From a bacterium (lineage in GTDB: Bacteria > Patescibacteriota > Minisyncoccia > Minisyncoccales > JAGGXC01): a stretch of 63,212 nucleotides of DNA. The notes under the pieces are model-generated. The model saw nothing but the letters and a program-made list of their open reading frames with translations, did not search any database and was not told the origin of the DNA. Below are positions 1 through 63,212 of this stretch, in pieces. The stretch's first letter is position 1, and the number at the start of each line of letters is the position of its first letter. The stretch spans positions 1 through 63,212 of the forward strand of contig JAGGXC010000022.1 of NCBI GenBank assembly GCA_021163265.1. Direction: 5' to 3'. The position numbers were made by a program, and so were the translations under genes.

Positions 1-23
1 AGTAACCTATATTAATTATATAT

Positions 24-54
24 GGAGAGAAAAGAATTCTCTCCCTTTTATTTT
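24..54 (+). terminator. Rho-independent terminator of the upstream (off-window) gene
   Basis: 8-bp stem ggagagaa/ttctctcc (24-31 / 37-44) followed by a T-rich tail. Confidence 0.6.
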
Positions 55-112
55 CTTATCTATTAAAGTGAAAGTGACATCAATAAATTTTTATGATATC
101 TTATATAAAGAT

Positions 113-1453
113 ATGAAAATAAAAGAGCTGGAAAACAAAAAAATATTAATTCTGGGATTAGGAAGGGAAGGAATAGACACTCTTCTTTTTTTGAGAAAGA
201 TTTTTCCTCAAAAAATTATAGGAGTGGGAGATAAATTATCCAAAGAGAAACTCAAAAAAACCGCAAGAGAAGTTATTGAGCAAGATAAAAATATAATTCT
301 TCACTTAGGAGATAGATACCTTGAAGCAATTAAAGATTATGAAGTGATTATAAAATCTCCGGGTATCTCTTTCTATTTGCCGGAATTGAAAAAAGCAAGA
401 AAACAAAAAAAGATCGTTACCTCTCAAACAGAGCTTTTTTTTGATAACTCCCAAGGAAAAATCATAGGAGTTACAGGAACAAAAGGAAAAAGCACGACTA
501 CTTCGCTGATATACAAAATACTAAAAAAAGCAAAAAAACGAGTGTATCTCTTAGGAAATATCGGAAAACCTGCTTTATCTTTTTTGTTTCTGGATAAACA
601 AGAAAATCTTTATGTATACGAGCTTTCAAGCCATCAGCTTATAGGTATTAAAAAAAGCCCTCATATTTCTATTCTTCTAAATATCTATCCAGAGCATTTA
701 GATTATTATCCTTCTTTTAATGAATACATTAAAGCAAAAGCAAATATTACTAGATATCAAAGCAAGAATGATTATCTCATTTTCAATGGAAGAAACAGAA
801 TTGTAAAAGAAATTGCCGAAAAATCAAAAGCAAAAAGAATTGATATAAATAAAATCGATATTAAAAAAATTATCTCTCCAAAAGAAATACCCCTAAAAGG
901 AAATTTTAATCTGCAAAATATAAAGGCTGCGGTAGCAGTAGCAAAAATTTTGGAGATCTCCCCACTAATCATAAAGAATGGAATTAAAGAATTCCAGCCA
1001 TTACCTCATCGCTTAGAATTTGTTGGGAGATATAAAGGGATAATATTCATCAATGATGCCCTTTCAACCATTCCTGAAGCTACTATTGCTGCTATAGATA
1101 CTCTCGGCAATGATATAGAAACGATTATCTTAGGAGGTTTTGATCGAGGAATAGATTTTTCTAAATTAGCAAAAAAGATTTTGAAAACTAATATTAAAAC
1201 CTTAATTCTATTTCCTACTACTGGAAAAAAAATCTGGGAATTGATCAAAAAAGAAGCTACAGAAAAAGATCTAAAGCGTCTTCAAGCTTTTCCTGTAAAC
1301 AATATGAAGAAAGCAGTGGAAATAGCGTATAAATACACTAAAAAAGGGAAAATATGTCTTCTTTCTTGTGCATCTCCAAGTTTTTCTCTCTTCAAAGATT
1401 ATAAAGAAAAAGGGAATCTTTTCAAAAAATACGTAAAACAATTAGGGTTATGA
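113..1453 (+). CDS. murD: UDP-N-acetylmuramoylalanine--D-glutamate ligase
   Basis: ORF 68..1453. Rossmann ILILGLGREG and Mur-ligase P-loop GVTGTKGKSTTTS. ATG at 113 preferred over GTG at 68. ATGA overlap with ftsW; murD-ftsW-murG synteny. Confidence 0.93.
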   Translation: MKIKELENKKILILGLGREGIDTLLFLRKIFPQKIIGVGDKLSKEKLKKTAREVIEQDKNIILHLGDRYLEAIKDYEVIIKSPGISFYLPELKKARKQKKIVTSQTELFFDNSQGKIIGVTGTKGKSTTTSLIYKILKKAKKRVYLLGNIGKPALSFLFLDKQENLYVYELSSHQLIGIKKSPHISILLNIYPEHLDYYPSFNEYIKAKANITRYQSKNDYLIFNGRNRIVKEIAEKSKAKRIDINKIDIKKIISPKEIPLKGNFNLQNIKAAVAVAKILEISPLIIKNGIKEFQPLPHRLEFVGRYKGIIFINDALSTIPEATIAAIDTLGNDIETIILGGFDRGIDFSKLAKKILKTNIKTLILFPTTGKKIWELIKKEATEKDLKRLQAFPVNNMKKAVEIAYKYTKKGKICLLSCASPSFSLFKDYKEKGNLFKKYVKQLGL

Positions 1454-2595
1454 AAGGAAAGCCTGACTATATTTTAATCTGGATAGTCTTATTTTTAATA
1501 ATTCTAGGTATATTAATTTTATCTAGCGCTTCCTTTACTGTTTCTGCCGAGAAATTTGGAGATACTTTTTACTATCTAAACCATCAAATATTCTTTGGTC
1601 TTTTACCGGGAATAATATTTGGATGGATTGCATATAAAATTTCTTTAGAAAAATTAAAAAAATTTTCTGTATGGCTTCTCCTTCTAAATCTTGCTCTTAT
1701 GGCACTAGTATTCGTGCCCAAAATTGGCGTCACTATAAAAGGAGCTACTAGATGGATATTAGTAGGACCATTTGTGTTTCAGCCATCAGAATTTCTTAAA
1801 ATTACTTTCATTGTTTATTTAGCAAGCTGGCTTTCAAATAGAGCACAAGTTTTCAAAAAAACTCTTTTCAGAAAGAAACCTATTTCCGGCATCTCCCAAT
1901 CTCCTAAATATATCAATAAAACATATATTGCCTTTTTGATTATAGTAGGAGTGATTGGACTTTTTTTGGTTCGCCAGCCCGATGTTAGCACCTTAGGAAC
2001 AATCGCAATAGTAGCGTTAATAATGTATTTTCTTAGTGGAGCCCCTCTATGGCATGTAATCACAATGATTTTCCTAGGATTTAGCACTCTCCTTGTTTTG
2101 ATTAAAATCGCTCCTTATAGGATGGCAAGATTTTTAACTTTTCTTAATCCCGAAATCAGTCCTCTTGGAATGGGATACCATATTCAGCAAGCTCTTATTG
2201 CTATAGGATCCGGAGGAATTAAAGGAGTAGGATTGGGTTTAAGCAGACAACGGTTTGGATTCTTGCCTGGCACACTATCTGACTCGGTTTTTGCTGTTTT
2301 TGCTGAAGAAACAGGGTTTATAGGTGCTTTTATACTGATTTCATTATTTTTGCTGTTTCTCATACGCGGATTTAAAATCTCAAAATCTGCCAATAATCTT
2401 TTTCTTCAACTAACGGCTTTGGGTATTACTTCCTGGATTGTCATTCAGGCTTTTATTAATATAGGAGCAATGATCAGTATTCTTCCATTAACCGGTATCC
2501 CTTTACCGTTTATTAGCTATGGCGGGTCAGCAATCGTAACTGAATTGATAGGAATAGGCCTCTTACTAAATATCTCAAAATATTCTAAAATATAA
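1450..2595 (+). CDS. ftsW: SEDS-family peptidoglycan polymerase / lipid II flippase FtsW
   Basis: Polytopic membrane protein with FtsW/RodA C-terminal signature (LPLTGIPLPFISYGGSA). Sits between murD and murG. Confidence 0.9.
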   Translation: MKGKPDYILIWIVLFLIILGILILSSASFTVSAEKFGDTFYYLNHQIFFGLLPGIIFGWIAYKISLEKLKKFSVWLLLLNLALMALVFVPKIGVTIKGATRWILVGPFVFQPSEFLKITFIVYLASWLSNRAQVFKKTLFRKKPISGISQSPKYINKTYIAFLIIVGVIGLFLVRQPDVSTLGTIAIVALIMYFLSGAPLWHVITMIFLGFSTLLVLIKIAPYRMARFLTFLNPEISPLGMGYHIQQALIAIGSGGIKGVGLGLSRQRFGFLPGTLSDSVFAVFAEETGFIGAFILISLFLLFLIRGFKISKSANNLFLQLTALGITSWIVIQAFINIGAMISILPLTGIPLPFISYGGSAIVTELIGIGLLLNISKYSKI

Positions 2596-2622
2596 ATAAT
2601 ACAAAAAGTAATCCATAAAATT

Positions 2623-3750
2623 ATGAAAATAGTTTTTACAGGAGGAGGAACAGGCGGTCATATTTATCCAATTATTGCTGTTTCTCGCGAAGTAAAAAGG
2701 ATTTGTTCTGAGGAAGGAATAAATATAAAATTCATTTATATTGGCCCGAAAGACGAATTAACTTCGCGTTTATTATCTCAAGAAGGAATTAAAATAAAAC
2801 CTATAATAGCAGGTAAAATTAGACGTTATGGAGGAATTGTACCAATAATTCAAAATATTATAGATATATTCAAAATAATTATAGGAATAATTCAAGCCTT
2901 TAATTATATGTTTTTTTTAGCGCCTGATCTTATTTTTAGCAAAGGAGGTTACGGCGCTTTTCCCGTTATTCTATCAGCTAAAATTCTAAAAATTCCTGTA
3001 ATTCTCCATGAATCCGACGCTATATCCGGAATAGCAAATAAACTAGCTTCGAAATTTGCTGTAGAGGTATTTGTCTCTTTTCCAGAAACAGAAAATATTG
3101 ATGTTTCTAAAATGATTTTGGTGGGAAATCCTATCAGGAAAGAAATCCTTAGAGGATCAAAAGAAGATGCAAAAGAACTATTCGAGATTACTACTGCTAA
3201 ACCAGTTTTACTTATTATGGGCGGCTCCCAAGGCGCTCAAAAAATTAATGATCTTATACTTGACGCTTTACCTCAATTAGCGGGAGAGTTTGAAATTATT
3301 CATCAAACAGGCATCAAAAACTTCGAACAAGTAAAAGCAGAGGCAAATGTAATGCTGAAAAAAGACTTCAGAAGATATTATCATATTTATCCTTTCTTAA
3401 GAGAGATAGAGTTAAAACACGCTTACGCCATTGCCGATATCGTCGTAGCAAGAGCTGGATCAGGAACTATTTTTGAAATAGCAGCTCTAGGAAAACCATC
3501 TATCTTAATACCATTACCTCATTCTGCTCAAAGCCATCAATTAAAGAATGCATATGAATATGCAAAGACTAAAGCTGCTATAGTAATTGAACAAGGAAAT
3601 TTAACTCCAAGTTTCTTTATTGGTATCTTAAAAAATATTATTTCGAATCCCGAAAAAATCAAAAAAATGCAGGAGGCAGCAAAGGAATTCTCTAAACCAA
3701 GAGCAGCTGAGGTAATAGCTCATTATATCGTTGATTATTTTAAAGAATAA
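2623..3750 (+). CDS. murG: UDP-GlcNAc--lipid I N-acetylglucosamine transferase
   Basis: N-terminal GGGTGGHIYP; C-terminal ARAGSGTIFE...P motif typical of MurG. Confidence 0.93.
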   Translation: MKIVFTGGGTGGHIYPIIAVSREVKRICSEEGINIKFIYIGPKDELTSRLLSQEGIKIKPIIAGKIRRYGGIVPIIQNIIDIFKIIIGIIQAFNYMFFLAPDLIFSKGGYGAFPVILSAKILKIPVILHESDAISGIANKLASKFAVEVFVSFPETENIDVSKMILVGNPIRKEILRGSKEDAKELFEITTAKPVLLIMGGSQGAQKINDLILDALPQLAGEFEIIHQTGIKNFEQVKAEANVMLKKDFRRYYHIYPFLREIELKHAYAIADIVVARAGSGTIFEIAALGKPSILIPLPHSAQSHQLKNAYEYAKTKAAIVIEQGNLTPSFFIGILKNIISNPEKIKKMQEAAKEFSKPRAAEVIAHYIVDYFKE

Positions 3751-3767
3751 CACATAACCTATTTTTA

Positions 3768-5381
3768 ATGTCTCCGAGAATTCATTCAAAAATAGAAAAT
3801 ACTCAAGTAAGGGTACGGTTAGCGCCTTCTCCAACTGGTTTTCTGCATATAGGTACTGCGAGGGTTGCTCTTTTCAATTTTCTTTTTGCCAGAAAAAATA
3901 ACGGAAAATTCATTTTAAGAATAGAGGACACGGATAAAGAAAGATCAAAAATTGAATACGAAAATGACATTCTAGAAAATTTAAAATGGTTAGGTATTGA
4001 ATGGGATGAAGGACCTGTAATAGGAGAAAGATCAAAATATAAAGGAAATTATGGTCCATATAGACAAAGCGAAAGAAGTGAAATTTACAGGAGATATATC
4101 AAAAAACTTATAGAAGAGGATAAAGCCTATTATTGCTTTTGTACAAAAGAAGAATTAGAAGCTCAAAGGCAATATCTTATTTCAATCGGTCAACCACCAC
4201 GCTATCTTGGCAAATGTAGAGGTTTAGATAAAAAAAAGGTAAGTCAATTTCTAAAAGAGGGAAGACCAGCAATAATTCGTTTCAAAACTCCAGCAAAAAA
4301 AATAGTTTTTGTAGATATTATAAGAGGAAAAATCGAATTCGACACTAGTTTAATCGGTGATTTCTCGATTGCTAAAGACGAAAATAGCCCTCTTTATAAT
4401 TTAGCTGTAGTTATTGATGATTTTGAAATGAAAATTAGCCATGTTATTAGAGGAGAAGATCATATCTCCAACACTCCAAAACAAATTCTCCTTCAACAAG
4501 CATTAGGATTCCCGTCACCTCAATGGGCTCATTTACCTCTTATTTTAGGTCCAGACAGAAGTAAACTAAGCAAAAGACATGGGGCAGTATCGGTAAACCA
4601 ATACAAAAAAGATGGATATCTACCTGAAGCTTTGATAAATATTATGGCTTTCTTGGGATGGAATCCGGGAACAGAACGAGAAATTTATTCAATGTCTTCA
4701 CTCATTAAAGATTTTTCCCTTGAAAGATGTCAGAAAGGAGGAGCAATATTCAATATCAAAAGACTTAATTGGATCAATGGTTTCTATATCCGTCAATATC
4801 CCACCCAAAAACTAACAGAATTGTGTCTACCATATCTTGAGAAATCAGGATTGATTGAAGAAGTTAAGAACGAAAAATTAGAGGTAAAAAATCCTAATAA
4901 AAATACTCACCCAGAAGAATTAAGACTTTTCAAAGAAGAGAAAAGAAAATTCAGAATTAAAGATACAAATGAAATTATAGATATTGACTGGATAACTAAA
5001 ATTATAGCCCTGTATCAAGAAAGACTCAAAAAACTTTCAGAAATCACAGAATTAGTAGATTTCTTCTTTGTTGATAAAATAAAGTTAGATAAAGATCTTT
5101 TGCGCTGGAAAGAAATGACCGACGAAGAAATTAAACAATCCCTTGATGCTATAGAAAAAGTGCTCTCAGGTATTGAACCTTCTCAATTCACAAAAGAGAC
5201 AATAGAAAAAAGTATTCTTCCTGTAGCTGAAGAAATAGGGGATAGAGGAAAACTCCTTTGGCCATTTAGAGCAGCTTTAAGCGGAAAAAAAGCATCAGCT
5301 GGACCGTTTGAGATTGCGGCAGTTTTGGGAAAGAAAAAAACAATAAAAAGAATCAAAGAAGCAAAAGAAATTTTCAAATAA
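3768..5381 (+). CDS. gltX: Glutamyl-tRNA synthetase
   Basis: Class I HIGH-like motif (PSPTGFLHIGTAR) and KMSKS-like KLSKRHG. About 40 aa Lys/Glu-rich insertion in the C-terminal half. Confidence 0.93.
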   Translation: MSPRIHSKIENTQVRVRLAPSPTGFLHIGTARVALFNFLFARKNNGKFILRIEDTDKERSKIEYENDILENLKWLGIEWDEGPVIGERSKYKGNYGPYRQSERSEIYRRYIKKLIEEDKAYYCFCTKEELEAQRQYLISIGQPPRYLGKCRGLDKKKVSQFLKEGRPAIIRFKTPAKKIVFVDIIRGKIEFDTSLIGDFSIAKDENSPLYNLAVVIDDFEMKISHVIRGEDHISNTPKQILLQQALGFPSPQWAHLPLILGPDRSKLSKRHGAVSVNQYKKDGYLPEALINIMAFLGWNPGTEREIYSMSSLIKDFSLERCQKGGAIFNIKRLNWINGFYIRQYPTQKLTELCLPYLEKSGLIEEVKNEKLEVKNPNKNTHPEELRLFKEEKRKFRIKDTNEIIDIDWITKIIALYQERLKKLSEITELVDFFFVDKIKLDKDLLRWKEMTDEEIKQSLDAIEKVLSGIEPSQFTKETIEKSILPVAEEIGDRGKLLWPFRAALSGKKASAGPFEIAAVLGKKKTIKRIKEAKEIFK

Positions 5382-5385
5382 AAAT

Positions 5386-5910
5386 ATGCAAAAAGAATAC
5401 AAAATTTTTAAAAACTTTATAGTAGGTTTGATAATTATTTCTTTTTTTCTGCCTTGCCTTTCTTTTGCTACTACCACAATAAAACAGCCCGAAAATATCC
5501 AAGAAGCTCAAAGTTTCTTCAGTAAAGCTATCCAGAAACTTACCAAAGAACTGCCATCTGCGATAAAAAAATTATTCCAAGAACAGATAATACCAATTTG
5601 GACAAAAATGTGGAACTGGACAAAAAATCTATGGGAAAACCGCCTAAGACCCTTTCTTTACAATTTATGGTATTCAAACCTCAAGGCAAAGATAAAAGGT
5701 TTTATTGAAAATACAAGAAATTTCTTCCAAGAAAAATTCCATTCAAAAATCAAACCAAAAGAGCAAGAAATTCAGCAAGAGTTTATAAAAGAAAAAAAGG
5801 AAATGGAGGAAGATGTGTCAAGAATTACTCATCCACTAAGAGACAGGATTAATAATTTTTTTGGAAATATAAAAAGCATACTTTCCAAAGCTCTAAAAAT
5901 TATTAAATAG
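5386..5910 (+). CDS. Hypothetical secreted or membrane-anchored protein
   Basis: N-terminal hydrophobic signal-like segment (LIIISFFLPCLSFATT). No recognisable family. Confidence 0.6.
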   Translation: MQKEYKIFKNFIVGLIIISFFLPCLSFATTTIKQPENIQEAQSFFSKAIQKLTKELPSAIKKLFQEQIIPIWTKMWNWTKNLWENRLRPFLYNLWYSNLKAKIKGFIENTRNFFQEKFHSKIKPKEQEIQQEFIKEKKEMEEDVSRITHPLRDRINNFFGNIKSILSKALKIIK

Positions 5911-5911
5911 C

Positions 5912-5939
5912 TTGACAATTTTTAAAATTATGATATAAT
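5912..5939 (+). promoter_or_regulatory. Consensus sigma70-type promoter
   Basis: TTGACA (5912-5917), 16 nt, TG-n-TATAAT (5931-5939), followed by AAGGAGGTGA Shine-Dalgarno at 5945-5954. Confidence 0.7.
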
Positions 5940-5993
5940 CTTAGAAGGAGGTGAAGAATTATAATATTAATTGAAGTACTAATCGGAGCAATA

Positions 5994-6371
5994 TTGATAG
6001 AAATTGTAGGAATAGTGGCGCTAGGAATAAGCATATCAGCTTTATCAAATATAAAACAAAGAGGAGCCGGATATATATTTCTTTTAGTCTTAGCAGTGAT
6101 AGACATAGCGATACTTACTCCTGGTATATTTTACGCAGTTGGAGAAGGACAAGGAAAAGCTACAGATATTCTGGAAATAGGAAAAGAATACAAAATCCTA
6201 ACAATAGCAGGAATAGATAACCAAGCATATATAGTTCTTTCTAATCCTTCTGAAAACAAAGAAGTCGTTCTTTATACAACATCTTTTGATAAGTTAATAA
6301 ACGTTTCGGCTGGAGACAAAGTTATCTATACCGCAAATCAAGAACTTGTAAAAATTTTGGAGGATATCTAA
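5994..6371 (+). CDS. Hypothetical 2-TM membrane protein
   Basis: Two hydrophobic helices then a small soluble C-terminal domain. The frame is open from 5955, and ATT at 5958 sits 6 nt after GGAGG, so the true start may be upstream of the tracked TTG. Confidence 0.6.
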   Translation: MIEIVGIVALGISISALSNIKQRGAGYIFLLVLAVIDIAILTPGIFYAVGEGQGKATDILEIGKEYKILTIAGIDNQAYIVLSNPSENKEVVLYTTSFDKLINVSAGDKVIYTANQELVKILEDI

Positions 6372-6392
6372 GAACCTAAACAATAAAATAAA

Positions 6393-6422
6393 AAGGAGAA
6401 TAAAAATTCTCCTTTATTTTTT
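6393..6422. terminator. Bidirectional rho-independent terminator
   Basis: Stem aaggagaa/ttctcctt (6393-6400 / 6407-6414), A-run on the left and T-run on the right, between convergent ORFs. Confidence 0.7.
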
Positions 6423-6437
6423 ATTATCTTTTAACTA

Positions 6438-6896
6438 TTATGACCCAAAAATAAACTCGTCTGACTCCTCCAAAGAAAATAATTCCTCAGTAATTCTCTC
6501 CACAGCAAGCCTTCTAAGAAGCTCTTTTTCTTTCTCTAACGCATGACGGTGTTTTTTGAGATAAATTAATCTTTCCATAAAAAAAGTAAATTCAGCGGTA
6601 AAAATACCAGCATAAAAAGACGCTAAAACAAGCTCTGTGTCTTTTAAATCTTTATCTTTCAAGAACAACAGTGTTTCGTGTTTTTGGGATCTTTGCGTCA
6701 TAGCTTCTTCTACTAGGTCCAGAATATAAAGTTCTTTTTCCTTGCTCATTCCCAAAGCTTTCCCTACTGTAGGCTGATTAAAAACATCCCAAGCTCGTTC
6801 TAAATCTCTCTCAAACATTTTTTTAATCGCTACAATCCATTTTTTTCTTTCTTCTTCCATCTCTCTTTCCTTTTCTTCAGACAATTTCTCATCCAT
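6438..6896 (-). CDS. Hypothetical protein (charged, helical)
   Basis: 152-aa ORF with its own promoter; no recognisable motif. Confidence 0.55.
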   Translation of the reverse strand: MDEKLSEEKEREMEEERKKWIVAIKKMFERDLERAWDVFNQPTVGKALGMSKEKELYILDLVEEAMTQRSQKHETLLFLKDKDLKDTELVLASFYAGIFTAEFTFFMERLIYLKKHRHALEKEKELLRRLAVERITEELFSLEESDEFIFGS

Positions 6897-6938
6897 TCTT
6901 TCCTCACTCCTTTATAAAAGAGCAAATTTATAATTAAA

Positions 6939-7005
6939 ATTTTACTATTACAAAAAAATTTGTCAACACAAATTGCTTGACAAATTAATATAAAAACTAC
7001 ATAAT
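6939..7005. promoter_or_regulatory. Back-to-back divergent promoters
   Basis: TTGTCAA (6960-6966), N10, TTGACAA (6977-6983). Plus strand: TTGACA-17-CATAAT (7000-7005). Minus strand: TTGACA-16-TAAAAT (6944-6939). Confidence 0.6.
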
Positions 7006-7043
7006 TCTTGTAGAATCTTGAAAAAAAGAGGTGATGAGGAAAT

Positions 7044-7394
7044 ATGCTAAAGGAAGATTTTAGCAAAAAAGATGTAAATGCATTTTTACCTAGAGAAGCA
7101 CCTAAAAAACGCCTGAAAGCTACGATAACAAGAGATATAATTACTTTAGAACCTGTCATACGCGTCAGCTTTTTAAATCCTGTCAGAGAACGGAATTTCT
7201 ATTTAAGAACAAAGAATATCACCGTTTGGGCACAGCGATTCTCAAATAGAGAACTAGGAGAAATCTATGCGGATTGCTTATTACAGATACATTCCATGCC
7301 TGATGATGATATTCCGCCTACATTTAAAAAAATAATGGAGGAACTGGAGAAAGTAGTCAAAAAACGACAGGTAAAACTTTCTATTCAAATATAA
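7044..7394 (+). CDS. Hypothetical protein
   Basis: 116-aa ORF preceded by AGAGGTGA; no recognisable family. Confidence 0.55.
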   Translation: MLKEDFSKKDVNAFLPREAPKKRLKATITRDIITLEPVIRVSFLNPVRERNFYLRTKNITVWAQRFSNRELGEIYADCLLQIHSMPDDDIPPTFKKIMEELEKVVKKRQVKLSIQI

Positions 7395-7416
7395 GGCATT
7401 TCAAGATGCCTTTTTT
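7395..7416 (+). terminator. Rho-independent terminator
   Basis: ggcat/atgcc stem (7395-7399 / 7406-7410) plus T6. Confidence 0.55.
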
Positions 7417-7431
7417 ATTGTGCGACATTTA
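7416..7431 (+). repeat. Repeat copy 1 (16-nt core TATTGTGCGACATTTA)
   Basis: Exact 16-nt match to copies at 7784-7799 and 10075-10090 (reverse complement). Followed by 16 nt, then TTGACA (7448-7453). Confidence 0.9.
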
Positions 7432-7481
7432 TACGTTCAACAAAATATTGACATTTTCTTTCTATATGATATTTTTTAAGT

Positions 7482-7733
7482 ATGATATCTCTGGAAGGAG
7501 AGAAGATAATAGTATGGATAGTCTGCCTAATAATAATCTATCTAGCAGGAACAGGAATAACCGCCTATATCACTAGAAAAAGTAAAGGCATTCTGAAAGC
7601 GTTTAGTTCTCGAAATTGGATAATCTTATGGCCGTTAACCTGGGGTTTCATTATTGTATGTCTGATAATAACACTTCTAATAGGAACCGTGGTGCTTTTA
7701 CTGGGAGGACTTTTAGGAAATGAAAATCTATAA
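7482..7733 (+). CDS. Small 2-TM membrane protein
   Basis: 83-aa ORF with two hydrophobic helices and the segment NWIILWPL. An internal GGAAGGAG followed by ATA codons makes the start uncertain. Confidence 0.55.
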   Translation: MISLEGEKIIVWIVCLIIIYLAGTGITAYITRKSKGILKAFSSRNWIILWPLTWGFIIVCLIITLLIGTVVLLLGGLLGNENL

Positions 7734-7749
7734 ATATATTTTTATATAT

Positions 7750-7779
7750 GAGGCTTCAATACAAACAGCCTCGTTTTTC
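7750..7779 (+). terminator. Rho-independent terminator
   Basis: gaggct/agcctc stem (7750-7755 / 7767-7772) plus T-run. Confidence 0.6.
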
Positions 7780-7780
7780 T

Positions 7781-7799
7781 TAATATTGTGCGACATTTA
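7781..7799 (+). repeat. Repeat copy 2 (TAATATTGTGCGACATTTA), left inverted repeat
   Basis: 19-nt perfect inverted repeat partner of 10075-10093. Confidence 0.9.
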
Positions 7800-7812
7800 A
7801 TAAGTTCGTATT

Positions 7813-8757
7813 TTATTCTTTCAATGGGTGATATTTACGATGTATTCTTTCTGCATAACGATCAGATGCATGAACATACCTTGTTGTTGTGTCTAGTGAT
7901 TCATGCCCGAGAAGAATTTGAATAGCTGCAGGATTTGCTCCGCTTTCCGCTAGATAAGTAGCAAATGCATGCCGAATTGAATGACAAGAGAGTGGAATAT
8001 TAAGACCAAGAAGTTCTCTGTATTTTTTTACTTTCTCCTGCAAATAGTTAGGAGAAATTTTTTTTGATTCTTGCCGAGCATTTTTACCTCGATAAGGAAC
8101 AAAAAGATAGGGAGATTTTGTCTCACCTCTAACTTCCAAATAGTTCTTAAGATGTTTTTGAGCGCGAGGTGTTAAATAAACGAACCTTTCCTTTTTTCCT
8201 TTACCTCTAATAAATATCCTTCCATGTTTATCAATTTGAGATCGTTTAAGATTTATTAATTCAGATATTCTCATTCCAGTAGAAAACAAGACTTCCAACA
8301 TTGCTCGGTTGCGCAATTGAATTACCTTGTTTTTTTCAAACTTAGAAGGAGATTCTATTAACTTTACTATCTCCTCAAAATCAGATACACGAGGGTGTTT
8401 TCTCGGATTCTTTACCAACTTAACTACTTCGGGAGCCACAGGAGGATTATAATCCATATCTATCAAAAACTTCAAATAAGATCTAAGACTTGAGAGGATT
8501 CTATTTATAGAATAACTGCTGAGTTTCTTGTGAGTTAATTGATTCTTCGCAGTTTTTCTATCATTAGAAGATAAATAAGCTTTGTAATTCAGTATGGTTT
8601 TTTTATCAATTTCATCAAATTCCACACCCATCTCATTTAAAAAATTCTCAAAAATCTTTAAATCTCTTTCATAATTGTAAACAGTTTCTCCAGAATAATT
8701 ATTGGTTTTAAGATTTAGTAAAAAATCATCAAAATAAGGAAGAAATATCTTCTTCAT
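7813..8757 (-). CDS. Tyrosine site-specific recombinase (XerC/XerD-like)
   Basis: N-terminal SAM-like domain. Catalytic set present: R (TGMRISEL), GKGKKER, HSIRH, LLGH, and terminal TRYVH tyrosine. Confidence 0.9.
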   Translation of the reverse strand: MKKIFLPYFDDFLLNLKTNNYSGETVYNYERDLKIFENFLNEMGVEFDEIDKKTILNYKAYLSSNDRKTAKNQLTHKKLSSYSINRILSSLRSYLKFLIDMDYNPPVAPEVVKLVKNPRKHPRVSDFEEIVKLIESPSKFEKNKVIQLRNRAMLEVLFSTGMRISELINLKRSQIDKHGRIFIRGKGKKERFVYLTPRAQKHLKNYLEVRGETKSPYLFVPYRGKNARQESKKISPNYLQEKVKKYRELLGLNIPLSCHSIRHAFATYLAESGANPAAIQILLGHESLDTTTRYVHASDRYAERIHRKYHPLKE

Positions 8758-9524
8758 AAAGGTTTTACTTTAATATCTTTTAATAAAAAGATATAGCTCT
8801 TTCGTAAAATCTCGGGAGTAACGGAAAAAGGAAGACCGATTTTCTCTCCACACTTTTTAACAATCCTTTGAATAGAACGGGGTGTCAACCGATTTTCTGT
8901 ACCTTTTCGAGAACGATAATGAATAAACATAGCTTTATTGTTGTCTTGGCGAGCCTTTAAATACCTTTCAACCCAAACTCGGCTCCTTTGAGAAAGTTTT
9001 CCAATATCTGTTCGATTTAGACCAACAAGTTTAGATATCTTAAATCCATTAAAAATTATAGTTTCCAAAATAGCTCTGTCTCTCAATCCTTTTTCTTGAT
9101 TGACATCAGGCACACGCAGAATCTTTCTGATTTGCTCAAGATTAAGGAAAATGATATTTTTTGATTCTTCCTCAGATGGCTTTAAAAGCTTTATTTTATC
9201 AGGAACGATACATAATATATCTCTGGCTAAAAAATAGCTGAGAAGGCCTCTCAGGGCGATTAAATAGTAATTCTGAGTAGTCTTTTTAAGAGGTTGACCT
9301 TTCTCATTTTTATATTTAGCTAAAAATTTTTTATAATTAGAGATATCTTTGGGGGAGAGCTGATAAGGCTTTAAATTTTCTTTTTTACTTTTCTTGAGCC
9401 ACAAAATAAATTTATTAAGATATCTCTTATAATTTTCTTGAGTATGAGACGAAAGACCTGTTTTTTTACAATAATCTATAAATTCAGAAACAAGGGTTAC
9501 AATAGATTTTTGAGTTTTTATCAT
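8754..9524 (-). CDS. Degenerate tyrosine-recombinase paralog lacking catalytic residues
   Basis: Aligns to its neighbour (ETIIFNGFKISKLVGL vs EVLFSTGMRISELINL), but box I Arg is Lys, the HxxR His is lost (PEILRK), and the protein ends before the LGH...Y region. ATGA overlap with 7813..8757. Confidence 0.75.
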   Translation of the reverse strand: MIKTQKSIVTLVSEFIDYCKKTGLSSHTQENYKRYLNKFILWLKKSKKENLKPYQLSPKDISNYKKFLAKYKNEKGQPLKKTTQNYYLIALRGLLSYFLARDILCIVPDKIKLLKPSEEESKNIIFLNLEQIRKILRVPDVNQEKGLRDRAILETIIFNGFKISKLVGLNRTDIGKLSQRSRVWVERYLKARQDNNKAMFIHYRSRKGTENRLTPRSIQRIVKKCGEKIGLPFSVTPEILRKSYIFLLKDIKVKPL

Positions 9525-9693
9525 ATTTTATCATAATTATTATGAGTGTAAGGGATATTATACTCAATTTCTATTATCAAGAATAGACTATTTAAAATGA
9601 GGTGTCAAGTGGAAAATTATTACTCCCCCAAAGTAGTAAAAGAAAAAAAGCGCCGAACATAAAAGACGCTTATTTATTATTTATATAAAAAAT

Positions 9694-9987
9694 TTACCAC
9701 CAGATCAGATCTTCTACTTCACTATGAGTAATCCCTGCAACTAAGATAACTATCAAAAAAAGAACAACAAACACAATAGTCCATATTATTACTGCAATTG
9801 GCCAGCAGATAATCAATTTCCATGAAATCAATCGTTCTTTGTTCTCTTCTTCACTCTCATCTTCTCCTAAATCTTTCTTAATATCTAGGTAGAATCTATC
9901 TACATGCTGGGCTAACAACGCAACGATAATTACCCCTATTAGATATACCAAAATACTTACTACCAACAAATTTAACCATTCTTGCAT
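9694..9987 (-). CDS. Small 2-TM membrane protein
   Basis: 97-aa ORF with GGGGAGGT Shine-Dalgarno, two hydrophobic helices, acidic loop, and the segment WKLIICWPI. Confidence 0.65.
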   Translation of the reverse strand: MQEWLNLLVVSILVYLIGVIIVALLAQHVDRFYLDIKKDLGEDESEEENKERLISWKLIICWPIAVIIWTIVFVVLFLIVILVAGITHSEVEDLIWW

Positions 9988-10074
9988 TTTTTTACCTCCC
10001 CTATTTAGATATGTTAATTTACCAAATAAAGAATTAACATACTATTTCAGATATGTCAATTCCCAAATTCATAA

Positions 10075-10093
10075 TAAATGTCGCACAATATTA
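10075..10093 (-). repeat. Repeat copy 3, right inverted repeat
   Basis: Reverse complement is TAATATTGTGCGACATTTA. Overlaps the TAA stop of the CAP-domain gene. On the minus strand it is followed by 15 nt, then TTGACA (10059-10054). Confidence 0.9.
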
Positions 10094-10978
10094 TCGCGGA
10101 TTAGTTATACAAGAATTGAAAGTAGCGACTTGAATATTATATTTAGAGATCATATCTTTGGTTTCATCAAACAACTCATTATACTGCTCTACCAAGCTAT
10201 TATACTCTTTAACTTTCTTTCGATAAAGGCTTCTATTTCTAAATTTAAGAGAAGCCATTTCTTTCTGAAGATTCTCTAATTCTGTCCTTAGCTGATCTAA
10301 CTCTCTCTTATTAGTATCTATTTTTATCTTTAATTGACTGTCAGGTTGAGGACAAGCAGATAAAGGTAAACCAAAATGCTGAACAGCAATCCATACCTCT
10401 TTTCCCTCAAACATTCCTTTTCCTACTGCTACTCCTATTTCTTGATAACGCGTGTTCAAAATATTCTTTCGATGATCTGGACTATTCATCCAAGCTTCTA
10501 CTAAATCTTGATCTCCGTCAAAATTACCGAGAGCAAGGTTCTCACCTACCACAATAAACTCGTAGCCGCTTTGCTCAACCAACTCCCCTACTCCAATACC
10601 AGAAGAAGAATAATGAGCGAAATATTGATTTTGAAACATATCCTGCAATTTCATTTCTGCAGAAGAATCAAGTAAAGGATTCTCTTTTAAAGGTGAAAGA
10701 CTATGATTTTTTCTCTCAATATTGGTCCATTCAATTACCCCTTCTTTCGTAAGATCCTTTCCAGCTGATGTGTCTTCTACACGAAGTGGTGGTGGAGCTT
10801 GAATTTCTATTTTAGGTTTCTTAATTACAAGTATTCCTGTTTCTTCTTTAATTTGGAGAGGAAAATCAAAAAATAAATTTACTATACCTTCTTGCTGCAA
10901 AAATAGAAAAATACTCAAAAAAAGAATTAGAAGCAAAAAAAACAATAAACCTTGTGATTTTCTTGGCGCATTGTCCAT
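10091..10978 (-). CDS. Secreted CAP/SCP (PR-1-like, YkwD-type) domain protein with C-terminal coiled coil
   Basis: N-terminal signal-anchor. CAP-domain motifs (GENLALG, AWMNSPDHRKNIL, YQEIGVAV). Confidence 0.75.
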   Translation of the reverse strand: MDNAPRKSQGLLFFLLLILFLSIFLFLQQEGIVNLFFDFPLQIKEETGILVIKKPKIEIQAPPPLRVEDTSAGKDLTKEGVIEWTNIERKNHSLSPLKENPLLDSSAEMKLQDMFQNQYFAHYSSSGIGVGELVEQSGYEFIVVGENLALGNFDGDQDLVEAWMNSPDHRKNILNTRYQEIGVAVGKGMFEGKEVWIAVQHFGLPLSACPQPDSQLKIKIDTNKRELDQLRTELENLQKEMASLKFRNRSLYRKKVKEYNSLVEQYNELFDETKDMISKYNIQVATFNSCITNPR

Positions 10979-11054
10979 ATATTATATTTTATCAAAAAAT
11001 AGGCATCCTGTAATGCCTATATATTTTTTTTTAAAAAAAAAGTTACTAGAGAAT

Positions 11055-11136
11055 AGCTAGGAAGGAAAAGGAGGAAGAAGGTATGGTATCCTGAGAAAGT
11101 CAAATTTGTTCCTAAAAAATCCTTCCCAGCTTTTTT
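11055..11136 (+). promoter_or_regulatory. Orphan long hairpin with U-tract (leader, attenuator or small RNA candidate)
   Basis: agctaggaagga (11055-11066) pairs with tccttcccagct (11120-11131) at 11/12 positions, followed by T6. No upstream plus-strand gene. Confidence 0.4.
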
Positions 11137-11207
11137 ATATTAACAAAATCTTTATTTGTGATCAATAATCTATTATACTTAATTAATAATAGAATAAACA
11201 ATAAATT

Positions 11208-12158
11208 ATGATTGAGAAAATTAGAAATTTTTATATTTTTTTAGAGAAATCTCTCAATAAGAGTTTCGAATACAAATTGAAAGAAAAGGAAATCGGAAAT
11301 ATAATCATTGCAGGAATGGGAGGATCTGCTATTCCTGGTCAAGTAATAAAAGATGCTCTTTCTCTTAAAATCCCTTTAGAAATATCACGTGGATATCATC
11401 TTCCTTCGTGGGTAGACAAAAGAACTTTAGTAATATGTATCAGTTATTCTGGAAACACTAAGGAAACTATTAATCAGTTTAATGAATCACTAAAAAGAAA
11501 ATCTAACATCATTGTAATTACTTCTAATGGCAAATTAGAAAAAAAAGCAAAACAACTAAAATTACCGCTTCTCACACTCCCTAAAGGTTTTCTGCCTCGC
11601 GAAAGTTTTCCTTTTTTAATTGCCACCTTAATTAAAATATTTAAAAAACTAAAGATCACGAAAGAGAAACCATTGATTTCCTTTTCTTCTTTATCTTCTA
11701 AAAATATTAGAACTATAGAAAAAGAGGCTAAGAAAGTAGCTAAATCAATAAAAAAGACTTTTCCTATTATATGTAGCGAATATCCATCGGTAAGTTTTAG
11801 ATGGGAAAGTCAATTAAGTGAAAATGCAAAACATCTCTCAGAAAGTAAAACTTTTCCTGAGTTAGCACACAATGAGATAGAAAGCTGGAGAGAAATCAAT
11901 AAAAATCACTCATTAATATTCTTGGAAGATGAAAAAAACAACAAAGAGATTACTAAGCTAATAAAAAGAATCAAAAAAATAATAAAAAACAACACTCACT
12001 TGATAGAAATTAAAGCAAAAGGAAAAACGAGGTTAGAAAGAATCCTATATTTAATTGTGTTCGGTGATTTTGTTTCTTATTTTCTGGCAAAAGAAAAAGA
12101 AATATCTCCTGAGGTTACCGATTTTATAAAAGCTTTAAAGAAAACAAAAAGCAAATAA
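11208..12158 (+). CDS. Bifunctional phosphoglucose/phosphomannose isomerase (SIS domain)
   Basis: SIS motifs GMGGSAIPG and SYSGNTKET; length typical of the PGI/PMI family. Confidence 0.75.
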   Translation: MIEKIRNFYIFLEKSLNKSFEYKLKEKEIGNIIIAGMGGSAIPGQVIKDALSLKIPLEISRGYHLPSWVDKRTLVICISYSGNTKETINQFNESLKRKSNIIVITSNGKLEKKAKQLKLPLLTLPKGFLPRESFPFLIATLIKIFKKLKITKEKPLISFSSLSSKNIRTIEKEAKKVAKSIKKTFPIICSEYPSVSFRWESQLSENAKHLSESKTFPELAHNEIESWREINKNHSLIFLEDEKNNKEITKLIKRIKKIIKNNTHLIEIKAKGKTRLERILYLIVFGDFVSYFLAKEKEISPEVTDFIKALKKTKSK

Positions 12159-13844
12159 TTAATGTTTCTTAAGCAATTGAATAAAAACCTCATTGGGAAT
12201 ATTTACTTTTCCTCTTGCAGCAAGCTTTTTCTTTCCTTTCTTTTGCTTCTGGAGAAGTTTCTTCTTTCTGGTATAATCACCGCCATATAAAGGCGCGATT
12301 ACGTCTTTTCTTAGCGCGGGTATTGTTTCTCGTGCTATAATTCTATTTTTGCTCGGTTTATTACTTTTTTGTGTATCAAAAATATCTTTGGTTGCTATTT
12401 GAATAGGAACAGCAAAATTCTGTCTTGGGAGTAACTCCTTCAAGGCCAATGCCAATTTTCTTGCTTCTTTTGCAGCATATTCTCTAGGAACAATCTTTTC
12501 AAGATTAGGAACAATATGGCCCGCAACAAAAACTTCTAATTTAACCAAATCTGCTTTTCTTGGCTCAATAGGGGCATATATCATTGAAGCATATCCAGAA
12601 CTAACGCTTTTTAATCTATCATAAAAATTAGTTAAAATATCAGCTAAAGCAACGTTATATTCTACAATTAACCGTTCACTACTCAAATAATGTGTATCTT
12701 TATACTCCCCTCTTAATTGTTTAAGAAGTTCCATTATTTTACTAAGATATTTTTGAGGAGTAATGATCTTTAAGTTTACCCATGGTTCTTTTACTATTTT
12801 CTCTTCTTTGATTATTTTATAATTTACTTGAGGGGTAGTTACAATAATCTCCAAAGAATATTCTCTTCTTAACCTTTCTACCGTTACTTCTAAATGAAGC
12901 ATTCCTAAAAATCCGCACCTAAATCCTCTACCTAACGCAGGAAGAGATTCCTCTTCAAAAAAAAGAGCAGCATCGTTGAGTTTTAATTTACTTATTGCAT
13001 CTTTTAAAGTAACGAAATCAGCCTCTTTATATGGATATATGCTTGCAAAAATCATTGGTTGAGGTTTTTCCCATCCTACACTCTTCAGATACTTCTCTAA
13101 ATTCTTTTCCCCTGTAGCAATATAGCCAATCTCTCCCGCCTTAAGCTCGTTAGCTGGAACCATCTGAGGTTTGAAAAAACCTATTTCTTTTTTTTCTTTT
13201 TTTAATATCCCGTCTATAACCCTTACATAAGCAATAATTCCTTTAAAAGGATCATACAAAGAATCAAATACAATAGTCTTAAGTGAAGCCAAAGGATCAC
13301 CTTTTGGATAAGGAATCTCCTTTATGATCGCCTCTAGAAGCTTTTCAACATTTTCTCCGGTCTTAGCAGAAATTTTTATTATTTTTTCTTTCTTTATCCC
13401 CAAAAGCTGGACTAACTCTTTCTCTACTTCTTCTATACGAGCATTTGGTAAATCAATCTTATTAATTGCTGGAACAATAACTAAATTTTGTTCTTTGGCA
13501 AGATAAAGATTAGTAAGAGTTTGAGCTTGTACTCCTTGGGTAGCATCAACAAGCAAAATAACACCTTCGACCGCTTTAAGAGATCTTTTGACTTCAGAGT
13601 AAAAATCTATATGACCCGGCGTGTCTATTAAATTCAATACATATCCTTTATATTCCATCCTTACCGGCTGAAGTTTTATCGTAATCCCTTTTTCTCTTTC
13701 AAGATCCATCTGATCAAGCAGTTGAGACCTCATCTTTTCTTTTGGAACAGTTCCTGTAATCTCTAAAAATCTATCAGCCAAAGTTGATTTCCCATGATCA
13801 ATATGGCTTATAATAGCAAAGTTACGAATATTCTCCGTAGACAT
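12159..13844 (-). CDS. lepA: Elongation factor 4 (LepA)
   Basis: GTPase G1-G4 motifs (SHIDHGKST, DTPGH, NKID) and a LepA-type C-terminal domain. Confidence 0.92.
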   Translation of the reverse strand: MSTENIRNFAIISHIDHGKSTLADRFLEITGTVPKEKMRSQLLDQMDLEREKGITIKLQPVRMEYKGYVLNLIDTPGHIDFYSEVKRSLKAVEGVILLVDATQGVQAQTLTNLYLAKEQNLVIVPAINKIDLPNARIEEVEKELVQLLGIKKEKIIKISAKTGENVEKLLEAIIKEIPYPKGDPLASLKTIVFDSLYDPFKGIIAYVRVIDGILKKEKKEIGFFKPQMVPANELKAGEIGYIATGEKNLEKYLKSVGWEKPQPMIFASIYPYKEADFVTLKDAISKLKLNDAALFFEEESLPALGRGFRCGFLGMLHLEVTVERLRREYSLEIIVTTPQVNYKIIKEEKIVKEPWVNLKIITPQKYLSKIMELLKQLRGEYKDTHYLSSERLIVEYNVALADILTNFYDRLKSVSSGYASMIYAPIEPRKADLVKLEVFVAGHIVPNLEKIVPREYAAKEARKLALALKELLPRQNFAVPIQIATKDIFDTQKSNKPSKNRIIARETIPALRKDVIAPLYGGDYTRKKKLLQKQKKGKKKLAARGKVNIPNEVFIQLLKKH

Positions 13845-13922
13845 AAACTGATTTTAAAAAATCCAGGGGATTCCTGGAAAATATTGATACTACAACAAAT
13901 AACCTCAAACAATCAACAATAA

Positions 13923-14483
13923 TTATATCCCCAAATCAAGATAATCTGATCCTACATTTCGCACATTAACCTGTACTCTTAAACCAGAAGATATCTTAGC
14001 TACTTCATATATCTTTGTACATAAAGTAGGACTAAATCCTGGTTTAAGGATAGCTCCACAATCACTATCCGGAGAAACCCATGGTAGAGCTTCGGGATAA
14101 GGGGCGAACTCTCGTCCTTCTTTATCAAAAATATTTTTCATATCCCACCCTCCTTTTATATCTTTTGTTCCTATATTTTGAACTTCTATAGTTACTTCAA
14201 TAAATTTCTCTGTGGTTATTAAATCGGATGGCCGCCAAGAATAAGCATCCACAGCAGATAATTTATTTCCTCTATCTTTTACTTCTTTTATCCTAAATTT
14301 CACATCTCCTATTTTCACTTCATACACTGGTTCTTCTATTATTGAAGGAGGAGATTCCTCAGGAGGAGAAGGATTAATATTTAACTCAGGAAGCATCGAT
14401 TTTATAAGAAAAAACGAAATAGCTAATAATGCTACAATAATTATCCCAAGTATGATCTGTTCTCTAGAGAATTCCTCTGGCAT
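13923..14483 (-). CDS. Membrane-anchored protein with Ig-like (DUF4352-like) domain
   Basis: N-terminal TM anchor, Pro-rich linker, beta-rich domain. The family call is by pattern only. Confidence 0.5.
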   Translation of the reverse strand: MPEEFSREQIILGIIIVALLAISFFLIKSMLPELNINPSPPEESPPSIIEEPVYEVKIGDVKFRIKEVKDRGNKLSAVDAYSWRPSDLITTEKFIEVTIEVQNIGTKDIKGGWDMKNIFDKEGREFAPYPEALPWVSPDSDCGAILKPGFSPTLCTKIYEVAKISSGLRVQVNVRNVGSDYLDLGI

Positions 14484-14534
14484 AAAATTTACTGTTTAAT
14501 TAATTTTAAAACAGAAGTTATCTATAAATAAAAT

Positions 14535-15278
14535 TTATCTCCCAAATCTTCTTTGACGATTCGCGTATTCTTTTAAAGCCTTATCAAAATCTTTTTCTCC
14601 AAAATCTGGCCAATATTTTTCGGAGAAATAAAGTTCAGCGTAAGCTGATTGCCACAATAAAAAGTTGGAAAACCTTTTCTCGCCGCTTGTGCGAATGACT
14701 AAATCCGGAGCCGGTAAACCAGAAGTTGAGAGATATTTTTCAAAAAGCCTTTCAGTAATTTGAGACGGCGAAACTTTCTTCTTTATTATTTCTTTCACTG
14801 CATTCAAAATATCCCATCGACCACTATAACTAACAGCAAGATTAAGAAAGTATTCTTTATTATTTTTTGTAAGTTCTTCTACTTTCCTAATTACTTCTTG
14901 AAGACTTTTTGGCAGTCTTTCTTTCTGACCAATAACTCTTACTCTTACTTTTTTTGTTAAAATTGAATTACCTTTTCCATTACTAAAGTATTTTTTCATC
15001 TCTTCGCGAAAACCATGTTCCAATAATTCTAATAAATACTTTACTTCTTTCTTAGGTCTGTTCCAATTCTCTGTGGAAAATCCAAAAGCTGTAAGAACTT
15101 TAATTCCTCTTTTCTGACACCAACGACAAAACCTCTTGATATTTTCAAATCCAGCTAAATGGCCTTGGATAGTAGGTAAACCTCTTTCCCTTGCCCACCG
15201 TCGATTACCATCTGGGAGTAATATGACATGAACAGGCATTATATTCTTTTTACTTGATGTTTTTTTCTTGTTTTTCAT
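14535..15278 (-). CDS. uppS: Undecaprenyl diphosphate synthase
   Basis: HVILLPDGNRRWA and the C-terminal RFG motif. The start could be the internal ATG at 15239. Confidence 0.92.
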   Translation of the reverse strand: MKNKKKTSSKKNIMPVHVILLPDGNRRWARERGLPTIQGHLAGFENIKRFCRWCQKRGIKVLTAFGFSTENWNRPKKEVKYLLELLEHGFREEMKKYFSNGKGNSILTKKVRVRVIGQKERLPKSLQEVIRKVEELTKNNKEYFLNLAVSYSGRWDILNAVKEIIKKKVSPSQITERLFEKYLSTSGLPAPDLVIRTSGEKRFSNFLLWQSAYAELYFSEKYWPDFGEKDFDKALKEYANRQRRFGR

Positions 15279-15447
15279 AATTATATTTTATTTCTAATGG
15301 CGGTTTCTTTTCTGAAAATTTCGCAACAAGATAGCCAAATCCAAAAGAAGCCAACGAAACAAGCAAAATAACTATTAATAGTATTATATCACTTTTAAAA
15401 TTTTTGACAATTCTTTTTAGATTTGCTAACATATTGGTATATGTCAA
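15250..15447 (-). CDS. Possible small single-TM protein
   Basis: 65-aa ORF with one hydrophobic helix. Overlaps the rpmA promoter region; weak support. Confidence 0.3.
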
Positions 15448-15722
15448 AGACTAAATCAGCAGGAACAACAAAATTAGGAAGAGACTCAAAGCCTAAATAT
15501 TTAGGAGTTAAAGTCTTTGATGGTCAAACTGTAAAACCAGGAATGGTTATTGTAAAACAGCGTGGAACAAAGTTTATTGCAGGAAAAAATGTAGGGCGCG
15601 GAGGAGACGATACTCTTTACGCTTTAAAATCGGGAGTAGTCAAATTCGTCACAAAACGAAAGAAAAGATTTGATCGAACATTAAAAAAAGTTAAGGTAGT
15701 AAATGTAGAAACTCAGAGATAA
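15441..15722 (+). CDS. rpmA: 50S ribosomal protein L27
   Basis: [23 protein letters not shown]...RGTKF signature. ATG at 15441 preferred over the tracked TTG at 15423. Confidence 0.92.
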
Positions 15723-15797
15723 CACGGAAAGATCCGTTTGGATTTTTAAATATTGCTTCAGAAAGAAGGAATGTTTTTTTTTATTCTTAAAAAACAC

Positions 15798-17438
15798 CTA
15801 TGATCTTTTTTTTATTCCTGCTCTTATAAATTCTCTAAATAAAGGATGGGGACGAAGAGGGCGAGATTTGTATTCTGGATGGAATTGAGTAGCAACGAAA
15901 AAGGGATGGTCTTTATGTTCTATTATTTCTACCAAATTCCTTTCGGGATTTACTCCGGCAACAACTAATCCTTTTTTCTCTAAAATTTCCCTAAAATCAT
16001 CATTTAATTCATATCTATGCCGATGACGTTCTAAAACAAGTTCTTTTTTGTAAGCTTTAAAAGAAGTCGTGCCACGTTTTATTTTACATAAATAATCACC
16101 TAATCTCATCGTCGCTCCATATCTTTTTTCACGCAAAAGAACCTTTTGATCAGGCATAATATCTATAACTTTGTTCTTTTTGTTGGGAAAGAATTCACCT
16201 GAGGTAGCTCCCTTAATCCCCACAACATGGCGTGCAAATTCTATAACCGCCAATTGCATACCAAAGCACAATCCGAGATAAGGAATCTTTTCAGTTCTAC
16301 AAAATTCAATGGCTTTAATTTTGCCTTCAGCTCCTCTGTAACCAAATCCTCCGGGAACAATGACTCCATTAAATTCTCTTAATTCTCTAACCGCTCTTGG
16401 ATTCTTCTCGTATACTTCCGCAGATAACCACTGAATTTCTGGCTTTCTTTTAAAATACCAGGAAGCATGCTTAATCGCTTCTATAACTGATATATATGAA
16501 TCCATCAAAGTAAATTCTCCCGTTTCAAAATATTTTCCAACCATAGCAATTTTTACTGGTTCTTTGACAGATTTGATGGTTTTAACCAATCTTTCCCATT
16601 TTTTCAAAACACTTCTTGAAGATTTTTTCGAGGGTAGACCAAACTTATGAAGAATACGATCGCCTAACCTTTCTCTTGCAAAATTCACAGGAATCTCGTA
16701 TATAGACTCAACATCGGGAGAAGAAATTACATCTTTTTGATCTACATTACAGAATACAGAAATCTTTTTCTTCCGAGGATAATCAAGAGGAAACTTACTT
16801 CGCGCTATAATAATAGAAGGCTGGATGCCTGCCATATTAAGCCATTTTACAGCTTGTTGAGTCGGTTTTGTTTTCATCTCACCAATAGTCTCTGGCACCG
16901 GCAAGTAAGAGATTAAGATAAAAAGTACATTTTGGGGATGATGCAACTTCATCATTCTCGCTGCTTCAAGAAACAACATATTTTGGTACTCTCCAACTGT
17001 TCCACCAATTTCAATCAAAACAAAATCGGCTTTCGTAATACGTGCCGCTTTTTTAATCCTATAAATTGCTTCATTGGGAATATCAGGCACAACTTCAACA
17101 CATCTTCCTCCGTACTCTAAATTTCTTTCCCTATTAATTACTGCCTGATATACCCGGCCAGTGGTAATATAATTATTCGTAGTAAGTTCCTCATCTAGAA
17201 ATCTTTCGTAATTTCCTATATCCTGATCACATTCTACTCCGTCTTTAGTTACAAAAATCTCACCATGCTCTATGGGATTCATTGTTCCAGCATCGACATT
17301 CACATAAGGATCGACTTTAATTGCTGTTACCTTGTATCCCTTGGATTGCAATATTTTTCCGATAGACGCTGTAGCAATTCCTTTGCCGATGCCAGACATT
17401 ACTCCTCCAATGACAAAAATATATCTTGTCATAATCAA
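15798..17438 (-). CDS. pyrG: CTP synthase
   Basis: N-terminal GGVMSGIGKG; glutaminase domain GLCFGMQ and the HRHRYE motif. Confidence 0.95.
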   Translation of the reverse strand: MIMTRYIFVIGGVMSGIGKGIATASIGKILQSKGYKVTAIKVDPYVNVDAGTMNPIEHGEIFVTKDGVECDQDIGNYERFLDEELTTNNYITTGRVYQAVINRERNLEYGGRCVEVVPDIPNEAIYRIKKAARITKADFVLIEIGGTVGEYQNMLFLEAARMMKLHHPQNVLFILISYLPVPETIGEMKTKPTQQAVKWLNMAGIQPSIIIARSKFPLDYPRKKKISVFCNVDQKDVISSPDVESIYEIPVNFARERLGDRILHKFGLPSKKSSRSVLKKWERLVKTIKSVKEPVKIAMVGKYFETGEFTLMDSYISVIEAIKHASWYFKRKPEIQWLSAEVYEKNPRAVRELREFNGVIVPGGFGYRGAEGKIKAIEFCRTEKIPYLGLCFGMQLAVIEFARHVVGIKGATSGEFFPNKKNKVIDIMPDQKVLLREKRYGATMRLGDYLCKIKRGTTSFKAYKKELVLERHRHRYELNDDFREILEKKGLVVAGVNPERNLVEIIEHKDHPFFVATQFHPEYKSRPLRPHPLFREFIRAGIKKRS

Positions 17439-17450
17439 GCAAACAAAGAA

Positions 17451-17897
17451 TTATTTTTCAGGAACTATTACAAGTTTTATTTCTGCTTCTAAATTGTGTT
17501 TGAAGGTTATCTTAATTGGAAATTCGCCTGTTTCTTTTATAGGCTCTTCTATCACAATTTGTTTTTTGCTAATATCAAATCCTAGTTCTTTTAGCTTCTC
17601 AGCAACTTTCTGAGGAGTAATTGACTCATACAATTGATTATTCTCCCCTACTTTAACTTCCACGACTACTTCCTGACCATCAATCTTGGCTGCCTCTTCT
17701 TGAACTTTCTTTAACTCTTCTTCTGCCTTCTTTTCTTCGATTTCCTTCTGTTTCTCAAGCCAAGCTAAATTCTTTTTTGTAGCTACTTTTGCCAATCCTT
17801 TAGGAATAAGGAAATTGCGGGCGTAGCCATCTTTTACTTCTTTTATTTCATATTTCTCTCCTAATTTTTCAATATCTTTGAGAAGAATAACCTTCAT
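17451..17897 (-). CDS. rplI: 50S ribosomal protein L9
   Basis: [37 protein letters not shown]-terminus. The internal ATG at 17897 was chosen over the tracked upstream TTG. Confidence 0.9.
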
Positions 17898-17946
17898 AAC
17901 TTTTAAATTATAAATTATTTTATTATAACAAACGAATCTTAATAAA

Positions 17947-19131
17947 TCAATTAGTAAGATTTTCAAGAACTTCTATTGCTTTGTCAAGCTGAGGATCTTT
18001 GTCGTTTTGACGATCCTCTTTTGTCATTTTTACCTCTATATCAGGATCAAGACCAACCCCAGAAATTGACTCTTTTTTGGGAGTAAGCCACTTGGCCACA
18101 GTAATCTTCAAGCTAGAGCCATCACTAAGCTTTACAGTTTCTTGAACAGATCCTTTTCCAAAAGACTTTTCTCCTATTAAGAGTACTCCCCGATTATCTC
18201 GCAAAGCAGCGGCTAATATTTCTGCGCCGGAAGCTGTTCCTTTATTAATTAAAACTACTACAGGATAATCAGAAAATATACCAGGACCTTTTGATCTATA
18301 TTCTTCTGACGGTTGTTTCCCCCCAAAATCTTCAATAGCTACAAGTTCTCCTTCTCTAAGGAATATTCCAGCAATAAGACGCGCAACCTCTAAATATCCT
18401 CCGGGATTATTTCTTAAATCTAAAATTATCTTCTTGGCAGGACTTTTTAAAATTTCTTTTGCTACATTATTAAAATCGTAACTTGCTGGTTGATTAAAAT
18501 TGTTAAGTTTAATATAAGCTATATCACCTTCTTTTATTTCCCATTCTACAGAAGGGATTTTTATTGTACTTCTGGTAATAATAAAATCGCGAGGTTCTTC
18601 CCATCCTTCTCGCAAAATTGTTAAAGTCACTTGTGTTCCCTCAGGTCCTCTTATCAACTTAACAGCTTCATCAAGAGAAATATGTAAAGAAGGCTTACCA
18701 TCAATCTTCACTATCTTATCTCCTGCCAATATGCCTGCTTTTTCTGCTGGTGTTCCTTTTAAAGGAGTAATCACTTGTAATTCTCCTTTTACTATACCTA
18801 TTTCCATTCCTACACCCTGAAACCTTCCAGAAAGATCTTCAGAAAATATTTCTGAATCTCGTGGTTCAAAAAATACTGTAAATGGATCATCCAAACTCTC
18901 TAACATTCCAGAAATTGCTCCATAGGTCATCTTTTTTGTATCTAATTTTTGAGGATCAACAAATTTCTCATGAACCTTCTCCCATGCTTCCCAAAACAAA
19001 GAAAAATCTACATTTTCTGGAGGACAAATTTTACAATGGATAGAAGACCTTCCCAGTAAAAACCCACTTCCGAAACTCGCGATCACAAACAAGACTACTA
19101 TAATAAAAAGAAAAATTTTGTATTTTTTCAT
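17947..19131 (-). CDS. ctpA: Carboxy-terminal processing protease (S41, PDZ-containing)
   Basis: Signal anchor, PDZ (GDKIVKIDG), S41 motifs (TASGAEI, GKGSVQ). Start set at 19131 because the tracked N-terminus overlaps tRNA-Lys. Confidence 0.88.
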
Positions 19132-19184
19132 ATTAGTTTTATATAACAGATTTTTAAAAGATAGTCCATAGACAAAAATAAAAG

Positions 19185-19257
19185 TGCCTCCGGGAGGACT
19201 CGAACCTCCAACCATCGGCTTAAAAGGCCGCTACTCTACCAGTTGAGTTACGGAGGC
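19185..19257 (-). tRNA. tRNA-Lys (anticodon UUU)
   Basis: Manual cloverleaf: acceptor GCCTCCG/CGGAGGC, anticodon loop CTTTTAA, T-arm GGAGG-TTCGAGT-CCTCC. No encoded CCA. Confidence 0.88.
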
Positions 19258-19294
19258 AATTATTCTTTATTTATAACATAAAAATAAACTAAGA

Positions 19295-19969
19295 TCAATC
19301 TTTTTTCCAGAGTTTTTTAAATTTCTGAATTGAAAGAGCGCTTTTTTTGTCAAAATTTCCTATTCTTGTTCTCTCTAAATCATAAACGTAAGCGCCGGTA
19401 CCTAGTTTTTCTCCTATATCGCGAGCTAAAGACCTAATATAAGTACCAGGACCACAAATTATTCTTAGTACCACGTATGGCCAAGAATATTTTATCAAAT
19501 CAATTCTTTTTATATAAACTTTTTGAGAAGATAATTGAACTTGCTTTCCTGCTCGTGCTATCTGATAAGCACGAATACCTGAAACTTTCTTTGCCGAGAA
19601 CTGGGGAGGTTTTTGATAAATATATCCTATGAAAAGTTTAAGCGTCTCAAGAATATCCTTTCGGGATGGAATTTTCTTTACTTGTACTTTCTCCTTCTTA
19701 CCTTCTCTATCATCGGTAGTGCTCCTCCAACCTAATTTTATCTTAGCTATATACTCTTTTTCTTCGGAAACAAATAAAGACAAATTTTTGGTAGCTGTTC
19801 TTCCAACACCAATCACAAGAATGCCTTTTGCCAAAGGATCAAGAGTTCCCGCATGGCCTACTTTTTTCTCGCCGGTAATCCGACGAATTTCTCTTACTAC
19901 TTCAAAAGAAGTTTTTCCTTTTTCTTTATAAACAGGAAATATTCCATACCTTAGATTCTGCTGTTGCAT
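19295..19969 (-). CDS. truB: tRNA pseudouridine-55 synthase (short, no PUA domain)
   Basis: Catalytic motif GHAGTLDPLAKGIL. Confidence 0.9.
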   Translation of the reverse strand: MQQQNLRYGIFPVYKEKGKTSFEVVREIRRITGEKKVGHAGTLDPLAKGILVIGVGRTATKNLSLFVSEEKEYIAKIKLGWRSTTDDREGKKEKVQVKKIPSRKDILETLKLFIGYIYQKPPQFSAKKVSGIRAYQIARAGKQVQLSSQKVYIKRIDLIKYSWPYVVLRIICGPGTYIRSLARDIGEKLGTGAYVYDLERTRIGNFDKKSALSIQKFKKLWKKD

Positions 19970-19999
19970 AACCAGTTAAATGTGTGATAAAATATAACA

Positions 20000-20224
20000 A
20001 TGAATCTGTTTAAGTTGAATCTTCTCTCGTTGATTCTTCTAGGAATAATCCTGGGTGTTTATCTCTGGTATACTTTTGCTATTATTTACCACCTAGTAAG
20101 ATTTGGGGTCGGAACAAAACCAAAAAAAACTGCCTTAATTTTCTTTGTAGGGTCTTTTATTCTTTTCGCTCTTGCAATTATTGCCTTTCTTAAAATTAAC
20201 TGGACAAATATTTTCGGAATCTAG
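20000..20224 (+). CDS. Small 2-TM membrane protein
   Basis: 74-aa hydrophobic ORF directly abutting the next gene. Confidence 0.5.
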   Translation: MNLFKLNLLSLILLGIILGVYLWYTFAIIYHLVRFGVGTKPKKTALIFFVGSFILFALAIIAFLKINWTNIFGI

Positions 20225-20752
20225 ATGATGTCTATTTTTAGTTTCTCAAAAAACAGTTTCGAAGGTCAGCTGCCTGATGAGAAAACATTACTGGTAGTCC
20301 GAAAACACTGGATTTTTATTTTTATACCATTAGTCTTTATACTTTTACTAATGTCTGGAATAATTGCATCAGGAATAGTGTTAAGTTCCTTCTCTTGGTG
20401 GAAGAGCTTATCTTCTCTCTATATATTTTTAAGCCTCATTCTTTTTCTCATCTTATGGAACCTTCTTTTTTATGGAATTATGATTTACTCACTCAATACC
20501 GTGATTATTACAAACAAAAGAATAATAGAAAACCAACAACTCGGTCTCTTTAAACATGTAATTAAAGAAATTGAATTAAAAAACATCCAAGATATCTCAA
20601 TAGAAATTCTGGGAGTTTTTGCTCAATTTCTAAATTACGGGAATATAGAAATACAAAGCGCCGGTGCAATAGCCAAGTTTAACTTTACCCGACTTCCTAA
20701 TCCTCAAAAAATCAAAAATATTATCGTGAAAGCAAGACAAGCAATTCTCTAA
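20225..20752 (+). CDS. Membrane protein with bacterial PH (YdbS/YdbT-like) domain
   Basis: Two TM helices then a bPH-like segment (ITNKRIIE...GNIEIQSAG). Confidence 0.6.
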   Translation: MMSIFSFSKNSFEGQLPDEKTLLVVRKHWIFIFIPLVFILLLMSGIIASGIVLSSFSWWKSLSSLYIFLSLILFLILWNLLFYGIMIYSLNTVIITNKRIIENQQLGLFKHVIKEIELKNIQDISIEILGVFAQFLNYGNIEIQSAGAIAKFNFTRLPNPQKIKNIIVKARQAIL

Positions 20753-20754
20753 AA

Positions 20755-21852
20755 TTATATTCCTTCTTTTCTAAGCTTCTCTAAAAGCTCTTTTTGTTTC
20801 TTTGTTAACCCACGAGGAACTTTAATGGTGATCTTCACATAAAGATTTCCTCGTCCTATTCCTCCAAAATGTGGAATTCCCTTTCTTGAAATTCTAAACA
20901 CCTTTCCTGATTGAGTTCCACTAGGAATATTTAAAAGAATCTTCTTGCCATCAAGAAGAGGAACCTCTACCTCTCCTCCTAATACAGCTAAAGAAAACGG
21001 AATCTCGATATCAACATAAAGATCGTCTCCTTTTCTTTCGAATATAGGATGTTTTCTTACTAAAATACGAATATAAAGATCACCAGGCTCTCCTCCTTTT
21101 TTTCCTGCATCACCTTTTCCTTTTATCTTCAATACCTGGTTGGAATCAACACCTTTAGGAATAACTATAGAAATTTTTTCCTCTCCTATGATTCTCCCAT
21201 TGCCTTTACATACATTACAAGGTTTTTCAGGACGAGAACCTTCTCCTCCACATTCTGGACAAACTATATAACGAGTAACCGTTCCAAAGAAGGTTCTTTT
21301 GATCTCCTGAACTTGTCCGGTACCTCGACAAGAAAAACACTCTTTTATTTTTGTCCCTGGTTCTCCACCGCTGCCGTGACAACGTGGACAAACAATATAT
21401 TTTCTCAGAAGAATCTCTTTCTTTTGATCACTTAAAGTATCTTCTAATGATATCTCTAAATCCACCTGAATATCCTTTCCGCGACGCAAATCCTTTTTTC
21501 TTGCAGAAAATCCCCCTCCAAAAAACTCTTCAAAAACATCACCTAAGTCGCTAAATTCAAAATCAAAACCTGGTGTTTCTTTCTGCCATCTAGAAAAGTC
21601 AAAGTTAAAATCAAATCCGTCACTAGCTTTCCCAAAACCACCTCCTCCCTCAAAAACTCTTCCAAATCTATCATATTGAGCTCTTTTTTCTTTATCAGAA
21701 AGAACCTGATAAGCTTCGTTTATTTCTTTAAATTTTTTTTCGTCTCCTCCTTTATCAGGATGATATTTATGAGCTAAACGACGGTAAGCTTTCTTAATTT
21801 CCTCTTGTGAGGCATTCCGCGAGACACCTAAAATTTTGTAATAGTCTTTCAT
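20755..21852 (-). CDS. dnaJ: Chaperone DnaJ
   Basis: J domain with HPD, G/F region, four CxxCxGxG zinc repeats. Confidence 0.95.
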
Positions 21853-21874
21853 ATTTTAATAATATGTGTTATCT

Positions 21875-23767
21875 TTATTTTTCCTTATACTCCCCTTCTT
21901 GAGCATCATCTTGACCCGAATCTTCTTTATCTCCTTTATCTGATTGACCTGTACTTTTCTCCTGGGCTTTTTTATAAAGCTCTGTTCCTACTTTCTGAAG
22001 CGTTTGAGAAAGGTCCGAAGTCTTCTGTTTTATTTCTTCTTTATCATCTCCTTCTTTTACCTTCTTAAGCTCGGTAATTTTCTCTTCGATTTCTTTTTTC
22101 AAATCATCCGAGATTTTATCAGCATTATCTCTCAAAGTCTTCTCACTTGCATAAATTAAGCTATCGGCTTTATTCTTAAGTTCAATTAATTCTTGTTTCT
22201 TTCTATCCTCTTCGGCATGTAACTCTGCTTCCTTTTTCATTCTTTCAATCTCTTCCTCAGAAACTCCACAAGAACCTTCTATCCTAATAGACTGCTCTTT
22301 TCCAGTAGCTTTATCTTTTGCTGAAACCTTCAAAATTCCGTTGGCATCAATATCGAAAGTTACCTCAATTTGAGGAACGCCTCGAGGAGCAGGAGGAATC
22401 CCATCTAAAATAAACCTTCCGAGAGTCTTATTATCAGCAGCCATTGGACGCTCTCCTTGAAGAACATGAATTTCAACAGATGTTTGATTATCAGCAGCTG
22501 TAGAAAAAATCTGAGTTTTTGAAGTAGGTATGGTAGTATTCTTGGGAATCAAAATAGTGTTCACCCCTCCCAGAGTTTCAATTCCCAAAGAAAGAGGAGT
22601 AACGTCTAAAAGCAAAACATCCTTTACCTCTCCTTGAAGAATTCCTCCTTCTATCGCAGCTCCAATAGCTACTACCTCATCGGGATTAATCTCCTGACAA
22701 GGATCCTTTCCAAATAATTTCTTAATCTCTTCTTTAATTTTAGGAGTTCTTGTCTGACCTCCTACCAATACCACTTCTTCAATATCTTTTGGCTCTAATT
22801 TAGCTTCTTTTAATGTTTGCTTCACTAATTCAATAGATCTATCAATATATTCTTTGACTAGATTCTCAAACTGGGCACGAGTCAATTTATAATATAAGTG
22901 TTTAGGTCCGGAAGCATCAGATGTAATGAAAGGCAAGTTAATCTCGGTTTCTAAAGTAGTTGAGAGCTCGATTTTTGCCTTTTCTGCAGCTTCCTTAAGA
23001 CGCTGAAGTGCTAAATTATCTTTAGATAAATCAACCCCTTGATCTTTTTTAAATTGTTCTACTAACCAATCCATTATTTTCTGATCGAAATCATCTCCTC
23101 CCAAATGAGTATCTCCTCCCGTAGCTTTTACTTCTACCGTATCTTCCCCCACATCCAAGATAGAGATATCAAACGTCCCACCTCCAAAATCATAAACCAC
23201 AATTTGTTGATTTTTCTTCTTAGTTAATCCATAAGCCAAAGCAGCTGCAGTTGGCTCGTTTATAACTCTACGAACTTTAAAACCAGCAATCTCTCCTGCT
23301 ACTTTTGTTGCTTTCCGTTGTGAGTCATCAAAATAAGCAGGGCACGTAATAATTGCTTCCTCAATCTTCTCTCCTAATTTTTCTTCTGCGTCCCGCTTCA
23401 ACTTCTGCAAAATCATTGCAGAAATTTCAACAGGCTTATACCACTTTTCTCCCATCTTTACTTCAACCCCTCCATCTGAAGATTCTCTGATTTCATAAGG
23501 TAGAAGCTTCTTATCCCTCTGAACTTCTGGATCGTTATATCTTCTTCCTATTAATCGCTTTATAGAAAAAATAGTATTCTTGGGATTAGTAATTTGTTGA
23601 CGTCTGGCTGTAACTCCAACTAATATCTCTCCACTTTTGGATAAAGCCACAACTGAAGGAGTAGTTCTGGCTCCTTCTTTATTCTCAATAATCCGAGGTT
23701 CTCCTCCTTCAACTACAGCCATTGCCGAAAAAGTTGTACCTAAATCAATTCCTAATATTTTCCCCAT
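21875..23767 (-). CDS. dnaK: Chaperone DnaK (Hsp70)
   Basis: [15 protein letters not shown] and other Hsp70 signatures. Confidence 0.97.
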
Positions 23768-23844
23768 AGTTTTTATTAGAAGTTAATTTTAATAATTAAT
23801 AATGTTAACTTTAATAATTAATATAATTAATTAGAGAACAAATC

Positions 23845-23879
23845 CTGCCGCCTATATCTCTAGTAGATATAGTCGGCAG
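23845..23879 (-). terminator. Strong intercistronic hairpin between hsp20 and dnaK (terminator or processing site)
   Basis: 14 of 15 bp stem, ctgccgcctatatct / agatatagtcggcag. The tail is only moderately U-rich. Confidence 0.45.
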
Positions 23880-23892
23880 AACCCACTCTCTA

Positions 23893-24306
23893 TTACTTCT
23901 TAATTTTAACTTTGATCTTCTTAGTTTCTTTCTTTTCAGATTTCTTAAGTTTCGGAATAGTAACAGTAAGAATACCATCAGAATACTCAGCTTCTGCTTT
24001 TTCATCCATCACTTCCACCGGTAAAGGAACTGATCTCTGGAAGTAACCTCTAGAAATTTCCTTACGGTAATAGCCTTTTTTCTTCTCTTCTTTTTTTGTT
24101 TCTGTTTGAGCTTCTACTTTTAAAATATTATCTTTTACTTCTACTTCTATATTTTTTGGATCAACACCAGGCAATTCAACCTCGGCTACAACATTATCCC
24201 CTTTCTCATATATATCCATTTTAGGAGTTTTTACCGCCGGCCATTGCTCTTCTTCGAACCATTTCTCAATTTCCCAGAAAGGATGACGATATGGAATCAG
24301 AGACAT
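23893..24306 (-). CDS. Small heat-shock protein (Hsp20 / alpha-crystallin)
   Basis: Alpha-crystallin domain pattern (DIYEKGDNVVAEVELPGV...GILTVTIPK). Confidence 0.9.
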   Translation of the reverse strand: MSLIPYRHPFWEIEKWFEEEQWPAVKTPKMDIYEKGDNVVAEVELPGVDPKNIEVEVKDNILKVEAQTETKKEEKKKGYYRKEISRGYFQRSVPLPVEVMDEKAEAEYSDGILTVTIPKLKKSEKKETKKIKVKIKK

Positions 24307-24361
24307 ATTATTTTAAGTTTTTATTTAATATTATTATATTCAAAAATGCCGACCTTTGTTG

Positions 24362-24874
24362 TTATTTTGAAACTTTAACTTTTGCAGGACGTAAGAGTTT
24401 ATCTTCTAAGATATAACCTTTCTGAATTTCCTCAACCACTATACCGGGTTCTTTATCTTTTGTTTCTATCTCCTCCACTACCTCATGAAAATTAGGGTCA
24501 AATTTCTTTCCTACTGCTTCTACTTTTCTTACTCCTTGACTCTTCAAAAAATCCCATAACTGAATTTTAATCTGAAATATTCCTTTAAAATACTGATCTT
24601 CCTTTAGTTTTTCTGGTATTTCTTCTTCTGCTTTTTCAAAATTATCTAACACAGGAAGTATCTTTAAAATAAATTCCTCGTTCGCGTATTTTATAATACT
24701 CTTCATTCTTTCGGATTCTTCTTTTTTATAGTTAAGAAAATTAGCTCTTTCTCTTTGCCATCCTCTCAAGAATTCTTCCTTTTCTTTAAGACATATCTCA
24801 AGATCCTTCTTGATCTGTTCAATATCAGATTTTTGCTCTTTTTGCTCTTTTTGTTCTTTTTGTTCTTCTTTCAT
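24362..24874 (-). CDS. grpE: Nucleotide exchange factor GrpE
   Basis: GrpE coiled coil plus C-terminal beta domain (FDPNFHEVV...RPAKVKV). Confidence 0.92.
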   Translation of the reverse strand: MKEEQKEQKEQKEQKSDIEQIKKDLEICLKEKEEFLRGWQRERANFLNYKKEESERMKSIIKYANEEFILKILPVLDNFEKAEEEIPEKLKEDQYFKGIFQIKIQLWDFLKSQGVRKVEAVGKKFDPNFHEVVEEIETKDKEPGIVVEEIQKGYILEDKLLRPAKVKVSK

Positions 24875-24885
24875 TTTTTTTGCAC

Positions 24886-25614
24886 TTATCCTTGATATAA
24901 GAAGTGAGTTAAAAAGTTTATAAGGGATATATTCCTATTATAATTCATTCTTTTTGGTCCTAAAATAGCTAATATTCCTCTACAACCCAATTCGGGACAG
25001 ATAAATCCGGCAGTAATAATACTAAATTCATTACTTCTGCTTAACGGATTTTCTCTACCAATATACACTCTAGTTTCTTGATAATTCTCTGGCAAAATAT
25101 CTTTTATGTGTTTTTCGAATTCTTCTATCATTCTGATAAAATCAGAAGTGGTTTCCATTTCTTGAAATTCTGGCTTAGATAAAACATCCTTCCATCCTTC
25201 TTTCCAAAAAATATCTTCTTCTAATAAATAACTCATTCCTAAATTAGTGGAGTTTTCGGCAATAACCCGGCTAGCCGCCTGAACCAATTTAATAGAATTT
25301 TTCATCTCTTCCCTAACTTCTTCTATAATCTTTTTCTTTTTTTCTTCTACAAAATCTCTATATCCTTTCTTAAGTAGCTTATCCACAAAAAAGCGATAAC
25401 CCTTATCAGTAGGAATTCGTCCTGCTGAAGTATGAGGTTGATAAAGATAACCTTGATCAGCTAATCTCTGCATCTCTATCCTCATCGTGGCAGGTGAAAT
25501 GCCAAAGTCATATTTCTCACAAAGAAATTTAGAGCTCACAGGCGAAGCAGAACGAATATGTTCTTTTACTATTCTCTCCAATATTTTTTCTTGTCGCTGA
25601 GTCAGAGTCATCAT
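24886..25614 (-). CDS. hrcA: Heat-inducible repressor HrcA (short form, 242 aa)
   Basis: N-terminal wHTH (LTQRQEKILERIV...SPATMRIEM). First gene of the chaperone operon, with CIRCE immediately upstream. Confidence 0.85.
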   Translation of the reverse strand: MMTLTQRQEKILERIVKEHIRSASPVSSKFLCEKYDFGISPATMRIEMQRLADQGYLYQPHTSAGRIPTDKGYRFFVDKLLKKGYRDFVEEKKKKIIEEVREEMKNSIKLVQAASRVIAENSTNLGMSYLLEEDIFWKEGWKDVLSKPEFQEMETTSDFIRMIEEFEKHIKDILPENYQETRVYIGRENPLSRSNEFSIITAGFICPELGCRGILAILGPKRMNYNRNISLINFLTHFLYQG

Positions 25615-25629
25615 CTTTTATTTTAAAAA

Positions 25630-25656
25630 TTATCACTCTATTGTCAAGAGTGCTAA
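25630..25656 (-). promoter_or_regulatory. CIRCE operator (HrcA binding site)
   Basis: TTATCACTC-N9-GAGTGCTAA versus consensus TTAGCACTC-N9-GAGTGCTAA; 16 nt upstream of the hrcA start. Confidence 0.85.
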
Positions 25657-25667
25657 TTTTATAGATA

Positions 25668-25693
25668 TAAAATAAAAGTCCTATAAGAGGACT
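25668..25693 (-). terminator. Rho-independent terminator of the nucleotidyltransferase gene
   Basis: agtcct/aggact stem (25677-25682 / 25688-25693) followed on the minus strand by a U-rich tail. Confidence 0.55.
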
Positions 25694-25723
25694 ATAAAAA
25701 AAAGAAAGAAAAAGGAGGAAGAA

Positions 25724-26908
25724 CTATAGAAGAAGAACGCTCTGTTGAACAAGCTGATGTTGAAGAGAGTTTGAGCGCGGAAAGGAAATAAGAGAACTTG
25801 GATCTCTGCACCAATCTCCCGTTCTGAATATCTCGTTACACTGAAATTCTCCTCTTTTCTCTACATAATCGCAATAAAGACATTTGTTTATTCTACATCT
25901 TCGTTCACAACCATTACACTGTATCACTGAAAACTTATGTAAGCATCGTTTCATCCTTTTTTTTCTCTCTTCTCTATCTTTCTGTTTTTTCTTTCTCTCG
26001 TGTAAAGTTTTCTCTATCATCTGAAATAACGACACATTCTCCTCAAACAGAAATTCTTCCTGGTTTTGAAGTGCATCTAATAGTTCCTGTTCTTTAGCAA
26101 AGATCTCAAATGACTCTAGATCTGTAAAACCAAGATATCTTAAAGCTCTCATCCACCTCTTTTTAATTTGTGGCGAAGAATTTCTATATTGATTAACTAT
26201 TACTCGTGAATATCTGCCCAAACTAGCCCCTTCCACAGTGTTTCGTCTCTCTATTTCTTTAAGATGAACTTCGATCATCCACTTAGGTAACCATATCCTT
26301 CCCACTTTTTTCTCAACCCAGAACTTTAGCAACCGATAAAAACCATAGTTTGTGGGAATCATTCTACCTGCATCGTAACGGATGGTCTTCCAACCGCCGG
26401 AAGTCAGCATTCCAATACTACAAAGCAAATCTCGCCAGCAGCGCTTTGAGAAATAAGCAGTCCAATAATTACTCTCTGGAATAAGCACAACTTCATTGAT
26501 AGTAAGATCTCTTGTGCGTAAAATCTTCGTCAAAGTTTTCTGTTTATATTCCGGTCGTAGCAAACTCCCTCTTACTGGCTCAATATCTCTTCCATCAAAA
26601 CGAATCCCTTCAGAAATAAACTCTGAGAGAACTTCTCTTAATATCTCCTCTCTTTGAATTAAATACTCTTTACTTCTTGCTAAGCTTTGAGAATGCAACA
26701 CAATTACATCGATGTCGCTTAAATCCTTCTCGATCTCCAGCCTTTTCTCATTAATTCTTTTTCTTCCCTGCTTCATATAGTAAAGAAGGACTGTACGTGC
26801 TACACCTCCTTTAATTGCTAAATTTTTCTCTTTAATTAATGCATCAAGAATCGCTTTTATTTTGTCGGGTAAAATATCTTCTTTAATAACCGCCCTTTCT
26901 ATCTTCAT
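25724..26908 (-). CDS. Divergent Pol-beta-superfamily nucleotidyltransferase (CCA-adding/poly(A) polymerase-like head) with Cys-rich C-terminus
   Basis: IKGGVAR ... DIDVIV ... RDLTINE resembles class II tRNA nucleotidyltransferase motifs A and B. Lys/Arg-rich linker, then 8 Cys in about 50 aa. Confidence 0.55.
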   Translation of the reverse strand: MKIERAVIKEDILPDKIKAILDALIKEKNLAIKGGVARTVLLYYMKQGRKRINEKRLEIEKDLSDIDVIVLHSQSLARSKEYLIQREEILREVLSEFISEGIRFDGRDIEPVRGSLLRPEYKQKTLTKILRTRDLTINEVVLIPESNYWTAYFSKRCWRDLLCSIGMLTSGGWKTIRYDAGRMIPTNYGFYRLLKFWVEKKVGRIWLPKWMIEVHLKEIERRNTVEGASLGRYSRVIVNQYRNSSPQIKKRWMRALRYLGFTDLESFEIFAKEQELLDALQNQEEFLFEENVSLFQMIEKTLHERKKKQKDREERKKRMKRCLHKFSVIQCNGCERRCRINKCLYCDYVEKRGEFQCNEIFRTGDWCRDPSSLISFPRSNSLQHQLVQQSVLLL

Positions 26909-26996
26909 CTACTTCCTCCTCCTATTTCATTAGCTTGTTCCATCTTTAACTACCACCTCCTTTTTTAAGTTTAAAGGAACAAACTTTATATTCGAA

Positions 26997-27025
26997 ATTA
27001 TAACAGAAAAATTTCTTTCTGTCAA
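26997..27025 (-). promoter_or_regulatory. Perfect consensus promoter TTGACA-17-TATAAT
   Basis: Minus strand: TTGACA (27025-27020), 17 nt, TATAAT (27002-26997). About 85 nt 5' UTR ending in AGGAGG before the ATG at 26908. Confidence 0.7.
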
Positions 27026-27059
27026 CAAAAACAGGGAACGCTTAAATTAACAAAATATT

Positions 27060-28919
27060 TTATCTGATTCTATAAGTGTGTTTTGGATAAGCCAAAAACC
27101 CTCCATTATTTATCTTTATATCGATACCATCAGTTATATCAAACACTTCTTTGACTTCTCCCTTAGATTTATAAAAGAATTCATTAAAAGAAAAAAGCAC
27201 CCGTGTATTACTTTCTTGATCTTCCCATAAAATACCTTTATTAAGCACATACCTTTTATCCATAAAAGGCAAAACTTCTATGTAGTCTTTGTTTGACTTT
27301 GAAACTAATTCTTTTTCTTTTTCGTTCAATAATGAGTAATTGATAAACGGAACAGCTTTATTAGCTAAAAATTTATAGTAGTTGATCTTCAAAGGAGAAA
27401 AATCGTCTGGATGCCAGAGCACAAACGAAGTTTTATAAGCAAGGTATTCTTTTCCTTCGAAAACCTGTTTTATATTCCTTCGTTCTTTATCTTTTTCTTG
27501 AAAAGATAAAGAAGCAGAACCAACAGAAGGTATACCAAACGGACCTATTGACTCAACAAATGGTAAATAACCCATTTCTTGTGTGGCTGATAAAAATTGC
27601 ACCAATTGATCAATGGGGGGTCTTGATTCTTCCTGAGAATAATCGGTCTTAAACGCTGCTGTAAATGAGTCATGCCATAATCCATCAAATCCAAATAGCC
27701 TTTTGATTTCTTTCAGTTTTTTTAAAGCGTAAGTCAAATATCCACTTCGATAACTCATTAAATACACCTCCCCCGAATGAGCAGAAGGGTATTTGCCTTT
27801 AGCGTCTCTGATTTGCCACTGGTTATCTCTATACAAAGGTGATTTTTTGGAATAACAAGTGGAGAACCAAGCTATAAGATTCATACCCAGATTGTGAGTT
27901 GTTTCCACAAAATACTTAAGACCTTCCTCATCTTCAGAAAGAACTTCTATATCATGAGTAGCAAGCCGGTTACCTCCGAAGGACCCCCCAATTCTTCCAT
28001 CACTAACCCAGATAGGAATAATCATTACCTGTTTAAAACTATGACGAGAAAAATCTTGTAACCATCTATCAGCTACTTCTTTATAAAGAGGCGCCTGACC
28101 TGCCTTTATTTCTTGAACAAGATAATCAGTGGCTAATACTGTAGGCAAAGGTGCAAATTCTTTTAATCCGTAAAATTTACGATACTCTTCGCTGATTTTA
28201 TCAAGAAGATAAGTATATTCATCTAATCCACCTTTAGAAGAATATAGGACTACTCTAAAAGAACTCTCTGCTTCTTTTGTTTTACCAAATAAATATTTAT
28301 CATTAAACCACAGTTGTTGCGAATCTATCTCTTTCTCTATGGTATTTTCCAACTCTTCTGGAGGCCAAATAAAAGAGACTAAAGCACCGGATTCGTCATA
28401 TTGGTACACAGGAGGTTGAGATTGTCCGAATAAAGAAGATACTTTTGATTGAAAAAAATCTCTGGATTTAAAATAATGCTCCCATTCTGTTTTTATGCGA
28501 CGAGAAAATAGAATTTTTCCTACAACACTCTCATTCAATTCCCAAGAAGATCGGAATCCCATCTTCGAAATTTCTATCGGACTAGAGACACGAAATCTAA
28601 AACCAAATCCATTGTATTGATTCTCTTCTACTTTCAAATCCCACGGAACAAAGATCCAATCTAAGTTCAAACTACCCTTTTCGATCACTAATTGACTATG
28701 AACTATAACTGCTTCTCCTTTTGTTTCATACCCTTCAAACAAACAACTATCTTGGCTAATCTTCTGGAACTTTCCGTTGTTTATCTTCTCAATATACGGT
28801 ATTCCCGTAGGAAACGGATTTCGCAAAGAAACATTGTTTAATTCTACATTACCAATTCCCAATATTTGATCTCCATTAAGTAATAATTCAATCCTCAGAC
28901 CATTCTCCCACTGAACCAA
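27060..28919 (-). CDS. Putative TIM-barrel glycoside-hydrolase-like protein (downstream part of a TGA-interrupted gene)
   Basis: Pattern resembling glycosidase beta-strand motifs (GMNLIAWF, FGFDGLWHDSF). The frame stays open up to the TGA at 29043-29045. Confidence 0.6.
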   Translation of the reverse strand: MVQWENGLRIELLLNGDQILGIGNVELNNVSLRNPFPTGIPYIEKINNGKFQKISQDSCLFEGYETKGEAVIVHSQLVIEKGSLNLDWIFVPWDLKVEENQYNGFGFRFRVSSPIEISKMGFRSSWELNESVVGKILFSRRIKTEWEHYFKSRDFFQSKVSSLFGQSQPPVYQYDESGALVSFIWPPEELENTIEKEIDSQQLWFNDKYLFGKTKEAESSFRVVLYSSKGGLDEYTYLLDKISEEYRKFYGLKEFAPLPTVLATDYLVQEIKAGQAPLYKEVADRWLQDFSRHSFKQVMIIPIWVSDGRIGGSFGGNRLATHDIEVLSEDEEGLKYFVETTHNLGMNLIAWFSTCYSKKSPLYRDNQWQIRDAKGKYPSAHSGEVYLMSYRSGYLTYALKKLKEIKRLFGFDGLWHDSFTAAFKTDYSQEESRPPIDQLVQFLSATQEMGYLPFVESIGPFGIPSVGSASLSFQEKDKERRNIKQVFEGKEYLAYKTSFVLWHPDDFSPLKINYYKFLANKAVPFINYSLLNEKEKELVSKSNKDYIEVLPFMDKRYVLNKGILWEDQESNTRVLFSFNEFFYKSKGEVKEVFDITDGIDIKINNGGFLAYPKHTYRIR

Positions 28920-29042
28920 AACAGATTTTTTCGTTCTGACAACTAAGGGAGATTTTTTCTCCGCTATGTCAGAAAAAATTAAATCTGTAGAATTTACTAC
29001 AGAGGGGTTTACTTCTATCTCTTTTTGAACATACTGACCATT

Positions 29043-29369
29043 TCACGTATAAACTTCTATTATGGCTCTACCTTGAGGAATATCTAAACCAAGATAGGTT
29101 GCTCCATATACCTTTACTGGATTTCCATTAACAAAAACAGAAGCATCATAAACAGGTTTCAATAGGATATCACTATAGAAAATCCTTGCGGAAACAATAC
29201 CGGTTGTCTTTACGCTTTCATTGTTTTTCTGTTGATTCTCCAATATTATGAAAACTACAACTGACAAAACTAAAAAAATAATTCCAATCTTTATCTTCTT
29301 ATCTATTTTTCCTAGATTCACAGATGAATGGTTAATTAAATTTCTTAAGAGATAGCTCTTGAAAAACAT
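29043..29369 (-). CDS. Signal-anchor plus beta-sandwich fragment (upstream part of the same interrupted gene)
   Basis: TM anchor IGIIFLVLSVVVFII. Same reading frame as 27060..28919, separated only by one TGA. Confidence 0.55.
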   Translation of the reverse strand: MFFKSYLLRNLINHSSVNLGKIDKKIKIGIIFLVLSVVVFIILENQQKNNESVKTTGIVSARIFYSDILLKPVYDASVFVNGNPVKVYGATYLGLDIPQGRAIIEVYT

Positions 29370-29443
29370 TGGGCGTATCAGGATTCGAACCTGAGACCTC
29401 TGCGATGTGAACGCAGCGCTCTAACCATCTGAGCTATACGCCC
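29370..29443 (-). tRNA. tRNA-Val (anticodon CAC)
   Basis: Manual cloverleaf: GGGCGTA/TACGCCC acceptor, anticodon arm CTGCG-TTCACAT-CGCAG, T-loop TTCGAAT. TATAAT 7 nt upstream. No encoded CCA. Confidence 0.9.
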
Positions 29444-29501
29444 TTTTTACATTATACTAAATTATACTGATTTAGCTCAAAAATAAAAAGGGGGTAAAAG
29501 A

Positions 29502-29735
29502 CTAAATTTCTGTACCAGTAAGAGTTTTGGTATCTAAAACCCCCTTCATATATCTTATTTTCTCTATTAGAAACCTTCCAAGTTCATCAAAGCTTTCTAT
29601 TTTTATCTTCGCTATCAAATCATATTCTCCAAAAAGCGGGTATACCTCTAAAATTTCAGGCATCTCTGACAAGGTATTATAAACCTTGTGCTCATATAGA
29701 GGAGCTACACTTATCAACACAAACGCTATCGGCAT
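29502..29735 (-). CDS. Stand-alone Lrp/AsnC-type ligand-binding (RAM) domain protein
   Basis: 77 aa with beta-alpha-beta-beta-alpha-beta pattern (VYPLFGEYDLIAKI). TTGACA promoter and GGAGGT Shine-Dalgarno upstream. Confidence 0.65.
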   Translation of the reverse strand: MPIAFVLISVAPLYEHKVYNTLSEMPEILEVYPLFGEYDLIAKIKIESFDELGRFLIEKIRYMKGVLDTKTLTGTEI

Positions 29736-29850
29736 TATTCCATACCTCCGCTTTATAACAAAGTACTAAATGATAATATACTGCTATCTACTGTATTGTC
29801 AAGGTTTTTAAATATTTCTTTAAAAGAGGAAAAATTATATAATAAAAAAT

Positions 29851-31911
29851 ATGCAAATATTTGAATTTCATTTCAATCCCCGACAAGAAAACAAAATCTT
29901 AGATAGCTTTATTTATGAACCAGAAAGCCCAGAAGAAAAAAGGCTGGGAAGTTTGTATATCGCAGGGGAACTAAAAAATTCTTTATCTCGGAACAAAAAG
30001 CTCATTGAAAATATTGCCCTAACCATTAAAAAAAGTTATTTCAAAAATCCACCCAAATCTCCTCTCGAGGCTCTAAGAAGAGGTTTAAAACAAGCAAATA
30101 ACTTTCTTGAAAATGAAGCAAAAAGAGATAATATTGACTGGTTAGGAAATCTTAACATTGCAGTAATAAGTATTAAAAATTTTAATCTAAATTTTACTAA
30201 GACTGGCAACGTAAAAATACTTCTCGTAAGAGGAAAAAAAGTAATAGATATCGGAAAGGAAATCGACAAAAAAAATCAGGATATTCCTTTATCTAAAACG
30301 TTTTCAAACATTGTTTCTGGTCAACTTTATCCAAAAGACAGATTGCTTATTTTAGCAAATGATATTTTTAGATTGTTTCTTAAAGAAAATATATTATCAG
30401 AGATCATTACTATATCAGGAAAAGAAAAGAAAGAGAAAAAAATAGAGAAAGAACTTAAAAAGATCTTCAAAAAGAAAAAGTCAATCCTGGATAATATTTC
30501 TGGTTTTTTTCTTCTATTAATAGCAGAGAGAGCTCAAAAACCAAAAGAACTAAAAGACACTCATCCTTTACTACCTCGAATTTCAAAAACACCATTTATA
30601 TTCTCTGGTGTAATAAAGACCGTTACTCTCATTACCAAAAATATAAGTAATCTTTTCGGAAAACTCTCCAAAAATAAAAAAACAAAACCCAAAAAATTTC
30701 CGAAGCTTTTACACGTATTTGGCAAATTTAAACCCAATAAACCGGCAGTTTCCTCGATAAAATTAGGAAAGCTGTTTGAATTTAACTTTTTAATCAAAAC
30801 ACAAAAAGCTATTATTTCTGATTCCTTCAATTTCTCTTTTAGAAAAAAGGTGATCTTAATAATTATTTTTATAGCAGTACTGACAACGGGATTCTATCTT
30901 TTTCATTCACAAAAGAAAAAAAGAATACAAGAAATGCAAATCATATTAAATGAAAGTAAAGAACTAATTACAGAAGCAAAGGAAGCTGCTAATAGAAAAG
31001 AATCAGACAAAGCAAACCTCCTTTACCAAGAAGCGTGGAGAAAACTATCTCCTTTGTTTGAGAAAGAAGGTATTCCATTAGAAGATCAAGTAAAAGAAAC
31101 TAAACTATTTCTTCAAAATGAACTTTTCTCAATCAACAAAGTAGAAAGTATTTCACCCGAATTTTTATTTGAATTCAGAGATGACAACTATCATCCCCAA
31201 AAAATATTCGTTCTCGGAAAAAGAATATATTTCATTGAACCAAATAAAGATCAAATATATATATTTGATCTCAAAGAAAGAAAGGGACATTTTCTTAGTC
31301 TCGCTAGCCAAATTAAATTAGCAACCAATCTTCAAGGAAAAATAGTAACTTTTTCCGAGCCGGACAAACTTTCAATTGGAGGAGATAACCAAATAACGTC
31401 AGAAAAGAAATTAATCTTTCCCTCCTCCCCTCTTAATCTTGTTGATCTATCTTCGTTTGGTAACAATCTCTATTTTCTTGACAGCAACCAAAAAGAAATC
31501 ATAAAGTTTTTAATCCAAAACAAAGATACAATAGAGGGCACTTCATGGTTTAAGAAAAATACAAAAAAGCCATCGGATCCAAAATCAATGGCAATAGATA
31601 GTTCTATATGGATTTTAGACTCTCAAAATAAAATATGGCAATTTTTTAAAGGGGATTTTAAAAAAGAAATCGATCTCAATATTTTTCCTTTTCCAAAAGA
31701 ATTTTCTAAGATAATCACCCAACCTCAATATAAATATATATATTTACTTGAACCTTCAAATAACAGAATAATCGTTATAAACAAAGAAGGGAAATTAATA
31801 AGACAATTTATAAATAATGAATTAAAAGAATTGAAAGATTTTTGTCTTGATCCTTTTGAAAAAAACATCTACCTTCTCGATGGAACAAAAATATACCAAC
31901 TCAAACTTTAA
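29851..31911 (+). CDS. Membrane protein: N-terminal PPM/SpoIIE-like (apparently inactive) domain, TM segment, C-terminal beta-propeller-like repeats
   Basis: PPM-like pattern with GN replacing GD (TKTGNVKILLVRG) and ND replacing DG (LLILANDIF). TM helix ILIIIFIAVLTTGFYLF. Repetitive beta-rich C-terminus. Confidence 0.5.
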   Translation: MQIFEFHFNPRQENKILDSFIYEPESPEEKRLGSLYIAGELKNSLSRNKKLIENIALTIKKSYFKNPPKSPLEALRRGLKQANNFLENEAKRDNIDWLGNLNIAVISIKNFNLNFTKTGNVKILLVRGKKVIDIGKEIDKKNQDIPLSKTFSNIVSGQLYPKDRLLILANDIFRLFLKENILSEIITISGKEKKEKKIEKELKKIFKKKKSILDNISGFFLLLIAERAQKPKELKDTHPLLPRISKTPFIFSGVIKTVTLITKNISNLFGKLSKNKKTKPKKFPKLLHVFGKFKPNKPAVSSIKLGKLFEFNFLIKTQKAIISDSFNFSFRKKVILIIIFIAVLTTGFYLFHSQKKKRIQEMQIILNESKELITEAKEAANRKESDKANLLYQEAWRKLSPLFEKEGIPLEDQVKETKLFLQNELFSINKVESISPEFLFEFRDDNYHPQKIFVLGKRIYFIEPNKDQIYIFDLKERKGHFLSLASQIKLATNLQGKIVTFSEPDKLSIGGDNQITSEKKLIFPSSPLNLVDLSSFGNNLYFLDSNQKEIIKFLIQNKDTIEGTSWFKKNTKKPSDPKSMAIDSSIWILDSQNKIWQFFKGDFKKEIDLNIFPFPKEFSKIITQPQYKYIYLLEPSNNRIIVINKEGKLIRQFINNELKELKDFCLDPFEKNIYLLDGTKIYQLKL

Positions 31912-32581
31912 TTCTTTTGTTTCTAATTTTCTGCAGATCTCTTTTTACTTCCCATTTTAGTTTCTCTAAAAATCCAACTTTTTCTTTTATTAGTTTAACC
32001 TTCTTTTCTTTCACAGCTTGAATAATTTCATTAACAGAAAGATTCTCTCCTTCTATTTCTAATCCAGCTTTTCCTAAGAACTCCGCCCCATGACTATCTG
32101 AACCCGCTGTAAAAGGAAGATCTAATTCCTTTGCAAGAGCAAGAGCTTTTCTGTTGAAAATCTCAGGAATAGAAGCATTCCAAACTTCTATAGCAAAATC
32201 ACCTCTATCAAAATTTTTCATAAGAGTTCTTATATCGCCCTTAAAAGGATGTGTCCAAACAAGCGGGTGAGCAATCACTGCCAATCCTCCCAACTTCTTA
32301 ATTGCAATAATTGTCTCCCTTGCGCTTAAACCGTCAGGTATTTTTTCTTTTATATTAATACCTAAAATATCTCCTTCTTTGCTCCGAATTTCAATACCTG
32401 GTATTACCAAAAAAGAGCTTTTAAAAGAAAGATCAAGAGCCTCTAGAGCCCCTTTTATCTCGTGATGATCTGTAATACAGATAGCTCCAAGCCCTCGAGA
32501 AATAGCACTTTCCACTATTTCTCGAGGGGAACTTAAAGCATCATATGAATATATAGTATGGATATGAAAGTCTACCTTCAC
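31901..32581 (-). CDS. PHP-domain metal-dependent phosphoesterase
   Basis: VDFHIHTIYSYD ... ICITDHH ... AHP ... GSDSHG motifs. Confidence 0.8.
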   Translation of the reverse strand: MKVDFHIHTIYSYDALSSPREIVESAISRGLGAICITDHHEIKGALEALDLSFKSSFLVIPGIEIRSKEGDILGINIKEKIPDGLSARETIIAIKKLGGLAVIAHPLVWTHPFKGDIRTLMKNFDRGDFAIEVWNASIPEIFNRKALALAKELDLPFTAGSDSHGAEFLGKAGLEIEGENLSVNEIIQAVKEKKVKLIKEKVGFLEKLKWEVKRDLQKIRNKRIKV

Positions 32582-32583
32582 TT

Positions 32584-33042
32584 TTATTTCAATTCCACTT
32601 TTGCCCCGGCTGCTTCAAGTTTCTTCTTTAATTCCTCAGCTTCTTCTTTTTTAACATTTTCTTTTATTACCTGTGGACCATTTGCTACAGCATCAACCAA
32701 ATCTTTGGCTTCTTTTAATCCTTTTTGAGTAATATCGCGAACAGCTTTAATTACTTCGATCTTTTTATCTCCGATTGCAGTTAACTGAACAGTAAATACT
32801 GATTTCTCTGGCGCTGCTTCTCCCGTACCTGCTGCCACCCCAGGAGCAGCGGCTACTACTTGAGGAGTAGCTGAAACTCCAAATTTTTTCTCAAGCACTT
32901 TAACTAATTCTGCTAAATCAAGAACAGATAAACTTTCTATTTCTTTTACTATTTTCTCGAACTTTTTGGGCACTTCTATCTCTTCCTCTTCTTTCTTAGA
33001 TTCTTCTTGGGTTTTTTCTTCTTTTTTTTCTTCTTCTGACAT
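32584..33042 (-). CDS. rplL: 50S ribosomal protein L7/L12
   Basis: Canonical N-terminal dimerisation helix, Ala/Gly hinge and C-terminal domain. About 23 aa Glu/Lys-rich extension unless GTG at 32973 is the true start. Confidence 0.9.
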
Positions 33043-33067
33043 ATTTAACTGTAGTTATTTTGATTTA

Positions 33068-33586
33068 TTATTTGTTAATTGCGCTAAGAATGTAAAGTAG
33101 ACCTTTAATGTTATTTTCTAATACTCCCACAAAATTAGATAAAGGAGCTTTGATACTTCCAACAAGCCGTGACAACAGTTCTTGTCTTCCAGGAATCTTA
33201 GCTAATTCACTAATTTGTTTCTTTCCTATGAAGGCGTTTTCAAAAACGCCACCCAAAATCTTTAAATTCTCGTTCTGTTCAGAAAATTGGTAAACTATTT
33301 TTACCGGTGACAATTCATCTCCAAAACCGAAAACTACTCCTAACTCTCCTTTTAAATCATCAACGAATTCCACCCATGATTTCTGATAACTTTCGAGAGC
33401 TTTTTTGAATAGCGTTTTCTTTGATACCTTAAACAAAGAATTGTTTTCTTTTAATTTCTTTCTTAAATCCTGTAAATCTTTTGTTTTAAGACCAGCGAAA
33501 TCAACAAATATCATCGTCTTTTGACGATTCATCTTCTCTTTTAGATCTTCTAAAATTTGTTCTTTCTGCTTACGTGTTAGAGGCAT
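33068..33586 (-). CDS. rplJ: 50S ribosomal protein L10
   Basis: L10 family pattern; rplJ-rplL synteny. Confidence 0.9.
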   Translation of the reverse strand: MPLTRKQKEQILEDLKEKMNRQKTMIFVDFAGLKTKDLQDLRKKLKENNSLFKVSKKTLFKKALESYQKSWVEFVDDLKGELGVVFGFGDELSPVKIVYQFSEQNENLKILGGVFENAFIGKKQISELAKIPGRQELLSRLVGSIKAPLSNFVGVLENNIKGLLYILSAINK

Positions 33587-33589
33587 ATT

Positions 33590-33700
33590 TTTGATGTGAA
33601 AATTAAAAAAAACTGCTTTCCGCAGACAAATTAATTAAAAAGTAAATTTTTTTCCTCGGCAGGTCTTATCAAAAATGCCTGCTGTCTGCGGAAATCACTA
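33590..33700 (-). promoter_or_regulatory. Structured rplJ leader (L10-leader-like attenuator)
   Basis: 12-bp long-range helix tttccgcagaca (33617-33628) / tgtctgcggaaa (33683-33694) enclosing a gcagg/cctgc hairpin. On the minus strand the 3' arm is followed by T8. Confidence 0.5.
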
Positions 33701-33724
33701 GAATATTTTTATCTTACAAAACCA

Positions 33725-34408
33725 TTAATTGGTTGTCAATACTTTAATTACTGCTTGAGCAAATTCACTTGCCGCCGCAGGACCATTCGCTGTGACAATT
33801 TTTCCATCTATTACCACTGGTTTATCTTCATAAATTGCACCGTTTTCTTCTAGAATTCTTATACTGCTTTTATCTAAAACACTTGACCATACCGTTGCTC
33901 TTTTCCCTTTCAGAACACCCGCTTTTGCAAGAATAACTGGAGAAATACATATAGAACCCAAAGTTTTATTTTTAGCTACTACTTCTTTGAGTAAATCATA
34001 TGAATCTTCTTTATCAAGATATTTCAGACAACCAGGTCCTCCCACAAATAATACTGCATCTAACTCATCAAGGTTCAAATCAGTTAACAGAATATCTACT
34101 TTTGTTTCTCCTCCATCTGCCCCGATTGCTGTACCTGTAGCAGTGCTTGCTGTCAAAATCTCTGCTCCAGCTTTTTCTAAAATACCTTTAGGAACAAAGT
34201 ATTCCTCATCTCGGAAATCCCTAAAAGCTATTATCATTGCAATCTTTTTATTTTTTAAGGGAGTGTTCTCTTCCATAGTGTTTATATTATTTTTCAAAAA
34301 ATTATTATTTTCTTTTTTAATATCTTTTCCCAAAAAAAGAGAATAACTCAAAAATATTGCTATTACTAAGATTACAACTATTCCAAAAAATACCACAAAC
34401 TTCTTCAT
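33725..34408 (-). CDS. DJ-1/PfpI family protein with N-terminal membrane anchor
   Basis: Nucleophile-elbow motif GSICISPVILA; VGGPG. Confidence 0.8.
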   Translation of the reverse strand: MKKFVVFFGIVVILVIAIFLSYSLFLGKDIKKENNNFLKNNINTMEENTPLKNKKIAMIIAFRDFRDEEYFVPKGILEKAGAEILTASTATGTAIGADGGETKVDILLTDLNLDELDAVLFVGGPGCLKYLDKEDSYDLLKEVVAKNKTLGSICISPVILAKAGVLKGKRATVWSSVLDKSSIRILEENGAIYEDKPVVIDGKIVTANGPAAASEFAQAVIKVLTTN

Positions 34409-34430
34409 AGTCTTTCGTAGTTATAATATT

Positions 34431-35468
34431 TTACCTCAGATACTTAATTTTAGCAATATTGTGTTCTTCTAATGTTCTACTGAAAATAGTTTTTCCATCA
34501 GGCGTAGAAAGATAATAGAAATATTCGCTCTCTTGAGGATAAATAGCAGCCAAAATACTCTCAATCCCCGGATTACAAATGGGACCGGCTGGTAAGCCAG
34601 TATATTTATAAGTATTATAAGGAGAATCTATCTTTAATTCTTCTCTTGATATAGCTGTAGTTTTCTTACCAGTAATATAAGAAATAGTAGCGTCCACTTG
34701 TAAAGGCATATCTCTTTTTAATCTCTTCCATAAGATTCCCGAAACAATCTTTTTGTCTTCTGGTGTCTTAACTTCTTTCTCTATTAATGAAGCCATAGTA
34801 ACTATCTCAAATATCGTTTTTTTCTGTCGTATTATCTCTTCTCTCAAATCTGGTGTAAGCTTTTTATTAAAATTAGACAACATCATTTCAATGATCTCTT
34901 TTGGAGTACTATTCCTCTTTATAAAATAGGTGTCCGGGAAAAGATAACCCTCGAGACTTATATTCTTAGGTTTATCAGCTAAAAAATCATATTCTTCACT
35001 AAAGTCCGGTGGGGGTGGCAAATCTTTTTTCTTAGAATAATCCACTCTGGGATATCCTGCTATTTCAAAAAACTCCTCTTTTTTGAATAATCCTTCTTTT
35101 TCAAAATAATCAGCGATATTTTCTATATTCCACCCCTCGATAATAGTTATTTTTTCCTCTATGGTCTTACCTGAAACAATACGATCTGTTATTTCTTCAA
35201 CACTCATAGAGGGCTTCAATAAGTACACACCTGCCTTGAGATCTTTTGAATGGTTCGTTAATAAAACATAAAAAATAAAAAAAATTCTATTTTTTATTAT
35301 TCCATCCTCAGATAAATTCGCGGCAATCTCCTCCACACCTTCTCCTTTCTTTATCAAAAAAACTTTCTCTTCTTGAGAATTACTATCTAAGGGTAAATAT
35401 ATACCCTGCCAAAGATAAAGTAACCCCCCTATAAAAATTATAAGAATGATAAAGACGATTTTCTTCAT
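34431..35468 (-). CDS. mltG: Endolytic murein transglycosylase MltG (YceG-like)
   Basis: N-terminal TM; YceG signature SPYNTYKYTGLPAGPICNPG. Confidence 0.9.
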   Translation of the reverse strand: MKKIVFIILIIFIGGLLYLWQGIYLPLDSNSQEEKVFLIKKGEGVEEIAANLSEDGIIKNRIFFIFYVLLTNHSKDLKAGVYLLKPSMSVEEITDRIVSGKTIEEKITIIEGWNIENIADYFEKEGLFKKEEFFEIAGYPRVDYSKKKDLPPPPDFSEEYDFLADKPKNISLEGYLFPDTYFIKRNSTPKEIIEMMLSNFNKKLTPDLREEIIRQKKTIFEIVTMASLIEKEVKTPEDKKIVSGILWKRLKRDMPLQVDATISYITGKKTTAISREELKIDSPYNTYKYTGLPAGPICNPGIESILAAIYPQESEYFYYLSTPDGKTIFSRTLEEHNIAKIKYLR

Positions 35469-36082
35469 TTTTCTATTAAAGGAACGAAAGCAAAACCGGG
35501 AAATTCTTTTTTCTCAAAATCTTTTTCTGATTTTTTAATAAAAAGCCAGATAGAAGAACGAATAGGAGTTACAATTCTTCCTCCAATTTTTAATTGTTCC
35601 TTCCAAGAGCAAGGAATTTCATTTTGGACAGCTGCCGAGCAGAGTATTTTATCAAAAGGAGCTTCTTCTCTATACCCCTTGGAACCGTCTCGGCAAAGAA
35701 ACTTAACTCTTCCTTCTTTAACAAAATTATATTTTGAGACATTTTTTTCGCCAAATTCCATTAATTCAGGAATAAGTTCTATACCAATAACCTTTCCTTC
35801 AGGACCTACTATTTCTCCAAGAAGAGCAGTTGTCCAACCAGAACCAGAACCTATATCTAGAATCTTATCTCCTTCTTTAGGATTCAGATTTTCAATCATA
35901 AAAGCCACCACTAAAGGCTGAGAAATCGTCTGACCAAATCCAATTGGTAAAGCTTGATCGAGTTCAGCAAGATCTTTTATTTTCTCGGGCAAAAAATCAA
36001 CTCTTTTTATTTTCTGAAAGGCTTGAATAATGCGCGGCGTTCTCAGCCATTTCTCTTTTATTAATGACTCTATTAACCCCAT
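35465..36082 (-). CDS. pcm: Protein-L-isoaspartate O-methyltransferase
   Basis: QTISQP and SAM-binding ILDIGSGSGW motifs. Confidence 0.88.
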   Translation of the reverse strand: MGLIESLIKEKWLRTPRIIQAFQKIKRVDFLPEKIKDLAELDQALPIGFGQTISQPLVVAFMIENLNPKEGDKILDIGSGSGWTTALLGEIVGPEGKVIGIELIPELMEFGEKNVSKYNFVKEGRVKFLCRDGSKGYREEAPFDKILCSAAVQNEIPCSWKEQLKIGGRIVTPIRSSIWLFIKKSEKDFEKKEFPGFAFVPLIEK

Positions 36083-36087
36083 ATTAT

Positions 36088-37344
36088 TTATTCATACCGA
36101 AGAGCTTCAATAGGACTTAATTGCGAAGCTCTCCTCGCAGGATAAATACCAAATACAAGACCAACAATCACAGCCACTCCCACTCCTAAAACTATTGCCT
36201 TAAACGAAATAAAAAATTTCCATTGCATATGAAGCATTTTGCCAAGCACTATACCCCCAAAAAAAGAACCAAAAATTCCAAGAACTACTCCAATAATGCC
36301 TCCGATGAGAGTCAATACAACTGCTTCAATTAAAAATTGGTAAAGGATATCTTTTTTTCTTGCCCCTACTGCCTTCCTTAAACCAATTTCTTTTGTTCTC
36401 TCAGTAACAGAAACAAGCATAATATTCATTATTCCTATACCACCTACAACCAAAGCAATAGCCGCGATACTGGAAAGAAATAAAGTAAATATACCTAAAA
36501 CAGAACCTAAAGTTTGACTTGCTTCTACTTGACTCATCACTCGAAAATCGTCTTTAGTCAAATCACCTTCAGGATTATAGATATTATGCCTTTCTCGCAA
36601 AAGAACACGAATATCATCTACTGCTTCATTTATTACATCTTTGCTTTTTGCTTTAGCAACAATCCATCTTACGTGATCTACCCCTAATAATAATTTTTGG
36701 GCAGTAGTAATAGGAACATAAATATTATCATCAAGATTCATAAAAGCTTGACTTCCTCTTTTCTCGAGCACCCCAATTACTCTAAAGTTCGTTCTCTTAA
36801 TCCTTATTGTCTTCCCTATAGGATCATCATCTTTAAAAAGATCGTGAGCAATATCATATCCCAAAATAGCAACCCTCGCCTGACTTTTCACTTCTTGATC
36901 AGTAAAATCCCGACCAACAATTACCTCTGTTCCCTCAATTATGTGAGCAGCCGGAGTTGTCCCCATAAAAGTGATCTTTTTATTTATATCTCTGTATATA
37001 ACCTTTCCTGTTCCTAAGACAAAAGGAGCTGCTTCTTCAATCTCTGGAAGCTTCTCAATAGCTTCCGCATCACTAACTTTTAAGGTCTTAACCTCTATCC
37101 CTTCCATCATCGCTTCCATCATCGAAGTCTTCTTGGGATCAAAAGATCCAGGCTCAATAAAAATATTGTTAGAACCCATCGATGTAATCTGACCTACTAT
37201 TAAGTGCTGGGCTCCTGCTCCAAGAGACATCATTGCTACAACCGCTGCAATACCAATAATAATACCAAGTATCGTCAAAAAAGAACGAACTTTATTCGTT
37301 TTTAATCCTACAACAGCTGTCTTAAATAAATATAAGAAATTCAT
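36088..37344 (-). CDS. ABC transporter permease, MacB/FtsX family
   Basis: MacB-type periplasmic domain between TM1 and TM2; C-terminal FtsX domain. Confidence 0.88.
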   Translation of the reverse strand: MNFLYLFKTAVVGLKTNKVRSFLTILGIIIGIAAVVAMMSLGAGAQHLIVGQITSMGSNNIFIEPGSFDPKKTSMMEAMMEGIEVKTLKVSDAEAIEKLPEIEEAAPFVLGTGKVIYRDINKKITFMGTTPAAHIIEGTEVIVGRDFTDQEVKSQARVAILGYDIAHDLFKDDDPIGKTIRIKRTNFRVIGVLEKRGSQAFMNLDDNIYVPITTAQKLLLGVDHVRWIVAKAKSKDVINEAVDDIRVLLRERHNIYNPEGDLTKDDFRVMSQVEASQTLGSVLGIFTLFLSSIAAIALVVGGIGIMNIMLVSVTERTKEIGLRKAVGARKKDILYQFLIEAVVLTLIGGIIGVVLGIFGSFFGGIVLGKMLHMQWKFFISFKAIVLGVGVAVIVGLVFGIYPARRASQLSPIEALRYE

Positions 37345-37355
37345 AAATTGCTCTT

Positions 37356-38078
37356 CTACTTAATAAGGCCGTCTTTTGCTAAACGCCTGTGTGCAACATT
37401 ATAATCACCAACGATTTTACCATCCTTTAACTGAATGATACGCTTTGCCATCTCAGCAGTATACTTTTCATGGGTTACCAATACTATGGTATGACCCTGA
37501 TCATTAAGATGTTGTAAAATATCCATCACTTGTTGACCCGATTTACTATCAAGATTACCTGTAGGTTCATCAGCAAATATCACAGAAGGACGGTTTACAA
37601 TAGCTCTCGCAATAGCAACTCTTTGTTGTTCTCCTCCCGATAACTGATTGGGATAATAAAAAATTCTATGAGATAACCCCACTTTATCTAACGCCTCTTT
37701 AGCAAGTTTTTCTCTTTCTCGAGGAGAGATACCAGCATAAAGAAGAGGAAGCTTCACATTATCCAAAACTGTTGTCCGTGCAAGCAAGTTAAAACTTTGA
37801 AACACAAACCCCATTTGTTTGTTCCGAATTCTCGCTAATTCATCATCGCTTAATTCATCAATACTCTTTCCTCTAAACTTATACGTTCCTGAAGTAGGTC
37901 TATCTAAAAAACCCATAATATGCATAAGAGTTGACTTGCCTGATCCAGAGGGACCTGTAAGAGCAACAAATTCACCCTCTTTTATTACAAAACTAACGCC
38001 ATCTAACGCAATAGTAGGAACAACTCCAGGATATACTTTTCTGACATCTTTTGTTTCTATCATCTTATTTTTTCTCAA
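37356..38078 (-). CDS. ABC transporter ATP-binding protein (MacB/LolD-like)
   Basis: Walker [10 protein letters not shown], signature LSGGEQQR, Walker B IFADEPT. Confidence 0.93.
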
Positions 38079-39708
38079 TAAAAGAAATGATTTCCTCTCC
38101 CTCTTGGAGACCAGATATTATTTCTACATATCCCTCACTTCCTTTAAGACCGGTCTGTACTTCCCTAAGGGTATATTCTCCTTTTGTTTGAGGAATTCTT
38201 ACAAATTTTTTATTCTCTTTCTCTACTATAGCTCTGGAAGGAACCGCCAAAACGTTTTCTCGTTTATCCGTTATAATATCTACGCTAGCTGTCATACCTG
38301 GCTTTACTTCTATTTTGTAATTCTGAATATCATCAAGACTTACTTTCGTTTTATAATAAACTACTCCTGCTATTACAGTCTCGGCTGGATCAATTTCCAC
38401 AACCTTCCCTGAAAATTCTTTTTCTGGAAAAGCGTCTAGCGTAATTTTAGCCAAATCCCCTAAATGGACTTTTCCAATATCTACCTCAGCTACATCAATT
38501 TCAATCTGAAAAGGATCTTGAGGAATCAGAGAAAGCACTGGTTCTCCTAGATTTACTTGCTCACCTATTTCTTTGTTTATCATAACTACCTCTCCTTTAA
38601 CTGGAGCTTTAAGAATTGATTTATTAATTTGATACCTAAGAAGATCTACTTTTGCCTGAGCCTGAGTTACTTGAGCCTGGTAAAAATCAATATCTTCTTG
38701 ACGTGGTGGAGCAAGAATTAAGTCTAAATTATCTTGAGCCTTTTTCAAAGCTCCTCTTGCAGAATCAACCTCTGCTTGAGCCTTATCTATATTAGCTTTG
38801 TTTGCAATCTTTGTAAGAGAAATATTTTGTTTACTACCAACAACATTTGTTAAAGCACTATTAATATAACTTTTGTGATTATCTAAAGACATTTTATAAG
38901 TAGAAGAAACTATATTCTGCCATACTGGTTTATCACATATCTCTCTTATAATCCCGAGCGCATCATAGATTATTCGAAGATTTTCTTCAGTTTTCTCTAT
39001 GGCAAGATCAATATTTCTATAGGTTGATTCTTCCTTTGCTAGATCTAGATACTTCTTAATTATATCTCGACCGTTATTGATCCTTTCTTTCTGTTCTTTA
39101 ACATCCATACTATCCTGATTATTGGAGTTAAAATAAAGCTTTTGAATCATATTTACATCACTAGCAGCATTTGAGACTTTAATATACGAAGCATCTAGAA
39201 TATTCAAAGCATCTTCGTATGCTGACTGAAGCTTTTCACTTGCCTGATTTTTTACATTCTCTAATCCCTGCTCAGCATTTCTTAGTGCAGTACTTGCATT
39301 CTCTACAGTAGTTTTGGCAATCTCAATTTCTTCATTACTAGCCCCGGCAAGAAGCTTATTAAGCTGGGCTTTTGCTAAATTAAGAGTAGCCTCTGCTTCA
39401 TTTAACTGAATAGATAATTGCTTCGTATCAAGCTTTATCAAAAAATCACCTGGTTCAACTTCATCCCCTATCTCCACATATAATCTTTCTATTTTACCTG
39501 GCTCATCAAACCCCAAATCTATCTTATCTCCTTTCTTAACTTGACCGGTGGCTGAAACCTGCTGAATTATATCTCTTTTTTCTACTCTTACTGTCTTATA
39601 ACCGTGATTTTTCTGAGAAAAAAATATCTTATAACTTACTGCTCCGCCTATTATAATTATTAAGCCAAGGATAATAAAAACTCTAAATTTTTTGATATTT
39701 TTAAGCAT
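38065..39708 (-). CDS. HlyD/MacA-family periplasmic adaptor with extended coiled coil
   Basis: N-terminal TM, lipoyl-like halves flanking a long coiled coil. Overlaps the ABC ATPase gene. Confidence 0.85.
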   Translation of the reverse strand: MLKNIKKFRVFIILGLIIIIGGAVSYKIFFSQKNHGYKTVRVEKRDIIQQVSATGQVKKGDKIDLGFDEPGKIERLYVEIGDEVEPGDFLIKLDTKQLSIQLNEAEATLNLAKAQLNKLLAGASNEEIEIAKTTVENASTALRNAEQGLENVKNQASEKLQSAYEDALNILDASYIKVSNAASDVNMIQKLYFNSNNQDSMDVKEQKERINNGRDIIKKYLDLAKEESTYRNIDLAIEKTEENLRIIYDALGIIREICDKPVWQNIVSSTYKMSLDNHKSYINSALTNVVGSKQNISLTKIANKANIDKAQAEVDSARGALKKAQDNLDLILAPPRQEDIDFYQAQVTQAQAKVDLLRYQINKSILKAPVKGEVVMINKEIGEQVNLGEPVLSLIPQDPFQIEIDVAEVDIGKVHLGDLAKITLDAFPEKEFSGKVVEIDPAETVIAGVVYYKTKVSLDDIQNYKIEVKPGMTASVDIITDKRENVLAVPSRAIVEKENKKFVRIPQTKGEYTLREVQTGLKGSEGYVEIISGLQEGEEIISFIEKK

Positions 39709-39786
39709 ATTTATTTAGTTTCATTTATATTTATTTATCATATATATTAAAGTATATAACAAAAAGAAAACGGGAGTCAAAAAATA

Positions 39787-39812
39787 TAGGGTAAAAGCTA
39801 CCCTATATATCT
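39787..39812 (-). terminator. Rho-independent terminator
   Basis: 9-bp stem tatagggta/taccctata with T-run on the minus strand. Coordinates approximate. Confidence 0.55.
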
Positions 39813-39886
39813 TTTAGATAAGATTTTTCTAAAAAGCAGCAAAAACATTATCCACTCAACAATTCCAATTACAAAAATTATTATTC

Positions 39887-40114
39887 CTACAACCAACAAA
39901 GAAAGCGGTTGCTGAAAAAAACATTTTCTATTCCTCCTATAGTTGCAAGAACCGCTCCGATAATGGATATAATCACACTTACTATTTTACCTATCGCTAC
40001 CGGTAACATCTCTGCCAACATTCCAATAAACAGAGGAAAAACATAAATTTCTCTTGCAACATTCCTTTTCTCTTCTCTTAATTCTTCTCTTCTCTCTATT
40101 GCTTCTTTCTTCAT
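39887..40114 (-). CDS. Small membrane protein
   Basis: 75-aa ORF with GGGAGG Shine-Dalgarno, TTGACA-16-TATTAC promoter, charged N-terminus and two hydrophobic helices. Confidence 0.55.
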   Translation of the reverse strand: MKKEAIERREELREEKRNVAREIYVFPLFIGMLAEMLPVAIGKIVSVIISIIGAVLATIGGIENVFFSNRFLCWL

Positions 40115-40203
40115 CTAAAAACCTCCCTAAGGTGCTATCTTAGTAATAGCAATATAAAAGATATTGTCAAGAAAAACTATATTGTGCTCGTATTATCTAT
40201 CTT

Positions 40204-41118
40204 CTATATTACTTTTCTCTTTTTAAGATATAAAACAAAAGCTATCCATGTAAAACCTATAAGAAGCAAAATATAATAGAAAGCAAATGGATGATGCTGA
40301 AGAGGCAACGGTATATTCATTCCATAAATACCGGAGATTGCTGCCGGAAAACTAACTAAGATAGTAAAGATGGTGAGAATAGTAATAATATTATTTAATC
40401 TGTTTGAAAGCAAAATATCGTAATAACTCCGTATATTAGAAATTGTCTTCAGAGACGACTTGCAAAGATTGAATCCTTGTGTGCCTTCTACTATCAAATC
40501 TTCAAGTATTTCCTTATCTTGTTCAAAAAACTTTATTTTCCTTATAATTCTTTCATAAAGCAGATTAATGTAATAATAGGAAGAAACAAAATCATTAAGG
40601 ATATCTTCCTGTTCCAGAAGACTGGTTAGTTCCTCATCTTTTAATTCTTCTATACTTAAACGTTTTCTTCTTTGAACCTCTTTGACAATACTAATGGTGG
40701 TTTGTTCAAAACCTTCATTTATTAAAGAAAGAAGTTTAATGAGACACTTCAGCTTTTGAGTTGTAATAAATTTAATTTCTCCATTTATAATCCTCTCAAC
40801 GAAAGCCGGTTGATGCCGGGAAAGCGTAATAATACAATTCTTCCCAATAATAATAAGGTAGGTACCTAAAATATGCTCGGGAATGTTAAATACAGCATTA
40901 ATAAAGATATAGATAGTGCTATCTGTTATATCAAGTCGTGGAATTTCGTTCGGATCCAACCCTGATTCTAAGTTCCTTTTATCCAGTTTAAACTTTTTTA
41001 CCAAATATTCTATCTCTTGTTTTGTTGGATCAACTACATTGATCCAACAGCCGATTTGAAAATTAGGAATTTCTTTTATATTTTTTGACTGGAGTGTCCG
41101 TTTAAAATATTTAATCAT
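40204..41118 (-). CDS. corA: CorA-family divalent cation transporter
   Basis: YGMN motif (IYGMNIPLP) before the last TM helix. Confidence 0.88.
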   Translation of the reverse strand: MIKYFKRTLQSKNIKEIPNFQIGCWINVVDPTKQEIEYLVKKFKLDKRNLESGLDPNEIPRLDITDSTIYIFINAVFNIPEHILGTYLIIIGKNCIITLSRHQPAFVERIINGEIKFITTQKLKCLIKLLSLINEGFEQTTISIVKEVQRRKRLSIEELKDEELTSLLEQEDILNDFVSSYYYINLLYERIIRKIKFFEQDKEILEDLIVEGTQGFNLCKSSLKTISNIRSYYDILLSNRLNNIITILTIFTILVSFPAAISGIYGMNIPLPLQHHPFAFYYILLLIGFTWIAFVLYLKKRKVI

Positions 41119-41128
41119 ATTTTTACAT

Positions 41129-41479
41129 TTATAATAACTTTTTTTGAAAAAGCATCTTGGCTATTTCTTTTGCTTTCTTTTCTCCTTTCGAAGTAAGAGA
41201 AAATAAAGAAGATGGATCGCCTTTAACAAGTTTCTTATTTCTTAACAATCTTAAAGGACGATCAAGTTTCCTTGCATCGGGCCATTGGGGGAATTTCTCA
41301 AAACGAAAAATTTTAGGAAATAAAAAAAAGCACCTTTCAAGCAATCCTTCAAAACTCACTTTTTCTCTTTTCTCTGATTTCAATGAATAAAGAGAAAAAA
41401 TAATCAGATTATTAATACCCAATCGGGTATACACCTCTTCGTCAAATCTAAAGAGTTTTTTTGGGACTCTCTTTGACAT
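41129..41479 (-). CDS. Hypothetical protein, possibly winged-helix
   Basis: 116 aa, 10 nt upstream of corA. wHTH-like C-terminal pattern only. Confidence 0.45.
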   Translation of the reverse strand: MSKRVPKKLFRFDEEVYTRLGINNLIIFSLYSLKSEKREKVSFEGLLERCFFLFPKIFRFEKFPQWPDARKLDRPLRLLRNKKLVKGDPSSLFSLTSKGEKKAKEIAKMLFQKKLL

Positions 41480-41533
41480 TATTCTATATTACACTATTTA
41501 GCAAAGAAAAAAAAGAGGCAAAAATATTTGCCT

Positions 41534-42208
41534 TTATAAAAAAATATAAAATTTTAAAATATATATGCCGTATATCACCATTAAAGCGCTATCTATTCTA
41601 TCTAAAATTCCTCCATGACTTCGCAACAAAGTTCCCGAATCTTTTACCTTCATTCTTCTTTTCAAGAAAGATTCAAAGAGATCACCAAAGAATGCCAATA
41701 TCGCTACCACTAAAGAAACAACTGTTAGTTCTAAAATATTCAACGATAGCAATAGTTTTCCTAATATTAACGAGATTATCCAGCAAGTCACTATTCCACC
41801 TACAAAACCTTCGCTTGTCTTTTTGGGAGAAATAGAAGATATTTTATGTTTTCCGAATTTCTTCCCTACCAAATAAGAAGATGTATCAAACGAACCTATC
41901 AAGATAAGTACATATATCAACCAGATTCCTCCGTCTTCGCTGAATCGTAATTTATAGAACAGAAAAAGAGATATACAGAAATATACCACAAAGATTATAA
42001 CTAGAAAAAAATCTGCAATCCCTTTAGGAGAATTCTTGCTCATACGGTATATTTCGGAAACACCTAACCCCGCAAGTATCCCTAATCCAAACGCAAAAGC
42101 ATCGGAAGGTGCAAATAAAAACGGAGTGCCTACAGCAATAACCACCAAAGCAATAATAACTCTTTTTTTTAGCTTCTGCTTTCTGTCTTCAAAATTTTCT
42201 TTTTTCAA
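41534..42208 (-). CDS. cdsA: Phosphatidate cytidylyltransferase
   Basis: CdsA signature SPKKTSEGFVGG ... GDLFESFLKRRMKVKDSG...GHGGILDRIDS. TTG start after GGAGGTGA. Confidence 0.9.
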   Translation of the reverse strand: MKKENFEDRKQKLKKRVIIALVVIAVGTPFLFAPSDAFAFGLGILAGLGVSEIYRMSKNSPKGIADFFLVIIFVVYFCISLFLFYKLRFSEDGGIWLIYVLILIGSFDTSSYLVGKKFGKHKISSISPKKTSEGFVGGIVTCWIISLILGKLLLSLNILELTVVSLVVAILAFFGDLFESFLKRRMKVKDSGTLLRSHGGILDRIDSALMVIYGIYILKFYIFL

Positions 42209-42295
42209 AGTTCATCACCTCCGTAACTCTAAATTAAAAAATACTTTCTGAAATGTCAATACAAATTTATATCAACAAATATACCAACAAAAAGG

Positions 42296-42322
42296 CTCAC
42301 TAGTTAAAAAAGTGAGCCAAAT
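42296..42322 (-). terminator. Rho-independent terminator
   Basis: 7-bp stem ggctcac/gtgagcc with T-run on the minus strand. Coordinates approximate. Confidence 0.55.
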
Positions 42323-42326
42323 ATGT

Positions 42327-42548
42327 TTATACAGACGACTTCTTTCCTTTGGGCAACTTTCGCGGAGTTTTCATAATAACTTTCTCTCCTGTATATTGCC
42401 AATATCTTTTACACCTGATACATCTATGATATCCGGCGCTTCTATCGAAATAAAGAATTCCTCTGCATGCTTGATCTGGACAAATAAGGCTTTTTGTCTC
42501 TCCTGCAATTACTACTTTGTTTTGTTTTTCTTTTTTTGTTTTTTTCAT
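42327..42548 (-). CDS. Small zinc-ribbon protein (73 aa)
   Basis: CPDQAC ... CIRC four-Cys pattern. GGGGTGA Shine-Dalgarno before the internal ATG at 42548. The tracked longer ORF overlaps tRNA-Trp. Confidence 0.5.
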   Translation of the reverse strand: MKKTKKEKQNKVVIAGETKSLICPDQACRGILYFDRSAGYHRCIRCKRYWQYTGEKVIMKTPRKLPKGKKSSV

Positions 42549-42566
42549 TGATATCACCCCATATTT

Positions 42567-42594
42567 TGAAAAAAAGGAGCTGTAATTACTCCTT
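42567..42594 (-). terminator. Rho-independent terminator after tRNA-Trp
   Basis: aaggag/ctcctt stem (42574-42579 / 42589-42594) followed on the minus strand by U7. Confidence 0.6.
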
Positions 42595-42603
42595 TCTTTT
42601 GGG

Positions 42604-42677
42604 CGGGGGTGGCAGGACTCGAACCTGCAGTATTCTTCTTTTGGAGAGAAGTGGTTTGCCACTTAACCGACACCCCC
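42604..42677 (-). tRNA. tRNA-Trp (anticodon CCA)
   Basis: Acceptor GGGGGTG/CACCCCC, anticodon arm CTTCT-CTCCAAA-AGAAG, T-arm GCAGG-TTCGAGT-CCTGC, discriminator G. The variable loop parses as 6 nt. Confidence 0.8.
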
Positions 42678-42748
42678 AAGTTGTTCAGAAAAAACTTTGT
42701 AAAGCATCCGAAGCTCTTTTGCAATTCTAACATCGTAATAATGGATTG

Positions 42749-43336
42749 CTACACAACCAGGATAGTTTTCTCTAGTTCTTTTCTTAGTATTTTTTTATAA
42801 AACGATTTCAGGAATTGACTTTCAGGAATTTCAGTCAATTTAGACCAAAAATTCCTTTGTTTTTCCTCATCATGATAATCATGGAGATGCATAAGAACTC
42901 GAAATTTTCTCTCATTAATTTTAAACGATTTTCTCAAAAGATTTAAGAAGGTACTAATAAGAAAAGGATCAGAATTAACAAATCTTACTCCTTCTTTGTA
43001 ACTCTTTCCTCCTTCGCACCAATAAAGAAGAGAGCAATATATTTTAGCATGAATAGGATCCTTTTCAATTTTGTTTATTGTTTTAAAAGCGACGGACTTA
43101 TATTGTTGTTCTATCTCTGCTCTTTTTTTCTCCCAACGAAGACTAGTTTTATAATATCCTAAAAGTTTTCTTCTTTTTAATCTTTGCTGAGCTTTTTTGT
43201 TAAGTTTTACATATCTGACCCAAAGAGAAGCAGTGCTTCTAGCAATATCTAATTTGTCTGCTATCTCTTTAATTGAATATCCCCTTGCTCTTAGGTTTAA
43301 GGCTTTTTCTTTAATTTCCAAAGGAAGTCTACACAT
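42749..43336 (-). CDS. HTH plus LAGLIDADG-like homing-endonuclease-like protein
   Basis: N-terminal HTH (YSIKEIADKLDIARSTASLW). LLYWCEGGKS ... VRFVNSDPFLISTFLNLL resembles a single LAGLIDADG motif and following strands. TTGACA-16-TAAAAT promoter. Confidence 0.5.
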   Translation of the reverse strand: MCRLPLEIKEKALNLRARGYSIKEIADKLDIARSTASLWVRYVKLNKKAQQRLKRRKLLGYYKTSLRWEKKRAEIEQQYKSVAFKTINKIEKDPIHAKIYCSLLYWCEGGKSYKEGVRFVNSDPFLISTFLNLLRKSFKINERKFRVLMHLHDYHDEEKQRNFWSKLTEIPESQFLKSFYKKILRKELEKTILVV

Positions 43337-43533
43337 AAATCGAACATTATAAATGATTATATTACCCTTAATTTAATTTTATTGGAAGTAACTACCTTGT
43401 CAATTGTCAATGTCCAAAAGTAAAAAGACTATCTTTTAACCTTAGCTCTAGTTTCAATATATTAGTCTCTTCTGCGGTGTAGGTCCCGAAGTTAACAAAA
43501 TCGCTCGAATTGTTATCTCTTTTAATTTCCATA

Positions 43534-43701
43534 TCACTTCTTTACCTCCTTATGTATTGTATGTTTCTTGCACCATTTGCAAAATTTCTTCAATTCTAAC
43601 TTCTGCTCACGCAACTTCTTTGATTTATGAGTAAAATAATTGATTCTTTTACACTCCTGACACTGAAGTTTTACAAATGGTTTTTTCTTTTTCTTTGCCA
43701 T
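43534..43701 (-). CDS. rpmG: 50S ribosomal protein L33 (55 aa, absent from the ORF track)
   Basis: Manual translation [55 protein letters not shown] with the two CxxC pairs typical of zinc-type L33. Confidence 0.85.
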
Positions 43702-43735
43702 AAATTTATGAGCTCCTTATGGAGCTTTACTTATG

Positions 43736-43809
43736 AGCCTGGGAGGAGAGTCGAACTCCTGACCTCCGCATTACCAGAGCGGTGCTCTAACCAACTGAGC
43801 TACCCAGGC
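43736..43809 (-). tRNA. tRNA-Thr (anticodon GGU)
   Basis: Acceptor GCCTGGG/CCCAGGC, D-arm GCTC/GAGC, anticodon loop CTGGTAA, T-arm AGGAG-TTCGACT-CTCCT. Confidence 0.88.
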
Positions 43810-43815
43810 GCCCTG

Positions 43816-43899
43816 TGGGCAGGGAGGGATTCGAACCCCCGAAGGCATGAAGCCACGTGGTTTACAGCCACGCCCGTTTGGCCACTCCGGAACCTACCC
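43816..43899 (-). tRNA. tRNA-Tyr (anticodon GUA), long variable arm
   Basis: Acceptor GGGTAGG/CCTGCCC, anticodon arm CGTGG-CTGTAAA-CCACG, 15-nt variable arm, T-loop TTCGAAT. Confidence 0.88.
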
Positions 43900-43969
43900 T
43901 TTATCTCTTCTTATTTTACTATACCAAATTTTATTTTTCAATGATTTGGAAAGAAAATCAATTTTTAAT

Positions 43970-44401
43970 TCACAAAAAATTTATTTGTTTCTTATCTTTC
44001 TCATAACTCAAAATACCTCTTTTTATCTCTTTAACTTCGATTCTCTTGGGTTTAATTTCTTTTTTCAAATACTCCAATGCTTTCGTGGGCTGTGAATGAT
44101 TGCCACAGGTAAAAATATCTACAGCTAAATAATTATATTCTGGCCAGTAATGCAAAGCAATGTGACTTTCTGCCAGTAAAACAACTCCAGTTATCCCTTG
44201 AGGCCAAAACTTATGAATAATAATCTTTAATGGAGTATTGTTGGCCTCTTTTGAAGCCTTCCCTAAGAGCTTTTTCATCTCTTCTTTATCGTCAATATTT
44301 TTTCCATTCCAAAATTCGGCGATCAAATGAATTCCCGCATATTTAACTTCACGAGAAGGTTCTCTATTCCATAAAATAGAACTCTTTGGTTTTCTGATCA
44401 T
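43970..44401 (-). CDS. speH: S-adenosylmethionine decarboxylase proenzyme (pyruvoyl, SpeH type)
   Basis: Self-cleavage motif LLAESHIALHYWPE and DIFTCG. Confidence 0.88.
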   Translation of the reverse strand: MIRKPKSSILWNREPSREVKYAGIHLIAEFWNGKNIDDKEEMKKLLGKASKEANNTPLKIIIHKFWPQGITGVVLLAESHIALHYWPEYNYLAVDIFTCGNHSQPTKALEYLKKEIKPKRIEVKEIKRGILSYEKDKKQINFL

Positions 44402-44404
44402 ATT

Positions 44405-44509
44405 AAAAAAGCCAATTGCTTAGTCTCTATTTTTCTCAAAATAGAGACCTCTTATTTCCTTTTTCAAGAAATAAGAAAAAAACAAAGAGTGAAACAAAAA
44501 GCAATTGGC
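44405..44509 (-). promoter_or_regulatory. Three-way-junction leader RNA with U-tract directly upstream of speH (candidate attenuator or riboswitch)
   Basis: P1 44411-44421 / 44499-44509 (11 bp). P2 44423-44433 / 44438-44448 (11 bp, tetraloop). P3 44450-44458 / 44468-44476 (9 bp). U6 (44410-44405), then AAU-AUG. Confidence 0.5.
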
Positions 44510-44614
44510 CGGTTAATTTCTTTAAAACCAAATCTTTTTTATCACAAAAATAAACAGGAGTCAATAAAAAAACTTTTAACTTTTCATCTTGTCATTATCC
44601 TTTTCATCTTATCA

Positions 44615-45295
44615 TTATTCAATAACTTTCTGATGCTTCTTTCGCCATTCTTGAATTTTTTTATGGTCTCCGGAAAGTAAAACCTTGGGCACCTTCCATT
44701 CTACTCCTCGCCTAGGAGAAAACACTGCTGGCCGTGTATATTGAGGATATTCAATAAAACCACGTCCTTGCCTTCCTCGTAGAGAGGGAATTCTTTCCTT
44801 TAAAATCTCTTTTTTTCCTATCACGCCGGGAATTAATCTACTTACACTCTCAATTACTACCATAGCCGGCAATTCCCCTCCCATCAGATCATAATCTCCT
44901 ATAGACAACTCTATATCTGCAAGATATTTAGCCACACGTTCGTCTACTCCTTCATAACGACCACAGATAAAGATAATCTGATTTAACTTTGAAAATTGAT
45001 ATGCAATCTTTTGAGAAAATTTCTTCCCGCGAGGAGTAAAAAGAACGATCTTTCTTTTCTTTTTTTTGGGAATTTTTTTGATAGCTTCGAATATCGGTTC
45101 AATCTTCATCACCATTCCTAATCCTCCTCCGAAAGGGCGATCATCAACAGTTCTTCTTGTATCTTTAGCAAAATCTCTTAGATTATGAATTTCTATTCTT
45201 ATCAGATTCTTCTCTATGGCCTTCTTGATAAGGGACTCTTTAAAATAAGAATTAAAAATCTTTGGAAAAATAGTAATAATATCGAATCTTATCAT
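44615..45295 (-). CDS. trmD: tRNA (guanine37-N1)-methyltransferase
   Basis: MIRFDIITIFPKIF N-terminus; SPOUT knot motifs (GRYEGVDERV, SIGDYDLMGGELPA). Confidence 0.93.
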   Translation of the reverse strand: MIRFDIITIFPKIFNSYFKESLIKKAIEKNLIRIEIHNLRDFAKDTRRTVDDRPFGGGLGMVMKIEPIFEAIKKIPKKKKRKIVLFTPRGKKFSQKIAYQFSKLNQIIFICGRYEGVDERVAKYLADIELSIGDYDLMGGELPAMVVIESVSRLIPGVIGKKEILKERIPSLRGRQGRGFIEYPQYTRPAVFSPRRGVEWKVPKVLLSGDHKKIQEWRKKHQKVIE

Positions 45296-45384
45296 AAAAC
45301 AATCTATAATCCTATAATCAACAGAAAACCGTGCTTTCTAACATAATAGCACGGTTTTCTGGCTTTTGTAAACTTTATTAAAGT

Positions 45385-45714
45385 TTACAATTTAAGATCT
45401 TCTAGCTCTTTATCTGTGTCTTTGGTCTCCGCTTCTTTTTCTGCACCAGCCTTGCTTGCACCAGCTGGTTCTTCGATCTTGAGATTGACACGAGCGTGAG
45501 ACTTAAGCCCGACAATCCGAACTAGATTTCTGATAGCTCTTACAGTTGCCCCCTGACGACCAATAATTTGACCCATATCTTCGGGGTTTACTCTTAAAGT
45601 AAGTAAAACCCCCATTTCATCAACTGTTCTCTCAATCTTTACATCGTCAGGGTGATCAACTAACGACTTAACAACAAACTCAAGAAATTCTTTATCTTTT
45701 GCTTCTTTTGTCAT
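45385..45714 (-). CDS. KH-domain RNA-binding protein (YlqC/UPF0109 family)
   Basis: KH GxxG motif IIGRQGATVRAIR; usual neighbour of trmD. Confidence 0.85.
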   Translation of the reverse strand: MTKEAKDKEFLEFVVKSLVDHPDDVKIERTVDEMGVLLTLRVNPEDMGQIIGRQGATVRAIRNLVRIVGLKSHARVNLKIEEPAGASKAGAEKEAETKDTDKELEDLKL

Positions 45715-45864
45715 ATTCTTACTTGAACTGAAATATTTTCAATCATTTAATCTCTTCTAGTAGCTCGACCTTTCTTCCGATCTCGCAGTTCAGAGAATCG
45801 GGATATAAAATTAGTAGCTACTGTTTCATATTTTAACAATCTAAATCAGTTTGTCAATATTTTA

Positions 45865-47346
45865 TTAATATTTCTGCAAAACTCTTTTGAGAACATCTGC
45901 TGCTTTTTGAGGATTAACTTTGCCTTTTGTTTTCTTCATTAATTGTCCAATAAGAAATTGCAAGGCTGTGGTTTTACCACTACGATAATCTTCCACAGCT
46001 TTCTGATTTACTGAAATTATCTCTCGCGCCAATTTCTCAATTTCACTTATATCTTGAATTTGAATCAATCCCTTCTCTTCTATAATATGAGAAGGGTCCG
46101 CCCCAGTTTTAAACATTTCTTCAAGCACAACCTTAGCTATCCTTGAAGAAATTCTGCCTTCGTAAATCATTGCAATAAACTCAGCGAAATTCTCAGGTGT
46201 AATCAAAAAATCTTCTCCTGAAACTTCTGCTTTTTTTAGAAGAGCCTGAAGATCAGTAAGAATATAATTAGAGGAAAGTTTAATTAATTTTTTTTGTTCT
46301 TTCTGTGAAAGTTGGATCTTTCTTTCCACTGACTTCACCCAATCTCTCAGTTCTGAAACAACTTTTTCAAAATATTCTCCTAAATCTTTATTTTTAACAA
46401 AAACCTCAATTTCTTTCTGAGACAAAGCATATTCTCTTACAAATCTTTTTCTTCTTTCTTCTGGAAGCTCAGGAATCTCAGCTTTTATTCCTTTCAAATA
46501 AACAGAATCTATATGAAGCGGAGGTAAATCTGGTTCTGGAAAATATCTATAATCATGAGCATATTCTTTTTCTCTTTGACTTTCTGTTACCTCTTGCTTC
46601 TCATCCCATCCCCTAGTTTCTTGAATAACCCTTTTCCCTGAATCTAAAATTTCTTTTTGTCTTTTTATTTCGTATTCTATTCCTCTCTCCACGGACCGGA
46701 AAGAATTAAGATTCTTAATTTCTACCTTTGTTCCTAATCTTCCTTCTTTACCCAAAGAAACGTTTGCTTCTACTCTCATTTGTCCTTTTTCCATATCCGC
46801 ATTAGAGACACCCAAATACCTTAGGATTAACTGAAGTTCCTGAGCAAACTGACGAGCTTCTTTTGCTGACTTTAAATCAGGCTCGGTAACTAACTCCATT
46901 AAAGGTACTCCTGCCCGATTAAAATCCACAAGAGAACAATTATCCTTACTTGAATGAACCAATCTTCCGGTATCTTCTTCCAAATGGATTTCTTTAATCC
47001 TTATTTTCCGACCATTTATTCTCAGATATCCATTTTGACAAAGAGGAATGTAGAATTGACTTATCTGATAACCTTTTGGGAGATCCGGATAAAAATAGCT
47101 TTTTCTATCAAATCTAGAATGAGTTGAGATTTGACAATTCAATGCCACTCCAACTTTTATTGTTTTTCTAACTGCCTCCTTGTTAATAACAGGTAATACT
47201 CCTGGATGACCCATACAAACAGGGCATACATTAATATTAGGATGTTGTTCATTAGGATCATTAGGACACGAACAAAACATCTTTGATCTAGTGTTCAACT
47301 CTACATGAATCTCGAGTCCTATTGTGGGTTGGAGGGTATCAGACAT
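45865..47346 (-). CDS. gatB: Asp/Glu-tRNA(Asn/Gln) amidotransferase subunit B
   Basis: GLEIHVEL, CPVCMGHPGVLPV, C-terminal YqeY-like domain. Confidence 0.95.
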   Translation of the reverse strand: MSDTLQPTIGLEIHVELNTRSKMFCSCPNDPNEQHPNINVCPVCMGHPGVLPVINKEAVRKTIKVGVALNCQISTHSRFDRKSYFYPDLPKGYQISQFYIPLCQNGYLRINGRKIRIKEIHLEEDTGRLVHSSKDNCSLVDFNRAGVPLMELVTEPDLKSAKEARQFAQELQLILRYLGVSNADMEKGQMRVEANVSLGKEGRLGTKVEIKNLNSFRSVERGIEYEIKRQKEILDSGKRVIQETRGWDEKQEVTESQREKEYAHDYRYFPEPDLPPLHIDSVYLKGIKAEIPELPEERRKRFVREYALSQKEIEVFVKNKDLGEYFEKVVSELRDWVKSVERKIQLSQKEQKKLIKLSSNYILTDLQALLKKAEVSGEDFLITPENFAEFIAMIYEGRISSRIAKVVLEEMFKTGADPSHIIEEKGLIQIQDISEIEKLAREIISVNQKAVEDYRSGKTTALQFLIGQLMKKTKGKVNPQKAADVLKRVLQKY

Positions 47347-47347
47347 T

Positions 47348-48019
47348 TTATTTTTGTTTTCTTATGGCTTCTCTAATAATTCTAACTCCTGAACTTGTCC
47401 CTATAATATCAGCTCCCGCTTTAACCATTTCTTTCAGATCATTAAAGGTTTTTATCTTACCTGCTGCTTTAATTAAAAGACCCGGCGCCGCTTTCTTCAT
47501 TAACCTAAGATGTCTAGCCTTCTCTTTTAATTCCCTATGTTCTAAAGGATCTTTACTGGTAGCTGTTTTAACACACTTCGCTCCTGCTTTTTTAACCAAC
47601 CATGAAGCTTTTTTAATCTCCTCATCTGTAAGATAACCAGAACCTATTATTACTTTGGTGGGTAATATTTTACAAATCTCTTTTAGATCTCTTAATATTT
47701 TATTGTACCTCTCATATTTTAAATCCACTATATTCATAACTACATCTAACTCATCTGCTCCTTCTTTTTTTGCTTTCTTTGAAATTCTCACTCGTTCTTT
47801 GTGTGCGCTTAATCCCATTGGAGGATCAACAAGAACTACTAGTTTAATATCTGTTCCTTGTATTTCCTTCTTTACCAGCTTTGTATATTTGGGATTAACG
47901 CAAACCCCTCGAAATCCGTATTTTATTGCTTCGCGACAGGTCTTTTTAATATCAGAAGGCTTGGCCTTTGGATCAATATTTGTATGATCAATAAGTTTGG
48001 CTATTTGTTTAATGGTCAT
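47348..48019 (-). CDS. deoC: Deoxyribose-phosphate aldolase
   Basis: IDHTNI..., VCVNP, and Schiff-base region VKTATS. Confidence 0.8.
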   Translation of the reverse strand: MTIKQIAKLIDHTNIDPKAKPSDIKKTCREAIKYGFRGVCVNPKYTKLVKKEIQGTDIKLVVLVDPPMGLSAHKERVRISKKAKKEGADELDVVMNIVDLKYERYNKILRDLKEICKILPTKVIIGSGYLTDEEIKKASWLVKKAGAKCVKTATSKDPLEHRELKEKARHLRLMKKAAPGLLIKAAGKIKTFNDLKEMVKAGADIIGTSSGVRIIREAIRKQK

Positions 48020-48023
48020 ATTT

Positions 48024-48680
48024 TTATAAATTTAATTTTAATTCTTTGTTAATGCATTTTATGCAATTTTGAGCAACTTCTTTTATTGATTTTTCTCCAT
48101 TTATTCTGCACCATTTACCAAAGATCTCTTTCTTAATAAGCTTATTATAAAACTTTCCTACCTTTAATAGTAACTCTCTATCTTTCTCATTACGATCTAA
48201 AACTTTTTTCTCTTGACGCTTTCTTTTAACAGAAACACAAGGAGATACTTCTAAATAAATTATTAAATCAGGTTTTGGAAGCCTAAAAATCTCTGCCAAT
48301 TCAAGAGCTTCTTTTAAAGAAAATCCTCTTACTCCTTGATAAGCAAGAGTAGAAGTGAAATATCTATCAGATATTATAATGTTTCCTTCTTTTCTAAGAG
48401 AAGAAATCTTATCTCTGTCTTTCACAAAATCACTGAAATACAAGAGGAATTGCAGAGAGACTGAAAAATTATACTGTCCATGGAGGTAACGATGAATCAA
48501 TCTTCCTATAGGTCCAGTATAATCAGGATAGCACATTCTAACACATCTTCTTTTCTTTTTTTTCAAATAAGAAAGTAAGTATCTGCTAATACTTTCTGTT
48601 CCGGCACCATCTACACCTTCAATTACAATAAATCTCCCTTTTTGAATAGCCATCAGATCTATTTTAGCATAGTGAAACAA
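48024..48680 (-). CDS. Thymidylate kinase-like protein with non-canonical P-loop
   Basis: FIVIEGVDGAGTES (Lys of GxGK[ST] missing) and DRYFTSTLAYQG. The start may be the internal ATG at 48653. Confidence 0.7.
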   Translation of the reverse strand: MFHYAKIDLMAIQKGRFIVIEGVDGAGTESISRYLLSYLKKKKRRCVRMCYPDYTGPIGRLIHRYLHGQYNFSVSLQFLLYFSDFVKDRDKISSLRKEGNIIISDRYFTSTLAYQGVRGFSLKEALELAEIFRLPKPDLIIYLEVSPCVSVKRKRQEKKVLDRNEKDRELLLKVGKFYNKLIKKEIFGKWCRINGEKSIKEVAQNCIKCINKELKLNL

Positions 48681-48719
48681 AATATAAAAGCTCCTGTTTC
48701 TATTAAGGAGCTATATATT

Positions 48720-49145
48720 CTAACGGTATTCTCTTTTAGAAAAGCTTTTTATCTTTTGGGGTCGTTGTTTTCTTCTTTTTTGTTTAATCTTCTTCCATAA
48801 ATGATTCATTAATAAATTCAAGATTTCTCTATCAATACTAATCTGTTCTCGAGAAGGATTTGCTGCTATATAATAAATTCCTCTTTTTTTATATTTCTCT
48901 TTTTCTTCTTTATTATAACTTGATTTTACTTGGAGAAAAATTTTTCCTCCCCACACAGGATATATAGTAATATCTATACCTTGCCTATCATCATAACTAA
49001 AATCACCAGAATATCCGAAATTTTTAATCAACGCTATCCGTTTAAAATAATTCAAGGAATAAATAACTTTTTTAAGAGCTATCTTTCCTCTCAGCCAAGC
49101 TATAGTAGAAGAATAAGGATTCACTCCATATTTCTTTTCTTTCAA
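48720..49145 (-). CDS. Hypothetical protein (possible PD-(D/E)xK-like fold)
   Basis: GIDITIY ... FLQVKSS pattern only. TTG start after AGGTGGTGA. Confidence 0.4.
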   Translation of the reverse strand: MKEKKYGVNPYSSTIAWLRGKIALKKVIYSLNYFKRIALIKNFGYSGDFSYDDRQGIDITIYPVWGGKIFLQVKSSYNKEEKEKYKKRGIYYIAANPSREQISIDREILNLLMNHLWKKIKQKRRKQRPQKIKSFSKREYR

Positions 49146-49251
49146 TTCACCACCTCTCTACCACCTCTACCAAAGATTTCTTAATTTTATAAAAAAGATA
49201 ATTTATGTCAATAGGTTTTATTTATTTCCAAAGATTTACTATAATAAGTTA

Positions 49252-50853
49252 ATGAACAAGAAAGCGCTATTTTTCCTTATTATTGTTTTAATAATCGCTT
49301 CTTTCTTCAGGTTATGGGAATTAAACAAAATCCCTCCCGGGCTATATCCTGACGAGGCTATCAATGGAAATGACGCTTTCAAGACACTTAAAACAAAAAG
49401 TCCTCATATCTTCTACCCTGAAAACAATGGAAGAGAAGGACTCTTTATTAATATTGTTGCTCTTGCCTTTTCTTTTTTGGGAATAAGCAGTTGGTCAATA
49501 AGAATAGTTTCAGCAATTGCAGGAATTATCACGGTAGCAGGGTTTTATTTTCTAATAAAAGAACTTTCTTTTTATTCCAAGAAATTTAAACAATCTTGGG
49601 AATATTTAGCTCTACTTTCTTCTTTTCTACTCGCTACCTCGTTCTGGCATACTAATTTTTCACGCATAGGCTTTCGAGGAATCCTTGTTCCGCTTGTATT
49701 AGTTTTCTCCTTTTATTTCTTAATAAAAGGATTTAAAGAACAGAAGCAGAAGTTTCTAATGATAGCAGGAATAATTTTTGGAATTGGATTTTATACCTAT
49801 ATCGCTTTCAGATTAGCTGTTATCCTGATTGCTATTATTTTATTTTTAGAATTTCTCCAATATAAAGAAAAAAAACAGCTAAAAAATTTCTTTCTCTTGT
49901 CATCGTTATATCTGTTTTTTATTTTTATTGTCGCCTTACCCATCGGTATTTATTTTATGAATCATCCAGATTACTTCATAAGCCGTGCTACCGGTGTTTC
50001 TATTTTTTCTCAAAAGAATTATATAAAGGCCTTTGGAGAAAGCTTAATAAAACATTTAGCGATGTTTAACATTCAAGGAGACGGAAATTGGCGTCATAAC
50101 ATTCCTAATACACCTGAGCTTTTCTGGCCTGTGGGAATTACTTTTTTAATAGGTATTGGATATTCTATATTCCAAAACATAAAAGCGATAAAAGACAAAA
50201 ATTGGCAAGAGTTTTTCTTATACTGCTTTCTCCTAAGTTGGTGGTTCATAATGCTTCTACCTGGTATTCTCACCTATGAGGGTATCCCTCACGCCTTGAG
50301 ATGTATCGGTGCTATTCCCCCAGTATTTGCTTTCGCTGCTATTGGCATATTTATTATTGCAGAAAAATTAAATTTCTATCTTAGAGAAAAAGTCCCTCAT
50401 TTAATTCTCTTTGTTGCTATAATTGTAATTGGGTTAATATTTACTTTAGTTCAATATAACCGGTATTTCATAGTTTGGGGAAAAAACAAAGAAGTTAGAG
50501 GAGCATTCTGTCAAAGATTTGTCGAAATTGGAAATTATCTAAATTCCTTTTCAGATAATACATCATTATATGTGATTGTTAACGAAGGAGGCGTTGCAGT
50601 ACCATATCCTAATGGTATCCCTATGCCAGCTCAAACCTTAATGTTTGTTGAAAATGAAAAATTTGGCCATCAAAGAGCTGTTTATCTAAAAACAGAAGAT
50701 GTTAAAAAAATAAATCCTGATAACCAAAAAACAGTAATAGTAATAATGAAATATGATGAAGCATTAATTAATAATCTTAAAGAAAAATTTCCCAGAGGAG
50801 AAATCCATCTGGAACCACAAAAAGGTATTTGGTCTTATTTAATTAATTTTTAA
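49252..50853 (+). CDS. Family 39 (ArnT/PMT-like) membrane glycosyltransferase
   Basis: Polytopic protein; first-loop motif PPGLYPDEAINGNDA typical of GT-C lipid-carrier-dependent transferases. Confidence 0.8.
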   Translation: MNKKALFFLIIVLIIASFFRLWELNKIPPGLYPDEAINGNDAFKTLKTKSPHIFYPENNGREGLFINIVALAFSFLGISSWSIRIVSAIAGIITVAGFYFLIKELSFYSKKFKQSWEYLALLSSFLLATSFWHTNFSRIGFRGILVPLVLVFSFYFLIKGFKEQKQKFLMIAGIIFGIGFYTYIAFRLAVILIAIILFLEFLQYKEKKQLKNFFLLSSLYLFFIFIVALPIGIYFMNHPDYFISRATGVSIFSQKNYIKAFGESLIKHLAMFNIQGDGNWRHNIPNTPELFWPVGITFLIGIGYSIFQNIKAIKDKNWQEFFLYCFLLSWWFIMLLPGILTYEGIPHALRCIGAIPPVFAFAAIGIFIIAEKLNFYLREKVPHLILFVAIIVIGLIFTLVQYNRYFIVWGKNKEVRGAFCQRFVEIGNYLNSFSDNTSLYVIVNEGGVAVPYPNGIPMPAQTLMFVENEKFGHQRAVYLKTEDVKKINPDNQKTVIVIMKYDEALINNLKEKFPRGEIHLEPQKGIWSYLINF

Positions 50854-50870
50854 CTACAAAATATAAAAGT

Positions 50871-52649
50871 ATGAACAACAAAATAACTTATGTCGTTGCT
50901 ACTATACTACTTATAATTTTATTTGTCACTGCTTTTACAAGCTCTCTAGGTGATTCGACCACTATGGACGAACTAGCCCATATTCCCGCAGGTTATTCTT
51001 ATCTAATCAGGAAAGATTTTAGAATAAACCCCGAACATCCACCGCTAGTAAAAGATCTGGCCGCACTTCCTCTTCTCTGTTTAGGTCTAAATTTTCCTTC
51101 GGAGAACCATCCGGCATGGAAAGGAATTAACGAGCAATGGTGGTTAGGAGCAGAATTTCTTTATCATGCAGGAAACAATATCGAAGAAATTCTCTTCTGG
51201 TCACGCCTCCCAATGATTTTAATCTTAGTTTTTCTGGGATTCTTCTTGTTTATGTGGACAAAAGAACTTGGGGGAAATATTGCGGGGCTTTTAGTTTTAA
51301 CCATTTTTTCCTTCTCCCCTACCTTCATAGCTCATGGAAGATTAGTCACAACTGATGTAGCTGCAGCCTTAGGAGTAGTAATGGGTTCTTATTTCTGGAT
51401 CAGATTTTTAAAAAATCCTTCATGGAAAAACATTCTCTGGACAGGAATCATCTTTGGTATAGTAATGCTTTTTAAATTTTCTTTAATATTGTTAGTCCCA
51501 TTTTTTGGAATAATAACTATTATCTTTGCCTTTCTTAAGACAAAAAGCAAAAAACCCAGAGAAACAATAATGGAAATTGCAAGATATACTGTCCTTGCTC
51601 TCATTGTAATGGCTATAGGAGTAACATTTATTATCTGGCCGGTATATAAATTGCACATTCTAAATTACCCTCCTTCAAAACAACTCTCTGATACAGAATA
51701 TATTCTTAGCTCTTCTCCAATGCCTACTATGAAAAATATCTGTATCTGGATGGCAAAAAACCCCTTACTCAGACCGCTTGCTCACTATTTGTTAGGACTC
51801 TTAATGGCTACTCAAAGGACTGCCGCAGGAAATACTGTTTACTTTTTAGGAATGATTTCTGCCAGCGGATGGCGGTATTACTTCCCTGTAGTCTATCTTT
51901 TAAAAGTGCCTTTAGGTTTTCACATCTTAACTCTGATTGCTCTATGCTGGATAGCATACTTAATTAAAAAACCTTTTTGGGAAAAACCGCTCTTCCGAAT
52001 TGAAAACTGGATTCAATCTCATTTCTCTGAATTCTCAATGATAATATTTATTCTTATTTATTGGACCACTTCTGTTGCAGGACATCTGAATATCGGTGTA
52101 AGACATATCCTTCCTAGTTTTCCTTTCATTTTTATGTTAGTCAGTCTAGCTATTGTTTATCTCATAAACACAATCCCTCAACCAAAGAGAAAATATGTCT
52201 GGAGTATTATACTCATCCTACTTGGATGGATTATAGTTTCTTCCCTTAGCGCCTGGCCTTACTACATTTCTTATTTTAATGAAATTGGTGGCGGTATAAA
52301 GAATGGATATAAGTATGTAGTAGATTCAAATTATGATTGGGGCCAAGATATGAAGAGACTAAAGATTTGGTTAGAAAAAAACAAAATTAACAAAATTTAT
52401 GTTGATTACTTCGGAGGAAGCGATGCCAAATATTATTTGGGAGATAAATATCGAAAATGGGAAGGCACAACTAATCCTGATCAATTCCCTAAAGGAAATT
52501 ACTTAGCTGTTTCTGCTACTCTCCTTCAGGGAGGAAGAGGGTTTCCTGTTCATGGATTTAATCAACCCACTGGATATTATCGATGGCTTGATAAATACAA
52601 ACCAATAGCCAGAGCAGGCACTTCTATTTTTATCTATTATATAAAATAG
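50871..52649 (+). CDS. Family 39 (PMT_2-type) membrane glycosyltransferase
   Basis: Polytopic protein; DELAHIPAGYSY and EHPPLVK first-loop motifs. Confidence 0.8.
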   Translation: MNNKITYVVATILLIILFVTAFTSSLGDSTTMDELAHIPAGYSYLIRKDFRINPEHPPLVKDLAALPLLCLGLNFPSENHPAWKGINEQWWLGAEFLYHAGNNIEEILFWSRLPMILILVFLGFFLFMWTKELGGNIAGLLVLTIFSFSPTFIAHGRLVTTDVAAALGVVMGSYFWIRFLKNPSWKNILWTGIIFGIVMLFKFSLILLVPFFGIITIIFAFLKTKSKKPRETIMEIARYTVLALIVMAIGVTFIIWPVYKLHILNYPPSKQLSDTEYILSSSPMPTMKNICIWMAKNPLLRPLAHYLLGLLMATQRTAAGNTVYFLGMISASGWRYYFPVVYLLKVPLGFHILTLIALCWIAYLIKKPFWEKPLFRIENWIQSHFSEFSMIIFILIYWTTSVAGHLNIGVRHILPSFPFIFMLVSLAIVYLINTIPQPKRKYVWSIILILLGWIIVSSLSAWPYYISYFNEIGGGIKNGYKYVVDSNYDWGQDMKRLKIWLEKNKINKIYVDYFGGSDAKYYLGDKYRKWEGTTNPDQFPKGNYLAVSATLLQGGRGFPVHGFNQPTGYYRWLDKYKPIARAGTSIFIYYIK

Positions 52650-52697
52650 AGTCAAAAACTCTCTAAAGATCTAAAGATAAAATAATAATTTCACAAC

Positions 52698-53504
52698 TTA
52701 TTTATAAAAGATTTGATTTCCAAATCTTAAATCAATATATTCTAGATTCTCTCTCTCCCGAGGAGAAATTTTTTCTCTCAAGAGTAGATCAAGGTTAAAG
52801 ACCTGTTTTGAAATATTATCGTCTAAATTAAAGTAAACTTCCCAACCTTCTTGAGTTAGCACATTTGCTCTTTTGCTACTGACAATTTTAATAGAACGGA
52901 GTGAAATCTCTTTTTTTCTCAATTCTTCTTCTATTTCTGCAATACGCGAAATTAGATTCTTTTCAATTATTGTCCTTCCTATTTTTAAATCTTTGTCTAC
53001 CTCTGGAAGAACAATTTCAGGCCATTGATTCTTTTGATTGTTTACTTTTTCAAACACTACTCCTTCCTTGTCTATAAAAAAATAATTATTGTCTTGTTTA
53101 ACAACTCCTATAGGTTTTCTTTCTCGAACAGAAATGATTAACTTATCTGGAAATTGTCTCTGAATGAAAACTTCGCCGATTTGAGGAAAATAATTTAGGA
53201 TTTCTTCATTTAAATTCTCTAAATTGACCAAAAAAACACTTCTCGAATCCCAGAATATAATTTTTTTAGGAAGACAAAGGTCTACTAAGTTCTTAATATC
53301 TTCCGTCTTTACTTTTTGATTTCCTTTAACTTGGATTTTTTTAGTTTTAATTTGAAAAAAACAATTAAAACAGACTAAGTAAAAAATTATCAGAGATGTT
53401 ACCAAAAAAAGCACAAAAATCCAAAAGAATTTATTTTTTGTAATCCAATTTTTTCTTTTTTGTTTCCATTGTTTTTTGAATTTCAGATATTGACTTTTTT
53501 TCAT
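52698..53504 (-). CDS. ftsQ: Cell division protein FtsQ/DivIB-like (POTRA)
   Basis: Basic N-terminus, single TM, POTRA-like IQVKGNQKVKTEDI. Confidence 0.75.
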   Translation of the reverse strand: MKKSQYLKFKKQWKQKRKNWITKNKFFWIFVLFLVTSLIIFYLVCFNCFFQIKTKKIQVKGNQKVKTEDIKNLVDLCLPKKIIFWDSRSVFLVNLENLNEEILNYFPQIGEVFIQRQFPDKLIISVRERKPIGVVKQDNNYFFIDKEGVVFEKVNNQKNQWPEIVLPEVDKDLKIGRTIIEKNLISRIAEIEEELRKKEISLRSIKIVSSKRANVLTQEGWEVYFNLDDNISKQVFNLDLLLREKISPRERENLEYIDLRFGNQIFYK

Positions 53505-53538
53505 AAATCCTTTTTAACTTATTAAAGGAGGAAGTTCT

Positions 53539-54066
53539 TTGAAAGAAAAATATCCACCGGAAGAAATAATACATATTAACCAACCCGAAATTAGAAAAAT
53601 TAATGCAATTGTAGCTCTTTCATTTGGATCCCGAGACTCTAAAAAACCAGGATTGAGCAATCAAGAAATTGCCGATTTCGTCAAAAAACTTTATCAATCA
53701 ACCAGCGTCCCTCTTATCCTTCAACGAGAGATCGCAGAATGTTTAAAAGAGACTCCGAAAGCTAAAGTGATCTATGAACACAGAATAAAAGGAAAATATC
53801 TCGATACCTATGAAGTATTATATCAAGCAAAACAATTCTGCGACAAATTCAAATGGAAGAATATATTACTGATAGCTCATCCTGATCATCTCCCAAGAGC
53901 CCGACTCACTGCTAAGAAATTAGGTTTTAATGTCTATATTCCGTATGAGCTGCCTTCTATATCCTATGATAAACAATCAATTAAACCATGGACGAGAGAG
54001 CGCTGGCGATTTCTACTTCATGAGTTAAAGAGCGGGATAATATATAAAATACAGGGAAAAATCTAA
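53539..54066 (+). CDS. Hypothetical protein, possibly DUF218/YdcF-like
   Basis: TTG start after AAAGGAGGAAG; weak pattern similarity only. Confidence 0.4.
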   Translation: MKEKYPPEEIIHINQPEIRKINAIVALSFGSRDSKKPGLSNQEIADFVKKLYQSTSVPLILQREIAECLKETPKAKVIYEHRIKGKYLDTYEVLYQAKQFCDKFKWKNILLIAHPDHLPRARLTAKKLGFNVYIPYELPSISYDKQSIKPWTRERWRFLLHELKSGIIYKIQGKI

Positions 54067-54079
54067 TTAGAGGAGGTCC

Positions 54080-55108
54080 TCAAAGACCTCTTTTCTTTTT
54101 TCTTATCTTTTCTATAATCCAGTTAAACCAATATCTTGGATTTAAAACTAAATCTTGGGTTTTTACATACTCTTTTTTATAACCACCAAAGCCTTTTTTA
54201 AAAAGAGTTAAACCCCACCAAGGATGTTTTTTAGAAGAACCATCAGGCGCAATTCCCCAGAAATTATATAATCCACATCCTCTTTTCTTTGCTTCTCTAA
54301 TCGCCTCCCATTGCAAAAGATAAGAAATAGGAACTTTTGGATATTTCAAGGAGGTAGCACCATGATGGTAAAACCCAATTCCCTGCCAATAAACTATAAT
54401 TGCCGAAGCAAGAATTTCATTCCTGTATTTTCCCAAAAATATAGAAATCTGATTGTCTTGAGAGAAAATCTCAAATTCTTTCTTCAAATAATCTAGAGAA
54501 AAAGGAATAAATTTCTGACGCTTTACTACTTCTTGATGAATATTATAAAAAATATCTATATCTTCCAGTTTGTGACTCTGATATATCTGGATTTCTTGAT
54601 TCTTCAATCCTTGCCTAATTAAATACCTGGTAGTTTTTCGCATTTGCGCTAAAAGTTCTTCCTCAGAAGGTGAAATATCTAATTCCCAAGTAACTTCCGG
54701 ATGCATATGAATAGGGGCCTCTCTAAATCCGACTTGCTCAAAGATTTTTATGTTCTTAGCATTTCTCTCGCAAATAGGGCTTACTCTTATAAAACTACAC
54801 TTCTGATCTTGAGCAATGATCTTTAGTTCTTTTACTAAAAAACCTAATACAGCTTCTAGATCTTCTTTTTTAAAAACAACTGGACCATGGGGTAAAAATA
54901 GAAAAGTACCACGTTTTGCTTTTATTTTTATTACCAATGATATAGCAATCAACTCCTCCTTATTTCTATATATTCCTACTCGCCATATCTCATTACCCAT
55001 TCTTTTCTGGAATTCTCCCCAATACCATGATTGCAAAAAAGTCTTCTCCTCTACCGACTCTAAAAACTTTTCCCAGATATATCTGTTTGTAATTTCTCTA
55101 AGAAACAT
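54080..55108 (-). CDS. FemAB-family peptidoglycan interpeptide-bridge aminoacyltransferase
   Basis: FLQSWYWGEFQ N-terminal signature; tandem GNAT-like halves. 11-nt overlap with the upstream degT-like gene. Confidence 0.8.
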   Translation of the reverse strand: MFLREITNRYIWEKFLESVEEKTFLQSWYWGEFQKRMGNEIWRVGIYRNKEELIAISLVIKIKAKRGTFLFLPHGPVVFKKEDLEAVLGFLVKELKIIAQDQKCSFIRVSPICERNAKNIKIFEQVGFREAPIHMHPEVTWELDISPSEEELLAQMRKTTRYLIRQGLKNQEIQIYQSHKLEDIDIFYNIHQEVVKRQKFIPFSLDYLKKEFEIFSQDNQISIFLGKYRNEILASAIIVYWQGIGFYHHGATSLKYPKVPISYLLQWEAIREAKKRGCGLYNFWGIAPDGSSKKHPWWGLTLFKKGFGGYKKEYVKTQDLVLNPRYWFNWIIEKIRKKKRGL

Positions 55109-56369
55109 ATTTTAGCAATGATTTAATAACAATTCTTGCTTCTTTCTCAGAAATATTTATATGTGTTGGCAAGTTTATAATCCTCTTTGCTATTTCTTCA
55201 GCTCTAGGACAGCTACCTATAATATATCTCATTTTTTTCTGATCGGTATCAGGTGGAACAATAGAAGTCTTGCGCCACCCATCGTTAAGAAGAACCTTGT
55301 TCTTTCTCAAATCTACAAGTATCCTCTCTGTGTCTTTCTTTCTATCCACCAAAATAGGAAACCTCATAAAGATTCTCTTTGTTTGATCTACCTTTCCTTG
55401 AAACTCAAATCTTCCTCTTAAACCCTCGCTGTATACTTTAGCAATTCGTTCCCTGTGGATATTAAATTTCTCTAATTTCCTTAATTGATTTAAAGCTAAG
55501 ATAGCTAAAGCGTTTGGAAGTCTCTTCGGAAATAAAGAAGGGAGTTTTCCTTCTTTTTCTTTTTTATCAACGGCTTTTGACAAGATCTTAAATATCTGAA
55601 AAAAGTTTAAAACAAATTTTCCAAAAGAAGGAAAATGGTAAGCAGGTAGAATAATGTAATGCATCAATATAGGATGGAGAAGTTGTTGAAAGACCCAAAA
55701 AGAAGAAGGAAAATCGCAGCTTCTCTGGAAATTTCTAATTTTCTTCCCTGTTTTACTATCATTTGTTATTGCCATTCCTCCAAAGACAGAAGAAATAACT
55801 TTATCTCTACCAAAACTAAAGAAAGCAGCTTTTCCAAAAGTTCCTACTTTTTTGCCTTTATACTCTGCTCCAAGAGAATGAGCACAATCCTCAATTAAAA
55901 TTAAATTATTATCTTTGCATATTTTCAAAACCTCATCCATTTTAGCAGGTTGACCAAAAGTATGCTGAACTATTACTACCTTGCTCTTCTCTGTAATTTT
56001 TTCTTTCAAATCTTTGGGATCTATATTAAAAGACTCATCACAATCCACAAAAACAGGTTTTAATTTCAAACGCATAATAGGATTAACAACAGCATTGCAT
56101 GTAAAAGCTTGGAATAAAACTTCTTCTCCTTCTTTAAGATCAAAAGATTTTAAAATAGCTAAAAACGCCGATCTACCACTGTTGAACGAAACAGCCTCAT
56201 TTACTTTGAAATAATTTTTAAACTCATTTTCTAAAATAGATATTTCCTCTCCTTGTTTCCATTTTCTTGGTCTAAAAATCATCTTTAAAGCTAACAAGAC
56301 ATCATCTTTTTCTGTATTAGGAGAAAGAGAGGTAGAAACCAAAGAATGGTTGAAAATTTCTAATTTCAT
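55098..56369 (-). CDS. DegT/DnrJ/EryC1/StrS-family PLP aminotransferase
   Basis: FQAFTCNAVVNPI, VQHTFGQPA, EDCAHSLGA, FSFGRDK (PLP Lys). ATG at 56369 chosen over the tracked upstream start. Confidence 0.85.
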   Translation of the reverse strand: MKLEIFNHSLVSTSLSPNTEKDDVLLALKMIFRPRKWKQGEEISILENEFKNYFKVNEAVSFNSGRSAFLAILKSFDLKEGEEVLFQAFTCNAVVNPIMRLKLKPVFVDCDESFNIDPKDLKEKITEKSKVVIVQHTFGQPAKMDEVLKICKDNNLILIEDCAHSLGAEYKGKKVGTFGKAAFFSFGRDKVISSVFGGMAITNDSKTGKKIRNFQRSCDFPSSFWVFQQLLHPILMHYIILPAYHFPSFGKFVLNFFQIFKILSKAVDKKEKEGKLPSLFPKRLPNALAILALNQLRKLEKFNIHRERIAKVYSEGLRGRFEFQGKVDQTKRIFMRFPILVDRKKDTERILVDLRKNKVLLNDGWRKTSIVPPDTDQKKMRYIIGSCPRAEEIAKRIINLPTHINISEKEARIVIKSLLKYVS

Positions 56370-56396
56370 GGTATAATTAATACTGGAGGTGAACCT

Positions 56397-56684
56397 TTGA
56401 AAATAATAATTAAGTACCTTAAAAAAATAGCAAAAAAAGCAGGAGATGGAATACAAACAGTAGCAGCAATTATCTTTATTGTTTTCTTAACATTGTTTGA
56501 TCCAAACCTAATTCCTCTGACAGCAAAAGAAATTCTGGGAGCAATAACTACAGGAATAGTGACTACAGCATCCCTAGCAAGCATAGGATTACCCTTTGAT
56601 ATATCTATACCCACGGGATTTCTGATGGCAGCGATGTCTTTCTTGATTTCGTATTTCCTTCTCAGAAACAACGATGTTTTTTAG
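56397..56684 (+). CDS. Small membrane protein
   Basis: TATAAT (about 56371) and GGAGGT before the TTG start, hydrophobic helices, own terminator. Confidence 0.55.
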   Translation: MKIIIKYLKKIAKKAGDGIQTVAAIIFIVFLTLFDPNLIPLTAKEILGAITTGIVTTASLASIGLPFDISIPTGFLMAAMSFLISYFLLRNNDVF

Positions 56685-56714
56685 ATGAGGCTTTCAATAG
56701 GCCTCATTTTTTTA
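56685..56714 (+). terminator. Rho-independent terminator
   Basis: atgaggc/gcctcat stem (56685-56691 / 56701-56707) plus T7. Confidence 0.7.
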
Positions 56715-58299
56715 TTCCTATCCGTTCTTGAAAAGATAAAGGAACTCTACTTTCAAGAATAATTACATCTTCTTTTCCTTGGAAATCTTTTATTTTTTCA
56801 AAGATAGCTTCTGGTTTTTCTTCAAGAACTACCTGATCATCTTTTAATCCGCTTTCCAAAGCCCCTTCTTTTAGATAATAAAAGTAATCTTTTGTTGTAA
56901 CGATTGCTAAATCACATACCCTTCCAATTTCTTTTCCTATTCTTCTATGAATTTCAGCGGCCTGGTCTCCTAACTCTATCAAGCAAGGCATAATGATTGC
57001 TTTTTTTCCTTGCCAAACCTTCAAATAATTAAGATGCGCAATTACTCCATCAGGATTTGCTGAATAGGTAGCATCTATCACATTAAAATTTTTGTCTGTT
57101 TTTACTAAACGCATCATTCCTTCCATCGGTTTGATCTTCTGACAAGCTTTAGCAATTTCTCTAAGACTCATTCCTAACTCCTTAGCAGCTAATGTGGCCA
57201 TCAATACATTATCAATCCAATGTTCTCCCAGCAAAGGCACTTGAAACTGGATTTTTTCATTATCTAAAGAAACTTCAAACAAAAGCCGATCTTTTTCTGT
57301 CACTACATTCTCTGCTTTAATATCTTTACCCGTTATTTTCTTTCTAATTTTAATCTGATCAAAAAGCTCCCGACAATATTTATTGCTCCCATTCAAAATT
57401 GCCAATCCATCAGTAGGCAGACTTTCAATCAATTCAAACTTTGTTTTTTTGATATTTTCCAACGAACCAAAGGTGGCTAAGTGCTGCTGATTAATTCCAG
57501 TAAGAATGCCTATTTGAGGCTGAACAATATCTGTCAGAAGTTTTATCCCTCCTTTTTCATATGCTCCCATTTCACATACAAAAACTTGATGCTCTTTTCT
57601 TAAGTTATTTAATACACAAAAAGATATCCCTACCTCTGAATTCTGGTGTTTTTCTGTCTTTAAGACATTAAATTTTTCTGAAAGAATTTTTGCTAAAAAT
57701 TCTTTAGTTGAGGTCTTACCATAACTACCTGTAATGCCTATCACTACCACATCTTTAAATTGCTTTCTCTTCTCTGTTGCTCTTGCAATTATCTTTTTTC
57801 TCCACGAAATAGCAAAAGGTTCAAATCCTATCACAATACCCGAAATAAACAATGGAGCTATCATATCCAGAAAAACTAAATAAAGATAAAAAAACTTTTG
57901 AGCCGTCCACGCGCCCAAGATTGAATAAATAAAAGATATCTCAAAAAGAAAACCGACGGAAAGCAAAACAAAAGTTTTCTTAGTTATCTTCGGTATTCTG
58001 AATTTTTTCTGGAATATTCTTACCAAAATAAATAAAACTTCTACAGAAAACAGAGCTACAACAAAGTAAGGAAAAATCTTGGGATAGAAAACTAAACCTG
58101 CCAAGACAAAAAGTTTTATCAAAGCAAGATTTTGTCTTATTAACTTTCTTCCATTTTCTGTTTGAAAATGAGCTTTGAATCTACCTATATGATATTCCTT
58201 CAGCTGCCAAAGCCAAATCCACAAAAACAATTCTTTTGCAAAAATGATTGACCAAAGGAAAACAGCTATCAATTGAAGATTTCTATATATCAGAGACAT
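56704..58299 (-). CDS. murF: MurF-like UDP-MurNAc-tripeptide--D-Ala-D-Ala ligase with N-terminal polytopic membrane domain
   Basis: GITGSYGKTSTKE, EMGAYEKGGI, TGINQQHL, DATYSANP MurF motifs. The first ~165 aa form 4-5 hydrophobic helices. Confidence 0.8.
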   Translation of the reverse strand: MSLIYRNLQLIAVFLWSIIFAKELFLWIWLWQLKEYHIGRFKAHFQTENGRKLIRQNLALIKLFVLAGLVFYPKIFPYFVVALFSVEVLFILVRIFQKKFRIPKITKKTFVLLSVGFLFEISFIYSILGAWTAQKFFYLYLVFLDMIAPLFISGIVIGFEPFAISWRKKIIARATEKRKQFKDVVVIGITGSYGKTSTKEFLAKILSEKFNVLKTEKHQNSEVGISFCVLNNLRKEHQVFVCEMGAYEKGGIKLLTDIVQPQIGILTGINQQHLATFGSLENIKKTKFELIESLPTDGLAILNGSNKYCRELFDQIKIRKKITGKDIKAENVVTEKDRLLFEVSLDNEKIQFQVPLLGEHWIDNVLMATLAAKELGMSLREIAKACQKIKPMEGMMRLVKTDKNFNVIDATYSANPDGVIAHLNYLKVWQGKKAIIMPCLIELGDQAAEIHRRIGKEIGRVCDLAIVTTKDYFYYLKEGALESGLKDDQVVLEEKPEAIFEKIKDFQGKEDVIILESRVPLSFQERIGIKK

Positions 58300-58994
58300 A
58301 ATTTTTTAATAAACCTTATAATCCTTTCTGCTAAAATCTCAGGGCATTCAAGATAAGGAGCATGTCCAACTGACTCAAGAACCTCTAACTCTGCATCGGG
58401 AATCTTTTCTTTCATTAAATAAGCATCGCAAAGCGGCGTAATTTTGTCTTTATCTCCCCATAATATTAAAGTCTTTATCCGAATCCGAGAAAGAAAATCT
58501 GTTAGATCTTCTTCTATAATATTCTTAAATGTCTCTCTAAGGTGGCCTTTAGCCGAAATATAATCAGTTTTTTTTAAAATTTTCTTGTAGAAAATATGGC
58601 GGAAAAAATTATACCCTGGAAGGAAAGAAAATCTTTTTAAATATAAAAGTAAAGAAAAAATAAAAGATTTTTTATGCCTAATTCCTGCCGAAGCAACTAA
58701 TATTAACCCCCTAATCTTTTGAGGAAATTGAGAAGCAAACTTAATAGAAATTCTTCCCCCAAAAGAATGACCTAAAAGAAAAAATTCTTTTTTTTCTTCT
58801 GTAAAATTCTCCAACCACTCAACATAATCATCAAGATTCCACGGTCTGGTAAGCCTGTTTTCTTGTTTAAAACCGGGCAAGTCAGGAATAATCACTTCTA
58901 TACCCTCTTTCTCAAGAAGCTCTTTAACTTTATTCCATTTTTCCTTTGAGCTCTGCCAACCATGAAGGATAATAATTGATTGACAATTTTCCAT
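58290..58994 (-). CDS. Alpha/beta hydrolase
   Basis: IILHGW, nucleophile elbow GHSFGG, C-terminal GHAP. ATG at 58994 preferred over the tracked TTG at 59033. 10-nt overlap with murF. Confidence 0.8.
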   Translation of the reverse strand: MENCQSIIILHGWQSSKEKWNKVKELLEKEGIEVIIPDLPGFKQENRLTRPWNLDDYVEWLENFTEEKKEFFLLGHSFGGRISIKFASQFPQKIRGLILVASAGIRHKKSFIFSLLLYLKRFSFLPGYNFFRHIFYKKILKKTDYISAKGHLRETFKNIIEEDLTDFLSRIRIKTLILWGDKDKITPLCDAYLMKEKIPDAELEVLESVGHAPYLECPEILAERIIRFIKKLCL

Positions 58995-59026
58995 AAAATT
59001 TCTATTTTGATAACGGAGGTGTAGTT

Positions 59027-59368
59027 TTGACAAAAAATAATAAGAAAAACATAATAGAACAGGTCTTAATTGGATTGATTAGAAACACAAAACCCGAGTG
59101 GAACAATAATTTTATTGAAGAATGCGCTGTTGCTTTTGCGAAACCTTCCTTGAAAATCCTAGTTATTTTTACTATCTTTACTGTCGTTTCAATCATATAC
59201 GGCATTGCTATATGGCAGATATTTCTCAAGGGAGTGCCTTTAAGTATTTCTATACTTCTAAATATTCCCTGGATTGTTGGTATTCTAATAGGAATCGCGA
59301 TATTCAAGATATATCTCCCCCGATATAAAACTCTCTTTAAAAAGTTCTTTGGAAATAATAAAACATAG
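59027..59368 (+). CDS. Small 2-TM membrane protein
   Basis: GGAGGTG Shine-Dalgarno before the TTG start, two hydrophobic helices, followed by a terminator. Preferred over the antisense ORF 59002..59373. Confidence 0.5.
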   Translation: MTKNNKKNIIEQVLIGLIRNTKPEWNNNFIEECAVAFAKPSLKILVIFTIFTVVSIIYGIAIWQIFLKGVPLSISILLNIPWIVGILIGIAIFKIYLPRYKTLFKKFFGNNKT

Positions 59369-59398
59369 AGCATTGAGAAAATATCTCAATGCTTTTTT
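59369..59398. terminator. Bidirectional rho-independent terminator
   Basis: 9-bp stem agcattgag/ctcaatgct (59369-59377 / 59385-59393) plus T-run, between convergent genes. Confidence 0.7.
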
Positions 59399-60659
59399 AT
59401 TTAATCCTCTCAAACCCCAAATATTTTTTAAGAATCTCTGGAACTTTTACTGTACCGTCTTCCTGTTGATAATTTTCAATAATAGCAATAATTATCCTAC
59501 CAATAGCAAAAGCAGTACCATTTAAGGTATGAACAAACTTTAATTTATTTTCTTTTTTATCCTTGTACCTGATATTGAGACGGCGTGCCTGAAAATCGGT
59601 ACAGTTAGAAGTAGAGTGAGTTTCTCTCCATTTACCTTGCGATGGCATCCAGGCTTCAATATCATATTTTGCTGCTGCCGGATCTCCTAAATCTCCGGTA
59701 CAAATTTGTACTACTCTATAAGGAATCTTTAAAAGTTTCATTAATCTTTCCTCAAGAGACAAAAAGAATTCATGTTCTTTAATAGATTGATCAGGATGAG
59801 AAAAGCTAAACATCTCCACTCCATCAAATTGATGAACTCTAAATATCCCCCATGTTTCTTTTCCGTAAGAACCAGCTTCTCTTCTAAACCAAGAAGAAAA
59901 CCCCACATATCTTCTTGGCAATTCCTCCTCTTTAAAAACCTCATTGGCATGCATTGCACCAATTACCTGCTCGGTAGTACCTGCTAAATAAAGGTTATCT
60001 TTCTCAATATAATAAATCTCATCTCTACCTCTTTCTACATATCCCATCCCTTGCATCATTTCAGGTTTCATCATTACAGGAGTTATAATAGGCACAAATC
60101 CTTCTTTTGTAAGTTCATCAAAAGCTAATTTTATTAAAGCGATTTCTAAAAGGGCAGCCTCTCTTTTTAAAAATCCAAACCGTGTTCCAGCTACTTTTGC
60201 TGCTCGTTTGATATCAATTAAATCAAGTTTTTGAGCAATATCTAAATAATCCTTAGGAGGAAACTTAAATTCAGGCTTTTTACCCACTTCTCTTAAGACT
60301 ATATTCTCTGATTCATCTTTACCTACTGGAACACTCTCCAAAGGAATATTGGGAACCTGAAGCAATAAGTTTCTAAAATCTTTATCTATCTTATCAAATT
60401 CTTTCCTCAGATTTTCTTCTTCTGTGTCAATTTTTCTCATTTCCGCAATGATTTTCTCTTTCTCTTTTTGAGACTTTGCTTGAACTATCTTTTTGCTGTG
60501 TTTGTTCTTACTTGCTCTAATTTTTTCTAAATTCGTCAAAAGTTTTCTCCGTTTTTTATCCAATTCTAAAAGATAATCTATATTGATCTCCACATTTTTG
60601 TGTCTACAACCTTCAATAACCAAATCCTTATTTTCACGAATAAACTTAATATCTAACAT
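59397..60659 (-). CDS. serS: Seryl-tRNA synthetase
   Basis: N-terminal coiled coil; class II motifs 2 and 3 (FRREAGSYG..., NGTAFAIGR). Confidence 0.95.
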   Translation of the reverse strand: MLDIKFIRENKDLVIEGCRHKNVEINIDYLLELDKKRRKLLTNLEKIRASKNKHSKKIVQAKSQKEKEKIIAEMRKIDTEEENLRKEFDKIDKDFRNLLLQVPNIPLESVPVGKDESENIVLREVGKKPEFKFPPKDYLDIAQKLDLIDIKRAAKVAGTRFGFLKREAALLEIALIKLAFDELTKEGFVPIITPVMMKPEMMQGMGYVERGRDEIYYIEKDNLYLAGTTEQVIGAMHANEVFKEEELPRRYVGFSSWFRREAGSYGKETWGIFRVHQFDGVEMFSFSHPDQSIKEHEFFLSLEERLMKLLKIPYRVVQICTGDLGDPAAAKYDIEAWMPSQGKWRETHSTSNCTDFQARRLNIRYKDKKENKLKFVHTLNGTAFAIGRIIIAIIENYQQEDGTVKVPEILKKYLGFERIK

Positions 60660-60662
60660 AGT

Positions 60663-62123
60663 TTATTTAGGTCTCATTGTAGGAAATAAAATTACTTCTC
60701 TTAAGCTGTAGGAATTAGTAAGCAATGCTACAAATCTATCAATCCCCATTCCAAAGCCAGCACAAGGAGGCATTCCATATTCCAGGGCTTCAATAAAATC
60801 TTTATCCATTCTCTGGGCTTCATCAAATCCTTCCTTATACATCTTTTCTTGTTCCTCAAACCTTCTTCTTTGTTCTACAGGATCATTTAGCTCAGAAAAA
60901 GCATTCACCAGTTCACATCCTCCTACCACAAGTTGAAAGTTAGCTAATTTATTCGGATGATCCTCCAAAGATTTTGCCAAAGGAAAAGATTCTTTAGGAT
61001 GATGAATTATAAAAGTAGGATTAATAATTTTATCCCTGCATTTCTTTTTATAAATTTTATCAGCTATCTCAGCTTTACCTTCTCCTTTTTCAATCTTTAT
61101 CCCCATCTCTTCTGCTTTTTTCTTTAAGGCTTTAGGATGAATTTCATCAATATTTATTTTTGCCTCTTTTTTCATTAATTGAGAAAACTCTATCCTAGGC
61201 CAAGGAGAAGAGAAATCAATTAATTTCTCTTGGTACTCAATTTTTAAGGAGCCTTTGATCTTCTTGACTATTTCTTGCATCATCTTCTCTGTGAATTTCA
61301 TTAACTCTTTATAATCCGCATATGCCCAGTAAAATTCAAGCATAGTAAAATCAGGGTTATGAAACCTATCCACGCCTTCATTCCTAAAGCACTTCCCTAT
61401 CTCATATATTTTTCCAAATCCTCCTACTATAAGCCTTTTTAGATACAGTTCTAAAGAAATACGTAAATACAGGTCTATGTCGAGTGCATTGAGATGTGTT
61501 TTAAAAGGCCTAGCTTTAGCTCCACCATATATTGGTTGCAAAATTGGAGTCTCAACTTCCAAAAAACCGTTAGCTTCTAGAAACTTTCTTATTTCTCTAA
61601 TAATCCGAGAGCGTTCTTCAAACTTTTTCTTTACTTCGGGATTAAATATTAAATCAAGATATCTTTTTCTATATCTCTCCTCTACATCTTTTAAACCATG
61701 CCATTTTTCAGGCAAAGGCAAAAGGCTCTTTGCAAGCATTCTAAAATCATAAACCTCTATTGTTTTTTCTCCTCTTTTTGTCTTAAACAAAAAACCCCTC
61801 ACTTCAATAAAATCTCCTATATCGAAATTATCAAGAAAGAATTTATATCCTTCTGGCCCTAATCTATCTCTTTTAAAATAAGCTTGCATCTTTCCTGATT
61901 CATCTCCAAAATGTATAAAAGTAGATCCGCCATGTTCTCGAATAGAAAATATTCTCCCATCTAAAATAATTTCTTCCGATGCTTTTGCAAGAACTCCAAA
62001 CTTATCTATCACTTCTTTGATAAGATGAGTTCTTTTTACTTTTTGAGGATAAGGGTTAATTCTAAGATCTCTTAATCTCTTAAGTTTTTTTAGTCTGTTT
62101 TTTCTAATATCAGAAAGGGCCAT
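60663..62123 (-). CDS. lysS: Lysyl-tRNA synthetase, class II
   Basis: OB-fold N-domain; CFRNEGVD...NPDFTMLEFY and GMGIDRFV motifs. Confidence 0.95.
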   Translation of the reverse strand: MALSDIRKNRLKKLKRLRDLRINPYPQKVKRTHLIKEVIDKFGVLAKASEEIILDGRIFSIREHGGSTFIHFGDESGKMQAYFKRDRLGPEGYKFFLDNFDIGDFIEVRGFLFKTKRGEKTIEVYDFRMLAKSLLPLPEKWHGLKDVEERYRKRYLDLIFNPEVKKKFEERSRIIREIRKFLEANGFLEVETPILQPIYGGAKARPFKTHLNALDIDLYLRISLELYLKRLIVGGFGKIYEIGKCFRNEGVDRFHNPDFTMLEFYWAYADYKELMKFTEKMMQEIVKKIKGSLKIEYQEKLIDFSSPWPRIEFSQLMKKEAKINIDEIHPKALKKKAEEMGIKIEKGEGKAEIADKIYKKKCRDKIINPTFIIHHPKESFPLAKSLEDHPNKLANFQLVVGGCELVNAFSELNDPVEQRRRFEEQEKMYKEGFDEAQRMDKDFIEALEYGMPPCAGFGMGIDRFVALLTNSYSLREVILFPTMRPK

Positions 62124-62231
62124 ATTATATTGTTTTGGTTTTATTCTAATATTCTACTTTATTAGAAAGAATAATTCAACACAGTCACAAAGACTGTGTT
62201 GAAAAAAAGAGAAACAAAAATAAATTTTTCC

Positions 62232-62915
62232 TTAATCTTCTTTGATCTTCCTCTTTAAATCCTGAAGAATCTCGGCAGCAACATCTTTTCCTCCCAAACC
62301 AAAAGCCAGACCGCCAGCAATAACAAGAAAAGCAACAAAACCAGAAAACAATGTCATTATCATTTCTCTCGCAATACCTAGTTGAATCAGAATAGCCATT
62401 ATAGCAAAAACCCAAATCGCCCATCTCGTAACCTTTTCTATAAATTTGCTATATTTCAATTGCATTCCTTCAGCTGCAGCGCGAATAATCTTCGGCACAT
62501 ATTCAGCAACTATCACTGCTACTACAAAAATAGCTGCTGCTACGATCAAATTAGGAAGCCACAACACAATACTACTCATAAATGTAGCAAACTCTTCCAA
62601 TCCTAGTATCTCCACTGCTGCCTTCAAAAATACAATGAATATTACCCACTTTACTAATGCTCCAATAAAGCCAGACGGATCTACTTTCCACTTAGCTTTC
62701 TCCAAAGCTTCTTTCCAAGCACCTCTCTCAAACAACATATTAAATCTTATTCTTTTCAGTACCTCTGCTATTATCTTTCCAATAGCAACTGCAACAAACC
62801 AACCTACAATAATAACAATTAATGCTCCAATAAGCTCAGGTGTAAACTTAAGAAAACTTGCCCATAACTCACCTAAGCTTTTCCATGTAATTTTAGCCCA
62901 ATTTTCGATAGTCAT
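62232..62915 (-). CDS. Membrane protein with repeated conserved-TM-helix modules (MscS-associated type)
   Basis: Several repeats of a TM helix followed by an amphipathic segment; the family call is by pattern. Confidence 0.55.
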   Translation of the reverse strand: MTIENWAKITWKSLGELWASFLKFTPELIGALIVIIVGWFVAVAIGKIIAEVLKRIRFNMLFERGAWKEALEKAKWKVDPSGFIGALVKWVIFIVFLKAAVEILGLEEFATFMSSIVLWLPNLIVAAAIFVVAVIVAEYVPKIIRAAAEGMQLKYSKFIEKVTRWAIWVFAIMAILIQLGIAREMIMTLFSGFVAFLVIAGGLAFGLGGKDVAAEILQDLKRKIKED

Positions 62916-63079
62916 TTTAAGTATTTAAATAAATATTTTCTAAATTAATACATTTTTCGACCTTTTTATGTATTTATATATAAATATTATAAATATTATA
63001 AAACTTTATTTGCAATCAAGAAAGATTAATATATTTTAACACTAATTGCGTCAAATTTCAAAAAACTAAAAGAGGAGAT

Positions 63080-63088
63080 TGTGGATAA
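63080..63088 (-). promoter_or_regulatory. Perfect DnaA-box consensus (TTATCCACA) in an AT-rich intergenic region
   Basis: tgtggataa on the plus strand. Only a single copy was seen before the window ends. Confidence 0.3.
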
Positions 63089-63212
63089 TTCTTTTTTAAT
63101 TTATCGTAGGAAAAGAAAACCTCCATATTTTGTTCCCCTGCTAAAATAGAAATACAGGAACACTTTCTCTCTTTTCTACAGAGCAAATAAAAAAATATTC
63201 TTTCTTTATGTA

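Follow-up and report, generated by a model that had tools for sequence, protein, structure and literature searches.

A probable Xer/dif module with a degenerate paralog and one-armed sites at the replication terminus of a Patescibacteria genome

The region described here is, with a probability of roughly 70%, a chromosome-dimer-resolution (Xer/dif) module at the replication terminus, carrying a dead paralog and additional half-sites. The locus is a gene-adjacent variant of Xer/dif and is neither a shufflon nor an integron. An operon running from 9524 to 7813 of the window, that is, of the whole 63,212-nt stretch of DNA that was analysed, is predicted to encode a non-catalytic protein, B', and an active recombinase, A. 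Judging from the associations set out below, A would resolve chromosome dimers at a two-armed site at 9543-9566 (site-3), and B' would still bind three one-armed half-sites (S1 to S3) and have a non-recombinational role there. Patescibacteria (CPR), whose genomes are tiny, account for a large part of bacterial diversity, and no description of a dimer-resolution system in this group was found in the searchable literature.

Recombinase genes, motif copies and small genes of the window

Features of the locus, with positions in the window
Feature	Position	Strand	Description
half-site S1	7413..7431	+	exact 16-nt core 7416-7431; arm TTGTGCGACAT 7418-7428
TM83, small membrane-protein ORF	7482..7733	+	83 aa; between S1 and S2
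half-site S2	7781..7799	+	left arm of perfect inverted pair
xer A	7813..8757	-	314 aa; Phage_integrase + SAM domains; full R-K-H-R-H-Y set
xer B'	8754..9524	-	256 aa; SAM domain; catalytic-domain match sub-threshold
site-3	9543..9566	.	two-armed dif-like palindrome TGAGTGTAA-GGGATA-TTATACTCA
promoter-like TTGACA-17-TATTCT	9580..9608	-	consensus match only; upstream of site-3 and B'-A operon
TM97, small membrane-protein ORF	9694..9987	-	97 aa; TTGACA 15 nt inward of S3
half-site S3	10075..10093	-	right arm of perfect inverted pair

When A was aligned to XerA and XerD, every catalytic residue was found to be kept, and homologues of A at 75-93% identity are widespread in Patescibacteria. B' has Lys in place of Arg-I and Glu in place of His, and it has lost both the Lys beta-hairpin and the C-terminal His/Tyr region; the same catalytic losses are seen in the window and in two related loci, L121 and L153. 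The two genes overlap by ATGA. The domain matches and this overlap bear out the sequence-only reading made earlier of this DNA, which had described an intact Xer-like recombinase coupled to a degenerate paralog. The dN/dS of B' against its L121 ortholog is ∼0.2, a value that is approximate because dS is near saturation, and the two orthologs are 72% identical, compared with 76% for GluRS; for A the identity between window and L121 is 91%. Judged by these comparisons, B' is a predicted catalytically dead derivative of a recombinase family found in related genomes, here called family B, and is under purifying selection, and A represents a second, intact Xer family that is distinct from B.

The best NCBIfam models for both proteins were XerC, XerD and XerA, below the equivalog cut-offs. 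A scored 210 bits with XerC, 196 with XerD and 183 with XerA, all under the cut-offs, and is thus of the Xer family yet not an equivalog of XerC, XerD or XerA. The best solved-structure matches were XerA and XerD, that of A being P. abyssi XerA. Other model classes also stayed below their cut-offs: the XerS model gave 101-111 bits on A and B-type proteins (cut-off 267), FimB/E-type models 31-51 bits (cut-offs 221-222) and integron-integrase models 85-97 bits (cut-off 265). An integron was rejected on this last score, on the motif being fixed rather than a structured attC, and on the small genes having promoter-like sites of their own.

The motif TAATATTGTGCGACATTTA occurs at 7781-7799 and as its exact reverse complement at 10075-10093, and the exact 16-mer TATTGTGCGACATTTA is found at 7416(+), 7784(+) and 10075(-), the direct 16-nt copy spanning 7416-7431. 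The positions reported earlier for this three-copy motif (a 19-bp inverted pair plus a 16-nt direct copy) were confirmed exactly, and so was the statement that the 63 kb hold no further full copy, the next-best 16-mer matches having 3 mismatches. The inverted pair is exact over 19 bp and extends to 22 nt at 95%, and the observed 16-mer count was reached by 0 of 100 shuffles. The motif takes the form wwATA-TTGTGCGACAT-TTA, and none of the copies in the window has a second arm; as a one-armed half-site, it lacks the two inverted arms of an Xer recombination site. The ‘spacer’ flanking S1 is TTTTTA, not TTAATA as in S2 and S3. When the three copies were aligned with their flanks, homology was limited to the motif, which means that S1 and S2 did not arise by simple duplication of a segment. 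S2 lies 13 nt from the stop codon of xer A, where gene direction switches, and the stop codon of a CAP-domain gene (10091..10978) lies inside S3. No Rfam family was matched by the motif or the neighbouring hairpins, and a literature search with the motif as a string returned unrelated primer matches only.

A terminator-like hairpin (7393-7412) precedes S1, and a TTGACA detected by consensus scan lies at 7448, 16 nt past S1. TM83 has its own promoter-like site (7448-7475) and is followed by a hairpin and T-run at ∼7750-7780. A TTGACA also lies 15 nt from S3; it was read directly, and the consensus scan did not list it. The architecture of the three copies (terminator, motif, TTGACA, recombinase 3' end) and the membrane-protein gene with its promoter inside the inverted pair are as the sequence-only reading described them.

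Terminus location and the association of sites with recombinase families

The locus lies at the replication terminus of this Patescibacteria genome, as shown by the switch of GC skew and gene direction. Cumulative G-C in the window has its maximum at 4.3-8.2 kb and declines steadily from ∼9.5 kb onward, the positive skew to the left of the locus resting on ∼7 kb of the window, and the coding strand switches from + to - at 7733/7813. A comparison with ∼45 B-type and ∼29 A-type related Patescibacteria loci gave the same pattern: among B-type loci, 34/36 had positive skew on the left side and 30/32 had negative skew on the right side, and the corresponding counts for A-type loci were 21/27 and 26/29. 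For the genome itself, terminus location and site uniqueness were judged on 63 kb, and a further dif may lie elsewhere in it. Loci with A only, with B only and with the B'-A tandem share one slot just downstream of murG-gltX (26 loci).

Site-3, which the earlier reading did not mention, lies 18 nt upstream of the start of the B'-A operon and is unrelated in sequence to the 19-bp motif. It is unique in the window, where 0.08 matches are expected by chance. With W allowed at one position, 91 exact copies of the 24-mer are present in genome_contigs, one per stretch, against a chance expectation for the collection of ∼0.03 by our own calculation. An A-type gene adjoins the site in 77/77 newly fetched loci, and site-3 lies upstream of A or of B'-A in 29/29 A-type loci of the related set. 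The association of site and family is strict in these sequences and marks site-3 as the putative cognate site of the A family. The locus thus combines the features of a gene-adjacent dif: an Xer recombinase with a complete catalytic set, a two-armed site and a terminus location. Site-3 also overlaps a TATAAT box within the promoter region of the operon, and it could be mainly an autoregulatory operator.

The half-site motif follows the other family. In a set of 119 loci matching the 16-mer, 47 encode a ∼318-aa recombinase (family B), 58-81% identical to the L037 recombinase (L037rec). After removal of duplicate genes, a half-site was found 6-830 nt past the B stop codon, pointing into the 3' end of the gene, in 45 of these 47 loci; the other two have <210 nt of downstream sequence each. 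The motif thus occurs in ∼45 Patescibacteria loci, always adjoining a recombinase gene. Its proposed tie to Xer-family recombinases is thereby upheld, and the case named earlier as refuting it, a REP-like motif dispersed without recombinases, is not what related genomes show. The information content is confined to ∼20 bp, on average with no second arm. A second arm was seen only in the 11-6-11 register, at 24 of 159 sites, and most of these two-armed cases belong to a distinct site with both arms that precedes B genes by 24-135 nt; the copies in the window have 0-2 of 11 matches in that register (read by eye). Terminus modules carry 1-3 motif copies. Half-sites were found in ∼5-6 of 10 tandem B'-A loci versus 1 of 17 A-only loci. 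About half of the tandem loci have no recognisable half-site within 6 kb, so the function of B' may not need half-sites.

A canonical XerC/XerD partnership of A and B was rejected as the default, since the two occupy the same slot, each with its own site and with the other absent nearby. A fork-trap (Ter-like) reading, prompted by the face-to-face copies, was dropped as the main explanation because L126 has an extra copy in the ‘wrong’ orientation; that the arm is common to two-armed recombinase sites weakens it further.

Inversion of the repeat-bounded segment and alternative readings

It had been proposed that an Xer pair flips the segment 7800-10074 via the 19-bp repeats, as a programmed switch of the phase-variation or shufflon kind. 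Perfect inverted repeats do bound the segment, and inverted motif pairs flank an xer gene in at least 10 other genomes. The Xer gene or genes are co-oriented with murG-gltX in 23 syntenic relatives, and the opposite orientation is seen only in the window and its two closest relatives (L121 and L149); with 23 relatives one way and a small clade flipped, the segment was inverted once in evolution, and this part of the proposal stands. Ongoing switching finds no such backing. The orientation is the same throughout this clade, despite GluRS in L121 and L149 being 75-76% identical to that of the window, and also in two assemblies of the same or a sister strain, so that assembled contigs (window, JGI contig, sister strain, L121, L149) contain no orientation polymorphism, although flipping at low frequency might escape such a comparison. 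Exact-protein look-ups for three other species likewise gave no alternative arrangement among 11, 24 and 24 contigs; L126 and L139 have inverted pairs of the arm, and the distal copy in L129 has one mismatch. The three junctions of motif and inner flank had 0 matches in metagenome_contigs, but as even the source contig is absent from that collection, this result carries no weight. Many short contigs end near the sites, which the repeats themselves could equally cause. An inversion would, moreover, switch nothing, since the promoters of TM97 and of the operon lie inside the segment and travel with their genes, and the CAP stop codon in the repeat is preserved. Because inversion including the repeats yields an identical map, the comparison is no proof of exchange within them. 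The idea of an Xer enzyme pair acting on the motif also fits poorly with the enzymes: the family of the intact A uses another site, 9543-9566, and the motif's family member here is dead, without Arg-I, Lys hairpin, His and Tyr. With the inversion fixed in a clade, nothing switched and small genes that have their own promoters, the shufflon-, invertase- or integron-like logic suggested earlier is not supported, and a programmed invertible element is unlikely. The inversion may go back to a time when B was still active, through a rare exchange between inverted half-sites, or may be an ordinary rearrangement of the terminus. Xer-dependent cassette capture, in which TM83 and TM97 would be inserted or excisable at the motif as in IMEX or pdif modules, has in its favour that the direct repeats S1 and S2 enclose a 352-bp unit complete with promoter, gene and terminator, that the small genes next to half-sites differ from genome to genome, and that the nearest relatives lack TM97 and, in place of S1-TM83-S2, carry two half-sites separated by 15 bp. 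An empty site should, however, hold one copy, not the tandem pair of L121. The single homologue of TM83 among 5.8e9 proteins occupies the corresponding place in a sister strain, and TM97 has no homologue in 180 related loci, so that neither gene gives any sign of movement between contexts. Given also that the presumed crossover region is not the same in S1 as in S2 and S3, and that the sites are one-armed and their cognate recombinase here dead, we consider capture improbable.

The motif would be the genome's dif if B' bound its arm and recruited A to a degenerate second arm, 9543-9566 being only an operator or promoter element. S2 is placed exactly where the two gene orientations converge, the motif is conserved more strictly than either two-armed site, site-3 contains a TATAAT box, and an asymmetric dif with one weak arm is known for XerS and XerH (PMC5357621). 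The near absence of the motif from A-only genomes, which retain site-3, implies, however, that A does not need it; the near lack of matches to any second arm in the window, and the hazard that three active dif copies in both orientations would pose, likewise make this reading unlikely. We also give little credence to the half-sites being live substrates, with B' as a ‘guide’ on the conserved arm that recruits A to cleave beside it. If B' did guide A, the one-armed sites could support rare inversion and small-cassette capture at the terminus, which would account for the flipped module as well as for the small, lineage-specific genes that adjoin every half-site. It is very improbable that the locus is an RIT/BIM-like mobile element or a transposon of the tyrosine-recombinase kind, with recombinase genes in tandem and inverted repeats at its ends. 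Overlapping tandem recombinase genes do lie between inverted repeats, and between window and L121 recombinase A is more conserved than the housekeeping GluRS. The fixed syntenic slot in 26 loci, be they A-only, B-only or tandem, and the dead state of one of the two recombinases led us to reject an RIT/BIM element, and there is one copy per stretch, with no target-site or multi-copy signature seen.

Implications and comparison with known systems

The Xer/dif module that we favour belongs to a wider set of loci, which suggests that two alternative gene-plus-site Xer modules, A/site-3 and B/site-2, use the same murG-gltX terminus slot, and that there are hybrid genomes that keep a B without catalysis along with its one-armed sites. 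A B' that is seemingly dead but selected, and half-sites that track B and B', are consistent with Xer binding that is independent of catalysis. One conserved Xer arm without a second arm, located in the terminus region, is a feature of XDS-type sites, and by analogy the half-sites may act like them. The likeliest role of B' would then resemble that at XDS sites, which unload SMC at the Bacillus terminus, or would lie in regulation or boundary formation. XDS action was reportedly found by Karaboja et al. in 2021 to require neither the catalytic residue nor XerC nor dif. If B' binds half-sites, the locus would be a natural separation of recombinational and non-recombinational Xer roles, with echoes in the XerD/XDS system of Bacillus and in the streptococcal degenerate ‘XerD’. 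The three conserved sites can also serve as markers for terminus, assembly and closure checks in CPR metagenome-assembled genomes.

Like FimB/FimE-fimS, Rci-sfx and Mycoplasma Xer1/vpma, the locus has short inverted repeats that bound a segment by or with a tyrosine recombinase gene, and the segment has been inverted at least once. Unlike in those invertons and shufflons, inversion here would exchange neither promoters nor coding segments, the contigs compared gave no orientation polymorphism, the repeats are of the inactive paralog's presumed specificity, and FimB/E-type models score poorly. Acinetobacter pdif/IMEX modules are similar in having small gene units between Xer-type sites at or near dif, in mixed site orientation; here the sites are one-armed, and the genes that they bound show no mobility and include no resistance or phage cargo.

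Archaeal dif sites offer another parallel. The Thermococcales dif is flanked by inverted repeats proposed to be partner-binding sites, and that of Sulfolobales, present twice in S. solfataricus, is found close to xerA (PMC2958812). The resemblance consists in the 11-6-11 dif at the terminus and the P. abyssi XerA structure match of A, whereas the lineage is bacterial, the XerA model score is sub-equivalog (183 bits versus a cut-off of 220), the site sequence is different and a second, dead paralog is present. In Bacillus subtilis, as three accounts describe, XerD acts outside recombination at dif-like XDS in ter and unloads SMC (PMC11840125, PMC11894783, PMC12322038). Both systems have dif-like ter sites apart from dif; here they lie within ∼2.7 kb rather than spread over ter, and the presumed binder is not an active XerD but a dedicated dead paralog, which has lost catalysis yet is conserved.

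A similar layout is seen in the single-recombinase systems, XerS/difSL of streptococci and lactococci and XerH/difH of Helicobacter and Campylobacter, in which dif is gene-adjacent, difSL lying immediately upstream of xerS (PMC1914069, PMC5357621). As in XerS/difSL and XerH/difH, an Xer recombinase is encoded beside a two-armed terminus site, and the conserved but catalytically degenerate ‘XerD’/YnbA that streptococci keep (PMC1914069) parallels B'. A and B nevertheless score as neither XerS nor XerH, and site-3 is a 9-6-9 / 11-6-11 site as opposed to the 31-bp difSL. Also in distinction from the XerS and XerH systems, the dead paralog is here co-transcribed with the active enzyme, and around the module lie further one-armed sites that have a second specificity.

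Motif copies and recombinase genes

The 16-mer TATTGTGCGACATTTA has exactly three exact copies in the 63-kb window, a count equalled in none of 100 shuffles, and the next best matches have three mismatches, in agreement with the sequence-only reading, which had found no further full copy. The coordinates and counts that it gave for the repeats were reproduced, and ORF calling bore out its descriptions of the genes. Copies 2 and 3 form a perfect inverted repeat of 19 bp, extending to 22 nt at 95%; copy 1 differs from both in the presumed crossover bases.

Features of the terminus locus
Feature	Position	Strand	Remarks
Copy 1 (S1)	7413-7431	+	16-mer at 7416 (+); terminator-like hairpin 5', TTGACA box 3'
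TM83, small membrane-protein ORF	7482..7733	+	
Copy 2 (S2)	7781-7799	+	16-mer at 7784 (+)
A, 314-aa Xer gene	7813..8757	-	ATGA overlap with B'
B', 256-aa paralog	8754..9524	-	ATGA overlap with A
Site-3, two-armed palindrome	9543-9566		18 nt before B' start; single copy in window, 0.08 chance matches expected
TM97, small membrane-protein ORF	9694..9987	-	
Copy 3 (S3)	10075-10093	-	16-mer at 10075 (-); stop codon of CAP-domain gene inside; TTGACA box after
CAP-domain gene	10091..10978		

For both recombinase proteins the top-scoring models are XerC/XerD/XerA, yet the scores fall under the equivalog cut-offs. A has full Phage_integrase and SAM domains and every catalytic residue, and belongs to a family with hundreds of homologues at 75-93% identity. 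B' has a SAM domain and only a sub-threshold catalytic-domain match. It is 49% identical over residues 1-266 to a second recombinase family, B, but Arg-I has become Lys, the Lys-bearing hairpin is gone, the first His has become Glu and the entire His/Tyr C-terminus is missing; the same losses are seen in the B' counterparts of L121, one of the window's two closest relatives, and L153. Between the window and L121, B' is 72% identical (GluRS 76%, MurG 75%) with a dN/dS of ∼0.2. By its residues B' is dead in catalysis, yet it is maintained by selection. Over the same pair (7813-8757 against L121:1634-2578) A is 91% identical, with GluRS and MurG at 75-76%, and has a dN/dS of ∼0.04, a constraint that is unusually strong for a recombinase. 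At a further locus, a fragment like the family B C-terminus (L164:6986-7276; residues 215-311, 63%) directly follows an A-type gene, the reverse of the window's B'-A order.

Half-sites and two-armed sites across genomes

An exact scan for the 16-mer through one genome per species (596 Gb) matched at least 119 stretches. Roughly 280 chance matches are predicted by a uniform-composition estimate, so part of the matches is noise, which includes tpiA coding sequence and unrelated phyla. At five loci (L043, L068, L085, L095, L108) the 16-mer lies within tpiA (peptide I-V-R-H-L), a chance match in coding sequence that swells the raw count of the motif; tpiA adjoins the xer locus in several of these genomes. 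Among the 119 matches listed, 47 Patescibacteria loci encode family B, a ∼318-aa tyrosine recombinase with 58-81% identity to the reference protein (L037:5164-6126). The sequence-only reading had suggested recording the motif's neighbours in related genomes, and in 45 of these 47 loci, with duplicate genes removed, the motif lies 6-830 nt past the B stop codon, always oriented into the 3' end of the gene; in the other two, the sequence continues for less than 210 nt past the gene. The motif is found across the phylum and goes with this one family. At least 10 genomes have another copy, inverted, 5' of the B gene, a few hundred bases to ∼1.1 kb away, so the inverted pair of the window is a recurrent layout. 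One locus has a fourth arm copy (TTGTGCGACGT; L126:6399-6409, +) to the right of the module, oriented oppositely to the copy near it, so the rule that copies face each other is not strict.

Column-wise information content shows conservation over ∼20 bases, wwATA-TTGTGCGACAT-TTA, and none on either side. When inverted arms were scanned in every register, signal appeared in 11-6-11 only (24/159 sites), and most of these cases belong to a distinct site, wTGTCGCTTwA-CCTACA-TTGTrCGACAT, which precedes B genes by 24-135 nt and has the same orientation as the 3' half-site. This two-armed version is absent throughout the 63-kb window. The motif is a one-armed half-site.

Two-armed forms of the arm occur elsewhere. 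Paenibacillus periandrae and a related record have perfect 14-6-14 palindromes, TAAATGTCGCACAA-CAGTTA-TTGTGCGACATTTA (L056:540-590, L056:∼1675-1705, L111:160-215), beside a tyrosine recombinase with just 27% identity to family B, so the same arm also serves a distant recombinase beyond Patescibacteria. The form ATGTCGCAAAA-GATATA-TTGTGCGACAT (L029:∼3290-3320, L046:∼5655-5685, L053:∼7825-7855) has no related recombinase gene in the surrounding 8-kb stretch, and GC skew nearby is ambiguous; these may be the dif sites of genomes with a xer gene elsewhere.

Site-3, which the sequence-only reading overlooked, is the palindrome TGAGTGTAA-GGGwTA-TTATACTCA, conserved upstream of every A gene or B'-A pair. 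Scanning the genome collection gave 91 exact copies, one per stretch, and an A-type gene stands beside it in 77/77 newly fetched loci. In MAG AUK117 (JAGGWD01) both stretches have it no more than ∼60 nt from their first base (L100:38-61, L256:2-25); if the contigs begin there, the break in the assembly falls on a dif-like site, and it may point to structural heterogeneity or be accidental. A-type genes of 60-72% identity are also found in MAGs assigned to other phyla: L192, L209, L212, L222, L244 and L176, labelled Chloroflexota/Dehalococcoidia, and many labelled 'uncultured Gammaproteobacteria'. All except L176, whose copy has one mismatch, carry the exact 24-bp site. Either these records are mis-binned or mislabelled, or the module has spread between phyla.

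Terminus position, inversion and small-gene turnover

The locus is at the replication terminus. Cumulative G-C in the window peaks at 4.3-8.2 kb and falls steadily from ∼9.5 kb, and gene direction changes from + to - between 7733 and 7813, at copy 2. Among the matches listed, B-type loci have positive skew to the left in 34/36 and negative skew to the right in 30/32; A-type loci also sit at the skew switch (21/27 and 26/29). The terminus harbours dif sites, accompanied in some lineages by their Xer genes (PMC5357621, PMC1914069, PMC2958812). An L10 leader (33597-33709) and five tRNA genes (19185, 29370, 42604, 43736, 43816) all lie on the minus strand, as would fit a single replichore over the right-hand 50 kb.

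The slot just downstream of murG-gltX is shared by A-only, B-only and tandem B'-A loci, so A/site-3 and B with its upstream two-armed site (site-2) look like two single-recombinase modules that are alternatives for one and the same place at the terminus; the tandem is a hybrid form in which B turned non-catalytic. Half-sites follow B and B', being present at essentially all B loci, ∼5-6/10 tandem loci and 1/17 A-only loci.

In 23 syntenic loci (8 tandem, 11 A-only, 4 B-only) the Xer genes are co-directional with murG-gltX. The opposite orientation is seen only in the window and in L121 and L149, whose A proteins share 91% identity with that of the window; the module therefore inverted once, in the ancestor of that small clade. 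An inversion spanning the repeats would map identically; exchange within them is one of two possible routes. The proposal that the segment has inverted or can invert therefore holds for the past event, given the 23 opposite loci, and finds no support for ongoing switching, given a single orientation within the clade and within each species compared. No sign of switching was seen among a JGI contig, a sister strain, L121 and L149, all oriented as the window, or in three species with inverted motif pairs, each with a single arrangement (11, 24 and 24 contigs). With no orientation variants among these contigs, and with promoter-gene pairings that flipping the window sequence leaves unchanged, the proposed shufflon or invertase logic is abandoned; shufflon, integron and mobile tandem-recombinase element were each rejected for this locus. 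The sister-strain assembly (ERZ23486261) breaks at copy 2, where contigs L180 (926 bp) and L181 (1020 bp) share 11 nt directly past it, but the order S1-TM-S2-A(-) is that of the window.

The small genes might instead be cassettes moved via the half-sites. Copies 1 and 2 are direct repeats enclosing the self-contained TM83, and the nearest relatives lack TM97 and have two half-sites 15 bp apart in place of S1-TM83-S2. This tandem doubled half-site (L121:2647-2680, L149:1813-1846) lies exactly at that position. However, TM83 has one homologue among 5.8e9 proteins, encoded at the matching place in the sister strain, no homologue of TM97 turned up in 180 loci, and the presumed crossover bases of copy 1 are unlike those of the other copies. 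That small genes turn over at the terminus is clear; that the sites move them is not.

Proposed roles and precedents

The locus is best read, from comparative sequence, as the Xer/dif module at the terminus of a Patescibacteria genome, in a variant not described before; literature searches found no description of Xer/dif in Patescibacteria. The module would combine a predicted active Xer, a gene-adjacent dif-like site, a co-transcribed, catalytically dead paralog and one-armed sites that appear to carry this paralog's ancestral specificity. A would resolve chromosome dimers at site-3, and B' would bind the three half-sites in a non-recombinational role at the terminus. Since site-3 overlaps the promoter region of the operon, autoregulation of B'-A through it is likely.

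The nearest precedents are the XDS sites of Bacillus, where XerD unloads SMC (PMC11840125, PMC11894783, PMC12322038), the conserved degenerate 'XerD'/YnbA found alongside XerS/difSL in streptococci (PMC1914069), and the inverted repeats around dif in Thermococcales, which have been suggested as partner-binding sites (PMC2958812).
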